From positions 62,001 to 126,000 of the forward strand of contig CDRNVI010000036.1 of assembly GCA_977017575.1 (NCBI GenBank): a stretch of DNA of 64,000 bases, given 5' to 3'. The stretch's first letter is position 1, and each line of letters opens with the position of its first letter. The translations under genes were made by a program, and so were the position numbers. The DNA comes from Paramoeba atlantica (Eukaryota > Protista > Discosea). The notes beneath the pieces were generated by a model. It had not been told where the DNA came from, searched no databases, and was given only the letters and a program-made list of their open reading frames with translations. This document shows, piece by piece, positions 1-64,000 of this stretch.

Positions 1-288
1 GCTTGTTAAGCAGCCTCTTGATAATTGCATCCTTGGCATTGATTTTTTCTCCAACGACTTGAATTGTTCGTCACTTGGATCTGAAATTAATTGTGGAACG
101 GGTGCTTCCTTTTCAGGGGACAAAGAGTCAAGGCTGATATCGTCATCTGCTCCGCGCGATACATCGGAGTTAAGACCCTTTATTTCCCGTACCGCTTCTA
201 AAAGCTTTGCGCCTAACCCAGGCGACAATGGCCCATTTCCTTGCGCTTCGGCACTATTTTTTCGGTGTTCTCTGTGGTAATCTGAGTA
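1..288 (-). other. Open reading frame running off the left edge, no ATG in view (unknown product)
   Basis: The minus-strand frame AYSDYHREH...KKINAKDAIIKRLLNK is stop-free from 288 to the edge. It starts right after TTTCTTTTTAG, which resembles a splice acceptor. Confidence 0.3.
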
Positions 289-395
289 TGCCTAAAAAGA
301 AATAAACTAAAAACAAGTCTCGCTGCTCTTTCAAGGTTGGTCCCATTTTTCGTGAACGGAGGCTTCGCGGCGCCAATTTCTGCGAAGCCTTGAAA

Positions 396-1070
396 TTAAA
401 CACTAAATAGGGGGGGCAAGGTACTAAATAGTAAATAGGGGGGGACGGCACCTGTTATCTCAAATCCGGTAATCTTTGAACCCTTCAGGTATGAAAGATC
501 GACAAAGCCAGTAAACTGATTTACAGAGATGTTCAAAGTTCGCGTGGTGGGCGGCAGGTCATGAAGGTGAAGCTCACCTGTAAACATGTTGTTTTGGAGC
601 CACATGCTTTCAAGTCCAGGAGGAAGCGATGCAAAACTTACGCACCCGCTCAATTGGTTGTCGCTCAAGTCGATGTATGTCACAGAACGTGGTATTGAAC
701 TCCAATGCAATGTACTACACAGTCCCCGACTTTCCCAAGCAATGTGGAAGACTTCGCCCTTGTCATTATACGTCACGCCATCCCACTCACATGCCGCTGT
801 AGCGCTATTCCATGAGTCGTGCACATTTACAACATTACTAATAAACTTTGCGAGTTCACATTCCGGAGGGAGAAACATGCCCCTGACATCACCTGCACGT
901 GTTGTGCTGCTCTTCGGAGCATCTGTGGCTTTGCAAATGGAGTGTGCCAGAAAGCCGCGAATCACATAAAAACAATGCAAAGACGTTGGTTTCGAAAAAG
1001 AGAATTCTTTAAACGCGAAGAAACGTAACGCTAACCAAGCACAGTAAGAAGACAACAGAATCCTACCCAA
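396..1070 (-). pseudogene. LRR-family protein, probably degraded (no proper ATG; 3' end formed by a TE terminus)
   Basis: It has a WDGVTY N-cap and LxxLxLxxNxLxG/LP repeats like the other LRR genes. The ORF begins at TTG, and the last ~18 codons read through the TIR remnant. Confidence 0.65.
401..448. mobile_element. Right terminus of a C(T/C)GT-C7-type TIR element remnant
   Basis: (AC/AG)TAAATAGGGGGGG occurs twice and ends in GACGG. This is the same layout as the right end of the MITE at 61808-62131. No partner end is seen and it is not followed by TA. Confidence 0.4.
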
Positions 1071-1157
1071 GTGGCTGCTTTTTTACGCTTCCAAATCCAA
1101 TTGTCAATTTCGATAAGTATTCCTTTGATAACATTTTGTGGCCGTCAAGAAGAAAGA

Positions 1158-2441
1158 CTACCCCGTCGATATAAATTTAAGGCAAGGGTTTTGCAGCTTC
1201 CAGTACGATTCACAAGGAACCTCAAAGCACATGCGCTGTAACGTTTTCGGATGCAAAAAAGAAAGTTTGGAAGCGTGGAGGAGTTGGTGAGGAATCTCGC
1301 CGTAACAAAGGGGTCTAGGTGAGCCTCCAGTATTTCTTTCATTGGAATGGGACGAATAAAATATTGGTGGCTCCTCCCCTCGTGCAAACTGCCAAAATGT
1401 TTCTTCACTCTGCCCATAAAGTTTATCACCAAGGATGGGAAGGCCGAGAGCTTCCATGTGCACCCGAATTTGGTGAGTTCTACCTGTTTGTGTTGATATT
1501 CTCACTAGAGAAAGCTTTTGCATCGTATCCGTACGAATAATTTGTATCGAAGTGTGAGATTCTTTTGCTTTTGCGTTGTGTGGATAAATACGCCCGTTTG
1601 CTTTAGAATGCATGTATTTATGTGCCGCACAAAATTCTGTACTGCAACACACCATTCGAATTTTGCGAAGCGCTGGAAGATGAGACATGTAATCCTTTCC
1701 GAGTACTTCACATGCCTTGGCAATGCCATGTGAAATACGGTAACTAGGGCATTTGCTTTCGTCGGACAAACGGAACGCATCCGCTTGCACACATTTGCAT
1801 TCGGAGCTCAACGTGTCGGATGGTGGCAGACCGACCAAAACCGCCTGATACTCTTTTTGCATATGATTTATCTGTTTCGATAAGGAACGGGCCGATTCCG
1901 CATTGAGAGCCAGGACTAGGATGCCGGACGTTTCCTTATCGAGTCGATGTACCACAAACGGCCTCCGAGGTGTCATGCCTGTTGTATGCAAGACACCGCA
2001 TAGGGTGTTGTGATAATAGCGGCCGGATTCATCTACAGGAAGATTGGGTGGCTTTAGCACAACTATAACATCGGCGTCCTGATGCAGTACCTGAAAATTG
2101 ATATCTACTTTCGGCTCCGCAGTGGCATCGGATCTTATTTGAATGATATCCCCTGGACGGAGTTCGAAAGTAGAGGGCGATTCGTTCACCGGAGATCCGT
2201 TTACGCAAATAAAAATTGGTTGCCTCCCATCAGACGTTGAGTCGCTTCCTACTGGCATAATGCTGTACGGAATATTAGGAATAGGGACTTCAGAAGAACG
2301 ATATCGTAATTCGGGTAGTGCTAACTCTCTGATCTGCAATGTGATTCGAGCCTCCCATTTCTCTCTAGTCCAGTATGAGAACCGTGAGCTCAAGAAATCG
2401 AGAAGCGTTATTTGTTCATGACAAGTGCAACGACGATCCAT
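1158..2441 (-). CDS. RluA/RluD-family pseudouridine synthase
   Basis: Motifs KPPNLPV, VHRLDKETSG (catalytic Asp), TGRTHQIRVH and HQLLHASKLSFLHP. First ATG is at 2441; the track start at 2471 is GTG. Confidence 0.93.
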   Translation of the reverse strand: MDRRCTCHEQITLLDFLSSRFSYWTREKWEARITLQIRELALPELRYRSSEVPIPNIPYSIMPVGSDSTSDGRQPIFICVNGSPVNESPSTFELRPGDIIQIRSDATAEPKVDINFQVLHQDADVIVVLKPPNLPVDESGRYYHNTLCGVLHTTGMTPRRPFVVHRLDKETSGILVLALNAESARSLSKQINHMQKEYQAVLVGLPPSDTLSSECKCVQADAFRLSDESKCPSYRISHGIAKACEVLGKDYMSHLPALRKIRMVCCSTEFCAAHKYMHSKANGRIYPHNAKAKESHTSIQIIRTDTMQKLSLVRISTQTGRTHQIRVHMEALGLPILGDKLYGQSEETFWQFARGEEPPIFYSSHSNERNTGGSPRPLCYGEIPHQLLHASKLSFLHPKTLQRMCFEVPCESYWKLQNPCLKFISTG

Positions 2442-2718
2442 CTTGATGAGCGTTGGTTTTCGAAATGACACTTCTTATTTCAGTATTGCTCAATCATTGC
2501 AGAACTTCAAATAAGAAATCGAAGACAAGCACTTTCTGTATATCATTGTACTGCATAAAAGCTACTCACACAAGTCAAAAGAATATCCTCCAATATACAA
2601 CTCCAATGTAATTTTGTCGCTAAGGACTCGAAGATTCTTCTTCGATACGAACAAATAATTCAACCCAAGCTGTCACCATCAAAAACACTACTCATGGGTT
2701 GAATACAATAAGCCATAT

Positions 2719-3390
2719 TCAAGCACTTGCATTTGATTGAGGGACCCACACAACACATTGTGGCGTATCACGCCCTTCTAAATTCGTAATCCAGTTTTCA
2801 CGCAGATCTATAATTTGTAGACTGTCGGGTATTTTCGAAGGAAGCACCACTTTCGTAAAAGCATTGTACGACACGTCAAGTTTTTCCAATCCCTGGGAAA
2901 GATCAGAAATATCTACTATCCCAGATAACCTATTGAGAGACAGATCGATTTTTCGAATGGAAGCAGGAAGCGCGGTAAATTGCACTGTTCCATGATACTT
3001 ATTTTCCGCTACCCAAAACGTACGAATCTTTTGAGGGAGTTCTTGAAGTGCGATATTCCCAGAAAGTTCATTCTGGCACAAGTTCAGTAAAGTCACGCCT
3101 CTGGGCAGGTATTGCCACGTCATATTTCCTCGAAGCTTAAATCGTTTCCATCGTATGATACTCACGTGCTGGTGCTGATCGCATAAAACTCCTCGCCATG
3201 TGTTCGCTGGGGTGTCGGGCTGCCACGTTCCGTGGGGATTTTCAATGAATTGTGTAAGTAGCGTCAACGAAGCTTCTTCAGATAGAAGAGCTGCAGAGGC
3301 TTTGCCTGTGCGCGAACGCACGCTTCTGCTATCCGCTAAATTCAGTTGAAGAATCACAAAGTAGCCTAGAACACTACCCAGTAACATCAT
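2719..3390 (-). CDS. Secreted-type leucine-rich repeat protein (lineage-expanded family)
   Basis: Hydrophobic N-terminus, WRGVLC cap, and repeated LPxxLxxLxLxxNxLxG units. Confidence 0.85.
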   Translation of the reverse strand: MMLLGSVLGYFVILQLNLADSRSVRSRTGKASAALLSEEASLTLLTQFIENPHGTWQPDTPANTWRGVLCDQHQHVSIIRWKRFKLRGNMTWQYLPRGVTLLNLCQNELSGNIALQELPQKIRTFWVAENKYHGTVQFTALPASIRKIDLSLNRLSGIVDISDLSQGLEKLDVSYNAFTKVVLPSKIPDSLQIIDLRENWITNLEGRDTPQCVVWVPQSNASA

Positions 3391-3807
3391 CTCAAGGAGA
3401 TTTTATGCAAGAAAAAGTGTAAGTACTGGACTAGAGTACTGGAACTTACAAGTAAAAACACGACAACGGGTGTGATGGTGAATTTGTGAGCCCACAAACC
3501 CTTTACAGTGTAAAGCTAGGAAAACAGAAAAGTTTCTTCTCTTAACATACCTTATGGGCTAAAACTACTATCTCAAGTATCACTTCAGATAAATCTGCAG
3601 CTAAAAATGAATATTCATACTCACTTTGAACATTCTTCCTTATTGGAACATTCAAAATCACATTGCTGCGCCCAACAATGTCCGGATCGAACTTCACTTC
3701 ACAGCTTATCAAGGGTGACACCATCTGAGGCTCATTCTACACCTAGGTCGTACCTAACGCACGCTTTTCCCACGCACTCTCCCTCCTCACCCCCCTCCTC
3801 CCCGCCC

Positions 3808-5634
3808 TCACCCCTCCTGCCGGAACGAGTGCTTACACCCCAGACACGTCAGAAACACCGTCGCGGGCTCATCCCCCGACCGCAGCTGTTGTTCGTAAAA
3901 CGAACACTCCCCGTGGCCGCACACCTCACACGGGAACAGGTCCGTGACCTGCCCCGCGGTCACCCGGGACACGCTCCCCGCGGAGGACTGCCCCAGCAGC
4001 GCGGCGTACGCGGCGCGCTGCTCCGGGCTCTCCAGCTCCTCCTTCGTCATGCGAACGAACCGGTCCGGGGGGAGGGCCCCGGAGGCGAGCCCGCCGCGGA
4101 GGGAGGGGTTGGCGCGCAGGGCGTGGAGCAGGTTGTGGAAGACGGGGTGGGGGTGGGCGGGGTGGGCGCCCCAGAGCGCGGCCTCCACGGCGTGCGCGAC
4201 CGCGGGCGGGAGGTGCTGGGTGAAGGAGGAGGCCATGGCCTCGTGGAAGGTCTTGGCAGGGGGGGAGGGGGTGGGGGTCTCGTCGTGGGGGTGGGGGTCA
4301 GGGTCATCATGGTGGTCGTTGTCGGCGTTACGTAGGGAGGAACGGATTTCCGGGGGTAGACAGCCTACCCAGTGAAGGAGGAGAGCACGGGCTAAGGCCC
4401 GGAGGGGGGAGCAGTGGGGGTGGTGTAGAATGTGGGTTATGGTGACCCCGATGCGGGATTGTCTTAAATTTTCAAGGTTGAACTCGAGGGAGGTAAGTTC
4501 GAGGAGTTCGTGGCGTAGTTTGGGAATGGAAAGAGGCTCTGTGTGGAGAATATCTAAAATACGTTGTTGAATAACGTGGATGGTGGCAGTGGGTGCAGCA
4601 GTCGAGGTGTGAATAATGGGCGTCCGGTGTGACGTTTTGTTGGAAAGAATGGGATGTGAACGTGTGTTATGTTCTTTGTGTGGAGGTTTCTCCTGGTCAT
4701 ATTCAATTGTAGATTTTCGTTTACTATGGTCCTGGATATTGTCCGCGGAAAGGGATACTGAAGAAAGATCTCCACCCTTTTCCACACTCCGTTTTTTATG
4801 TTTGTGTCGACTTGCTTTCCGAGAAGAATCAATCTCGTCAGTTATTCCGTCCTTGAGTTCCTTACTGCGATGTTTACTGCGTTTTCTTCGTCTTTTCTCT
4901 TTTCTTCGGTGTCTTTCTCTGTCACGGTGCTTCCTATCCCTGGAGTCTATGTTATCCCCAGTTAGAATCGTGGGATCTGGAGCCTCGACTTCAGCGGTGT
5001 ATACTGATTCCGCTTCAGAAGCAATGCCTGTAATATTGTGATCTGGTTCAATTAGAGTGTCCTTGTAAGGATTCCTTTGTACGGATGAGCCATCTTCGTT
5101 TTCCTGTAACTCGGAATCCATTACGGTGGAGATTGTTTTGTTCTCTACATATGAGGATTGACCAATCAAGTCAGTTTCATTGTCTGAGTCCTCCAGTGTG
5201 TACGCTCTTCTGGGTTTTTGGAGCGTTGCCTCCCCAGTAGAGATTCCGCTGACTTCAACGGAATTTCTATTTGTAGAAGTGCTTTGGTCTGTGGAATTTC
5301 CTGTGGAATTGAGCAGCGCATCTGCGTCCTCAGAAGTTCCCGTCTTTTGGTTTGTGTCTGAAAATTGTAACGCTTCAGCGATTGCTTTCTGCAAGTTGGA
5401 GTCCTCAATGCACATTCTTTCTTTGTCATTTGAGTCAAACGGAATGACATCCTGAGGAGGAACAGTACAGAACTCCTGTGTGCCAAAGCATGCCACTCCC
5501 ACCCAACCTTCCTCGGTTTGAATCGTATGGCCTTCTTCCAATTCTGATGCGTAGGCTTCAGGGTCTACGGTGAGTGCTGGCCACCAGGGGAAATTATCAA
5601 CCTTCATCCAAACTTTCTTCCCCAAAGCACTCAT
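3808..5634 (-). CDS. PWWP-domain TFIIS-like elongation factor (kinetoplastid TFIIS2 type)
   Basis: N-terminal FPWWPA and C-terminal zinc ribbon CEVC...QLRSGDEPATVFLTCLGC. A TFIIS N-terminal-like helical region lies between them. ATG at 5634. Confidence 0.88.
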   Translation of the reverse strand: MSALGKKVWMKVDNFPWWPALTVDPEAYASELEEGHTIQTEEGWVGVACFGTQEFCTVPPQDVIPFDSNDKERMCIEDSNLQKAIAEALQFSDTNQKTGTSEDADALLNSTGNSTDQSTSTNRNSVEVSGISTGEATLQKPRRAYTLEDSDNETDLIGQSSYVENKTISTVMDSELQENEDGSSVQRNPYKDTLIEPDHNITGIASEAESVYTAEVEAPDPTILTGDNIDSRDRKHRDRERHRRKEKRRRKRSKHRSKELKDGITDEIDSSRKASRHKHKKRSVEKGGDLSSVSLSADNIQDHSKRKSTIEYDQEKPPHKEHNTRSHPILSNKTSHRTPIIHTSTAAPTATIHVIQQRILDILHTEPLSIPKLRHELLELTSLEFNLENLRQSRIGVTITHILHHPHCSPLRALARALLLHWVGCLPPEIRSSLRNADNDHHDDPDPHPHDETPTPSPPAKTFHEAMASSFTQHLPPAVAHAVEAALWGAHPAHPHPVFHNLLHALRANPSLRGGLASGALPPDRFVRMTKEELESPEQRAAYAALLGQSSAGSVSRVTAGQVTDLFPCEVCGHGECSFYEQQLRSGDEPATVFLTCLGCKHSFRQEG

Positions 5635-6095
5635 TAACAATACGCAATAATGGGGACAACCAGGAAAGTAACACCTAAGTAACACCTGTCTATTGATACT
5701 TCCCGAGTCTACTGTATAAAACTACTGCTTCCGATAGATAATAGATCGAATACTTTGTTTTTCGAGTACCCGTTTTGACTATAAAATATAAATTATTCGT
5801 AAGAAAGCAAATAGGGTAATATGGAGTCAAAAATTTGGCCCAAGTTTAATTTTTTTTCAATTATTGTTCAAGTGCTTCAAAACGGTTCGAAGTGCCACCG
5901 AAATTTCCAGAACTTGGCGTTTCTCTTCAGGAGTTCTAACTTGGTGTGGACGAGGCCGAAACCATCGGTAAATTGTCCTATTTACATGGCTTTTGTGGAT
6001 CCATGGGGCCGTACCCACGTAACAGCTGTAATAATCACTGCACTCAAATCTTATTGCCGCTTATTTAGAAAATCTTATCAAAAACGTTTGGAATA

Positions 6096-6641
6096 CAGGG
6101 GGGTGCAACTAAATCTGGGGGGGGTCTAAAATTTGTAAAACATGGCCATTTTTAGAAAATAATAGCGCATTCGGAAGCTCTCTCGAATCCCTTTGGTGGA
6201 AAATACGTCGTTTCCTTCCGTTTTGAGCCTTACTTATTTTACAGGGAAAATACGAAAAAAGAACTTGAAAGGGGCATTTTTTGCATTATTTTTGTATTTT
6301 TAGCATGTTGTTTTACATTTTTCCAGTATCCGTCAATGAAAGATGAGTGCATTCACCAAGAAGGTTCTTAAAAGGCTCTTTGCCATTCATTAGGCAGATC
6401 AAAACCAATGGTAGAGTGCTTCGTCTGAAAAGTTACGCCAAAATGGGGTCTTGTTCTGAGGTAAGCTTTCCAAAAAAGCTTGCCATTGACTTTTTCGACC
6501 TTATCCCCGTTATGCAAGGTGTGGAAAACGACGCACTTTCCACCAGAGGGATTCGCGAGAGCCCTTGAATGCGCTATTATTTTCTAAAAGTGGCTAACAT
6601 TTACAAATTTTAGACCCCCCCAGATTGAGCTTCACCCCCTG
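6096..6641. mobile_element. MITE, Tc1/mariner-type (CAGGGG termini), 546 bp
   Basis: Imperfect TIRs of ~120 bp (CAGGGGGGTGCAACTAAATCTGGGG... and ...CCCCAGATTGAGCTTCACCCCCTG), with TA on both sides (6094-95, 6642-43). Confidence 0.9.
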
Positions 6642-6644
6642 TAT

Positions 6645-7283
6645 GTGTTAATTCATCAGTGATGTTGGTTTTACAATCAATGCACTGTATTCTGTAATAC
6701 CCGATGGAAGCTAATCTCCGCTGGGGCCTCAGTTCCCACTCGAACCTTAAGTTCCCCATTTGAAAAGAATACGTACAAACTGTGCGCCACGTTATCACAG
6801 GCTCTGCAGTAGGGGCGGTATACCTTCCGTCATAACCTCATCCTGCACACCCTTGCAGACAGTGCACACCTGAGCACGACAATCCCCCGAAACCGCAGTG
6901 TCACTTTGACCTCCCTCACTATCAGAATTCGCCAACCTGGCTGAGCGGGCAAGAAACGTCCCTCCGACCTGATGGATGGATCAAACTTAAGAACGGTTCT
7001 GAGCTCATACTTGAACTGTCATCTCCGTGGGAGGAAAACTTCATCTCCTCACACGAACAGAAGATGCAGAAGCATGGACATACAAAGGAAAATGTCGAAT
7101 CCAGCCACATTTCTCCTGGGCTTTGAAGTAGGCGCCAGGGGAAAGCTCAACAGCTCAACTCGAGCACTGAACTACCTGTTTGGTGGAAACAAGGCCACCG
7201 CCTCGCGACGTCGGCAGCATATGGTAAGAAGAGCCCTTAGTGGGAGTTTTAAATTTTTTGATATTCGCAACAGTGAGCAGTGA
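6645..7283 (+). pseudogene. 3' part of an RLE-type non-LTR retrotransposon (Hero/NeSL-like), degraded
   Basis: Across frames: INALYSVIP, NLRWG, a decayed CCHC region, RYTFRHNLIL, LRPDGW..ILELSSPWEEN..HEQK (PD-(D/E)xK nuclease) and FEVGARG. Confidence 0.8.
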
Positions 7284-7399
7284 AGTAAGGGAGTGTGCTC
7301 TTGAATTTTTTTAAAAACCTAAGAGAAACTGGTTTTGTGCGAGGATTGCGTGCTAATCATGCATCTTCTGGGTAGCAATCTCTGCAGTTAAACTGCATG

Positions 7400-7530
7400 A
7401 ATATCATATCCAACAGAGGTTAATCAATCCGTAAACGTATCTACTCGTATTTGAGGTAGGAGCACGGGGAAAGCTCAATACATCGACCCGGGCGATTGAC
7501 TCTTTACTTGCGGAAGATAAAAAGTGCGCA
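7400..7530 (+). pseudogene. Second RLE C-terminal fragment of a related family
   Basis: FEVGARGKLNTSTRAIDSLL versus FEVGARGKLNSSTRALNYLF at ~7120-7190. Confidence 0.65.
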
Positions 7531-7759
7531 TCAGATTGCAGAGAAAAACTTGTAAACCACATACACGTATAAGTAATAACCACATACCCGTAATAAGTAC
7601 AAAATTATTATCCGAGGCATCGTCGTGCTATCTTGATAAAATTTCTTTTGAGCGAAGTTCGGATCTCTGTGACCATGCAACGTACACGGATAAAGTTAAG
7701 CATTTTAGTACAAAGGTTTTACCGAGCTTATACGCGATGACAACCCTTCAGTAAATATG

Positions 7760-7991
7760 TATGGTTTTTAAATATCTATGAAAGTATGCGACCTCCCGTT
7801 TCATCAGAAATTCTTTTGCTGGCACGCCCCAAAGCTCTTCATTAAACTCACGCACTTAACGCTAGACTTGCGGACGAATTATGGAAAATATTGTGCTCTG
7901 ACATCGACAGGTATTCCTATGTTGGATTGGTCGTAGACACGGGTATTGACCGTGTAAAAGCTGAACACATAATTATTATAGTACTTTACGT
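7760..7991 (+). pseudogene. hAT-like transposase fragment related to the element at 15024-18441
   Basis: LADELWKILCSDIDRYSYVGLVVDTGIDRVKAEHIIIIVLYV aligns with LAERLWGPIRRTVDEYAFFGLAIDAGIDPVLREHVLVAVLYV at ~16130-16255. Confidence 0.8.
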
Positions 7992-8085
7992 CATACGTAG
8001 TGGTTCACTGAACCACCTGGTGGTTCAGTGGTTCATCGGGTTCATTGAACCCATTTTTGAACCCACTGAACCCATTTCGAAAGTG
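7992..8085 (+). mobile_element. Left end of a second CATAC-terminus element
   Basis: CATACGTAGTGGTTCACTGAACC followed by GGTTCA/TGAACC subterminal repeats, matching the 15024 end CATACCTTGGTGGTTCATGAACC. No right end found. Confidence 0.7.
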
Positions 8086-8299
8086 GACAAGTTTTCGAAA
8101 GTCTGATATATCTGTCTGTCTGACGTCCGCCATACAGACTTCAACAAAGTTTTCTTTGATCCAGTGGAGCCGGAGCAAAGTCCTCCGCTCTTCCTCTTCG
8201 AAGTTCGGCGGGGGGTCACAAGAGCGACATCCAGAGTTGTCTGACTTCATAAACGTCTCAACTGCGCGTGGTAAACAGTCGGTAGTTACCTGGTTAAGA

Positions 8300-8580
8300 G
8301 ACTGAGAAGGCGTGGGTAAATACAGCTTGCAACACTCATGGAGACATTCACAACAGAAAAGCCCTTCCCCTTCCTCCTACGGTACTGTTCAAATCCAGTG
8401 CAGAAGATGAAGTCCCGCATACTGCGAGACGCTCGACATCATGTTACTCGGACGCTCGACAACGCTTTGACGGTGTACGTCACTTCTACTGGTTGGATGA
8501 ACCGTCAAGTATTTGAAGAGATCATGCACGATCAAGCTTCCATACTTGGAGGTTCGCAACCTGCGACAGCTCTTGTGGTG
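8300..8580 (+). pseudogene. pogo/Tigger-like DDE_1 transposase fragment
   Basis: VYVTSTGWMNRQVFEEIM...ATALVVD resembles the GWM..F..W/..LL.LD segment of pogo-type DDE_1 domains. Confidence 0.55.
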
Positions 8581-10360
8581 GACCCTTCTTTCTATTAAGA
8601 TCCTTCTTTTTATTAAAGCAGTTACTGCGGAATGTCCGGACATGAGCACTCGGCAAATGCCTTAAAAAGATCGAAGGCCTCCGGTTCAATTGGGTTTGAT
8701 GCAATCTTGCAGAAATTGAATTGCGCCAGGTTGGGTCGGAGCAACTTGTTCATTCCTCCTCATGAGGAATCGGATGATCGAGTTGCTACCAAACTTCGCC
8801 AGAAAGTATTGGACTCGATGGCTGATTTGTGTCGGCTAAACTCACGCATTACAGTTGTTTGGACAATGAGTTATGACAAACCTTTGTTTCTATGGAGGGG
8901 CACTGTTGTGAAGCACAAACGGGGTGGCGGATGGTGGGTATGTTACGATCATACCCCCGGGATGCAATTTCCGTTTTCCCCCAAAGATCCGAGGGTGGGG
9001 AAATTGAACGAGAATTCGCTTTCCAAAAATTTGGTAATAAATATTGAGAAAAGCGGGGGAAATTATCCATGTACTTTTTAGAAAAGATTTTACATTTTTC
9101 TGAATTCTTTACATGGTGTGTCAGGGGTGTCGTGCATTCACGTGCCGTCGGAAGCTAACTATTAGTAAGGTAGTAAAGTGGTCAGAGGCTCAATGTCGAC
9201 ACTGGTTAAAATGCCACGATCTTGTTGCAAGGAAGGTGATATGCAACAAGCGCGGTCACTCCTCTCCATTGGAAATGCGATTGAGCGACGAGAAGTGGCG
9301 GTGTACCAAAAAGTGCAAAGGGGTGTATGACATTCTTGGGCCCCTGGTTCCAGGGAATGCAAAACGCACTGCAAAGCAAGTGCTGAAATTCATTATTCTG
9401 TACTCCCGTGGCGAGCCACATGCGGTATCAGCGGAGGAGACGGGCTTAAGTGTGACGACCATGGTCTGCGCCAAGCGTTGGATTCTATGATCGGGACGAT
9501 ACACGTACTTCGAATAATTCGTCGCCATGGAACATGGACCTCCATGCAGTGCGATGAAACGTTCTCAACGAGGAAGCGGGGAGGCAACAATCGTACTCGA
9601 CATGTCAGACGTGAAGGGCCGCAAGTCGCTCAAACTATAGTTGAAACGACAAGACAAAATAAAATCTCTGAAATATTTATGGACGTTGTCCCCGATCGAA
9701 GCACATCGTCACTTATTTCAAACATCGCTCTGGCTGCGGAATCGACAACTAGGATCTGGACTGATTCCGCTCGTCATAATCTGCAACTGCAAGGTAGATA
9801 CAAGTGGGAAAAGGTGGTTCACCGACGCGAGTTGGTAACCCAAGAAGGCGTTCATACAAACACAATTGAGTCGGCTAATTCACTTGTTAAGAAGACGCTC
9901 AAGCGTGAAGGGGGTGTACTCGGTCGGGGGGATGAAAAGCGCTGCAGCCGGGTACGAGCTTTAGCTGAGAAAAGCAATGGAAAGTTGAAGATAAATGGTA
10001 ACGACGCTTTACTTCGTATGCTGAAAAATCTTCGGTATTTCTGTGAAGTTATTGATATTTAATACATACAATGTATATTAGGTATACAAAGAGGTGTGAG
10101 AGAGAAAGTCGGAAAAGCACGTGTAAAGAGAGGTGTGGCAAAATAATTGTACGAAGGACCTTTTTCCCTGCATAAATAGACGAAATTATTGAAAAATAGA
10201 AAAAAAGCGAATTCTCATTCAATTTACCCCCGAGGGTAGTTGTCTGTGCAAGCAGAATCAGAGTCCCCAGGAAAAAACAGTCGATGAAGAAGCGTCGGTA
10301 TTACGTTCGGAGAGATGTTGAGCGTGGCAACCTCAACCAAGAGATACCCAATGATTCAAA
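8581..10360 (+). pseudogene. 5' end of an APE-type LINE ORF, split by the Merlin insertion (8581-8996 + 10238-10360)
   Basis: Removing Merlin plus one TSD restores QFPFSPKDPRVVVCASRIRVP, which is homologous to TLPFPPYPSTGVVLCAVQVSNP of the ORF at 13937. Two 18-bp repeats precede the ATG at 8632. Confidence 0.7.
8997..10229 (+). mobile_element. Complete Merlin (IS1595-like) DNA transposon, 1233 bp; transposase 9113-10062 with one frameshift
   Basis: TIRs GGGGAAATTGAACGAGAATTCGCTTT and rc GGGTAAATTGAATGAGAATTCGCTTT. 8-bp TSD CCGAGGGT (8989-96, 10230-37). Motifs QCDETF, IWTD and VHTNTIES. Frameshift near 9465. Confidence 0.92.
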
Positions 10361-10767
10361 CTTTGTTGGATCCTTGGTAGGATCCACTATCGGCCGCCAA
10401 GATAAACATTGAAATAAGAAAACAAAACAATAAAATATGCAGTAAGGATATTTTCTCGCATATTTAACACCTTTTATAGTCGTACTACGAGAATTATAAG
10501 GGAAAAAATTTCGGCCTAAAAAATATTTCAAGTTATAATTCTGACATGACAAAAATAAGCAGTCATCTAAGTGATATTTTTTTATAATGCGTATTTCATT
10601 TCCTTGACAAAAAATTGGAATAAAAAGTTTGGCTTCTTTCAGAAATAACTTTTCAATGTCTCTTGATTCTACAACTATCACGAAACTAATCTTCCAAATA
10701 ATAACGTGCTTCTTCGCCCATATTACGTGTCCCGATAAATACCACTAACACAAGACACGAAAAAGAC

Positions 10768-12120
10768 TTACTTCTTTCCTTGCGCCTTCTGCGCCGCCTT
10801 TGTCACCTTTCCGCCAGAGGGCTCTTTCTTCTGAACCTGCTTGATCACACCCACTGCCACCGTTTGTCGCATATCCCGGACAGCGAAACGGCCGAGGGGT
10901 GGGTACTCCGTGAACGTCTCCACGCACATCGGCTTCTGCGGTGTCATTCGGACCATAGCCGCGTCACCGTTCTTCACGCTCTTCGGATTCTTTTCCAGCT
11001 CCTTACCCGAGCGGCGATCGATCTTGGACTCCAATTCGGAGAACTTGCACGCAATGTGAGCCGTGTGGCAGTCCAGCACGGGAGCATAGCCTTGGGAGAT
11101 CTGACCCGGGTGATTGAGCACAATGACCTGAGCAACAAACGACTCGCATTCCTTCGGTGGGTCCTGTTTAGAGTTACCGCACACGTATCCTCGGCGAATA
11201 TCCTTTACAGATACATTTTTCACGTTGAACCCAATGTTCATGCCTGGGGTAGCCTCCGGAAGTGCCTCGTGGTGCATTTCAATGGACTTCACCTCCGTGG
11301 TCAGGTTCGTCGGAGCAAACGTGACAACGTCACCTGGGCGTAGCACACCCGTCTCCACACGGCCTACCGGCACCGTACCAATGCCGCCGATCTTGTACAC
11401 GTCCTGAAGAGGGAGACGCAGGGGTTTGTCGACGGGACGGACCGGGGCGTCAAGGTTGTCGAGCGCTTGAAGTAAAGTTGGCCCTTTGTACCACGACATG
11501 TTGGCGGACTGTTCAATCATGTTGTCGCCCATCCACCCGGAAATAGGCACGAACTGTACCTTATCCACGTTGTATCCGACTTTCTTGAGGTACATGGATA
11601 CTTCCTTCTTGATCTCATCAAAGCGGCTCTGGGAGTAGTTCACTGACTTGTCATCCATCTTGTTCACAGCTACAATCATTTGCTTTACACCCAGCGTGAA
11701 TGCGAGGAGGGCGTGCTCGCGTGTTTGGCCATCACCGCTGATGCCAGCTTCGAACTCACCCGTACCGGAAGCGATGACGAGAATAGCGGCATCGGCCTGG
11801 GAAGTTCCCGTAATCATGTTTTTAATGAAGTCACGATGTCCAGGGGCGTCGATGATCGTGAAAACGCATTTCGGGGATTCGAATTTCCACAAAGCAATAT
11901 CGATCGTAATACCACGTTCGCGTTCCGCCTTAAGCTTGTCCAGAACCCAGGCGTACTTAAATGATGCTTTACCCATTTCTGCTGCTTCTTTTTCAAACTT
12001 CTCAATCGTTCGCTTGTCGATACCGCCGCATTTGTAGATGAGGTGGCCTGTGGCAGTAGACTTTCCTGCGTCGACGTGACCGATGACAACCAGGTTAATG
12101 TGAATCTTTTCTTTACCCAT
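10768..12120 (-). CDS. EEF1A: Translation elongation factor 1-alpha, copy 1
   Basis: Full 450-aa EF-1alpha with [17 protein letters not shown] and NKMD. Confidence 0.99.
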
Positions 12121-12506
12121 TTTGTAAAAGAAAGTATCTATGTAAGCAGGTTCTTTGAATTGGAAGCTAACAATGGTAATGCGTGTTGTAATAGGACTAC
12201 GAAAGGTATCGCGCGTACCGTCCCTTAACCTGCTAGGTGATTTATTTGTTTTGTTTAAATGATGAGGATAAGTGACGTAATATCTATACCTGCATTGAGA
12301 AGTAATAAAACTAATCCATAGAGATCTACATGTAGGTCAATCTATTTTGAATCATTTAGCAACCTACATTTAGTGACCAGAAAAGTGATTTTATTTCGAA
12401 TCAAACTCTTCGGAAAATGATTATTTTAAATCACTGAAAAGTTTTCATTCGAGATCTATGTGCGATCTTTTAAGATCCATCAAATTATCATGCACAAATT
12501 AGCTTG

Positions 12507-13025
12507 GTCCAATACCTTGTATATCCAATTTATCCAATATGTCGAAAATCTCTACGAAAAAGCGTCTATTTAAATACATGTATAATGACGGACTATCCAA
12601 GCCTATTGAATGTGGAAGAGAGGTACTCCAGGGAGATATCCTTTCCCGAATGCTATTTCACCTCTCAATGGAACCGGTGCTGCGTTTCGTCCGGTCTAGC
12701 TGTCCCAAATATGGTATTACTTGGAACGACAGCGAGACGATTCTCAAAGCCTTTGCCGATGATCTTACCATTATCACAAACATTCCGAAGGAAATGCAAA
12801 ACGCTACCAATGTTCTGGTTAAAACACTTTCTTCGGTAGGAATGCGGCTTAATGTTCAAAAATGCAGGATTCAGCATATGGTAATGACGGCGGACTCAGG
12901 CTATATGACTCGGCGCCCCCAGATTCTAATCGATAGTACAAATTCTCCATATTTGCGATAAAGGAAGCACATTCTTGTACGTTCGCTCCTGGAGCGCAAC
13001 AAGGGAAAATACTCTTCCGAAAGTT
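12507..13025 (+). pseudogene. Non-LTR reverse transcriptase fragment
   Basis: LQGDILSRMLF, AFADDLTII and GMRLNVQKC motifs. Truncated at both ends. Confidence 0.85.
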
Positions 13026-13832
13026 GGGTGAAATTAATGCAACTTTGGCCTTTTTTATTTCCGATTTCCGTAAAAATAAAATTGCCCCATTAATCACCTT
13101 TTTATAAGATATCTTGCTTCGCTTAAGTATTTTCGGTATTTTCTAATGCCCTGTGGGGGGTGTGCCCGGTTTTCCTGCCATAAAGAGCTCACTTTGAGCA
13201 AAGTTTCTCTGTGGACTGAGGAGGATTGTGTGCAGTGGCTAGAAAGTCACAAACTAGTCGCTCAAAAAGTCGTGTGTTACAGGAAAATCCACAAAACACC
13301 TCACAGCACGAAGCGTATTGGTCAAAGTGGTGGTGCACTAAAAAGTGCAACGGAAGGTACGCTGCACTAGGCCCACTGGTACCAGGTAGAGCCCACAGAA
13401 GTGCGAAACAAGTGATAAAATATCTCATTCTTTATTTTAGAAATTTAGACCCCCCCCCAGATGGAAGTTTTCACCCCTGTATGTTCGCGGTGGACGCCAT
13501 AAGGATGCAGGAGCGGAAGTGGAATTGAGCCAGCAAACTATCGTATCATTACGACGCTGGTTAGATTCCCTTATTGCTACAGCTCATGTTCGCCGACGTG
13601 CCAGGAACCGTTCTTCCATTTCAACAATGCAATGTGATGAGACATTCTTTTCCGTACGAAAACGACACCGCGGACGACATGGTGCAAGACGTGTGCGTAA
13701 GGGTGGGACGGAGGTCACGCAGACAATAGCTCCTACCACGTCAAATAGTTATCCCAACTTTTCATGGAAATCGTTCCCGATCGAACTTCCAGTGCATTGG
13801 TCCCAAACATTTCGGAACTTGCTTCCGGAGGG
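13026..13832 (+). mobile_element. Second Merlin-family element, disrupted and 3'-truncated
   Basis: Probable left TIR GGGTGAAATTAATG. The ORF from 13146 is homologous to 9113-10062 (CxxC start, LGPLVPG, MQCDETF, VPDRT). It is interrupted at 13435 and ends at the LINE 5' repeats. Confidence 0.8.
13435..13479. mobile_element. 45-bp solo terminus of the CAGGGG MITE family, TA-flanked
   Basis: AAATTTAGACCCCCCCCCAGATGGAAGTTTTCACCCCTG matches the right end of the 6096-6641 MITE. Removing it plus one TA restores LILYVRGGRHKDAGAEV. Confidence 0.8.
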
Positions 13833-13922
13833 CAACACACTTTTTATAAAGAACACACTTTTTATGAAGAACAGACTTTTAATAAAGAACACACTTTTTA
13901 TAAAGAACATACTTTTTATAAA
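13833..13922 (+). repeat. Five tandem 18-bp units (consensus GAACACACTTTTTATAAA) upstream of the LINE ATG
   Basis: Read directly from the sequence. Related GA(C/T)CCTTCTTT(C/T)TATTAA x2 at 8581-8616. Confidence 0.9.
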
Positions 13923-15023
13923 TCTTTTATAAAAAGATGGCGAATGCTTCCGGCGCGGTGAAGGGAACAGAGGCCGTTGAAATCCTTTACCGAACCAAGC
14001 GTGTTCGGGGAGTCATCTTTCGTCCGCCAGTACGGGAGGGACTTGCGAAACTTCGCCAGAGGGCGGTGCGTGCGATTTGTAAGATTGCCAAGGTTGGGGC
14101 TGTGCTTCGGGTTGTGTGGAGATATGAAACTTGTTCGAGATTTTATCTTTGGACGGGGAGAGTTGAAGAGGTGCACGTGTCATTGTTCAGGAACGAATCA
14201 TGGTCTTGTGTGCTTCGCGTTCGGTACGAGGAGCGTACGAACACAACCCTTCCTTTCCCCCCCTATCCTTCTACAGGTGTAGTTCTCTGTGCAGTTCAAG
14301 TCAGTAACCCTGCTAAAGTGGTCCGAAAGATCGTGTGTCACCGTCCTAAACCTCGGGCATTGCGTGGCATGCATGCCCAACGCGAATCGGTGAACATTCA
14401 ATGTTCCGCTGTGAAGAAGAGTACTACGGTTGGCACTCTAAACGTGACGAGCTTAAAACTTGAGGGGGGTGATGAATTTTCTATTCTTTGCTGTTCACGG
14501 CTTTGCCAGGTTCTCTCCTTTATGATAGAAAAAGGGATCGATATCTTGTGCCTTCAGGAGACGAGGTTTAAATTTTCTGAGGACGGCCTCGAGGATGGCT
14601 CACTCTACAGGCAGGTTGGCAGCCTAGGGCACTGTTTTCACATTTATCTGCAGTCTGCCACAGGTCAAGATTCTTACAACGGAATGGGCATCATTAGTTT
14701 ACGGGCGCTCGCGAAGGTGTGGAAAATAAGTGGGAGGGTTATGGGTGCTGAATACCAGCTGGAAGATGGAAAAGGCAGCTTGGTAAATGTCTATGCTCCT
14801 ACGCGAGACTCCTCTGAAGCATCACATGCGGCGTTTCTTGGTGACGTGGTTCGATCGTGTCAAGGAGGTGAAGCGAAAGCAAAACAGCGCCCTTTACTGG
14901 TTGTAGGGGACTTCAATGCATCAATTACTCTAACTAGGAATAAAATGATGGACCCCGCGGCTATATCTCAATTAAAAGGACTGATGAGTTTCATAGGGTG
15001 TAAATCTGCTCATTCACTCTGTC

Positions 15024-18000
15024 CATACCTTGGTGGTTCATGAACCAATGAAACTGGTTCATGAACCATGAACCAGCATCAAACCCTTGTACAGTGGTTT
15101 TCAACATACCATGTCCTTTCTCTAAAATGTGTCATTTTTGTGCGTTCTTGTTCATTTTTATAGCATTGGAGAAATATCGGCGAGCTTGTGCCAAAGATGG
15201 GGTCATTTCTCAAAAGTAAGCTTTTTTTTTCGAACTTAATAAAATAAGCACTTTTTATGGCTTGAAAAATATGACTTTTTTGGAATCTGTTTTGGTTTTC
15301 TTCAATATTTGATATACTTATATAGGAGTGTGAGGGATTATGTGTGCCTTGCTACACGCTGTACGTACATTTCGCCCCCATTTACGTGATACATATTCCT
15401 ATGGCACATAAATCAAAGGCACGTACATCGAAACGTCGAACAACTGAGGACGTTGATCCAAATCAGCCTTCTGAAAACAACTCCAACACTGCGCCAAATG
15501 AGATTTCATCAGCGAACACCATTCCTCCAGATCTAACATCGCGAAAGGCGAGACGCGATGCTACGGTCGTGTTGGAAGAAGCCTTAAGAAGCTCCCCCAC
15601 ACAAGCTCAAGCCCATGCAAAAGCTCGTAACACGCAGAACTCGCGCACTCCAATCCGGGTGCGCAAAGCGATTAGCCTCCTGTCGAGTCCTAGTGTCATA
15701 GCACAATGGGATATTGTGCTATGTAAAACATCCAATACCGAATGTGCCAACTGGCTTCGGAAAAATGAAACTTGTGAGAACACCCCCCGAGACAGCATGA
15801 ACCAGCATGTGCACCTGCAGTGTAAAACATGCAAAATTGTAACGCACACAAAAGTCCAGTCCCCTTTGAGCAATCATCAAAAGTGGTGTCGTCCACCACC
15901 ACCTGCTCTTCTCGAGAATAACATTGGGACCGTGGACACTAATTCGGGGACACCGGAAAGATTTGCACATGTGGTACTTCCTCTGCCTTTCTCAACTACT
16001 TCCTTCCCCGTATCTTCGTTCTTGAAATTTATCAAAACACATGAGCAGCACCGACCCCTTATGTCCACCGAGACAGCTATTCAAGTTCTTCCGAAAGACG
16101 CCCGTGTGCTCAAAGCAGACATGCAATACCTAGCGGAACGACTCTGGGGACCAATTAGACGAACTGTTGACGAGTATGCATTTTTTGGTCTAGCAATTGA
16201 TGCAGGCATCGACCCTGTACTCCGCGAACATGTTCTTGTAGCGGTTCTCTATGTGGGACATCATCAATGGCTAATGCCACCGATGTATCACCCGAAGTAT
16301 GGCGCTTTCAGTGGTAAGGATACCGCCGAAATTGTTATACGTGAATTGCAACACTGTTTGGAAGTAGCTCGTCTATCCAAACTGGCGTATCTCATAGTCG
16401 ATGGATGCGCAGTGAACCATGTAGCTAGGAATGAAGCGAGTGGTGTATTGCTAAAAGTATTTGAGAGCATTGTTCCTCTTGGAGATGCGGATTGGAATGA
16501 CTTTGCGACAAATTTCCAGGCTTCACATCCCCATATTGTCCTAATTCCGTGCATTGGGCATCTTCTCAACAACGTTGCGAAAGACGCATCCAAGGATTAT
16601 GAAGATACTCCTCTTTTCCAGCTACGAAAGTACTACACTCAAGCATTTCATGGCCAAGGAACTCGACGAGCGGAGTATGCTGGTGTTGCTCTTGAAGCTC
16701 GACTTACTGAGTTTGACGAAACTTCGCAGTCCGCCGAAGAAACCTTGTTCCAGTGGTATGGAATGCTTGGATCAAAGCAATTGGATGAGGCTTCAAAGGA
16801 ACAAGCACTCGCGACCTTGCGGAATGCCCTAACTTCTCCAGAGTTATCCCCATGGCACAAAAATTGCAAGATGAACTTTCGATAAATTCCAGCATGGAAG
16901 AAAAGCATGATACGCTTTGTAAAGCGCTTCCGAGTTTGCGAATGGAACTTGAGGAAGCTAAGCGTGAACGCGTACGTACGACACCTAAACTTGGTGGTGT
17001 CACGCGCTGGATAGCGGATAAATTCACGTGTATTGAGTATATATCAACAGAATTGCCAACAATGGTAAATTTGTAACCCACATAGTTAGCAAACCTACAC
17101 GCATTTCTCCTGCGTCCATATGTTCATGCTATGACATTCCCAAAGTTCCTGGCGCAGTTGACGCAATCATGTCTGAGGGGAAGGCTTTTTTAAAGCGCAT
17201 GGAACCTCTGCGTACTTCCCTAAATCTCTTTTCTGACGAGAACAACGTCGCCATTGCGACGTGTGTTGAAAGCACACTTAGAATGCTTCGTAAGGAAGGG
17301 CTTTCAAATCCTCCACTCGCCGCTGCTCTCCAGCACCACGAGAGTCGTCTCAACAAAAATCACGCAACTTCGTTTTGGAAGGACGTTCGTTGGGTAGCCC
17401 TACATTCATCATATGGACGGCACGAACGCAAAATTATGCGCCGATCACTTGTGCTCGAGCAAACGATCTTCTAAAGAATAATGTTCCCATGTTTCACTGC
17501 ACAGAGGCGGTATGGGAAACTTATGTGACACACAAAAATTACAAGTGGCCTGGAGTAGCTTGTACGGACATTGAATGGTGGGAGAAAGTAGGGCGCTACG
17601 ATTTTCCGGAAGTCTACCCTCTTGCGCAACATTATCTGTTTGTCCCGCCGGTTGTCACATATTGTGATTCTGTGCCTTCAATGACGACACACAAGTAAAA
17701 TTCTAGGCAAGCGTCCATGACTCCCGGAAACGTTTCAATGCAAATGTTTCTTTACGCCAACAGCAAGTCTGTCGCGGAACTCATGGATATGACATCCGTT
17801 CTTTAGCAATTTTTAGTATTAAGCAGCCAGGTATCAGCAACCCTGTATAGTCGTTTTAGAGCACACACCCACAGCTCTGTTTATAAAATAATAGTATTAA
17901 AATCTCTGTTTGTTTCTATCCTCTCATCGTGTCTAAGGGTTTCTGTCGTTTGCCGTGGTGTCGCGAACATGCAATGTTTAAGAGTTTTAGTAGTAAGTGA

Positions 18001-18441
18001 CCAGGGATTAGCAACCCTGTAAAACATTTTTAGAGCACACATCCACAGCTCTGTTTTCTTAATTATCCTCCCATCTTATCTAAGGGTTTCTGTGGTTTAC
18101 CCTAGTGTGGCGAACATGTAATATACAGGATCGAGGGCTAGTGACTAAATATGTATACAATATGTGTATAAACTTATGCATTACATGTACATGTAAATAT
18201 AATCTAAAATATATTTAAGTTAGTATGTATTATATTTTATTACATTCCGTTACCATGATATGCTAGTAGCAGTAGTAAGAGCTCCTTGTTCTCACCCCTT
18301 CTCTTCACCTCTTGACACCGTGCCGTACCATCAACCCTTGATCACTCCTGTTAGCACCCTCGTTAGTACTGGTTCATGAACCATTTCATGAAAACAGTGG
18401 TTCATGAAGTGGTTCATTGGTTCATGAAGCACCAAGGTATG
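15024..18441 (+). mobile_element. hAT-like DNA transposon, 3418 bp, transposase broken by frameshifts/stops (15344-~17800)
   Basis: TIRs CATACCTTGGTGGTTCATGAACCAATGAA and TTCATTGGTTCATGAAGCACCAAGGTATG, flanked by TCTGTC (15018-23, 18442-47). BED-like CKTC...NHQKWC, AIDAG, IVDG..N, CIGHLLNN, VTRW and YPLAQHYL.VP (dimerisation domain). Confidence 0.88.
17820..18125 (+). repeat. Two imperfect ~130-170-bp direct repeats in the 3' region of the hAT element
   Basis: CCAGG..AGCAACCCTGTA...TTTAGAGCACACA.CCACAGCTCTGTTT...TCTAAGGGTTTCTGT..GCGAACATG occurs at ~17829 and ~18001. Confidence 0.8.
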
Positions 18442-19247
18442 TCTGTCCCAGTCGGCGAAAATGGACGTGCGAGCTACCTTGCAGAGGAAAAGAAAGCCAA
18501 AAAGTTAACAGATCAGTTGAAGGGAAAAATAAAACATGAAAGACGAATGAAGTTATAAACGGGAAAGTTATAAACCGCGTAAAAAGACAATTGGACGATA
18601 TTTTAGTGGGTGATCGGTTCTCCTCCAGCGTTTGTGCCCACGAGGTTCTTAAAGCACCTATTCCTACGACGCACTGTGTCGTCATGGCAAATGTAAATAT
18701 TCAGTGGCGCACTGGGAATCGTAGGGGGGCAGGTCGGGTTCCATGGGCTCAACTGAGAGACGAAGAGCGAAGGCTTATGAAGAATTTTAAAAGCGAAAGC
18801 TCATGAAGAATTTTTGACGATACATTGTCCCTCCACTCTGGCTTTAAAGGTGCAATGTAAACGGTAATCAGCATTTATCAATATACATGTAAATATCACA
18901 ATTCTGGGCACCTTTTTTAGTTTGGGCCCCGGCTTCTCTCTCTTTGCAGAATTCATTGATGAGTTTTGCACTTTCTCTTGAGTACTCGTTTGGTTATTCA
19001 TCGCTCAACTGTTTCGTCGTCACTTTCAATTCGTATAATTCGCATGGTTGTGGGTGTGGTGTGGGTTTCGTGTGGGTGTGTAAAGGTGGTTTCTTTTCAA
19101 TTCGTATTATTGGTTCCCAAATCCTCCGGTTACTACTCCCCCTCTGACTAATTTTGATAAAGATAAATCATAATCTCAAAAATAGTCTCGTGTCATACTA
19201 TGCCATCCACAGAAGAGGTGCGCATCCGCGACGACAAAACACGAAAA

Positions 19248-19838
19248 CTATGCCTTCGAAATAAGAGTTTGCAAAAATCGAATAGTACATTTATGCGACA
19301 TACCATCTATTCGTCCTCTAAGTTGCACGTTCCCTTCAACATCCAAAACGGTCATAGAGGAAGGTAAGTGTGTGAAGATAACTTCACCTTCGAAATTGTT
19401 AAAGCCAAGATCCATGCAGCGCAACTGCTTTGGCAAGAAACACAACTCTACAGAACCTGAAAACATATTTTCACGAAGAGATAAATCTTCAAGTTTTGAC
19501 GGAAGAGACCGAAACGGCACTCGCCCGTCCAGATTATTCAGAATCCTTACCATTTCACAAAAAGGTCCTAAATCCAATGAAATAAGTGTGTCCGGGAGGT
19601 ACTCCCATGATGGGGTACCTGCAAGTCCGTGGCCCGACCAGATAATGTTCACAATTTCTCCTTTTTCGTTGCAATGTATGCCGACCCACTCCTCGATGGG
19701 GGTACTTTCATTCCAATGTGGTAGTAGACCTGTCACATTCGCCGTGAAACGAACTAGATCGTATACAGGAGGAAGCCGAGTACCGCTTACTTTGTTGGAT
19801 CCTTGGTAGGATACACTATCGGCCGCCAAGATAAACAT
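19248..19838 (-). CDS. LRR-family protein (part of the duplicated LRR-EF1alpha unit)
   Basis: WVGIHC cap and LP/LDL..N.F.G repeats. ATG at 19838. A signal-peptide-like upstream ATG frame is out of register, so a 5' frameshift is possible. Confidence 0.75.
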   Translation of the reverse strand: MFILAADSVSYQGSNKVSGTRLPPVYDLVRFTANVTGLLPHWNESTPIEEWVGIHCNEKGEIVNIIWSGHGLAGTPSWEYLPDTLISLDLGPFCEMVRILNNLDGRVPFRSLPSKLEDLSLRENMFSGSVELCFLPKQLRCMDLGFNNFEGEVIFTHLPSSMTVLDVEGNVQLRGRIDGMSHKCTIRFLQTLISKA

Positions 19839-20180
19839 TGAAATAAGAAAACAAAACAATAAAATATGCAGTAAGGATATTTTCTCGCATATTTAACACC
19901 TTTGATAGTCGTACTACGCAAATTATAAGAGAAAGAATTTCGGCCTAAAAAATATTTCAAGTTATAATTCTGACATGACAAAAATAAGTAATCATCTAAG
20001 TGATATTCTTTTATAATGCGTACTTCATTTCCTTGACAAAAATTTGGAATAAAAAGTTTGGTTTCTTTCAGAAATAACTTTTCAATGTCTCTTGATTCTA
20101 CAACTATCACAAAACTAATCTTCCAAATAATAACGTGCTTCTTCGCCCATATTACCACTAACACAAGACACGAAAAAGAC

Positions 20181-21533
20181 TTACTTCTTTCCTTGCGCCT
20201 TCTGCGCCGCCTTTGTCACCTTTCCGCCAGAGGGCTCTTTCTTCTGAACCTGCTTGATCACACCCACTGCCACCGTTTGTCGCATATCCCGGACAGCGAA
20301 ACGGCCGAGGGGTGGGTACTCCGTGAACGTCTCCACGCACATCGGCTTCTGCGGTGTCATTCGGACCATAGCCGCGTCACCGTTCTTCACGCTCTTCGGA
20401 TTCTTTTCCAGCTCCTTACCCGAGCGGCGATCGATCTTGGACTCCAATTCGGAGAACTTGCACGCAATGTGAGCCGTGTGGCAGTCCAGCACGGGAGCAT
20501 AGCCTTGGGAGATCTGACCCGGGTGATTGAGCACAATGACCTGAGCAACAAACGACTCGCATTCCTTCGGTGGGTCCTGTTTAGAGTTACCGCACACGTA
20601 TCCTCGGCGAATATCCTTTACAGATACATTTTTCACGTTGAACCCAATGTTCATGCCTGGGGTAGCCTCCGGAAGTGCCTCGTGGTGCATTTCAATGGAC
20701 TTCACCTCCGTGGTCAGGTTCGTCGGAGCAAACGTGACAACGTCACCTGGGCGTAGCACACCCGTCTCCACACGGCCTACCGGCACCGTACCAATGCCGC
20801 CGATCTTGTACACGTCCTGAAGAGGGAGACGCAGGGGTTTGTCGACGGGACGGACCGGGGCGTCAAGGTTGTCGAGCGCTTGAAGTAAAGTTGGCCCTTT
20901 GTACCACGACATGTTGGCGGACTGTTCAATCATGTTGTCGCCCATCCACCCGGAAATAGGCACGAACTGTACCTTATCCACGTTGTATCCGACTTTCTTG
21001 AGGTACATGGATACTTCCTTCTTGATCTCATCAAAGCGGCTCTGGGAGTAGTTCACTGACTTGTCATCCATCTTGTTCACAGCTACAATCATTTGCTTTA
21101 CACCCAGCGTGAATGCGAGGAGGGCGTGCTCGCGTGTTTGGCCATCACCGCTGATGCCAGCTTCGAACTCACCCGTACCGGAAGCGATGACGAGAATAGC
21201 GGCATCGGCCTGGGAAGTTCCCGTAATCATGTTTTTAATGAAGTCACGATGTCCAGGGGCGTCGATGATCGTGAAAACGCATTTCGGGGATTCGAATTTC
21301 CACAAAGCAATATCGATCGTAATACCACGTTCGCGTTCCGCCTTAAGCTTGTCCAGAACCCAGGCGTACTTAAATGATGCTTTACCCATTTCTGCTGCTT
21401 CTTTTTCAAACTTCTCAATCGTTCGCTTGTCGATACCGCCGCATTTGTAGATGAGGTGGCCTGTGGCAGTAGACTTTCCTGCGTCGACGTGACCGATGAC
21501 AACCAGGTTAATGTGAATCTTTTCTTTACCCAT
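20181..21533 (-). CDS. EEF1A: Translation elongation factor 1-alpha, copy 2
   Basis: Protein identical to copy 1. Confidence 0.99.
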
Positions 21534-22234
21534 TTTGTAAAAGAAAGTATCTATGTAAGCAGGTTCTTTGAATTGGAAGCTAACAATGGTAATGCGTGTT
21601 GTAATAGGACTACGAAAGGTATCGCGCGTACCGTCCCTTAACCTGCTAGGTGATTTATTTGTTTTGTTTAAATGATGAGGATAAGTGACGTAATATCTAT
21701 ACCTGCATTGAGAAGTAATAAAACTAATCCATAGAGATCTACATGTAGGTCAATCTATTTTGAATCATTTAGCAACCTACATTTAGTGACCAGAAAAGTG
21801 ATTTTATTTCGAATCAAACTCTTCGGAAAATGATTATTTTAAATCACTGAAAAGTTTTCATTCGAGATCTATGTGCGATCTTTTAAGATCCATCAAATTA
21901 TCATGCACAAATTAGCTTGGTCCAATACACCCCCGTTCATGCCATATTGTTACAGTTTTCCTGGACGTATGAGGTGCGCTAAAGGGGAAATAATGTCTGT
22001 TTTGAAGAGATCTCGGCAGGGGCTCCCGAGGAAAAATATTGCAAGGAACTGAAATATCGCATTGTGGAATCTTGTGTCGACCTAAAAAGTTTATTTGGAC
22101 TGAACTTGTGGAACCTTCTGTCGACCTAAAAAGTCAATTTTGACGGAAACCTTTGTTGGAGAAGACGGAAAGGATGAGTCAGAAGAGGAGCATATTTCTA
22201 CAACTTCTACAATCTATTAAGATGAGACGCTCAG

Positions 22235-22465
22235 CGCCAGTACCACCTGAAAGATGACTGTTCCAGAGAAGGCCACAAGGAGCTCCCGACCATTCTTTCC
22301 CATGCTGAGTGTGTCCGGCATCAGTGAAATTTAAAATTTGATTATAAAAATAAATAAATCTTTCTTAAATACGGATCTTACTATCATACAAAAGTAGATA
22401 CTATAATTTATCTATTTATCTCACGAAGAAAATACCAAAAGGGATTGTATCCTTTTCCCCTCCCA
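22235..22465 (-). repeat. Dispersed repeat shared with 48570-48740 (unclassified TE remnant)
   Basis: rc ACTGATGCCGGACACACTCAGCATGGGAAAGAATGGTCGGGA versus ACTGAAGCCTGACACACTCAGCATGGGAAAGCATGGTCGGGA at 48641. A CAATCCCTTTT(T)GG block is also shared. Confidence 0.7.
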
Positions 22466-22478
22466 CATAATGCCCATA

Positions 22479-23386
22479 CACTGTGCTAATGTTAAAAAGT
22501 TAATAATTCACCCGATTTCCACCATTTGCTACACACTCTTGCAGCCTTCTTTCAAAGGAGTCAACTACTGTTTGAGCCAGCTCACGAGCTTTTGGACTCC
22601 TCAAAAATTCTTCAGATACCTGGATAATCTCGGATTGCGTATTCGGACACTTTTTATTCTTCTCCTGTATTAAAAAAGACCAAAAATTTTCAATAGGAGA
22701 AAGGTCAGGAGAATCCGCCGGCCATTTCGGGAGAATAGCTCCATCGGAACTTTTGTAGGTGCGCAAACTTTGAGTACCTATTTCATCCCTCGTCCCCCAC
22801 CACATCATTGTCTTCTTCGCCGTATGTGGCGGTGCTCCGTCATCCTGAAAAATCATGTTAGGGTGAGATGCATGGTAAGGAATCCACTGTTTCATCAAGA
22901 TTTCCTTTCGGTAGTAATCATTTCCTAATTTGCGACCAGGAGGGGGGATCTCACGACTTTCACCGGGATACAAAGAGCGTGTGGCCTCGTGTGCGTAAAA
23001 CTCTGTAAAGTTGTTACACCAATGCCAAAGGATATTACCTTGAATGTCTATGCCACCCCAGAGCATGACTTTAGTGGGATGATGTACCCGCGATCGAGAA
23101 ACAACATCTTCATCACTTTGCCAAGCTTTTCGAGTACCGTCCCCGGCATGTACATACGTTTCATCAGTTATAAGGAGTTTCTTGAAAAAGAGTCCTCCTG
23201 TGAGTTGTTGCTCTTTCAACAAAGCCTGACAAAACAGCACCCGGGCTTCATTCTTTGCAGGGGTCAGATTCAGAGTGTTTTTCTTTCTTTTGTACTTATT
23301 CTTAAATAAGTAAAGGAGGTCGCGCAATCGATGGCGTTTAATTTGCATACTGTTCCCACTCAGTTCCGAAAATGCGCAACTCAGTG
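22479..23386 (-). mobile_element. Compact Tc1/IS630-type element, 908 bp, TA-flanked
   Basis: TA|CACTGTG...CTCAGTG|TA (short imperfect IRs) enclose an uninterrupted transposase ORF. Confidence 0.65.
22500..23348 (-). CDS. Tc1/IS630 DDE transposase (DD49E), N-terminal HTH mostly absent
   Basis: ITDET, KVMLWGGI, FQDDGAPPHT, WPADSPDLSPIENFW and RRLQECVANGG motifs. 49 residues lie between the second Asp and the Glu. Confidence 0.93.
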   Translation of the reverse strand: MQIKRHRLRDLLYLFKNKYKRKKNTLNLTPAKNEARVLFCQALLKEQQLTGGLFFKKLLITDETYVHAGDGTRKAWQSDEDVVSRSRVHHPTKVMLWGGIDIQGNILWHWCNNFTEFYAHEATRSLYPGESREIPPPGRKLGNDYYRKEILMKQWIPYHASHPNMIFQDDGAPPHTAKKTMMWWGTRDEIGTQSLRTYKSSDGAILPKWPADSPDLSPIENFWSFLIQEKNKKCPNTQSEIIQVSEEFLRSPKARELAQTVVDSFERRLQECVANGGNRVNY

Positions 23387-24039
23387 TACATGTAGGTCAA
23401 TCTATTTTGAATCATTTAGCAACGTACATTTAGTGACCAGAAAAGTGATTTTATTTCGATTCTCTAAATCTGTTTCTTCGAAAAATGATTCTTTTAAATC
23501 ACTGAAAAGTTTTCTGTCGAGATCTATGTGCGATCTTTTAAGATCCATCAAATTATCATGCACAAATTCGCTTGGTCCCCGCCTGGGAGTACACCATTGT
23601 CTGTGCAGCGAGGCTCATAGTCTCCGTACCCTTCGGGGTATAACCGCCGTAGACGGTAACGTGTTGGATGCCCATATGCTCCGTATCCTTCGAGACACAC
23701 TTGCCGCTGCTTTTACATTTATACCTCAGAATGATGGGCCGAAGGTAGGGACAAATATTTAACGAAAAATAATTTTTTTTCGAAATTGCTCAGAAAGATT
23801 TTTCGAACGTTTGAAGTCATGTTCAGCGTCTCTGAGCGCATAATTTTATAAATTTCTTTAGTAACATGGCATACCAATTCACTCTATCGAAACATTTCCC
23901 ATCGGTAGATCACCCAGAAAGGTAACATTCTGGTGGACAGTACAATATGGCAGCGTAAGGAGACGCTCTTGTGGGCGTTTGAACGCCCCTAACGACTACT
24001 TGGGACTGGTCAGTGACTTTTTTTTCCATGTTCTGACTT

Positions 24040-24171
24040 TTTTTTTGTGACAGAACCGCCTTAGTTATCTGTCGCACACTGATCAGCCAAGTTATCTGTC
24101 ACACCCCTACCTCCCTAGTTATCTGTCATCTTTCCGCGAAAAATAGTGACAGATAAGTAGGGGGGGTACAG
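24040..24171. mobile_element. Right terminus of a CTGT-C7-type TA-flanked element (copy at ~36185-36316)
   Basis: AGTTATCTGTC x3 followed by inverted GACAGATAAGTAGGGGGGGTACAG|TA. Confidence 0.6.
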
Positions 24172-24356
24172 TATTTGAATCGTTTTTGAAAAAAATCAAT
24201 TTTTCATCAAATATTTATCCCTACCGTCCACTAAACTTTATAAGCGTATGACAAATAAGAATGAAAATCGCTCCCAGTTTTTGAAAATGACTTTCAAACT
24301 CACTGATTCGTCGAACGGAACAACATACGAATTCCTGGACATTCAATACAACCATG

Positions 24357-24846
24357 CGCCGCCCCTCCGCCGCCCCCTGCGCTGCGCCCTCCGCTGCCCC
24401 TTGCGTTGCGCCCTGCGCTGCCCTCTGCGCTGCGCCCTCCGCCGCTCTTTCACTGCCCTCCTCACCGTCATCTTTCACCGCCCATTGGCCGCCGCGTTGC
24501 ACTCCTCTTCGCCCCCGTCGCCGTCCCCTTCGCCGCCCCATTAGCCCCGCTGCGCCCTCCCCGCCACCGCCCCATACTCCCCTCAAATGACAGTACCCCG
24601 TGCCAAAAAAAGGCACTAAATAACTAGGGTAGCTGTCATTTTGACAGCGCGGAATGGCACCGCCCGGTACCGAACGTAACGAGGTACTAAGTAACTAGGG
24701 TAGATGCCATTCAGGATAATCTTTGGAGCGTGTTGTTTTTTTAATCCACCCTAAAAAGTTGGAATGGTTTTCTTGGGTCAAGGGGCGCCTTATTGCATTA
24801 CCTAAGGTGTAGGGGCATAGCGCACCCCACCTCCCTAGCTAACAAT
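24357..24846 (+). ncRNA. Structured non-coding element, copy A (5'-deleted duplicate of copy B)
   Basis: 24-bp GC-rich repeats, two hairpin modules (24585-24641, 24652-24712), a three-way-junction motif (24776-24831), and a 3' end followed by ATTAATT. Confidence 0.6.
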
Positions 24847-25144
24847 ATTAATTAGCTATTTGTTTTTTTTTGCCACACTTCTATTGGGCAATTAAGTATA
24901 CACAACGGCAAGCCACGCGTCTCAAAAAGAACCAAAAATGCCGCAGTGCGTGCACTGTCAAATCTCGACATGGTTACTTCAAGTCCAAACCATTAGATTT
25001 AAACATACGTTACAACCAAGAAATTATGATAGACGTGCAATTTTGTATGCGGACGCCTCCATGAATGGATGGGGCGCGCTCCTCATTCTACCAACAGGCG
25101 AAGTTTATGCTACAGGCGCAGCATGGGAAAAATTCGTCGAAATA

Positions 25145-28100
25145 CCCCCCCTCTCATTAATAATTATAATTATAATCTATAAACCTTTTTAGTTTAATGA
25201 TAATAATAATAGCAATAATGACGGTGGAGGAAAGCTCGGATGGTGGGGTGCGCTAGGCCCCGGCATTGTCGTCGCACAGGCAATGCCTCCTGACCAAGAG
25301 TAGCTATCGAACGCCGTTCACTCGCCAATCATGGACGGCGGAGGAACTCATCATTGCGTTCCCTCGTTGCATCGCGATCCCTAGGCACATAAGTGCGTGC
25401 TTGACGAAGCCGCCCTGGTCCTTCGTAAAGCTTCCGCACTTGCGCAGGAAGGATAACGTCCTATTTCCAGGGACCCCAAAACATGTAAATGCCAGGGGAA
25501 AGAATCTCATACTGCGTGCCGATGCCATGTCTTCGTGCTGGCACATTTTTTGAGCTTCCGCCTTCTCCAGGGTGCTCCCTGGGAACTTCGCTTCTTTCTC
25601 CACGTAAGAAGGAGCAAGGGGATTTACTACTGTTACGTCTACCAGGGTCAGTTCATTCCCTAGTAGGAAACAAATGTCCGGGCCGCGGCCGTTGTCGAAC
25701 CTTGGTTCGTGTACATCCGGGGAAAATCCGTAGCGACGGAGGAGAGAGATGAAGGAAGATTTTACGATATGGTGCCGCGACGCCGATGTGTGCCCTTTGA
25801 CTCTCTTGCAATTCAGAGAGTGAACCACAAAATCAGTGTTCCGAAAAGATTCTCCACATTTGCATTGCACCTCTGTCCATGAGGTTGGGGCAATGAGGTA
25901 CCGCATCCTCATGGCCACTTCCCATTCCGCTGGGCGCATGAGGTATTCCGCTAGGTTGGGAAGAGCTTCCATCCATGAGCGAGACATTTTGTTGTGCAAC
26001 TGATTGACCAATACGGATTCCATGGAAGAAGTAATCTTTTCCTTATCGTCCGAGAGTCTCTGACACGGATTCGGTGTTTCGCTGGAGTTGCTTTCAAAAA
26101 ACACGGCCCATAACTTGGTGCACAAAGTGTGCTTTTTCCCCGAATGGCAAAGTGCCCAAGAGATGAATTGTGAAAAGGGATTTTGAGAACAGTTCATCTC
26201 CTGGACGCCCCAAACCACCCATAAGGAAGGAAGCACAATTTTGAATCGCCGAGTCCACTCTGCCGTTCGCCTTCTCCGTGACAACTGGATGATGACATCT
26301 TAGTATACGTGTATGTATACAGTATACAGTATGTATGGTTCCATCTTGGCGCACCACAGTAGCGCAGCACGGCCCAAGCACATTGCTTGGAGAGAAGAGG
26401 AATCTTTGAGATGAACTCTTCAAATTTCGGAACTTGATTCAAGCTCCAATTCGTCTCCCGGACAGGTTCGCAAGAGACGTATGCTCCCAGCAATTTCTGG
26501 CCGAAAGGGCTATGTTGTACCCCCAAAGATTCCAGAAGCTGAAATTGACACTGCTTTCTCGTGCTCACGTGACACTTAGTGCGGTTAATCAATAGACCGA
26601 GGCGTCCAAAGCGCTCTTCAAGTAAGAGGTACGCGCGATGTACGAGTGCGGGAGGTCCGAGGAACGCAACATCGTCTAGGTATGCGCGCATCGTCATGTC
26701 AGGACCGAGTTCCTCCGCAGTTGACCGCAGTGTCTCTTGTATAGCTAAAGAGAACAACAGGGGCCCCATAGGATCCTCCTGTTTTACTCCGCAAAAGCTT
26801 TTTGTTTGGTTGTCATTAAACATCAGCCAGCTTGGAGCTCCGTATGAGAACAGAGTGATCCCCATGAGTTCTTACAAAACAGGCGTTTTTCGGAGTGCCT
26901 CAATTATAAACTTTCTTTGAAGTGAATTAAAGGCATTGTTGATGTCCAAAGTCCCTAAGATGCTTTCCTGTTCATTTAGAAAAGATTGTCAAAGGGTCCA
27001 AATGATGCTTTCGCATCCGTTCGGAGAACCTGCTCCGTGCTGGACATTTCCAAATATATCCGGAAGAGACGGCCGGACTCCGCGGATGATGATGATACCA
27101 GCTAATTTCAGGAACGCTTCTCCCACTGCGATAGGGCGACAGGCCGGGAGCTCGTCAGTGAGGGGGGAATTCTCTTTTCGGATGAGCAAGAGTCGGGATG
27201 TCGTAAGTGCGTTTCGGAGATCAGGCTTTAATTTATTGTTTAGAATGCCTTCCAGGGTCCACACCAGGCATTCGAAGACTTCCAGGATATCCAAGAGAGG
27301 CAAAATCAACTCCCGGGTCCATCCCGATGGACCGGGAGCGGCCCCCCGTGCCATGCGAGAAACTCCGTCTCGGACCTCTTCCTCGTTCAATTTAACATCC
27401 TTCGTTGGGCGGATAGCTGGGTCTGGTATAAAGTAGCCTTTTTTGTGGAGTTTTTCCGCTACCCGTAGCGCGACGTCCGGGGGAAGAGGAGGAGTTAGTG
27501 AAGAGTCGAGCGCCCGTGCTGCTCTGCCCAGTGCGCGTGCTCTTGCCAATCGATCAGCTCTCAGTGTGCTCGATATCGGGCTCTGCATCCTTTTCTCTGT
27601 TTTCTCGTGAAAAGTTGGTTCCATAGAAGTGCTTCGGTAGCGTATTTCATGTGCCATGGCTCTTTCACTCATACGCTGTGGAGTAAGGAACAGATAGCGT
27701 TTTACAGCTTCAGTTAATTTCCATACAATCGCAATTTTCCCTTCTTGCGCGATTTCGCGAAAAGGAAGGCATATCTTCTTGCAGATCTCCTTCCACGGGG
27801 GTATCTGCGCATGGCGTACCGAACGCAAGGAAGGACGAGAAAGAAGCTCTGTGAAAGGAACTCTTACTTATTTTGTATTTTATGGTTCATGCGGACGATT
27901 TATGTCGTTTGCTATTCTTTCGAGCAATGTTCCTGCGGGGGACGCATCCTCCGTTCGCTCCGTGGGTAGGATGGGCTTGTCTCCGCGAGGCGATTTAGTT
28001 TATAATTATAATTATAGTTTATAATTATTAATGAGATTCGATAAGTGATTTTTTCTTATTATGGACTTCAAATTCTTGATTTTCGAGACACTTCGTTCAA

Positions 28101-28276
28101 CTTGGAAGCAATTTTTAGTGTAAAGTATGTGGTACAGGTGTCTTTCTAGATAAAAAATGAAGAATTTGAGGTTTATAATTATCTAAGTGAGAATCAGAAT
28201 TATAATCTCATTAAATTTCTATAAACGATCCCTTTAAAGATTTTTGGAGGTTTATAATTATTAATGAGAGGGGGAG
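25145..28276. mobile_element. TA-flanked MITE (~330 bp net) hosting the CRE-like insertion
   Basis: TA|CCCCCCCTCTCATTAATAATTATAA ... TTATAATTATTAATGAGAGGGGGAG|TA, with internal copies of the TTTATAATTATTAATGAG motif. Confidence 0.8.
25197..27993 (-). mobile_element. CRE/SLACS-like non-LTR retrotransposon, 5'-truncated, frameshifted
   Basis: GAAPGPSGW, RPIAVGE, QEDPMGPLLF, YLDD, CKC..HSLNC..SRHH, GPDI and VDVTV (RT + RLE). (TTA)-rich tail. 9-bp TSD TTTAGTTTA at 25188-96 and 27994-28002. Confidence 0.88.
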
Positions 28277-28693
28277 TATACTCAGGCGAGGCCATGGCAA
28301 AATACAACGCCCTTTCAGCATTCGTCAAGCACTGGGAGAATATCAACTTAATCGATTTACGTGTTCGCTACCGGGAACAAGTGTTTGTTCCGCGGTGCGG
28401 AAATAGTGGTCTGATTCGTACAATATGCCAACAGAAACTTTAACTGAAATTGTCAAGCTAGCGCATGAATTCATGTGTCCGAAGCCGCGAAAACGCCGCT
28501 GATTTTTGGTGTCGGAAAAGACTTTTAATCACAATTGCGGTGGTTGTAAAACTACCGCTCTACACTCGATTATTGAAAAAAAAGTGAACAAAAACAGTGA
28601 AAATATAAAGAGGAACACAGTAATATAATAGAAGAAAAAAATATAAAAGGGGGCTCCGGTGGTCCAAAACTGAAAAAAAAATTTGAAAAAAAT

Positions 28694-28779
28694 GGGGGGT
28701 CCATGGGGGGGTCCAGGGGGGGGGTCCAGGGGGGGGGTCCAGGGGGGGGGTCCAGGGGGGGGGTCCAGGGGGGGGGGGG
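28694..28779 (+). repeat. (G6-12 TCCA)n minisatellite with G-quadruplex potential
   Basis: Seven G-runs separated by six TCCA(T) spacers. Confidence 0.9.
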
Positions 28780-29357
28780 CATGGTCGATCAAATTTTTTC
28801 GAAAAAATTAGTTTTCGAAAAAAAACTGCAGAAAGGGTAGCCGGGGTCTTGGCGCGCATTTTCCACCCCCCTACCCGGGGGTAACCCCCCCGCGTATCCG
28901 CAGGACGGGTCCGCCAAGTTCGGATTTTTTCGGAAAAAATTTTTTGAAAAAAAATTCAACTTGGCGAAAAAAATGACAAAAAAAATATTTTTCCAAAATG
29001 GTTTCCCCTATTGTATTTTGATAGTTTGGGACCTACACTAGCTTTCTACGCAGTTGCTTTCGCAAGGTATCCCTTCTTCTAACCGTGGTGCGCCCCCCAA
29101 AATGACCCATTTTTGACTAAAAAAGGTGAAAAAGTATTTTTCGGACCTAAAGGGGCATTTTTGTGTCGAAAGAATGGTATGGTTGGAGTCGCATTCTCCA
29201 CCCAATACGTTCGGTAGGCTTCCATTCATACCTACGAGTGATTTCCCACGCGCAAATGTCGGATTTAGTGCTCTGAGAGCAAAAATATGCGAAAATGACC
29301 CCATTTTTACCCGAAATTCGGCTATTTTTGGCTATAATCTTTCCGTTTTCCAGGCTA

Positions 29358-29480
29358 AATTTTCTTTTTTAGGCTCTTCGCTAAACGCGGCGGTAGTTTT
29401 CAACGCGAAGCGCGCAGCATGAGTGACTTCTAAGTTGAAAGCAACCACCGCGTTTAACGAAGAGCCTAAAAAAGAAAATT
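29358..29480. repeat. Palindrome with 47-bp arms (4 mismatches) and a 29-nt loop
   Basis: AATTTTCTTTTTTAGGCTCTTCGCTAAACGCGGCGGTAGTTTTCAAC ... GTTGAAAGCAACCACCGCGTTTAACGAAGAGCCTAAAAAAGAAAATT. Confidence 0.92.
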
Positions 29481-29599
29481 ATTGCGGCGGCTGTATAACT
29501 ACCGCCGTACCCTCGATTATTGAAAAAAAGGTTCTGTACCTTGCTTTTTTCCCTCTACTCCCCCCCACCCCCTTTATGACCTCGCCACATACAAAGTGG

Positions 29600-31655
29600 G
29601 AAATCCTCACAGGCGTTGCAGGACTCTTATAAGAGACCACGCAACGTAGATAGCCCATCCGCAACCTCTCTGACAGGTGCTGTACCGAACGCCTCCCGAG
29701 TCAGCCCTGAAGCTCCTATGAGAGGTTCACCTGAAAAGAATGAAACCGCAATAAATACAACTCGTTGATGTAAACATATTTGTAATGACAAATCAAAATG
29801 CGGCCATCCTTGCTGTAAGATTGCTCCGAGTCCGCCGTCCACTCAACCTCTTGACATTCTACCATGTAAACACCCCTGTAAGGACAAGAGTCTGTGCGGC
29901 CACCCCTGTTGTAAGAGACATCTTATTCCTATTCAACACGCCGTTCCATCTAACACAAAGGGGGAAGCCCGCGTTCCCGAGACTAGCAACACACATGTAA
30001 GTCCATTGTTGCGCATCTCGCCGCGCATTCACGTGCGGTGTCGCAGCTGCATCACTTTCGTCCGAGTCGGAACCTCGAAGGACGGACATCCGCTCGCGGC
30101 GCTCCTCCGGACTTAAAGACCCATTATGGATTCAGATAAACGGTCTCCAGTACATCTGGTGGAACGTGCTGGAACTGTGGAAAAAGGGGGCACCAGGCCC
30201 GGAACTGCAAAGCTAATCAACATCGCGACCGTGGGAAACCATTCCTCCCTAGACATGGCAAACGCAGGCGCGATGAATAAACATTGAACCCCAAAATTAA
30301 AATAAAGTATGAAAGAAAGAGTGGAAAGTAAAGTATGCATTCGTATCGAACACTAGAAAAGTATTGTTTTCACGTACATTTGATAGAGACTCAAAACAAC
30401 TCAAAATTTGTTTAGACCCCAAGCCGCATGGCTCCATCACACGTGACCAGCTTCGCGTACTATCCACATATTGTATTGACCAGAGAGAGATTACGTATTG
30501 GTTACTTTGGCCTTTTGCGACACTCTGAACTCGTAGGTCTTCAGACATCAGATGTGGAAATCAGCGGAAGCGATGTACTAATAAAAATTGGTAGAAATTT
30601 CTCTTTCCGACTTGGAATAAGGTGCAAGCCAATCGCTTGATAGCGGCCGCGCGATTTGGATGGAACGGCCAACAAACATGGTCGTTCCACTGTCTGCGCC
30701 ACGGCTGCGCTGGACACTTGACATGGCAAGAAGTTGATCTGAGCACGCGTCTTCGAAGAGGGCGCTGGATGTCAGAACTCACTGCAACACGTTACTCTAT
30801 GGAATAAAATAAATAATTTACAATCAGTCCCATTATTGTAAAGCATACAATGTATGCATCACTAGAACACTTTAGATAAACAGGTGATAGGTAGAATCGT
30901 ATCGAGAAGAACGAGAGATATGGGAACACACCTGCACACTGTCAATAAGGTAAAAGTCACAATAAACAGTGACAAGTGGACTAACTATAAAAGTTAAGAA
31001 ATGTGGAGATAGTGGCTGTGTAGGAGATAGATCACCTATAGTAGAAAAATTTATACATTGTATGATATAAATTATACTTCAAACACACTTCGCACACAAA
31101 ACAATGGATACCGAACTTCTAAGCTCTGAACTCTCCTCCCCTTTCGATACGTACTACGCACCGGAGGATAGCGATTTTCGCAGACGCGGAAGTTTTGCAC
31201 ACGACTCGGATACTCTCTACCCTCTACAAAATGTAGGTGGTATCCGGTTAGATAGCGCAGGCCTAGACCGCTTCGACAGGCAATCTCCCTTTTAGGCACT
31301 GATCATTTGCACCCAATACATTTAAAGACTGAGCCAGACTCCTCTCAGTATAGGAGGCACATTCGTTACCTACAGGAATCTGGGGTATTAATATCGACTA
31401 CAAAGGAGATGGTCCGAGGGTTCGGAAAGTACATAGCAGTACTTACGGATGGGACGTATTCGCGAGCACACACCATCCATTTTTCATCGAGGAACCTGCT
31501 TAGATCTCTATGTTGACATAGAGACGCATCGTGTTCGGCTGCGCTCAACAGAAAAATTTCGCATTCTTCCGGAGTATCAGAAGAACTAGAGAATGTTCTA
31601 AACCTGCTAAAGAAAAAGGGTATTGCCGTCCAAGCACGGTACGTAAATACAAACC
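29600..31655 (+). mobile_element. Tyrosine-recombinase retroelement remnant (gag-YR-RT/RH order, TATE/VIPER/DIRS-like)
   Basis: CCHC knuckle CWNCGKRGHQARNC (~30166-30207). YR motifs GYFGLLRHSEL, SFHCLRHG and GRWMSELTATRY (30428-30807). Decayed RT/RH pieces lie at 31100-31655. Confidence 0.75.
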
Positions 31656-32146
31656 TCGTTGTATCTTGTTGAAGTACCTTGTTGAATTATTTTTTTATTG
31701 TTGAAATATTTCCCCCATGTGCCCCTTCACCCCGCCCGGAAGAAGAAAACCGCCGTGCTGCTACCGCTTCCCTCATCGCCCCCCACCCCCCGCCGGCATC
31801 ATTACCGCTCTCTTGGCCACCCCTCGCGCCAGCCTCTTGGCCGCCCCTTCACCGCCCCTTGTGCCGCCCATGTGCTGCCCCGTGTGCCGCCGATGCGCTT
31901 CCCCTTGTGCCGCCCCCTGTGCCGCTTTTCTTGGAAAGGTCTACCCGGTACCAACAAAGCAAGGTACCAAACAACTAGGGTAACACTCTTTCCCGTGACG
32001 GAGTTGCCCGGTGTCAGAAAAACAAGACACCAAAGAACTAGGGCGAAATCCACACACACCAAATGGTCAAGGGCATCGCCTAATTAGGCGACGTTGGGGC
32101 CTAGCGAACCCCACCTACTTGAGCTCCTTGGCGCGCGACCAACAAT
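31655..32146 (+). ncRNA. Structured non-coding element, copy C (divergent subfamily)
   Basis: Shares the 5' block GTATCTTGTTG...ATTTCCC.CATGTGCCCC.TCACCCC with copy B. Has GC-rich repeats, two hairpin modules (31933-31993, 32000-32051), a three-way junction (32065-32115) and a 3' AACAAT. Confidence 0.6.
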
Positions 32147-32373
32147 CTGTAGGCAAAGGTTGACAGCACCATTGTATTATTTATTGGCTTCCTCAACAGG
32201 AAGATAAAGTCAGGTGCGTATCTTCTGTGGTCGAGGGCCCATTGCCGTTACTTAGAAGTACTCATAATGAATGTAAAAACCATTCATCATAGTGGCAGTT
32301 AATAATTATTATAATAGAAATTATTAATAATTTCTATTATAAAAAAAATCCCAATTATTAATAATTATTAATA

Positions 32374-32440
32374 CTGTCCCCCCCCGTTTAAGCGCACCTC
32401 GTTTTCCGTGAAAAGTGCGCTTAAACGGGGGGGTCTGAAT
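32374..32440. mobile_element. Left terminus of a CTGT-C7-type TA-flanked element
   Basis: TA|CTGTCCCCCCCCGTTTAAGCGCAC...GTGCGCTTAAACGGGGGGGTCTGAA. Same layout as the left end at 61808. Confidence 0.65.
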
Positions 32441-33030
32441 CAGTACGTAAAAAAAAATCTTCAATGGTACTTGAAAAGATCAAATTTGCGGCCGTATATG
32501 GGAAAAATGTATCTAACGGGAGGAAATTTCACTTTCTTTCGGACTGACACAATGTTCGGCAGGTGGACTAAGGAAGGGTGCGGCGAAAGACACGGAATTG
32601 TCCGATTGTGTGCATCAACCAAGGGTCACGAACACGTTAAAAACTTTATTGTAATACTTTTATGGCACTGGAAACGTAGTATACATGTAAATGGTTGATG
32701 GTTGCACTGAAAGTGTATATAAAGCGCTCCCTGGTACCATAGTGTCCGATTGAATTTTAATTTTTCACGCTCAGGGCATCGTTCAGAAGATCTTAATAAT
32801 TATTAATAATCGCTAATATTTTTTTAATAATAATCATTATTAAAGCCCAAATTTATCAATAATTCTGTCACTATGCCCAATACAAACATTTAATTCGATA
32901 GTCGAATCCTATATTCTACACTCCGTTTTCAAAGCATCTAGATAAGAAAATGAATATTACAAAAAACGTCTCGCGTCATACTGTGCCATCCACAGGAGAG
33001 GTGCGCATCCGCGACGACAAAACACGAAAA

Positions 33031-33621
33031 CTATGCTTTAGAAATAAGAGTTTGCAAAAATCGAATAGTGCATTTATGCGCCATACCATCTATTCGTCCT
33101 CTAAGTTGCACGTTCCCTTCAACATCCAAAATGGTCATAGAGGAAGGTAAGTGTGTGAAGATAACTTCACCTTCGAAATTGTTAAAGCCAAGATCCATGC
33201 AGCGCAACTGCTTTGGCAAGAAACACAACTCTACAGAACCTGAAAACATATTTTCACGAAGAGATAAATCTTCAAGTTTTGACGGAAGAGACCGAAACGG
33301 CACTCGCCCGTCCAGATTATTCAGAATCCTTACCATTTCACAAAAAGGTCCTAAATCCAATGAAATAAGTGTGTCCGGGAGGTACTCCCATGATGGGGTA
33401 CCTGCAAGTCCGTGGCCCGACCAGATAATGTTCACAATTTCTCCTTTTTCGTTGCAATGTATGCCGACCCACTCCTCGATGGGGGTACTTTCATTCCAAT
33501 GTGGTAGTAGACCTGTCACATTCGCCGTGAAACGAACTAGATCGTATACAGGAGGAAGCCGAGTACCGCTTACTTTGTTGGATCCTTGGTAGGATACACT
33601 ATCGGCCGCCAAGATAAACAT
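33031..33621 (-). CDS. LRR-family protein, duplicate of 19248-19838
   Basis: Near-identical protein (two visible substitutions). Confidence 0.75.
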   Translation of the reverse strand: MFILAADSVSYQGSNKVSGTRLPPVYDLVRFTANVTGLLPHWNESTPIEEWVGIHCNEKGEIVNIIWSGHGLAGTPSWEYLPDTLISLDLGPFCEMVRILNNLDGRVPFRSLPSKLEDLSLRENMFSGSVELCFLPKQLRCMDLGFNNFEGEVIFTHLPSSMTILDVEGNVQLRGRIDGMAHKCTIRFLQTLISKA

Positions 33622-33963
33622 TGAAATAAGAAAACAAAACAATAAAATATGCAGTAAGGATATTTTCTCGCATATTTAACACCTTTGATAGTCGTACTAC
33701 GCAAATTATAAGAGAAAGAATTTCGGCCTAAAAAATATTTCAAGTTATAATTCTGACATGACAAAAATAAGTAATCATCTAAGTGATATTCTTTTACAAT
33801 GCGTACTTCATTTCCTTGACAAAAATTTGGAATAAAAAGTTTGGTTTCTTTCAGAAATAACTTTTCAATGTCTCTTGATTCTACAACTATCACAAAACTA
33901 ATCTTCCAAATAATAACGTGCTTCTTCGCCCATATTACCACTAACACAAGACACGAAAAAGAC

Positions 33964-35316
33964 TTACTTCTTTCCTTGCGCCTTCTGCGCCGCCTTTGTC
34001 ACCTTTCCGCCAGAGGGCTCTTTCTTCTGAACCTGCTTGATCACACCCACTGCCACCGTTTGTCGCATATCCCGGACAGCGAAACGGCCGAGGGGTGGGT
34101 ACTCCGTGAACGTCTCCACGCACATCGGCTTCTGCGGTGTCATTCGGACCATAGCCGCGTCACCGTTCTTCACGCTCTTCGGATTCTTTTCCAGCTCCTT
34201 ACCCGAGCGGCGATCGATCTTGGACTCCAATTCGGAGAACTTGCACGCAATGTGAGCCGTGTGGCAGTCCAGCACGGGAGCATAGCCTTGGGAGATCTGA
34301 CCCGGGTGATTGAGCACAATGACCTGAGCAACAAACGACTCGCATTCCTTCGGTGGGTCCTGTTTAGAGTTACCGCACACGTATCCTCGGCGAATATCCT
34401 TTACAGATACATTTTTCACGTTGAACCCAATGTTCATGCCTGGGGTAGCCTCCGGAAGTGCCTCGTGGTGCATTTCAATGGACTTCACCTCCGTGGTCAG
34501 GTTCGTCGGAGCAAACGTGACAACGTCACCTGGGCGTAGCACACCCGTCTCCACACGGCCTACCGGCACCGTACCAATGCCGCCGATCTTGTACACGTCC
34601 TGAAGAGGGAGACGCAGGGGTTTGTCGACGGGACGGACCGGGGCGTCAAGGTTGTCGAGCGCTTGAAGTAAAGTTGGCCCTTTGTACCACGACATGTTGG
34701 CGGACTGTTCAATCATGTTGTCGCCCATCCACCCGGAAATAGGCACGAACTGTACCTTATCCACGTTGTATCCGACTTTCTTGAGGTACATGGATACTTC
34801 CTTCTTGATCTCATCAAAGCGGCTCTGGGAGTAGTTCACTGACTTGTCATCCATCTTGTTCACAGCTACAATCATTTGCTTTACACCCAGCGTGAATGCG
34901 AGGAGGGCGTGCTCGCGTGTTTGGCCATCACCGCTGATGCCAGCTTCGAACTCACCCGTACCGGAAGCGATGACGAGAATAGCGGCATCGGCCTGGGAAG
35001 TTCCCGTAATCATGTTTTTAATGAAGTCACGATGTCCAGGGGCGTCAATGATCGTGAAAACGCATTTCGGGGATTCGAATTTCCACAAAGCAATATCGAT
35101 CGTAATACCACGTTCGCGTTCCGCCTTAAGCTTGTCCAGAACCCAGGCGTACTTAAATGATGCTTTACCCATTTCTGCTGCTTCTTTTTCAAACTTCTCA
35201 ATCGTTCGCTTGTCGATACCGCCGCATTTGTAGATGAGGTGGCCTGTGGCAGTAGACTTTCCTGCGTCGACGTGACCGATGACAACCAGGTTAATGTGAA
35301 TCTTTTCTTTACCCAT
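33964..35316 (-). CDS. EEF1A: Translation elongation factor 1-alpha, copy 3
   Basis: Protein identical to copies 1 and 2. Confidence 0.99.
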
Positions 35317-36374
35317 TTTGTAAAAGAAAGTATCTATGTAAGCAGGTTCTTTGAATTTGAAGCTAACAATGGTAATGCGTGTTGTAATAGGACTACGAAA
35401 GGTATCGCGCGTACCGTCCCTTAACCTGCTAGGTGATTTATCTGTTTTATTTAAATGATGAGGATAAGTGACGTAATATCTATACCTGCGTTCAGAAGTA
35501 ATAAAACTAATCCATAGAGATCTACATGTAGGTCAATCTATTTTGATTCATTCAGCAACGTACATTTAGTGACCAGAAAAGTGATTTTATTTCGATTCTC
35601 TAAATCTCTAAATCTCTTTATTCGAAAAATGATTCTTTTAAATTACTGAAAGGTTTTCTGTTGAGATCTATGTGCGATCTTTTAAGATCCATCAAATTAT
35701 CGTGCACAAATTCGCTTGGTCCCCGCCTGGGAGTACACCATTGTCTGTGCAGCGAGGCTCATAGTCTCCGTGCCCCTCGGGGTATAACCGCCGTAGACGG
35801 TAACGTGTTGGATGCCCATATGCTCCGTATCCTTCGAGACACACTTGCCGCTGCTTTTACATTTATACCTCAGAATGATGGGCCGAAGGTAGGGACAAAT
35901 ATTTAACGAAAAATAATTTTTTTTCGAAATTGATCAGAAAGATTTTTGGAACGTTTGAAGTCATGTTCAGCGTCTCTGAGCGCATAATTTTATTAATTTT
36001 TTTAGTAACATGGCATACCAATTCACTCTATCGAAACATTTCCCATCGGTAGATCACCCAGAAAGGTAACATTCTGGTGGACAGTGCAATATGGCAGCGT
36101 AAGGAGACGCTCTTGTGGGCGTTTGAACGCCCCTAACGACTACTTGGGACTGGTCAGTGACTTTTTTTTCCCATGTTCTGACTTTTTGTTTGTGACAGAC
36201 TCCTCCTAGTTATCTGTCGCACACTGATCGGCCTAGTTATCTGTCACACCCCTACCTCCCTAGTTATCTGTCATCTTTCCGCGAAAAATAGTGACAGATA
36301 AGTAGGGGGGGTACAGTATTTGAATCTTTTTTGAAAAAAATCAATTTTTCATCAAATATTTATCCCTACCGTCC

Positions 36375-37403
36375 ACTAAACTTTATAAGCGTATGACAAA
36401 TAAAAATGAAAATCGTTCCCAGTTTTTGAAAATGACTTTCAAATTCACTGATTCGTCGAACGGAACAACATACGAATTCCTGGACATTGAATACAACCAT
36501 GCACAGCGCACGTATAATCTCACTGAAAAATTTCTAAACAAGATTCCAATAAAAAATCTCTTTCCACGTGCTTGAAACCACTATCGCATGATTAATTTAT
36601 GCGAGTACTGTATCTTGTTGTTTATTTTTTAAAACTATTTCCCACATGTGCCCCGTCACCCCTACCGGACGGAGACCCCCTCTTTAGCCGCCCATTTTGC
36701 CGCCGCGGACGCCGCCTTTTGCCCCCGCCGACGCCCCCCTGTACTCCTTACTATTGCCCCCTCCGACGCCCCTTGCGTTGCGCCCTCCGCCGCCCCTTGC
36801 GCTACGCCCTCCGCCGCCCTCTGCGCTGCGCCCTCCGCCGCTCTTTCACTGCCCTCCTCACCGTCATCTTTCACCGCCCATTGGCCGCCGCGTTGCACTC
36901 CTGTTCGCCCCCGTCGCCGTCCCCTTCGCCGCCCCATTTGCCCCGCTGCGCCCTCCCCGCCACCGCCCCATACTCCCCTCAAATGACAGTACCCCGTGCC
37001 AAAAAAAGGCACTAAATAACTAGGGTAGCTGTCATTTTGACAGCGCGGAATGGCACCGCCCGGTACCGAACGTAACGAGGTACTAAGTAACTAGGGTAGA
37101 TGCCATTCAGGATAATCTTTGGAGCGTGTTGTGTTTTTAATCCACCCTAAAAAGTTGGAATGGTTTTCTTGGGTCAAGGGGCGCCTTATTGCATTACCTA
37201 AGGTGTAGGGGCATAGTGCACCCCACCTCCCTAGCTAACAATATTAATTAGCTATTTGTTTTTTTTTGCCACACTTCTATTGGGCAATTAAGTATACACG
37301 ACGGTAAGCCACGCGTCTCAAAAAGAACCAAAAATGCCGCAGTGCGTGCACTGTCAAATCTCGACATGGTTACTTCAAGTCCAAACCATTAGATTTAAAC
37401 ATA
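36375..37403 (+). pseudogene. TATE/VIPER-like RT remnant hosting structured element B
   Basis: YEFLDIEYNHAQRTYNLTEKFLNKI. Removing 36598-37249 restores ETTIA*LISYLFF..PHFYWAIKY. Confidence 0.55.
36598..37242 (+). ncRNA. Structured non-coding element, copy B (full length, 645 bp, 7-bp TSD) - candidate SINE-like element
   Basis: Flanked by ATTAATT (36591-97, 37243-49), with no TIRs and no credible ORF. 24-bp GC repeats, modules at 36981-37037 and 37048-37108, three-way junction at 37172-37227. Confidence 0.65.
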
Positions 37404-38070
37404 CAGGGGTGGGCGCCTTCAGAGTGGGGGGGCCTAAAATTCGTAAAACTTGACCAATTTTGGAAAGCAATAGCCGATTCGAGAGCTCTTAATATTTCCA
37501 GTGTAATGGTAGCATCCGTTGCCTGGTTTTAGACATTCGAGATAAATGACAGAAAAACAAAGAAATTATTTTTGCCCGAAGATGCAATTTTTCATTTTTT
37601 TTGCGCCGTTAATGCCTCAAAAACGTGTACGATCGCGAATATCACGGTTTCCCTTCCAGAGAGATCTTCTTCACCACCTGGGAAGGTAAAGCCGTCGCAT
37701 CGCATGCTTCTCGTGGACCATTATTTTCGTACTGGGTCCTACAATGCTACAGCACGCAACTTTGAAGTAGCGGAGATCTCCTCTCTTGTATCGAGAGTGC
37801 ACACAAGGCACTTCAAACCGATCTCAAAAGTACTTGCGAGAGGACTATAAAGAGTGTCTCCAAGCGCTTTCTTCGTTATTGAGAAAAAAGGAGGAAGTTG
37901 TGGGTACTGAATTCTTTTTTGTAGAAAATAGACTTTTTGGCTTAAAAGTCGCTCGAGTGAAAAGGACCTCGGATTCGGAACGATTGGGTCGAAAAACGGT
38001 ATTATACCAAATATTTCCAAAATCGGACAAAATACAAGACCTGTAGGGGGGCGGGGTAAAAGAGGCTGAA
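37404..38070 (+). mobile_element. Truncated CAGGGG-family Tc1/mariner-type element with an HTH-like remnant
   Basis: TA|CAGGGGTGGGCGCC..GGGGGGGCCTAAAATTCGTAAAAC resembles the 6096 TIR. HRMLLVDHYFRTGSYNATARNF resembles transposase N-terminal HTHs. Confidence 0.55.
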
Positions 38071-38072
38071 CG

Positions 38073-38455
38073 TGTAGGTCAATCTATTTTGAATCATGTA
38101 GCAACATACATTTAGAGACCAGAAGTGTTTTTATTTCAAATCGAATTCTTCGAAAAATGATTCTTTTAATTTAAAAGAAGTGATTTAAAAGAAGTGATTT
38201 AATTTTTTAATCACTTAAAAGTTTTCTGTCGAGATCTATGTGCGATCTTTTAAGGTCCATCAAATTATCATGCACAAATTCGCTTGGTCCCCGCCTGGGA
38301 GTACACCTTTGTCTGTGTAGCGAGGCTCATTGTCTCCGTACCCTTCGGGGTATAACCGCCGTAGACGGTTTCGTGCTAGGAGACCCCTATGCTCCGTATC
38401 CTTCGGGACACGCTTACCGCTGCTTTTACATTTATACCTCAGAATCATCAGCCGA
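38073..38455 (+). repeat. Dispersed intergenic repeat (also at 12331, 21744, 23391, 35527)
   Basis: TGTAGGTCAATCTATTTTGA...GATCTATGTGCGATCTTTTAAG.TCCATCAAATTATC.TGCACAAATT.GCTTGGTCC is present five times. Confidence 0.9.
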
Positions 38456-38601
38456 AGCGTGTGTTCCGGGTCAGCAAGATGAGGACAGAATCAAAAAAAA
38501 GGGTGCGGGTAAGTTATGAACCGAGAGAGATGATGAGTTGCTCATTGAGAAATGCAAAATACATGAAGTCATCGATCATGGAGCACAAGTACGCTGCACA
38601 C

Positions 38602-41600
38602 TCACCAAGGTAGGTCCTGCACTGACGTGGGAAAAAGCGCTACTGATCTTCTTGGCCCTTTTTGATCTGAGTGTTGAGTGACATCTTCGCTATCTGCATC
38701 GTATCGCTTCTGGTTACCGGCAGATCGTTTCCTTTTCGAACCTATTTGACGACAATATACACCTTTGCTGTAGCCATCCCCATTTTTTTGTTGACGCAAA
38801 TCTCTCCCTGAGTAACATTGAACGTTCATCATTGCTTCAATAAGAATATCAGTCACTTCCTGAGTGCGGGATAGCAGTGACGATAATGGGCGCCTACATC
38901 TTGCGTTCATCATCTGATCGATCGAATGCCTTATTTTTTTAATCTCTATAACGGCTTCAGGATCTTGAAAACGAAGCTGTATCGCCTGACCTGCCAAAAG
39001 AATTCGGTCTGTGGTAAAAGAAAAATCGTTTGGACCAAGGAGAAGAGCGGGAAGAAGTTCCATTACACATGCCGTACGCAACTTAGTTGAGCCTTTTGAG
39101 TTTGTAGCCGAACAGAAACTCACTGGAATCAAACCCCGGTGCAAGGCTTGTTCTTGAAGATCTCGTGTGCTACATAAACTAGAAGCTTCAAAGGAACATT
39201 TCGTATGAGCATGTGCAGTACGAATGCGCAACTTACCTTCTGAGGGGGAATAAAGTGTAAAAGGAAGGGAGGCGCTTAGTGCAGAATGTAGCCGAAGTGT
39301 GGTCTCCCGGCTAGGATGGGGTAATTTCTGGATCAGCATTTCCCTAGAGAGAGCGCCCAACTCGTGACCTATCGGTTTTCGATATCCAGTTTCACTTTCC
39401 TCGTTTACTATGCTGGTTTGTTGCAGTTGGATGGCAAGTTTAACTATTTCGTTCAGCACTCGTGGTTGTACCATATAACGTGCTGCCCACATCGACGGTG
39501 ATTCGGGCCCGTCAACTTCTAGCGCACCAAACGCCGAAGCTACGGCAATGAGAGCCCAGAAATCACTTGATGTCTCCTGAGACAATTCGTATTTCATGAT
39601 CATGGCTTGTTTCTTATCGGGAGATTCGACGCTAAGATTAGTAAACGGAGATGTGGTAGAAAGGGCAGCTGCCAGAAATGTCCCAACAAGCTCCATTCGA
39701 AATATTTGACTAACTAGTATCAGTTTCGCATTTCGAGGATGCGTGCTATATTTCGCTATATGCCTCCCAATAATGGTTAATCCCTTGTGGTCTTCTGTAA
39801 TTGCTCCAAGGCGAAAAAGACAGGACATGCCACTTTGAATGCGAGTTTTTTCTGGGGGATCTATCGCTTGAGATAATATTTCTACGGGATCGCCTAGTTG
39901 CAAACTCAACACTTGCATACAGAGCTCTTCCATAGAAATTCTCTGAATTTCAGGTTTCATGTACTCGGGCATTGAAAGTTTATGTTCCCAGGAACTGTAT
40001 AGTCTATATACAATACCGGATTGTACTCTGCCTGCACGCCCGGAACGCTGTGTCGCATTAGTGCGAGATATTGTCGAAAGTCCAAGAGTCTGTAGGTCTG
40101 CCTTAATATCGTAGTTTGTCGCATTTATAAAGCCTGAATCAATGACATGAACAATGTCAGGAATTGTAATACTTGTTTCGGCAATGTTTGTAGCTAAGAC
40201 AACTTTTCGTTTGTTTGACGGAGGTAAATCGTAAACCAGTCTCTGTTCATTCAGAGGTACAACACCATGTAATATGTGAATACACAGCGCATCACATAAG
40301 CGGTGCTGAAGTTCTTTCTTTACAGCTCGAATTTCAGACATTCCCGGAAGGAAAACCAGAACCGCTCCCAACGGAAGCTCGGCATGCAAACGATGTATGT
40401 GCAATACGGTTCTTACAATTAATAGAACGTCAACTTCTTTGTCTTCCTGTTTGTGACGCTCGCTTATATATAAAGCATCGCAGTGAGGTAATTTGTGTTC
40501 ATTAACTAAGCACTGAAAATCAGGCAATTTATGAGGTTCGCATCCTGAATGACTTGCATCATCAACTGATTCTTGCGAATCTTTCTCTTCATAAGGTTCT
40601 TCCGCCCCATCTAATATTTTTGATACTACAGCCCGTTTCTGTTGTCTTTCTTTTCGGCGAATCGCACCCCAATTTTTATGAGTCAACGCCTCCATTTTCG
40701 CATATTCGGCGAAACGAGTTTCACTTAAAACTTCTTCCAAGTAATGTATCTGAACGGGAAAACGTTGATTCTGTATTAAATCGTAGGACCCAACGCAAAG
40801 TTCGGGAATCTGTGCAAAATATTTATCGAATTTCTCAATATCTACAGTTGCACTCATTAGAATTAGTTTGAACTGAGGGCGTGGCACACTTTCTTTTGGA
40901 TCACTAGTGGTAAAGCTTTGCAGATACAATTTGCGCAGCAGTAACAAAATAAAGTCTGTTTCTACAAATCTTTCGTGGATTTCGTCAATAATAAGATGCG
41001 TAACGCCAGCTAAGGAGGGGCTCGATACCATCATGTTCAGAAAAATACCAGTTGTCATGTATATCAAGGTGTCTGTCGGACGCGTACTGTGATCGAAACG
41101 AACAACGTGCCCTACATCCGCTGATTCAACAGCTCTTTCACTTGTCACACGATCTGCCAAGGAAACGGCAGCAATTCTCCGAGGCTGTGTACACACTATA
41201 CGAGCAATATTCTGTCTTTCCGGAAGCGTTGAAATATATTCGAGAAGAATCTGGGGCACCTGCGTACTTTTACCGCATCCTGTGGATCCTCGCAGCAATA
41301 ACACATCAAATTTGTTTACTGCTTCAATAATGGCATTCGCATGACTACGTATTGGTAATGATGCGGACCCGATGTTAGAGGAAAGGATCTGACGTACCTT
41401 TGGAATAGGACCATTCCAGCAGGAAAATTCTACGTAAGGTGCAACCCGATGTGTCGGCAAATTCGATGTGAAGGCTTCCGGATACGAATTAGTGATACTA
41501 TTTATTTTTTCTTCAATACGAATTCGATACTGTTTTAACTCAGAAGAGTCAAGATTTACTGTTCCGAGCTCCAGACCTTCCGCCGGGTGTGTAGATGCCA

Positions 41601-43824
41601 GTTCCTCGTACTGTTTTCCCAAATTTCCAAGCGTTCTCATTTTTTCGCATCCTGTGGAGCTCAATACCATGAGATTTCCATTGTCTTGAGTACATAATAA
41701 GGATTTTAGATTTTCGTTTTGCATGTAGTGCCACACAATGCGAAAGCTCATACTGTGCATTGAATTTTCGAGAGCCCGTAACGCCGAAGGTAAGCATACC
41801 TTCTTATAGTGTTGTATGAAGCGAAAATATGTGTCCAATTCTTCTGAAGACAGAACAGAGAGACTTCTTCTCCACTTCATCTGTTTTACTCCTCTGTGTG
41901 CAAAACTCTTTAAGACGAAAAATAAAATACTGGTCTCAATATTCTTCAATGCCTGCTCCGGCTCGCTGTGTTCGGTAATAATGTTTCCAGTAAAAATTGC
42001 CTCAGGCACCTCCGGAGCTGAGCGTCGAAGAAGTGCAGACATTCGGTTTGATCCTTCAGGGGATAAAGCCATGTTTCCCCCTGGCTTACGAATAATCCAA
42101 ATGGCTTCATAATTCCAGTCGATATCTAAAGGTGCAAATTTTTTAATGATGTGAAGCAAATGACGGAAACGTTTGACACTAAATTTGCCATGCTTTCCGT
42201 GGTAAGGAGAATGACTGGCTACGAGTTCTGCGTATTCTCTTGGGGTTATGTATTCCACTACTCCAACATGGGTCAATTCACCATTGTGTCTCAATAGTAG
42301 AGTTCTCAGAGACTCAAAAGATCTATGGGCGGCGTCAATTAATGCTTCCTTCTCTGTGTTATCTTGCATATGAATTTGTCGCCCTACTTCGCTGCATTTC
42401 TTCCAACTTGATGCTATGGATGTTTCATTATTGAGTTTCGAATTAATATCCACAGTTGAATTGACGTTGCTATGGCCGTGATTGCTGTAAATTGATTCAG
42501 TGTTTATGACTGATTTCGAACAAAATCTAGTTATAGTAGAGCCGGACTCAAATCCAATTGATCCATTGTCCACCATTTCCCTCACATGCACTTGTTTACG
42601 ATGAGGAATACTGTCTTCACCAGTCGCAGCTTGACGATTGTTCACCAAATAATGATCCAGATCTTCCTCTTTTATAAGAGAAATCCCGTCTTCAGTTACC
42701 GATAAATGATGTCTAAGGTAATGTGGCACTGATTCAACCACTCTCTGGGAAGACCTCAGAGTGTCATCATTACAAAGAGATTTCGGAAGAAAGGCTTTGA
42801 GGTTGTCGTAGGACAGAGTATCAGGAACAATTCTTTGCGGAGCAGTTCCGATCGATTTAATATTCTGCAAAGCATAGTCAATTACTTTCATAAGGCCGGA
42901 GTGCAACAAGTACTCAGGGCTTCTTATACTTCTCGGACGTGTCATATAAATACCTTCAAAGTCCCAACCAAAACCTCCTGGCTTTCCTTCTGGAACGTTT
43001 AAAGTAATAACGCGACGAAGACCAGCTATATCGACAACCTTATTATATCCATAAATGTGATCAATAAACTGCAAGTCTTCAGAACTAAGTATGTCGCGAA
43101 TGCAATGCACGTTTTTCCATATGATACACTGTGTCGGATGCTTCGAAACAGCGCAACGTAAGACTGCGACAAGTCCTTGTCTTGGCCGCCCTACTATCCA
43201 AAAACCTTGTGAATCAAAATGAACGGAATGCTTCGATAGAGAGTTGAGAGAGATACTGCGAACTAAACGAAACAAGGACCTTCTGTACGTGATACAGCGA
43301 CGCAACAAATTTATTGATTCGCAGCTATGCCCCAAAAGAAAGTTGTGAGTTATGTGGTCCCAAAGCATGTATGGAATTCCGCATTCACTATCTGAGTCGA
43401 GACGAGTCTTGGCGTAACAATGAATAAACTTCTCGATCTCCTGTAGAAATGCGGACTCTGTATCAGAGCTCATTGTCACTGTGACCTCCATGTTAGACCC
43501 GGAAACAAAAAGATACTTACCGCGTAATGGGACAGTCGAGAGACTTAAACTCGGTGCAAGCATGCGAAGTTGCGAAAGATAAACATCATTTTTTGCTTCA
43601 AGTATTGTACAATATTCGTTGGCCATGATTACCTTTTGACGAACAGCATGAAGGAGTTTATTGCAGTCGACTGCTACATGATTTTTTATGTCAAAGCGGG
43701 GTGCTGTATATTTCCTGGTGCACTGATTTCGCAAAGAAGAGTGCATGCAGGATTCAGTCCGCATTCCTTCAAGCCTCATTTTTACCTGCAGAAAACGCCC
43801 ACCTGCAAGTGCGCATTGCATCAT
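38602..43824 (-). CDS. DEAH/RHA-family RNA helicase with long N-terminal extension
   Basis: GSTGCGKST, CTQPRRIAA, IIDEIHER, MSAT, LATNIAETSITI and QRSGRAGR motifs, plus an HA2-like region. Confidence 0.93.
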   Translation of the reverse strand: MMQCALAGGRFLQVKMRLEGMRTESCMHSSLRNQCTRKYTAPRFDIKNHVAVDCNKLLHAVRQKVIMANEYCTILEAKNDVYLSQLRMLAPSLSLSTVPLRGKYLFVSGSNMEVTVTMSSDTESAFLQEIEKFIHCYAKTRLDSDSECGIPYMLWDHITHNFLLGHSCESINLLRRCITYRRSLFRLVRSISLNSLSKHSVHFDSQGFWIVGRPRQGLVAVLRCAVSKHPTQCIIWKNVHCIRDILSSEDLQFIDHIYGYNKVVDIAGLRRVITLNVPEGKPGGFGWDFEGIYMTRPRSIRSPEYLLHSGLMKVIDYALQNIKSIGTAPQRIVPDTLSYDNLKAFLPKSLCNDDTLRSSQRVVESVPHYLRHHLSVTEDGISLIKEEDLDHYLVNNRQAATGEDSIPHRKQVHVREMVDNGSIGFESGSTITRFCSKSVINTESIYSNHGHSNVNSTVDINSKLNNETSIASSWKKCSEVGRQIHMQDNTEKEALIDAAHRSFESLRTLLLRHNGELTHVGVVEYITPREYAELVASHSPYHGKHGKFSVKRFRHLLHIIKKFAPLDIDWNYEAIWIIRKPGGNMALSPEGSNRMSALLRRSAPEVPEAIFTGNIITEHSEPEQALKNIETSILFFVLKSFAHRGVKQMKWRRSLSVLSSEELDTYFRFIQHYKKVCLPSALRALENSMHSMSFRIVWHYMQNENLKSLLCTQDNGNLMVLSSTGCEKMRTLGNLGKQYEELASTHPAEGLELGTVNLDSSELKQYRIRIEEKINSITNSYPEAFTSNLPTHRVAPYVEFSCWNGPIPKVRQILSSNIGSASLPIRSHANAIIEAVNKFDVLLLRGSTGCGKSTQVPQILLEYISTLPERQNIARIVCTQPRRIAAVSLADRVTSERAVESADVGHVVRFDHSTRPTDTLIYMTTGIFLNMMVSSPSLAGVTHLIIDEIHERFVETDFILLLLRKLYLQSFTTSDPKESVPRPQFKLILMSATVDIEKFDKYFAQIPELCVGSYDLIQNQRFPVQIHYLEEVLSETRFAEYAKMEALTHKNWGAIRRKERQQKRAVVSKILDGAEEPYEEKDSQESVDDASHSGCEPHKLPDFQCLVNEHKLPHCDALYISERHKQEDKEVDVLLIVRTVLHIHRLHAELPLGAVLVFLPGMSEIRAVKKELQHRLCDALCIHILHGVVPLNEQRLVYDLPPSNKRKVVLATNIAETSITIPDIVHVIDSGFINATNYDIKADLQTLGLSTISRTNATQRSGRAGRVQSGIVYRLYSSWEHKLSMPEYMKPEIQRISMEELCMQVLSLQLGDPVEILSQAIDPPEKTRIQSGMSCLFRLGAITEDHKGLTIIGRHIAKYSTHPRNAKLILVSQIFRMELVGTFLAAALSTTSPFTNLSVESPDKKQAMIMKYELSQETSSDFWALIAVASAFGALEVDGPESPSMWAARYMVQPRVLNEIVKLAIQLQQTSIVNEESETGYRKPIGHELGALSREMLIQKLPHPSRETTLRLHSALSASLPFTLYSPSEGKLRIRTAHAHTKCSFEASSLCSTRDLQEQALHRGLIPVSFCSATNSKGSTKLRTACVMELLPALLLGPNDFSFTTDRILLAGQAIQLRFQDPEAVIEIKKIRHSIDQMMNARCRRPLSSLLSRTQEVTDILIEAMMNVQCYSGRDLRQQKNGDGYSKGVYCRQIGSKRKRSAGNQKRYDADSEDVTQHSDQKGPRRSVALFPTSVQDLPW

Positions 43825-43984
43825 AAAGGAACTAGATTTCCACTAAATCGTATAAAAATATGGTAATTAGTAAGAAAATGGGTGACATTATCTTGTAGAC
43901 TTCTAAGTTTCTAGAGTACTCAGACAATATACAACGTACTTCGACAGATCGAAATAGCGTCTAAAACAAAATATAGATGTGAAG

Positions 43985-44800
43985 CTAAGAGCATGGCTTG
44001 GTGTCACCGGTCTTCTGAACAATTGAATGTTTGTCGGACGCATACGATTTACGTTCTTCTCTCGAAAGAATTTTCCACATATTGGATAATTGCTCATCAA
44101 TTGCACAGGTAGACGCGGAATCTTTGCTTGCAGCTTGAAATTCAGAGTAGTGCTGATCAACAAAGTTCTTTATACCTTGAAGATTTAGGCAGTCTCCTAT
44201 CTCATTATCACTTTCCTCTGCAGCAATTGATTCGGAATCGACGGAAATTGGTTCACTAGACGGTAGGATAGCAGATAATGAGCACTCCTTACCAGACCTA
44301 TCGGGTCTCGGAGATCTGAGAGGTAGAGAGCCTGGGAGATCACCAGACTCATCATCTAATGGTTTCGGAGTATCAGACAGTGGGGGCAGCGAAAGCTCAA
44401 TCTGTAGCGGCACCCTACGGAATGATGGAGCATCGTTGGGTTTCTCATGCTCCCGGCTGTCAATGGCATCTTTGTGAAACCTACTTTGTTGCTGAGACTG
44501 GGTGTAAGTGACGCGGGAGCCCCCGAATGGCAATACAAGTGGAACGTTTGGCACGCGTAAGTTAAGCCAGGCTCGGGCAACGCTTTCATAGGCGAGATAC
44601 TCTGCTGTGGACAGGGAGATCCATAAATCGTCTAGTCGTTTGGTGTATTGTAATGGTGTTTCCCGAAAATATCTGATATGGTACCGCGTTGCATGCTGCA
44701 AAAAACAGTGTAGTGTATTCCTCTGTAGATCCGTCGAAAGATCAGAGCGCCGTAATGCAACATACAGCATCCCAGATGATGCGAAGAGAGGTTTCACCAT
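43985..44800 (-). CDS. Protein with two degenerate HMG-box-like segments
   Basis: LWISLSTAEYLAYESVAR and LSNMWKILSREERKSY resemble HMG-box helix 3 (W..LS..EK..Y). Confidence 0.5.
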   Translation of the reverse strand: MVKPLFASSGMLYVALRRSDLSTDLQRNTLHCFLQHATRYHIRYFRETPLQYTKRLDDLWISLSTAEYLAYESVARAWLNLRVPNVPLVLPFGGSRVTYTQSQQQSRFHKDAIDSREHEKPNDAPSFRRVPLQIELSLPPLSDTPKPLDDESGDLPGSLPLRSPRPDRSGKECSLSAILPSSEPISVDSESIAAEESDNEIGDCLNLQGIKNFVDQHYSEFQAASKDSASTCAIDEQLSNMWKILSREERKSYASDKHSIVQKTGDTKPCS

Positions 44801-45239
44801 GCACTAGAAAAGCGTGACCATTTTTATTAGAATTAGTCTTCATCAGTTTTCTAGGCAAAAGAATATTTTCTTATAAACTGGTCCTGATATGAAGTGGTTT
44901 TATAAACTGAGCCTGATAAGGATTTTTCCGTATGCAGTATTTGCCCCACACCGTATTAGCCTTCCTTATGAGTGTCACAGGAAACCAGTACATACCCACG
45001 TGAAAAAATCAATTTCATTTCTGAGCTATTAGCGATTAATTCCAATTTGTGAGGGTATTTAAAAAGAGGATAGAAAAATCTGTTGCCAGCATCTACTGTG
45101 AGGCAAAGTCCTAGCGACCACTATACAACCTACTGTAAAAACGCATGCCCGTATTCACAAAACAAATAAATTTGAATGAAGAGAAGGCGACAAGGAATCC
45201 ATTAGACTAGACGCATCGTCCAAATGTGCTATAGGACAG

Positions 45240-47474
45240 TCATTGGGAAATCCGTACGTAAACATCAGAAAGATCACTCGTTTGCGAAAGCTCAAGTTGA
45301 TGTTCGTTAGCCAAAAAAAGAAGCGAAAAGTAGAAAAATGCCGGCGAGAGCGAGCCATCTTTGGATATTTTGGAAACTTCGCCTCGTTCGATCATTGATA
45401 ACATAATGGAGCTCAGAGGAACGCCATTCTCCACAGCCATGTCTTTTGTGTTGTGCGAGGTAGCTTCCATGGGCATGTCGCTCTTACTTTCAAGTTCAAA
45501 ATTCTGATTTACAAGTTTTACATGATCCCACATCACACGTCTTAATTTTCCAACGTCAACTAAACTAGGTTTTGTGATCGCGTGATCCAGTAATACGGAA
45601 GAAATTGTGCTCGGGTCTTCTAGTATGGTTCGTCTCCTTTGCTCGGGCGAAATATCTGCCATTCCAGTTTCTAAATCGGTCACACCAAACGCTGTGTCTT
45701 CTGCGTCAGGGTAGTCCTCGTTCTCAGGAATATCTGAGCTAAGATCCTCCATGTCATCTGGGATAGGCAGTCCGACGTTATCCTCAATAGAGTCACCACT
45801 TACAGAAAGCTCCCTATGACGCCTTAAATCCATCCCTCGCCCCCCTTCGTACTTTTGGGCATGTTGCTCCATCCAATTCCAATGTGGCTCGGTACAGCAG
45901 AAGGGTTGCAAAAAACTGCGCGCATCAAATGTACATTGAAGGAACTGTGGCATGGAGGAGTCCTCCAAGGAGTGACAGAGCCCGCGAGCGAGCGCTAAAC
46001 ACGACGCCTTATCGTCATCCTTAAAATCCTCCGGTGGCATACCATCTTTTCCCTGCGTAAGCCACTCTTTGCCAAGAATCGTCAGCGAGGCGTGGGGGTG
46101 GTTATGACACCGCACCTTTACATTCCACTCCCCGGTGGTACTCCACGTCTCCGAGGTCTCATCAACCGCAAACCGCACCGACTTCTTCCGTTTCACCCCT
46201 TTCCCCGGTACCCGTGTCTCCTCTGTCTCGTTCGCCCCAGCAAACGCCCCCGGGCGGGTGTCCTCCCCTACCGTCACCGCCGCCGCCTTTCGAATCTCAT
46301 CCAGCGCGGACCCGGAGCGTAGCAGCACACTGTCCGCCCCGCTCTGCATCGGGATAAAGTCCGGGTCCTCCTCCCCGAGCCCACTCGCCGCCCCACCACC
46401 CGCGGGGTCCATGTACGACCCCGAGCGGCGGCCGTGACTTGTAAGCCAGCTGTCGACGCGGTTCAGCTCCAGCGTGCCGTCCAGCAGCTCCACCGCCTCA
46501 CGCATCTCCTCCCCGTGAGCGGTGAGTTGGGAAGAGAACCCAGAGGAGGGCGGGTGGGCGGGGCTGAGGTCCCGGGAGTGGGACTCCAACCTCCCAGGCG
46601 GGTCCATGCCCTCAAAAGGGCTCCCGTCCCCCAGAGCCCCGTCCTGGGAAGAGTCCGAGGATGCGGGATGGGATGACGCTAGACGCGACGCCCCGCTGGG
46701 GTGGGCGGAACTCGAGGAGGTGCGAAATACCTCGGTGTCAAGCGAGAGGGAGGGGATGGTGTGGGAGGGGGGCGAGAGCGGTGGGTCGCGTTCCTCGGTG
46801 CTGTCCGCGAGTTGTGTTGAGAGTTCTGGTTGGGAGGTGGTCTCGGGGAGGGCGTTTTCCTCCACCACGTTTTCACATCCCATCATGAGATTGCAATGGG
46901 GGCCAAGCCGAGCGTGGTTGAGTAGGAGACCGCTGGCATGTCCTTGGTCGAACTTCCGTGAGGTGGCGCGGAATAGAGGGTCTACTTCGTAGTGTTTTTC
47001 GTCGGTGTGTTTGACGCAAATTTCCTCATTGGAGGATGCCAGCGTACGAAAGTCGGCGGGCTTGCGTTTCCGAGAGATCTCCTCTTGAGTCCGCGCGGAA
47101 GCGCCTCGCTGGGTGCTAGACTCGCTCTCTTCCTTCGTGTCTTGACTTCTTTGCATGTCGTCCGCATCATTTTTCGTGTCGCAACGCATCAGTCTTTGCT
47201 GCACCTGGGTTGTCATTTGAAGTGTGTTCTCAACTCGGTGTGCCCACACTTTAGCACCGCTCTCGACAAGACTAGCGGCCTTTGTAAATTGTGCGTACGC
47301 ATCTCCCTCGGTTTCCATATAGGCTTCGACAGTATCCGTCATTCCTTCGATAATAGGAATATCCCACGCATTCTTGTTCGTAACCTTGCCTTCACTAGCC
47401 ATTAAAATCGCATCGTCCAGTGCCTTATGATCAACGTTGAGAACCTTGGCGCGAACAGAAGTAGAACGGTTCAT
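45240..47474 (-). CDS. NCAPH: Condensin I kleisin subunit (Barren/CAP-H)
   Basis: KVTNKNAW, FTKAASLVESGAKVWAHRVE, VDPLFRATSRKFDQG..GLLLN and C-terminal FYFSLLFLANEHQLEL. Confidence 0.92.
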   Translation of the reverse strand: MNRSTSVRAKVLNVDHKALDDAILMASEGKVTNKNAWDIPIIEGMTDTVEAYMETEGDAYAQFTKAASLVESGAKVWAHRVENTLQMTTQVQQRLMRCDTKNDADDMQRSQDTKEESESSTQRGASARTQEEISRKRKPADFRTLASSNEEICVKHTDEKHYEVDPLFRATSRKFDQGHASGLLLNHARLGPHCNLMMGCENVVEENALPETTSQPELSTQLADSTEERDPPLSPPSHTIPSLSLDTEVFRTSSSSAHPSGASRLASSHPASSDSSQDGALGDGSPFEGMDPPGRLESHSRDLSPAHPPSSGFSSQLTAHGEEMREAVELLDGTLELNRVDSWLTSHGRRSGSYMDPAGGGAASGLGEEDPDFIPMQSGADSVLLRSGSALDEIRKAAAVTVGEDTRPGAFAGANETEETRVPGKGVKRKKSVRFAVDETSETWSTTGEWNVKVRCHNHPHASLTILGKEWLTQGKDGMPPEDFKDDDKASCLALARGLCHSLEDSSMPQFLQCTFDARSFLQPFCCTEPHWNWMEQHAQKYEGGRGMDLRRHRELSVSGDSIEDNVGLPIPDDMEDLSSDIPENEDYPDAEDTAFGVTDLETGMADISPEQRRRTILEDPSTISSVLLDHAITKPSLVDVGKLRRVMWDHVKLVNQNFELESKSDMPMEATSHNTKDMAVENGVPLSSIMLSMIERGEVSKISKDGSLSPAFFYFSLLFLANEHQLELSQTSDLSDVYVRISQ

Positions 47475-47591
47475 TTTAGGTAGGACGAAAATGTAACAAA
47501 ATTAGTGCAATATGTGTTATAAGAAAGAACTTTTCAGGCTTCGCCATATTGTAGGCCCGCACCATGTCAAAGACTATTCCATGAACTACTA

Positions 47592-47927
47592 CACCCCCGC
47601 TAATAGAAGTTTATATTTTAATAAACGGGTGATTTTTGACTTTTATACTTTTCTTAATTTATAAAAAACATGCTTCCTTGTATAATTTATAAAACTTTTT
47701 TCCAAACTTGTATGCCTTTTTCCATCAAAGTTGTCGAAATGGCATTCCGAAAGTATTGAGAATGCTGATGCTTTCACCATCGCCGGGAAAATTACGTGAT
47801 AGTGATGACGTCAACCGGTACCTTCGCAAAATAATTTCTATAAATTCATAAATTCAATAAATTATAATTCTAAATATAAATGCAAAAGTTTTGTAATTCA
47901 CATTTATTAAAATTAATCAGCGGGGTG
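47592..47927. mobile_element. TA-flanked MITE with CACCCC termini, 336 bp
   Basis: TA|CACCCCCGCTAAT ... ATCAGCGGGGTG|TA. A similar lone end, TA|CACCCCCGTTCAT, is at 21928. Confidence 0.65.
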
Positions 47928-49479
47928 TAGTATTTTTGATATTCTTGGATAAAAGGGTCGCACGATGGATGTTTTCAATTTCGCGTCATTGAGCAAAATT
48001 GTGCAATCTCTTTTCTTGCGAACTAGAATTGGTCCTTAAAAACGTCTTTCTTAGCTGAATTAATATTACTTTTTCGATATAGTTTTCACTGCATTAGGGC
48101 TTTACAAATACCGTAAGTATGTGGAAGTACCAAAGTTGACGCGCAGCTTACTGAAAAGATATGAAAAGAATACATAAAGTACAGTGCACACAATTATTAG
48201 TGTAACAATAATTCGTGAAACCAAAATTAGTAAATTTTTAATTAGTAAAACATTTTGCAAAATTCAGGTTTTACACCTTACATTTTTTTCGGAATTCTAT
48301 TTTTTTTTACGAAAAGTTTTCAGATTACTATGTCGCACGAAAGCGAGCAAAATTTTTATTAATATTATTTTTTTGGGGTGTTTTTTACTCTGTGCTACAG
48401 ACACATATTACTTTCCCCGCTCCTGATTTTTTTCTGAATCTCTGACTTTCTTTTTCGTTATACTCCTATTCTTAAAAGACTTTCTTCGCTCCGCGAACGC
48501 GAAACATCGCTCTCTTGCATTTAAGAGATTTTTTTCATATTTAAGAAAATGCTCATGTAGGGACATTGTAAGGGAGGGGGTAAAAGTCAATCCCTTTTTG
48601 GGGAATATTCTTTGTAAGGATTTTCTTTGTAATACGCTTCACTGAAGCCTGACACACTCAGCATGGGAAAGCATGGTCGGGACCTCCTCGCGGTCTTCCC
48701 TAGCATTAACATTTTGCAGATGGTACTAACGCCGACCTTAGAGGAGACAACCTACTCAAACGACAGAAATACCGTTTCTGTAAAAATTGATTTTATCAAG
48801 TTGGCAATTTTTTTGGGGGCAGTGCAAAAATTAGTAAAACAAAAATTACTGAATTTTTAATTAGTAAAACTTTTTTGTTAATTTACAATAAAAGTTTTAT
48901 TAATTTTTGCGAGCACAGTAATATGGAAGTGCTATCACAAAAGATTTTAAACCTTATCCTAGTAAAAGATACTTTTTTTGCGAGACGACTATCCGTATTA
49001 GGGATATGTATGAATAGATGGTAAATTTTACATAAAGAATGACTTATTTTTGGTCATTTGCACCCCTGTTTTTCTAAGTTATAGAATACGCTGCTAGGTT
49101 CTTTCTAATAAATTCTCGTACTCGGAAGTGAACGACCACGTCGTAAAGTCTGGAACGACCAAAATATGTCAGTCAGAGCAAATGTCGGGTCGCTGTTATC
49201 GGTACTTTAGAGAGATTAGACGTACAGTATACACCATTGAAGTGTGCATGGGTGAGACAGAGATTCTCTCAAAACTGAACTGTGGAAACTCAAACTGTGG
49301 AATATGAAAGAGCGTAATTCAGACTAGATCACGTTCTGAACTACAGATACACAAATCTGATATTCTCGTCGTATATTCCACATGAAAAGTAACTAACACT
49401 ACAATGTGTTTTCATGACGAAGTATGTTGGAATGTTGGTTCGTATTAACACCATATGCATGCAGATTAAGTCGGAGTTA

Positions 49480-50604
49480 TTACTTCTCGAAATCCTTCTT
49501 TTCGTTTTCTGTCAATTTAACCTGATCCGCATCCGTAGAATTGCCTAATATATTTAACTTCAAAAAGGAATGAGTGACTGGTGAAACATTCAAAATATTT
49601 CCAATTGTCCAACTAAGTACGAAAAGCGCTCCCACGAGAGGCATACGCCGAAAAAAGAATGAGCACGTACCAGGACTGCCTGCACGTACAGATGAAAGCA
49701 AAAAGGTCAAGTACGCCATAGAAAAAAGAAGGATTCCAAAATATGCTCTGTGCTGATTCGCATTCCATCCGGCCAACATGAACAAGAACCCCATTGGCAA
49801 CAGAAGAAAATACAGAAATGTTTTTCGGCATCCCAAGTAAAGAGCAAACGACCCTATTCCAAGAGTTCTATCGTCCTTCGCATCCTGAAATGCGTACACG
49901 GTATCGTAAATCACGGTCCATATCACAAACGCGGAGTACAAGGGAAGAACAATTGGAACACTCGTAGACCAGCTAATCTCTCCCAGCACGCTTGTGTGAG
50001 CGATATAGACGCCAGAATTGAAGCATAACCCAAGTATGAATTGAGGACAATTGAGATATCGTTTTGCCAGAGGATACAGAGCCGCCAAAGGAACCGATGC
50101 CAGGGCGAGCCCAAGGCTCAGCGGGTCGAGACAAAGTACCACTGCCATACCAAGTATAAGATGGACGGATAAAATAGCATATCCCTGAGTAAACGACAGG
50201 CAACCCGAAGCTAGGGGGCGATATCGTGTTCTCCATACCTGTCGATCAATATCTTTATCCCACATGTCGTTTACAATACACCCAGCACTTCGCATAGTAA
50301 AGGCTCCTGCCGCAAACAGTACACTAAAACCGACAGGATAGAATGGAAGGGCGAAAAATTGACTCTGAACTCCGAGTCGAGCAATATCTGAGCTGGCAGC
50401 TGCTGCCATACCTGCATAACAGGGAAGTAAAAGCAAAGCAGTGCCTGTAGGACTACGAAAACGAATAAGGGACGCCCAATGCGCCAAGAATGTTCCGTAG
50501 GATGTGTATCGCTCTTTAGCTACCATAGATGTACGAGTCCAAAATGCTCGACTTTGAAAATGGTAGCGTCGACTTTTCCTAAACTGGTTGGCTCGTAGCA
50601 TCAT
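49480..50604 (-). CDS. COQ2: 4-hydroxybenzoate polyprenyltransferase (UbiA family)
   Basis: RSAGCIVNDMWDKDIDRQVWRTRYRPLASG and YDTVYAFQDAKDD. First ATG at 50604. Confidence 0.93.
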   Translation of the reverse strand: MMLRANQFRKSRRYHFQSRAFWTRTSMVAKERYTSYGTFLAHWASLIRFRSPTGTALLLLPCYAGMAAAASSDIARLGVQSQFFALPFYPVGFSVLFAAGAFTMRSAGCIVNDMWDKDIDRQVWRTRYRPLASGCLSFTQGYAILSVHLILGMAVVLCLDPLSLGLALASVPLAALYPLAKRYLNCPQFILGLCFNSGVYIAHTSVLGEISWSTSVPIVLPLYSAFVIWTVIYDTVYAFQDAKDDRTLGIGSFALYLGCRKTFLYFLLLPMGFLFMLAGWNANQHRAYFGILLFSMAYLTFLLSSVRAGSPGTCSFFFRRMPLVGALFVLSWTIGNILNVSPVTHSFLKLNILGNSTDADQVKLTENEKKDFEK

Positions 50605-50878
50605 TAAAAGACATACGAAAAGTACTTTATGTACACTACAATTTGTGACTCGCACATGTGGTTTTTCTCATATGGGAAAAAAACTTCCGGGATACTTATA
50701 CTTACTTAGGCAAAGTCAATCGAATAAAATAATCATGCCGTAAAGCACATTAATTAAATTAATGCTGTACCATAAAAGACAAAGTGTAAAACCCAATAAA
50801 GATTGCAAACAAGACATGTAGAGTGAAACTTTCTAACGCGCTACAATAACAATATGAATATGAAGTATTGACCAAATC

Positions 50879-53140
50879 TTACCTTCTGCGTCGTTTCGCA
50901 GCCTGGTGTTTTCGCATTTTTTCCCCTTTCAATTTATCATCTAGAGGCTTTTTCTTCTGTGACCTCAGTGTCTGAGATCTCATGAGTCGACGAACGGAAA
51001 GTTTTTCTGCCTTTTGTCGTGCCTTCGGGTCTGTTCGTCCTTTCTTCTGAAGTTTGTGGAGCACTCGAGTTGCCTTTCTCCTTTTCCGCCCAACGGCCTC
51101 TGCCACTTTTTTACATGGTCGCAGATTTATTTCTCTGAAGCGTGAACGCTGAAGCTCAATCTCCTCCTTTGTAACCGGCAGAGTGCGAAAGCAATGTCGT
51201 CGTTCATCCTTAACGAACCACTCGGGTAGTCCCTCCTCGGGTCCGTGGGTGTACTTGTGAATCGCCCCCTCCAAAATCTCTCGCCGTGCCTTTTTGTCGA
51301 GCATTTTCGTAGCAATTGCCAAAGTGCGTGCTCGAGTTTCCGGGTCTGTCAACGCCATTGGAATTTCCTCGAAAGCTACCGCTCCAGATGACGCATTTTT
51401 CTTTTTCTTAGCTTGCGTCGACTGATCCTTGCGATCTCGACGGACCAATTCTTGCAAAGTGGCTTCTGTGACAGATTTCAATGGGACGGCAGAACTGCGT
51501 GGCGCATGGATGAGGTTAAAACCCGAATCATTCGCCTCCGTTTTCTCTGTCTCAGAGGCGGAATCCGAGCTCTCAGAGGCAGTGTACGCATCGGTGTCGC
51601 GTAGCTCTTCAGTGTACTTTACCACAACTTCGTTATCATTATCCTCGTGTTTGCGTTTCTTTTTCATGCTTTCCTTTTGAGGGACAAAAGTACTATCCAA
51701 AACTTGTTCCATACGTCGGTGGTAATTTCGTGCCGATTTTCCAATGGGATACGCCTGAGTTTCATCAATCTCTTCGCTTTCATCTGTAGAGTCGGTGTCT
51801 GAGTTTTCCGAATTCTGGGGTCGTAGTTTACCTGTAATCCTCTCCGGCGAGATTTCACGCCCCACCTCACAGTTTGCATCAAAGTCGTCTGACTTCAGGT
51901 ATTGAAAAGAAGAAACAGGGGTAGTATCTGCGTCCACCCACATAGGGTCATGGTGCAGTACTCGGCCTAGATGTCGCAGTTTACGATCCACTACTTGTTG
52001 CTCCTTTCGCTTCTGTTCTTTTTCGCGACGTCGACGAAGTTGTGATATTTCATCCTCGAGAGCTGCTTCCTCGTCTGATGAATGCAGAGATTGCAGTTCA
52101 ATTTCCTTTACATCGGTAAGCCCTCCGTCAGAGTTGGGCACACTTTCTACGGAATCCTTGTGCAAATTCAATTTTAAAAGTTTCTCTCGCCAGCGTAGCA
52201 GGCGTTTTTGATCGGCGTTACTTACTTGACGTAGGTCCGTGCATAAGTAAAGTAATTCCTTAGTAGAACATGTGCTACGTTTGTACTCTGTTTCATTTTC
52301 CAAGGTCGGATCAAATCGTATCTCACTAACAGAGTGGAGAAATTCCTTTGGATCCTCCGTGCGAAGAAACTGCGTTATCGTTGCCGCCGTAAACTGAGGG
52401 CCCATTTTCTCAAACCCTTGTGGGACTTTGCTTACACTCTTCGATGCAATTGCAGCTCCACTATCCGCTTCAGTTGTCTCTCGAAACACCTCACCTACTT
52501 TGAAAAACCTCGGGTCAATCTTCCGTGGTGCTTTATATTCATGACAAACGACAAAGACCTCAGCGCTCTCCATCCGACTGGCCAGTGGCTTTGTGGTTTC
52601 CACTTTACCGAAAAACTGTTTCAGCACCCATAAAACTTTGTTGAAGTCTTCTCCGCGGAAAACTTTCGTTACAAACCATCCTCCAGGAGACAACAACTGT
52701 GTGGCTACCTTACACGCCTGCAACACAAGTTGATTTTGAGCAAACGACTCCTTGCTCCATACCCCTCCCACATTCGGGGCACCGTCATGTAGGACTATAT
52801 CTGCTTGAGCTCCTTTCAAATAGTTGGTGATATTTTTCAACGTTCGGTCGTGATAGATGTCACCTGTCAAACATTTGCAACCGGGAATAGGACGAATCGG
52901 GTCCAAGTCCACACCCACAATTTTCGATGTAATGGGCATATACTTAGCGGCAACTTGAAGCCATCCCCCTGGAGCGGCACAGAGATCCACTAAAGTGTGA
53001 GCATTGGCAAGAAACTCGTATTTCCGGTGAAGTTGGAGTAACTTAAAAGCACTACGAGCGCGATAACCTTGCTGCTTTGCAAGCTCGTAGTACTGATCCA
53101 AGCGGTCTTTCGCCTTCGCCTTGCTTTTCTTTCGCGACAT
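50879..53140 (-). CDS. SPB1: rRNA 2'-O-methyltransferase Spb1/FTSJ3
   Basis: GYRARSAFKL, DLCAAPGGW, VLHDGAPNVG, FVTKVFR and C-terminal LPEWFVKDE..H. Confidence 0.96.
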   Translation of the reverse strand: MSRKKSKAKAKDRLDQYYELAKQQGYRARSAFKLLQLHRKYEFLANAHTLVDLCAAPGGWLQVAAKYMPITSKIVGVDLDPIRPIPGCKCLTGDIYHDRTLKNITNYLKGAQADIVLHDGAPNVGGVWSKESFAQNQLVLQACKVATQLLSPGGWFVTKVFRGEDFNKVLWVLKQFFGKVETTKPLASRMESAEVFVVCHEYKAPRKIDPRFFKVGEVFRETTEADSGAAIASKSVSKVPQGFEKMGPQFTAATITQFLRTEDPKEFLHSVSEIRFDPTLENETEYKRSTCSTKELLYLCTDLRQVSNADQKRLLRWREKLLKLNLHKDSVESVPNSDGGLTDVKEIELQSLHSSDEEAALEDEISQLRRRREKEQKRKEQQVVDRKLRHLGRVLHHDPMWVDADTTPVSSFQYLKSDDFDANCEVGREISPERITGKLRPQNSENSDTDSTDESEEIDETQAYPIGKSARNYHRRMEQVLDSTFVPQKESMKKKRKHEDNDNEVVVKYTEELRDTDAYTASESSDSASETEKTEANDSGFNLIHAPRSSAVPLKSVTEATLQELVRRDRKDQSTQAKKKKNASSGAVAFEEIPMALTDPETRARTLAIATKMLDKKARREILEGAIHKYTHGPEEGLPEWFVKDERRHCFRTLPVTKEEIELQRSRFREINLRPCKKVAEAVGRKRRKATRVLHKLQKKGRTDPKARQKAEKLSVRRLMRSQTLRSQKKKPLDDKLKGEKMRKHQAAKRRRR

Positions 53141-53527
53141 TATAAGAATAAATTATTCAAGATATCAATAAATCAAAGTTTTTGAAACGAAAATACTACA
53201 AAATATGTAAGAAGTATAAGAGCTTGCATCGTAGATAGCATAATTCAGGAATTAATTTATAAATAAATAAATTATGTCGAAAACATTTCTTAATTTGCGA
53301 ATTCGTATGTAGACGTAATATGTAACTGAAAGTAATTGATAATTGATACGTAACTGAAAGTAATTGATAATTAGCAAGATGTCGCCCCCCGTACCTACGT
53401 TGGGGAAAAGTCTATACCTACGTAAGGGAAAGATATCCTTCCAACGATTTGAGCAAAAAACCCGTAGTACAATCAAAAGTGGTGTGCAATAGTTAGAGAT
53501 TGCAGCTTCTAGCACCGTGAATCGTTT

Positions 53528-54940
53528 TCAAACCCAGTCATCCGGCTCATCGTACTCATATGGACCATTTCGATGCTTCCGATTGCTCTGGTTTTGGCGA
53601 TGCCTTCCCCGAAATGGGAGATTCGAACGATCCGAGTTCCTGTTTGATGACCATGGCCTGCGAATTTCTTCGGTCTGTTTGCCATAAGAAAATTTGCTAT
53701 CGGTATGCGGGCGACGATCTTGTCTCATGCCTCGAGTGCCATAATACCGATTAGGACTATAGAACATATCATCTTCGTCAATCCCATGTGGCAGTTTGGA
53801 GGATCGAGAATCGCTAGGCGTCGAACGTGAACTGCTTGACGTGTTCCGATTAGTCGAATTCGTTTGTGGTTTGGTGGGTGTGCGATCTTGGCCATTTTTC
53901 TGATCCGATGTACCCGTTTTTCGATCACTTACCTTATTGTAGTACTCCATCACCTCTTGAACGGGACGACTCAGCTTTCGTGCAATTTCACGAAAAGATT
54001 TACCTTCCTTGTGAAACATATTTTCAAAAGCATCTGCTTCATGTGCGTTCCATGCTCCAGCAACAGGCGTTTCGCCCCCTCTTTCCGCCTTGCCACGTTT
54101 GTCTCTCTGCGTGCTACGTCGTCGATCCTCGGGGTTATAAAAGAATTCATCTACATGGTTAAAGAACGCGCCCTGATCCATCCCCTGACGCTCAGGACGT
54201 TGTCGGCGGCTGGTAAACAGACTGGGATCCGGGACCTCCTCTTCCCCGTCGGACATTTCCCAAAATGCCCTCTGCCACTCCGTCTCTGGCTTGTCATTAA
54301 AATTAACATAACCCTCGGGATCGTAGGCAAAATCCTCGTCATAGCCCACGTTAAACCCCATCCCACGAAGAATAGACTGTCCTTTACGTCCTCGTTTTGA
54401 AAAAGGCGGTCGAATATCTTCTGCTTCCTCGTGTATCTCAAAATCTCCCCGGCGAAACGGACCTCCTCGTGAGGATTGTGAAGCATACTGCATGAACGCC
54501 TCATAGGTATCCTGATCACACCCCGGGGGGTAGAGTGATGTCTCATGTGGGTCATAGTATTCTGCAGAGGTTGGATTCTGCGTCGAGGCCGTGGCTTCCG
54601 GACGTAGCGTCCCGCCATTCTTCTCCTCATACTGCCGGATCACATCATAGGCCGTGTTGACGCATTTCATGCGGGCATCGCTGCCCCCCGGGACGTCGGG
54701 GTGACACGTCGCGACAAGCTGTTTGTACCGTTTCTTCACGTTCGCGGAATTGGCCTCGCGAGAGTGGGAGATGCCGAGGGTCTTGAGTGCTCGGGCTACG
54801 TCCTCGGGGAAGGGAAGCACACGCGAATGGGAGGCCGCGCTCCCGATTACGTAGGTGCGGAGTAGGGAGGTGAAAAGGGGAGCGGGTTCGGTGGAGGCAC
54901 GACGAAGGCAGAGCCAGGGGGTGCGAAAATGGGTGTACAT
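53528..54940 (-). CDS. DnaJ-domain protein, possibly mitochondrial
   Basis: J-domain with CHPD and INTAY-like VNTAYDVI. The likely start MYTHFRT... is Arg/Ser-rich. The rest is low-complexity. Confidence 0.8.
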   Translation of the reverse strand: MYTHFRTPWLCLRRASTEPAPLFTSLLRTYVIGSAASHSRVLPFPEDVARALKTLGISHSREANSANVKKRYKQLVATCHPDVPGGSDARMKCVNTAYDVIRQYEEKNGGTLRPEATASTQNPTSAEYYDPHETSLYPPGCDQDTYEAFMQYASQSSRGGPFRRGDFEIHEEAEDIRPPFSKRGRKGQSILRGMGFNVGYDEDFAYDPEGYVNFNDKPETEWQRAFWEMSDGEEEVPDPSLFTSRRQRPERQGMDQGAFFNHVDEFFYNPEDRRRSTQRDKRGKAERGGETPVAGAWNAHEADAFENMFHKEGKSFREIARKLSRPVQEVMEYYNKVSDRKTGTSDQKNGQDRTPTKPQTNSTNRNTSSSSRSTPSDSRSSKLPHGIDEDDMFYSPNRYYGTRGMRQDRRPHTDSKFSYGKQTEEIRRPWSSNRNSDRSNLPFRGRHRQNQSNRKHRNGPYEYDEPDDWV

Positions 54941-55228
54941 GGGCGAAAATACTGAGAAAACTGTAATAAATAAAAGCTTCTTCGTTTTGTTTGAATGCCA
55001 GACGCGTACAGTAAAGTTACTTCTACGGCCATCAGAAAAAGAGAAAATGGTGCTCGATGCCCTAGTAGACACAACTACATTCTGTATTATGTTCAGAAGG
55101 GTGAAAATGAATACAAACGTAGAATCGAAAAAGCAGTTCATGTGGCCTACTCGTACATACTACAGTAATTCAATATTAGTAAGTTGCCCATGCAAGAAAC
55201 TAAACCATAGTAACCCCTAATCCTATAC

Positions 55229-58162
55229 CTACCACGAGAACCACCTGACCCTTTGCTTCACCGAAGGAGCCCCAAACTGGGCTAGCATCGCGGGTAGGAA
55301 CAACAGGCCATGTAACCCGCCCAATACAATAATCGCGAGATACATACGAAAATAGTAAATACGAAACACCAAGCTGGGGGAGAAGTTCAACACGCAAACG
55401 CCTAAAAGCTTTGTCAGCGTGATCCCACAAAACACATTCGTGCCGACATCAACCATGGTGCGCCGCATACGCTCGCCCGCACTCCCCCGCACCAGCTGAT
55501 ACCCCATCGCCATGTGCACACAGAACTCCACCGAGATCCCCACGGCCATGACCAAATTCACCACGCTGATGGCATTAACCCGTACCCCCCAGAGGGACAT
55601 CACCGCGACCAGGTCGACCAGAATCATCACCAGGGTCAGCAGCACGAACACCGTGGTGCTGAGCGAGCCGAGCATGGCGAAACTCACCAGGGCGGTCACC
55701 GTGAGTGCCGTCCCGACGTGCCACCCCGCGGTGTTCGCGAGGCTCTCGTACTGGGCGTAGTAGAGAAAGTAGATGGAGTAGGGGAACACGGTGAAGGCGT
55801 TGCCCCCGTCGGTTTCGATTTCGTGGTTGAACCAGCGTGTGGCGTTGTGCGCGGAGAGAAAGCTACCGATGTAGTCCTCGCTGGTGGTGAGTTTCGTGGT
55901 TTGGGTGCGGATCCGACTCCCGCGAACGCACTCGGTGGTGTTTTTTGGTAAGCCAGAGGGATTGTCGGATTCGGACAACAGATAGACGTGGTGGTCATGG
56001 GTGTCGGTGTAGCACTTTCCAAAATCAATCTCCGAGGTGTACTGGAATCCGCAGATTCCGGTATTCCCCTCCTGTCCGGTTTCTCGGTCACGTGAGAGAC
56101 AACACTGGGGGGAGTCTCGAAATTGACGCAGCAGGGAAGGAAAGTCATCCGGGGGGATATAGTCCGCCATCATGGTGTAGGGATCACACTGAAAGTAGGC
56201 AAAGAGATCAGCTTCCGGGTTACCCGGGACGGTGTAGTTCACACAGCCGTTTCCTGGACGAAACTCAGCCACCGTTGCATTCGCATTGTGACAAAGAAAA
56301 CGACGAAAATCAGAATACCAGAAGGCCACAGATTGGGGCACCACAAAGGGGGTCTCGTTTTGTAGCACAGAGTTCAGCTGGCTAAGGTGGTGTATGGTAT
56401 GGGGGTCAGTGTAGTTGATGGCGCGCAGTCGTCCTGTGTGATCTTTCTTGGGTTTGTTTACAAAGTAGAGCGGGGGTCCACTTTGACCATACTTTTCGTA
56501 ATTTACAAAAAAGTCCATCAGATAATGATTCTCTGGGACAGGATCTTTGATATCCAACCCGAGTTTGGCCTGAGGTATTCCGACTAGAAGAAGGACGCAA
56601 GACAGACTAAGGAAAGCTATAATAATAGCGGTTCGGATGCGAAGGCTTTCCAAAATGTAAGGGCAATAAATTTTTCTCATAAACCGTCGCAATATCACGC
56701 CGATTCCCCAATAGTTCCTATCCAACTCCTCTTCTATGTCTTCCTTTTCTGTAAACGGAATCTGACGAAGCTCAGTGGTTTCTTCGCTGTCATCTTTTCC
56801 TGGGGGCAAACACGGTATCTCACTTGTTCTACGTTCAACACGTAGCGCGTCCATGGTTAGTATAGCAATAAAAACGGTCAACTGCAAAATGAGATTTGAC
56901 CCGATAGAGGCAGCGCTATAGAAAGAAAAGGCGCGTACTGCGGGCATCGACGTCAGCCCCCCTAAGGAGAATGCCAGAAATTCTGCCATTCCAGCAAGAA
57001 GCATTGTGCCCCCCACCTCTCCAACTGCTTTCGACATGACATCGATCACTTCTATTTCAGACAAGGTGCGAACTCCGCGCTCTGATTTGAGTCGCTGTGC
57101 AGCATTCCAGTACGCGCTACTAATGATAAACATGTTGTCTACTCCAATGGCCAAAACAAGAAAGGGGACCACATCGGTAATAATGAGCGTCAGAGACACA
57201 CCAGCAAAACTACACAGACCTGTGGCGAAAATCAGAGAGCATAGCACGAGAACAACCCCGCAGAAGGCGACGGCTGCCTTGCTGTGCACACGGTGGAAGT
57301 AACCCAGCGCACAAGTAATGTACAAAAACATGACAATATAAGAAATCGCAATGTTTGCCGCACTCGAACTTTCCTGTACCTTTAACGCATCTTGCACGGA
57401 GCGCTCGGACATGTAAAACACATTCACGAGCTCGGAACTCGCGGCGTAGGCCTCCATGAGTCGGACAAACACATCTCTTTCCCATTCCATAACATCAGCG
57501 AGGTAGCGCCCCTCGACACTGTTATTCAGGAGCAGAGTAACCATGGAGGCCCGGGCGTGAAGCCCCACATTTGTGTCCGCGTCCTCTTCGATATACTCGC
57601 CTCCAAAAACGGTGTAGTGCTGGACCGGGATGCCGAGCTCACTGAAGCAGTCACTGTGCAGTGCCGTCGTGCAGTAGTGAAAAAACCCAGGCGTGCCCCC
57701 CGGGAAGGTTTGTTCGACTTCTGAAACTTTCGTCGCGTTACCTTGGAAATAGGATAAAGGACTGAGTTCAAAACAACCTTTTCCCGGAATCATACGCCAA
57801 CAAAAGTCTCCGAGATTCTGTTTCCGGGAAGTCTTCTCGTTATGCAGCCGTGTGAGCCAGGTCCCTAACTCTTGTAGCACAGCTGCATTGGTTGTGGTGT
57901 TGTGCCCTTTCTTAGGGGTTAGAAGAATTTGTTCTGTACGATAAAAAGGGGAAAATGTCTCGTCGTATATTTTCTTCTCCTGCGCCACCTGGGAGTGAGA
58001 CTCCACCCAAAGCTTCGCGGGATCTTCCTCAAGTACCATAAAACGGATACCAATCCCAGTGAGTGCGATAATAGTAAGCGCGAAGGAGATGACCAGAAGT
58101 CGACGTTGCGCACAGGTACGCGCCAGGCGCGTCATACACGCGCGGACATAAGGCTCTAGCAT
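55229..58162 (-). CDS. Niemann-Pick C1/Patched-family sterol-sensing membrane protein
   Basis: EEDPAKLWV, FYRTEQI, PFLVLAIGVDNMF (SSD), GPPLYFV, and NLVMAVGISVEFCVH and GITLTKLLGV. Confidence 0.93.
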   Translation of the reverse strand: MLEPYVRACMTRLARTCAQRRLLVISFALTIIALTGIGIRFMVLEEDPAKLWVESHSQVAQEKKIYDETFSPFYRTEQILLTPKKGHNTTTNAAVLQELGTWLTRLHNEKTSRKQNLGDFCWRMIPGKGCFELSPLSYFQGNATKVSEVEQTFPGGTPGFFHYCTTALHSDCFSELGIPVQHYTVFGGEYIEEDADTNVGLHARASMVTLLLNNSVEGRYLADVMEWERDVFVRLMEAYAASSELVNVFYMSERSVQDALKVQESSSAANIAISYIVMFLYITCALGYFHRVHSKAAVAFCGVVLVLCSLIFATGLCSFAGVSLTLIITDVVPFLVLAIGVDNMFIISSAYWNAAQRLKSERGVRTLSEIEVIDVMSKAVGEVGGTMLLAGMAEFLAFSLGGLTSMPAVRAFSFYSAASIGSNLILQLTVFIAILTMDALRVERRTSEIPCLPPGKDDSEETTELRQIPFTEKEDIEEELDRNYWGIGVILRRFMRKIYCPYILESLRIRTAIIIAFLSLSCVLLLVGIPQAKLGLDIKDPVPENHYLMDFFVNYEKYGQSGPPLYFVNKPKKDHTGRLRAINYTDPHTIHHLSQLNSVLQNETPFVVPQSVAFWYSDFRRFLCHNANATVAEFRPGNGCVNYTVPGNPEADLFAYFQCDPYTMMADYIPPDDFPSLLRQFRDSPQCCLSRDRETGQEGNTGICGFQYTSEIDFGKCYTDTHDHHVYLLSESDNPSGLPKNTTECVRGSRIRTQTTKLTTSEDYIGSFLSAHNATRWFNHEIETDGGNAFTVFPYSIYFLYYAQYESLANTAGWHVGTALTVTALVSFAMLGSLSTTVFVLLTLVMILVDLVAVMSLWGVRVNAISVVNLVMAVGISVEFCVHMAMGYQLVRGSAGERMRRTMVDVGTNVFCGITLTKLLGVCVLNFSPSLVFRIYYFRMYLAIIVLGGLHGLLFLPAMLAQFGAPSVKQRVRWFSW

Positions 58163-58626
58163 GATGTTGGAGGTCGCACAGAAATATATACTAGCGTGAA
58201 CGTGTGGGCGGAATCATAAAGGGTTTCTTACTGCAAAATTAAACACTGTGTGTGTAGTCGCATGAATTGCATATTTTGCGTGATTTTACTGTATTTACGG
58301 TATTGTAACGTTACCCCTTTAGTTATTCAAGGAAGTAACCAAAAGACTTCACGTGCATATTAAAAAAAAAAGGGGGGGGGGTGCATATTAAAAGGGGTCA
58401 TGTAATCTAGTATTGTGCATAGAGATTGAAGCTAGGAATGCGAACTAGGGCAAGTATAGAGACTTAGCAGCAAGTTAAAGGACAGAACACCAATTTAGAT
58501 TGGTTCCTCGAGGATTCTTCGAAATCTTGATATTCTTCAAGAAAACAAATTATGCTACATTTCTAATTCGTTCAAAGCAAGTGAAAATAACTAAACAGGT
58601 ACGAAAAATAATTTTTTCAAGTTGTG

Positions 58627-59304
58627 CTAGGACGGGATCGTGCTGATGATCTTTGATTCAAATGCGCGCAAGGCATTGCAGCACTCACATCTCCGTTGTT
58701 TCTTGCAGCTATTATAAAACGTACAATGTGTACATTCCCATATATCAGATTTTTCTTCCTGTGATACTGTGCTCTTTTTTTGACATATTTCTTTCATGAC
58801 ACGCTTTACGGGACGGAAGCACTCGTACTCTTTGATTTCACGACAAACTACTGCCGTATTGCAACTAGACTGTTGAAACCTCGAGCGCACACAAAAATAA
58901 GAAACCGGTGAAGGCAACAGAAAGTCAGAAACCTGTCTTGGAAGAATAAATTCCACTATTTCCTTCTCAATCGCGTCGTCAATTAGTGTCGATAGTGAAG
59001 GGCTCGGATCCGAGTCACCGGAGCGAGACACGACACCATGATATATTTGAGACGCCAAGGCAATCCATGTTTGTTGATTTAACGTATTCTTCGCGGATAT
59101 GTCAAATTGACTTCCTGAGGGCGTATGAGGAACAGCACTATTATCAGGTGGACGCGACGATTCCTTTGAGCTTTCGATCGATTCAGAACAGAGTAGGCAG
59201 GAAGAAACTGCAGGTCCGTATACCGTCCCACAAGCACTACACGTGTGAAGGACAGAATATCCGAATTGCAAGGGAATTGAGAGAGCAGTGTTCACAGTTT
59301 CCAT
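58627..59304 (-). CDS. Hypothetical protein with RanBP2-type zinc finger(s)
   Basis: WECTHCTFYN...CECC at the C-terminus, and CSAC...CLLC at the N-terminus. Confidence 0.6.
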   Translation of the reverse strand: METVNTALSIPLQFGYSVLHTCSACGTVYGPAVSSCLLCSESIESSKESSRPPDNSAVPHTPSGSQFDISAKNTLNQQTWIALASQIYHGVVSRSGDSDPSPSLSTLIDDAIEKEIVEFILPRQVSDFLLPSPVSYFCVRSRFQQSSCNTAVVCREIKEYECFRPVKRVMKEICQKKSTVSQEEKSDIWECTHCTFYNSCKKQRRCECCNALRAFESKIISTIPS

Positions 59305-59545
59305 AGAGTTCAAAGTGTAATAAAAAAAGAAGCAAAGTCGGTCAAAGTGAAGGATTATTGCGCCTTTTTTGAAAAAAATAAATGAAGTTTTTTTTTGGTT
59401 TATGGGCCGCTATTACTTATTTCTTTTGATTTCGCTTCTAGAAAGCTGAGTCTTCACATTAATTAGAGATCTTCGCACAGCTGTTTTAAAGGATTTCCCT
59501 CGCTATTTCCGATCTTCAGATCATTGACGACTTCTCCGCTGAACT

Positions 59546-59800
59546 TTAGTCTTTCTTTCTTTCTTCATCAAAGCACACAAGGGTCCCATTTCCATGGGAT
59601 CGTACTGCCCTCTTGAGCATCTCATTCATGCGTTCAACAGTGTTGGAGTGTACCAAAGATCGTTGATGATTAACTGTCTCATGCCGCAAGCCGTTTCCCA
59701 GCGAGCGACTCGTTCGCCAGCAATCAGTGCGGGTTACGGTTCGGTTTCCAGCACATAACTTAGTTAATTGTGTTGTTGTGCGCAGTTCATAGTGATAAAC
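59546..59800 (-). pseudogene. Merlin/IS1595 transposase C-terminal fragment
   Basis: TVTRTDCWR...HETVNH...VHSNTVERMN. Confidence 0.75.
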
Positions 59801-59933
59801 CGTGAAAAAAGTTTGTATTTTTAATAATCTGACACACTCTAAAAGAAAACATACTCGTTTTAAACCAATATTTGAAATATATATAAAAATATAATTTTGG
59901 CGCAATAGTGCTTCACTTTCACCGCAAAGTCTG

Positions 59934-60372
59934 CTAGGTGAGTACACCTAGGTTAGAGTAACAAACAAGAAGCACAAGAAACCAGAGACAAGAATGTACA
60001 GAACTACCTGTAATAATACCTTGTAATACTACAATTGTATATTTTTTACTATGAAGGTAAATAAAGGTAATAAATTTATCTTCCTTAGGTAAATGAAGGT
60101 TAATCTTGTAGACAGTAATAAGAAAGGATTTCTCTTTTTGCCGCATTTTCTGAGTCATACGCGATGGACGATACACACCACTCAAGTTGGGATTCTATGA
60201 AAGACCCAGTAAGATTTAAAGAGTACAGCCCGCCCGGTTCGCCTGAGTCAACTTCATCGGAGAAATGATTCTTGATGCTCATGCCTTCTAATGAGTCGGG
60301 GAGCTGGGTAAAAATTAACTCTCCTCTTAAGCTGTTTGAACCAACGTCGAAGCGATTCAGCGTCACGGGCAT
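59934..60372 (-). pseudogene. LRR-family gene remnant
   Basis: FDVGSNSLRGELIFTQLPDSLE fragment, with frameshifts. Confidence 0.55.
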
Positions 60373-60396
60373 GAATGTACACTTAAACGTGGCCCA

Positions 60397-60975
60397 TTAT
60401 CCCTGTGCTCTCTGCCTGATCTCATCTAAAGAAGCCTTCATTTCCTCTTCGGAAACTAATTTAGGAATAATATACGTAATCCCCAAGGACACAAGCATCA
60501 AAAGAACAAGAGGCTGTCGTAAGAAACTTAAGGGATCCCACAGAGGGGTTTCGTTCGCATAGCTGATGCGACTTTCGGGCTGAAATGGTACAAGAATGTT
60601 ATGCAGAGTTGTACTGTCGCCACGCGACTCGTAAAATGTACTATACGTGCCATTGTTTATGACAATTCGAATTCCCGAAGGCGCCACTTCTACGCGATAG
60701 ATGGAAAATCGATGTGTTGGTGTACTGATGAACACTCGATACGAGTACCCTTCTAACAAATTCCACAAGATAAATGAACCGTCCTCTCTTGGTAGGACAA
60801 TTTCATTGGTAGGGAAGATGTCAAGTTTGGTTTCTTTCAATTCACTTCTAGAAAGCCCGGTAACAATGCCTCGAAGTGCGTGCGGATGAGCAGCTTGTAA
60901 GTTCGCCTCGGATTCAACTTTCTCTTGGGTAAGCACCGACATCACGCAAAATAATCCATAGCGCAAGCTGAACAT
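60397..60975 (-). CDS. EMC7: ER membrane protein complex subunit 7-like
   Basis: Signal peptide, DGSFILWNL..YSY, and a C-terminal PLSFLRQPLVLLML..IIPKL transmembrane segment. Confidence 0.75.
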   Translation of the reverse strand: MFSLRYGLFCVMSVLTQEKVESEANLQAAHPHALRGIVTGLSRSELKETKLDIFPTNEIVLPREDGSFILWNLLEGYSYRVFISTPTHRFSIYRVEVAPSGIRIVINNGTYSTFYESRGDSTTLHNILVPFQPESRISYANETPLWDPLSFLRQPLVLLMLVSLGITYIIPKLVSEEEMKASLDEIRQRAQG

Positions 60976-61223
60976 GATGAAACGTCCAAAAAGTTCAGAG
61001 ATTCTTTTAAGAAAAGCTAATAAGACTATAAAATTGTTTTCTCGGACGTAATGAAAAACTCAATAACATTGTACTTGACTCTCAATCTCTTTGTGACGAG
61101 TGATGTAACACATTTATTACATTTCTTTGAGTACGGCGTTGTGCGAAAGTACCCCCTATCTGTAAACAGTGATGAAACCTAGTCCTAATAAATGTCGATA
61201 ACGGACAATCAAGAATATCCGCA

Positions 61224-61487
61224 TTAATCTTCCTTCGTAGTCTGTTCTTCATCTAGATGGCGGAGAAAGAAACGGGACGTGTAAATAAAACATAGCAAAA
61301 GCGCTCCGAAACCTGCCATAGGCCACCGTAACTCATGTACTTTCCACGTAATGACACTGGTCACGAACCAAAAAATGAAAAGGGCATATGTAGTGAGATT
61401 TAAGAGAACTCGCACTCCCGATTTGGCATGCTGCGCTGAACCTTGAGTTGTTATGTGTTCGATCACTCCGTTAAAGAAAGACGCCAT
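61224..61487 (-). CDS. Small two-TM protein, PKR1 (V-ATPase assembly)-like
   Basis: MASFFNGVIEHITTQGS start, two hydrophobic segments and an acidic/basic tail. Pattern resemblance only. Confidence 0.5.
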   Translation of the reverse strand: MASFFNGVIEHITTQGSAQHAKSGVRVLLNLTTYALFIFWFVTSVITWKVHELRWPMAGFGALLLCFIYTSRFFLRHLDEEQTTKED

Positions 61488-61807
61488 AGTCGTAGTATGG
61501 ATTACGAAAAGATGACAATAAGAATAAGAATTACAATGCGACATATTTATGCGACAGACCGTGTTTCATACACATACTACACCACAGTATGGTGTAGTAG
61601 CATGGCGTAGTAGGTATGGTGACTATACAATACCCCACACCTTATAACCACTGATTAGAAATCTCCTGGAGAAATAGAAATAATTTTCCCTATCGTTATC
61701 CAATGCTACTCAAAATCTTCCGCTCAAGGGTATGTGCTTCTCCAAACAGAGAAATATGCAGGTGCCTGACTTCGCAACGAGTCAAGATATACATGTAAAT
61801 AGACATA

Positions 61808-62131
61808 CTGTGACCCCCCCTTTATACTTCGCCCATTTTGAGCAGTAACGAAGTATAAAGGGGGGGGGTCTGAATTTTTTCCCCGCTGTAAAAAAAAGTG
61901 TAAAAAAAGGCCGCGCCACTTCGCGGCGCGGCTCATCCTGTTTTCCAGTCTTTCCTTCTATATCACCTTCCATTTCTAGAAGGGAAGACTTAGAACGGTC
62001 TTGTTTTTTTCTAAATTTTTTAGAAAAATTACATTTTTTTAAAAGCAATCGCCCCCCTTTCGGAGGGAGCAAACGAAAAACGAAGTATAAAGGGGGGGGC
62101 TGACCAGCGAAGTATAAAGTGGGGGTCACAG
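61808..62131. mobile_element. TA-flanked MITE (CTGT termini), 324 bp
   Basis: TA|CTGTGACCCCCCCTTTATACTTCGC ... GCGAAGTATAAAGTGGGGGTCACAG|TA, with extra subterminal CGAAGTATAAAGGGGGGG copies. Confidence 0.88.
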
Positions 62132-62263
62132 TACGCAAATAAGACGTACATGTAAATAGCGGATGTATAACAACACGAAACATTAGCCTTCTTTATTGTC
62201 TCACCCGGTTTTTGTGGTCAATGAATCGTCCCCAGGAGTTACTACATGTGATATTCTCTTCAA

Positions 62264-64000
62264 TTACTTTTGCGACACCCACTCCTGGTGTAATGACACG
62301 AGGCAGGGAATAACACTCGGGTCAGCCAAGGTGGTAACATCCCCAAAGTTGTCCTCCTGTCCCTGTGCAATACATCGCAGTACACGTCGCATGATCTTAC
62401 CGGAGCGTGTTTTTGGAAGTCCCGGAGCCGGTTGAATTGCATCGGGTGTCGCAATCGGGCCAATCTTATCCCGCACTGTTTGCCTCACCGCGTGCACAGC
62501 CCCGGACGTGACCTCAACCCCGGGGACGAACGTTACGAAGGCGTAGATCCCCTCCCCCTTGATTGGGTGGGGAACGGACACCACCGCACTCTCCACAACC
62601 CCGTCATGGTGGTTAATGGCATTCTCCACTTCCCCGGACCCAATACGGTGACCACTCACATTCAAAACGTCGTCCACACGTCCCGTCACCCAGTAGTAGC
62701 CGGAATCATCACGACGGCAGCCGTCCCCAGTGAAATAATACCCCGGGAACGGCTGGAAATAGAGCTCCGTGTACCTCTCGTGGTCACGGTGAATCGTGCG
62801 TCCTTGGCCCGGCCACGGTGCGCGTATCGCAAGATACCCCTCACCGGGGCCCTGGAGTTCCTCCCCGGCCGCGTTCAGAACCACAGGCTCAATTCCAAAG
62901 AACGGCAACGAGGCGGACCCGGGCTTCAGTTCGGTGCACCCAGGCAATGGCGTAATCATAATCCCCCCCGTCTCTGTCTGCCACCACGTATCCACCAAGT
63001 CACACCTTCCGTTCCCCACCTTGTGATAAAACCACTCCCAGGCGGCCACATTAATCGGCTCCCCCACGGACCCCAGCAACCGCAGCGACCTCCGATGTGT
63101 TTTCTCCAGAAACCCATCCCCTTCCCTCATTAACGCCCGTATCGCGGTGGGTGCGGTGTACAGAATACTCACCGCGTACCGATCCACCACCCGCCACCAC
63201 CGCCCGGGGTCCGGATACAACGGCATCCCCTCCAGCATCACACTCGTGGCCCCGCACAGCAACGGTCCAAACACCCCGTAGGTGTGGCCCGTGATCCACC
63301 CCACATCCCCGGTACAGAAATACACATCGGAGGGCTCGCTCTTGACATCAAAGATGAACCGAAATGTGGTCCCGGCATAGACCATGTACCCCCCGGTGGT
63401 GTGGACAACCCCCTTCGGCTGGCCGGTACTCCCGGAGGTGTAGAGCATGAACAGCGGGTGCTCCGACCCCACCCAGTGGATGTCAGCTGTCCCCTCCCCC
63501 CGGTGGGGAAGCCGATCGTACCAGCGATCCCGTCCAGCGGTCATCGGGACAGCCCCCCGGGCCGCAGCGGGGGCGCGGGAGAGGACCAACGTGTGGACAA
63601 ACCAATCCGAGGCCTCACACTCCGCCACGGCCGCATCGATGATGGGTTTGAGATTAATGGGTTTCGTCCCGCGGTGGGTGCGGTCCGCGGTGACGATAAG
63701 CCGGCTGCGGGAGTCGAGGAGACGACCCGCGACGGCGTGGGCACTGAACCCGGCGAAGATGACGTTACAGACGGCCCCGAGGCGCGCACAGGCGAGCATC
63801 AGAACCGGCGCCATGGGGGTCATGGGGAGGTAGGCCGAGACGACCTCCCCGGGGGAGACTTGGTAGTGCGAACGGAGCGCCCGGGTCATTTGGAGGACCG
63901 CCTCGTGGAGTTGGGCGTAGGTCCAGACCTCCGCCTCCGTCTCCTCGTTACCTTCCCAGAAAAACGCGACGCGTGACCCATTGCCACCTTCAATGTGACG
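62264..64000 (-). CDS. ACS: Acetyl-CoA synthetase (5' end beyond window)
   Basis: LYTSGSTGQPKG, DTWWQTETGG, YFTGDG, GRVDDVLNVSGHRIG and PKTRSGKIMRR. The frame is open to the right edge. Confidence 0.97.
   Translation of the reverse strand, partial: RHIEGGNGSRVAFFWEGNEETEAEVWTYAQLHEAVLQMTRALRSHYQVSPGEVVSAYLPMTPMAPVLMLACARLGAVCNVIFAGFSAHAVAGRLLDSRSRLIVTADRTHRGTKPINLKPIIDAAVAECEASDWFVHTLVLSRAPAAARGAVPMTAGRDRWYDRLPHRGEGTADIHWVGSEHPLFMLYTSGSTGQPKGVVHTTGGYMVYAGTTFRFIFDVKSEPSDVYFCTGDVGWITGHTYGVFGPLLCGATSVMLEGMPLYPDPGRWWRVVDRYAVSILYTAPTAIRALMREGDGFLEKTHRRSLRLLGSVGEPINVAAWEWFYHKVGNGRCDLVDTWWQTETGGIMITPLPGCTELKPGSASLPFFGIEPVVLNAAGEELQGPGEGYLAIRAPWPGQGRTIHRDHERYTELYFQPFPGYYFTGDGCRRDDSGYYWVTGRVDDVLNVSGHRIGSGEVENAINHHDGVVESAVVSVPHPIKGEGIYAFVTFVPGVEVTSGAVHAVRQTVRDKIGPIATPDAIQPAPGLPKTRSGKIMRRVLRCIAQGQEDNFGDVTTLADPSVIPCLVSLHQEWVSQK

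Follow-up and report, generated by a model that had tools for sequence, protein, structure and literature searches.

The window analyzed here, a 64,000-nucleotide stretch (C36:62001-126000) of the 45.7-Mb kinetoplastid-type genome that we searched, contains three EF1-alpha gene units with 97–99% identity (10360-12515, 19789-21928, and 33572-35722) and mobile elements between them. Downstream of the third unit lies A645, a 645-bp non-coding insert (36598-37242, plus strand) bounded by direct ATTAATT repeats at 36591-36597 and 37243-37249 on the same strand, a putative target-site duplication. A sequence-only reading of this DNA had reported the length of the insert, its flanking repeats, its lack of terminal inverted repeats, and its lack of a credible ORF, and all four points agreed with our analysis. 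Terminal inverted repeats of the kind that mark a DNA transposon or MITE were sought in A645 and none were found; nor does A645 have a terminal repeat tail or poly(A), with no poly(A) at 37237-37249. The only long ORF (36599-37012, 138 aa) was rejected as a gene: it sits in stop-poor GC-rich repeats, is overlapped by ORFs in other frames and on the opposite strand, and has no Pfam match. A chance 7-bp repeat at the spacing seen for A645 was present in 2.5% of random pairs of windows and ~12% of AT-matched ones, and the repeat alone is weak evidence for retroposition of A645 (chance ~0.03–0.12).

All recognizable parts of A645 lie on the plus strand. Ten nucleotides inside the 5′ boundary is a relic of the spliced-leader 3′ end that keeps 12 of the last 13 leader bases (36608-36620) and is the sole such match in the 64-kb window, where 0.07 were expected. 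It is followed by a T-rich leader (36621-36641), which aligns with four other independent 5′ ends, and by a C-rich block around CATGTGCCCC, in which 36642-36660 aligns with the start-codon region of an APE+RT LINE (ATG at 36646). GC-rich 24-bp tandem repeats (36755-36879) lie within a wider C-rich stretch (~36680-36975). The 3′ half contains two covarying bulged hairpins (module 1, 36984-37035; module 2, 37051-37106), a small hairpin, and a terminal three-way junction (37172-37236) composed of a closing helix, a variable hairpin, and a conserved GGGG..CCCC hairpin. The insert ends in AACAAT (37237-37242), which together with the next ATTAATT resembles the ATT-rich tails of a divergent relative (copy C) and of a CRE-like LINE, both in the window and described below.

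A genome search with A645 returned three full copies and one deleted copy, on contigs C36 and C41. Because the flanks are identical at all four, these copies represent one insertion that was later copied by segmental duplication; A645 records one old event and not the multi-copy family that had been proposed for this sequence. Self-comparison of the window showed that 23387-25008 duplicates 35523-37404 and that 24362-24846 (plus strand) is the same insertion, from which a 255-bp deletion took away the 5′ junction, in accord with an earlier call of a segmental duplicate at 24357-24846. The two remaining copies are on C41 in a paralogous region that is 98% identical to 23400-37400 and that could represent either a haplotig or a segmental duplication. 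DNA searches for an empty site with both flanks gave, adjacent to the insertion point, only the four paralogous filled sites. The first 163 bp of A645 matched nowhere else in the genome, and by the search used the first 385 bp had no genomic copy beyond the four paralogous ones. Further downstream, 37399-37947 is a 550-bp repeat with many genomic copies that are 85–98% identical; ~110 nt of it recur inverted beside each copy, which gives it a MITE-like look.

Protein similarity identified the sequence hit by A645 as a decayed RT fragment of a host retroelement (36324-36572, plus strand). This upstream flank matched ~50 genomic loci within ORFs of 775–1043 aa. Compared with an intact paralogous ORF, which runs on into an RNase H-like region, it gave a BLASTP E of 4e-12, and an ORF of the host type gave a weak RVT_3 match. 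The host therefore reads as a decayed RT/RNase H element, compatible with the label "TATE-like" that it had been given. The downstream flank had no significant similarity to the intact host paralog (p 0.62). When joined, the flanks read in one frame, which carries two stops and aligns with the intact paralog only in its upstream part, so the proposal that excision of the insert restores a host RT frame was not borne out.

What kind of transcript gave rise to A645 is suggested by its head. We inferred the spliced-leader sequence from 816 dispersed genomic matches and from full-length copies. A sequence resembling the kinetoplastid leader was first noticed beside a LINE poly(A) tail; its 19-nt 3′ part gave the 816 matches, and a reversed control gave 0. 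At the loci fetched, full or 5′-shortened leaders stood directly upstream of T-rich leaders and the ATG codons of retroelement ORFs. The three-part head (relic, T-rich leader, and start block) recurred at five independent loci, and at L012 (minus strand) its ATG opens an ORF that encodes an endonuclease domain, is interrupted by a nested copy of the sineX repeat discussed below, and continues into an RT domain. As in an internally deleted LINE, the A645 block can be aligned with the 5′-terminal part of the APE+RT LINE, start codon included. Because the same head opens an APE+RT ORF at L012, the head of A645 appears to be a LINE 5′ end copied from trans-spliced RNA. Searches for a tRNA, 7SL, or 5S head or other pol III promoter origin gave nothing in Rfam, whether at the gathering score or at E values up to 1, and ARAGORN found no tRNA in A645. 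We rejected a classical pol III SINE, as the head lacks tRNA, 7SL, and 5S sequence and is that of a LINE. The earlier term "SINE-like" holds loosely: a 3′ end in common with a LINE is present and a tRNA, 7SL, or 5S head is not.

At the 3′ end, the hairpin modules that had been noted from the sequence are real and under structural selection. When 13 module instances from four elements were aligned as one bulged hairpin, 86.8% of cells paired, compared to 29–39% with the partner slid, and both sides had changed at 11 of 17 pairs. In the inner 6-bp helix, 98.7% of cells paired and three positions were compensating. At another locus (L034 3022-3390), C-rich repeats run straight into two modules. 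The terminal junction had the same fold in A645, sineX, copy C, and the tail of the CRE-like LINE, and the sequence of its first hairpin differed among them. Its folding energy was not significantly different from expectation (z-scores −0.9 to +0.6); support for the junction comes from conserved topology and sequence, not from thermodynamics. Both modules have a conserved unpaired strand (TAACTAGGG; 37017-37025 and 37088-37096) that is complementary at 8 of 9 positions to the 3′-terminal part of that junction (CCCTAGCTA; 37229-37237), which could reflect a long-range contact or chance.

Copy C (31655-32200, plus strand) has the same order of parts as A645, with a 5′ block, C-rich repeats, two hairpin modules (31936-31990 and 31999-32053), and a three-way junction (32062-32146). 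Two leader relics lie in tandem at 31661-31684, and its start-codon block is at 31713-31731. A relative with this layout had been placed at 31655-32146. The layout stood; because homology to other loci reaches at least 32200, copy C probably ends beyond 32146. Downstream of copy C, after an AT-rich stretch, 32377-32438 forms a perfect 19-bp palindromic hairpin (C7 GTTTAAGCGCAC ... GTGCGCTTAAAC G7).

The 3′ 254 bp of A645 (its positions 386-639) are 83% identical to the internal core of sineX, an abundant repeat of ~545 bp with at least 85 copies (reference copy C16:70186-70725; L031:8184-8728). A search with the sineX tail gave 85 first-look candidates, and the 40 that were scored all had 99–100% identity. 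Among 22 copies compared, which were 97–100% alike, direct repeats of 8–15 bp flanked 15 (mismatched flanks, 0.6%), nine were 5′-truncated and started at internal positions 43-128, and all had the same (CAT)n tail at the 3′ end. Such a pattern marks target-primed reverse transcription. Many duplications start with AT or CAT, as expected if the tail pairs with a nicked target. sineX is young and non-coding. Besides the (CAT)n end it has a tail domain of 150 nt, a junction, and three hairpin modules, and the 3′ junction of A645 (..CAAT, then ATTAATT) looks like sineX junctions. It would thus be sineX, and not the 7-bp repeat, that provides the real support for retroposition of A645. In a search for a partner of the sineX tail, no tail match adjoined the end of any listed LINE ORF. 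At L034:5433-6815 (C3:617432-618814) and also at C1:128-952, a sineX-like variant forms a close inverted pair, with ~430 nt more non-coding sequence past the junction that includes another CTAGGGT motif.

A645 has a 3′ end in common with LINEs, as classical SINEs do, both through the junction of the CRE-like (RLE) LINE and through elements that match our models just after APE-type ORF ends. Two LINE 3′ ends that we read directly carry one hairpin module 27 nt after the ORF stop, and their C-terminal peptide closes ORFs of 1118–1145 aa elsewhere. In a second APE-type group (42% identical), all five listed copies have a module-model match ~45 nt past the end of the ORF and on its strand, a link that rests on match coordinates (pairs C29:115520/115415, C29:130105/130000, C43:663548/663841, C54:82769/82664, and C66:329625/329520). 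By coordinates, the match at C29:130000 is the 3′ end of the same LINE whose 5′ end at L012 bears the head block. A junction model whose only sources were copy C and the RLE LINE gave matches at C56:367348 and C72:18317, ~40–50 nt after two further APE-type ORF ends, and at C21:234672, downstream of an RLE fragment. Modules or junctions occur just past APE-type ORF ends at eight places by coordinates and in the two copies read directly. Both the APE+RT head and the modules after APE-type ORFs indicate LINEs of the APE type; the junction, taken by itself, indicates the RLE lineage as well. To place the APE LINE in a clade, we ran a word-based protein search, which gave only unnamed or unrelated RT proteins, a protein-atlas search, which gave generic RT clusters, and a PDB sequence search, which was blank.

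The CRE-like LINE itself spans ~25217-29000 on the minus strand. It includes an RT piece with an RVT_1 match (26197-26871) and a C-terminal ORF (25307-26299) in which CCHC and PD..D nuclease motifs were read by eye. These features agree with the CRE-like RT LINE previously described in the window and would assign it to the restriction-like endonuclease (RLE) kind. Sequence and fold place a three-way junction directly past its ORF (25217-25306, minus strand), starting 8 nt after the stop codon and matching copy C over 56 nt and A645 and sineX over ~30 nt (z 6–8.5; 0 of 300 shuffles reached the score). Only two or three copies of this decayed lineage exist; close copies are found only on C36 and C41, and a fragment on C21 is 79% identical. 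More than 100 other RLE LINE copies have at most 56% protein identity to the window copy, and related copies have unrelated flanks. Ten of the other RLE copies, fetched from abundant families, terminate within a few bases of the stop codon or in poly(A), and neither hairpin modules nor a junction were present in them.

We conclude that A645 is probably a non-autonomous, non-coding, LINE-dependent retroposon, built like an internally deleted LINE and derived from a trans-spliced RNA. Retroposition of a non-autonomous RNA had been proposed from the sequence alone and gains support from the leader relic, the target-primed hallmarks of sineX, and the modules in common with LINE 3′ UTRs. In the pathway we envisage, A645 would have been transcribed within a polycistronic Pol II unit and then trans-spliced, and a LINE reverse transcriptase would have recognized its folded 3′ modules in trans. 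Target-primed reverse transcription would have started at an AT-rich nick, with the ..AAT end pairing with the target, and would have left the 7-bp duplication. Segmental duplication later multiplied this single insertion to four copies.

For the helper of A645, we put the chances of an APE-type LINE at about even, and such a LINE is a more likely helper than the CRE-like one. A SINE-like RNA mobilized by the CRE-like LINE via the common terminal three-way junction seems rather unlikely to us. R2-type reverse transcriptases bind their own 3′ UTR, and a junction 8 nt past the RLE stop, with 30–56 nt in common with A645, sineX, and copy C (z 6–8.5), would suit such a mechanism; a near-identical junction also lies downstream of the C21 copy of the lineage, on its strand, although ~1.3 kb further away than expected. 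However, this lineage is rare and decayed, the ten other RLE loci have no module or junction, the 5′ block and hairpin modules belong to APE-type LINEs, and stacking of retroposon tails is reported for this genome, so that the RLE LINE may not own the junction that follows it. Variable duplications of 8–15 bp, as in sineX, are moreover more typical of APE-type nicking. The claim that A645 was CRE-mobilized is unproven; the CRE-like LINE has only its last 30–56 nt in common with A645.

It is less probable still, and in our estimate improbable, that A645 is a patchwork in which separate or template-switched events joined a 5′ fragment to a 5′-truncated tail fragment, with ATTAATT present by chance. 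Such an origin would suit a single event with a unique 5′ 385 bp, no tail, and a repeat of just 7 AT-rich base pairs, and chimeric elements do exist: at L026:2813-3235, a leader relic and the first 52 codons of an RLE-LINE N-terminus are fused to the last codons of an APE-type LINE and a hairpin module. Yet copy C independently has the same part order, the third locus on L034 also leads from C-rich repeats directly into two modules, and A645 cleanly interrupts the host RT fragment. We regard it as very improbable that A645 is a LINE-independent piece of a tyrosine-recombinase retroelement, either terminal or solo, and related to it as SIRE is to VIPER. The variable target duplications, 5′ truncations, and microsatellite tail of sineX and the modules directly after LINE ORFs speak against such a piece, and no recombinase gene was seen beside any copy, even though sineX-like sequences form close inverted pairs on C3 and C1 and the host is an RT/RNase H element. 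More tentatively than the retroposon reading itself, and with less than even confidence, we suggest modular recognition, in which template switching would probably have exchanged bulged-hairpin and junction modules among LINEs of the APE and RLE types and several non-coding families. Each of these elements would be copied from trans-spliced mRNAs, so that leader relics pile up in tandem over rounds of splicing and retroposition.

Like A645 as we read it, the elements of the trypanosomatid RIME/ingi, NARTc/L1Tc, and SIDER systems are short non-coding retroposons from the 5′ and 3′ ends of APE-type LINEs that are mobilized in trans and have target duplications at their flanks. In the prevailing view, the LINEs of trypanosomatids produce unspliced Pr77 transcripts, and their known hitchhikers derive from ingi or VIPER. 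Elements of the RIME/NARTc/SIDER type carry the 77–79 nt Pr77 signature, a driver of unspliced transcripts, and end in poly(A) (PMC1874656, PMC2323293), and the trypanosomatid L1Tc makes unspliced transcripts from Pr77 (PMC1874656). By contrast, the head of A645 is a spliced-leader relic and a LINE start codon, and its tail, which lacks poly(A), consists of covarying hairpins and a three-way junction. In this free-living-type relative, then, template RNAs would carry the spliced leader, and hitchhikers would reuse modules of two LINE types.

In stringent SINE-LINE pairs such as UnaSINE1/UnaL2 and in internally deleted R2 elements (SIDEs), a folded 3′ end is common to the non-autonomous element and its LINE. 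In general terms, A645 resembles them in its folded LINE-type 3′ end, the presumed RT handle; unlike them, it has no pol III head, and its modules follow the ORFs of two LINE types (APE and RLE). CORE-SINE and V-SINE superfamilies are animal pol III SINEs with a conserved central domain and differing heads and tails, and the 254-bp core common to A645 and sineX, which likewise differ in heads and tails, recalls them. In dinoflagellates, truncated and sometimes tandem leader relics at the 5′ ends of retrogenes mark retroposition of trans-spliced RNA (PMC6050394, PMC5585692). Those are cellular retrogenes, whereas the relics described here head kinetoplastid mobile elements, an arrangement for which no report was found in the literature searched. 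If our reading is right, such relics would provide a sequence tag with which to date and count kinetoplastid retroposition, as for dinoflagellates.

Like CRE, SLACS, and CZAR, the window LINE has an RT followed by CCHC and PD..D nuclease motifs. According to a 2025 survey, CRE-clade elements target a single position in spliced-leader RNA genes and have poly(A) at the 3′ end (PMC12278014); by contrast, the window copy lies between EF1-alpha genes, not in a spliced-leader RNA gene, and ends in the junction and an ATT-rich tail. The same survey lists four TE clades for trypanosomatids together with Bodo saltans. A search of its text gave no non-autonomous derivative of CRE, and the one passage retrieved that ties non-autonomous copies to a clade dealt with INGI (PMC12278014). 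If correct, our reading would also supply small covarying RNA elements to test how LINE reverse transcriptases choose templates. The A645 copy itself would have a modest yield, because it records one old event.

Several side observations concern the 5′ ends and junctions of other LINEs in this genome. Many LINE copies start with a full or 5′-shortened leader, often right after the poly(A) of an upstream element, and leader-headed LINEs form head-to-tail stacks (examples at L019:621, L027:2352, L033:8475, L038:7675, and L050:2296). The L026 chimera is followed by a sineX-type tail in an unexpected orientation. At L050:2354-2665, the N-terminus of an RLE LINE ORF (MVLTRSK...) matches an LsmAD domain of the ataxin-2 type (PF06741, E 8e-6, above the curated cut-off).
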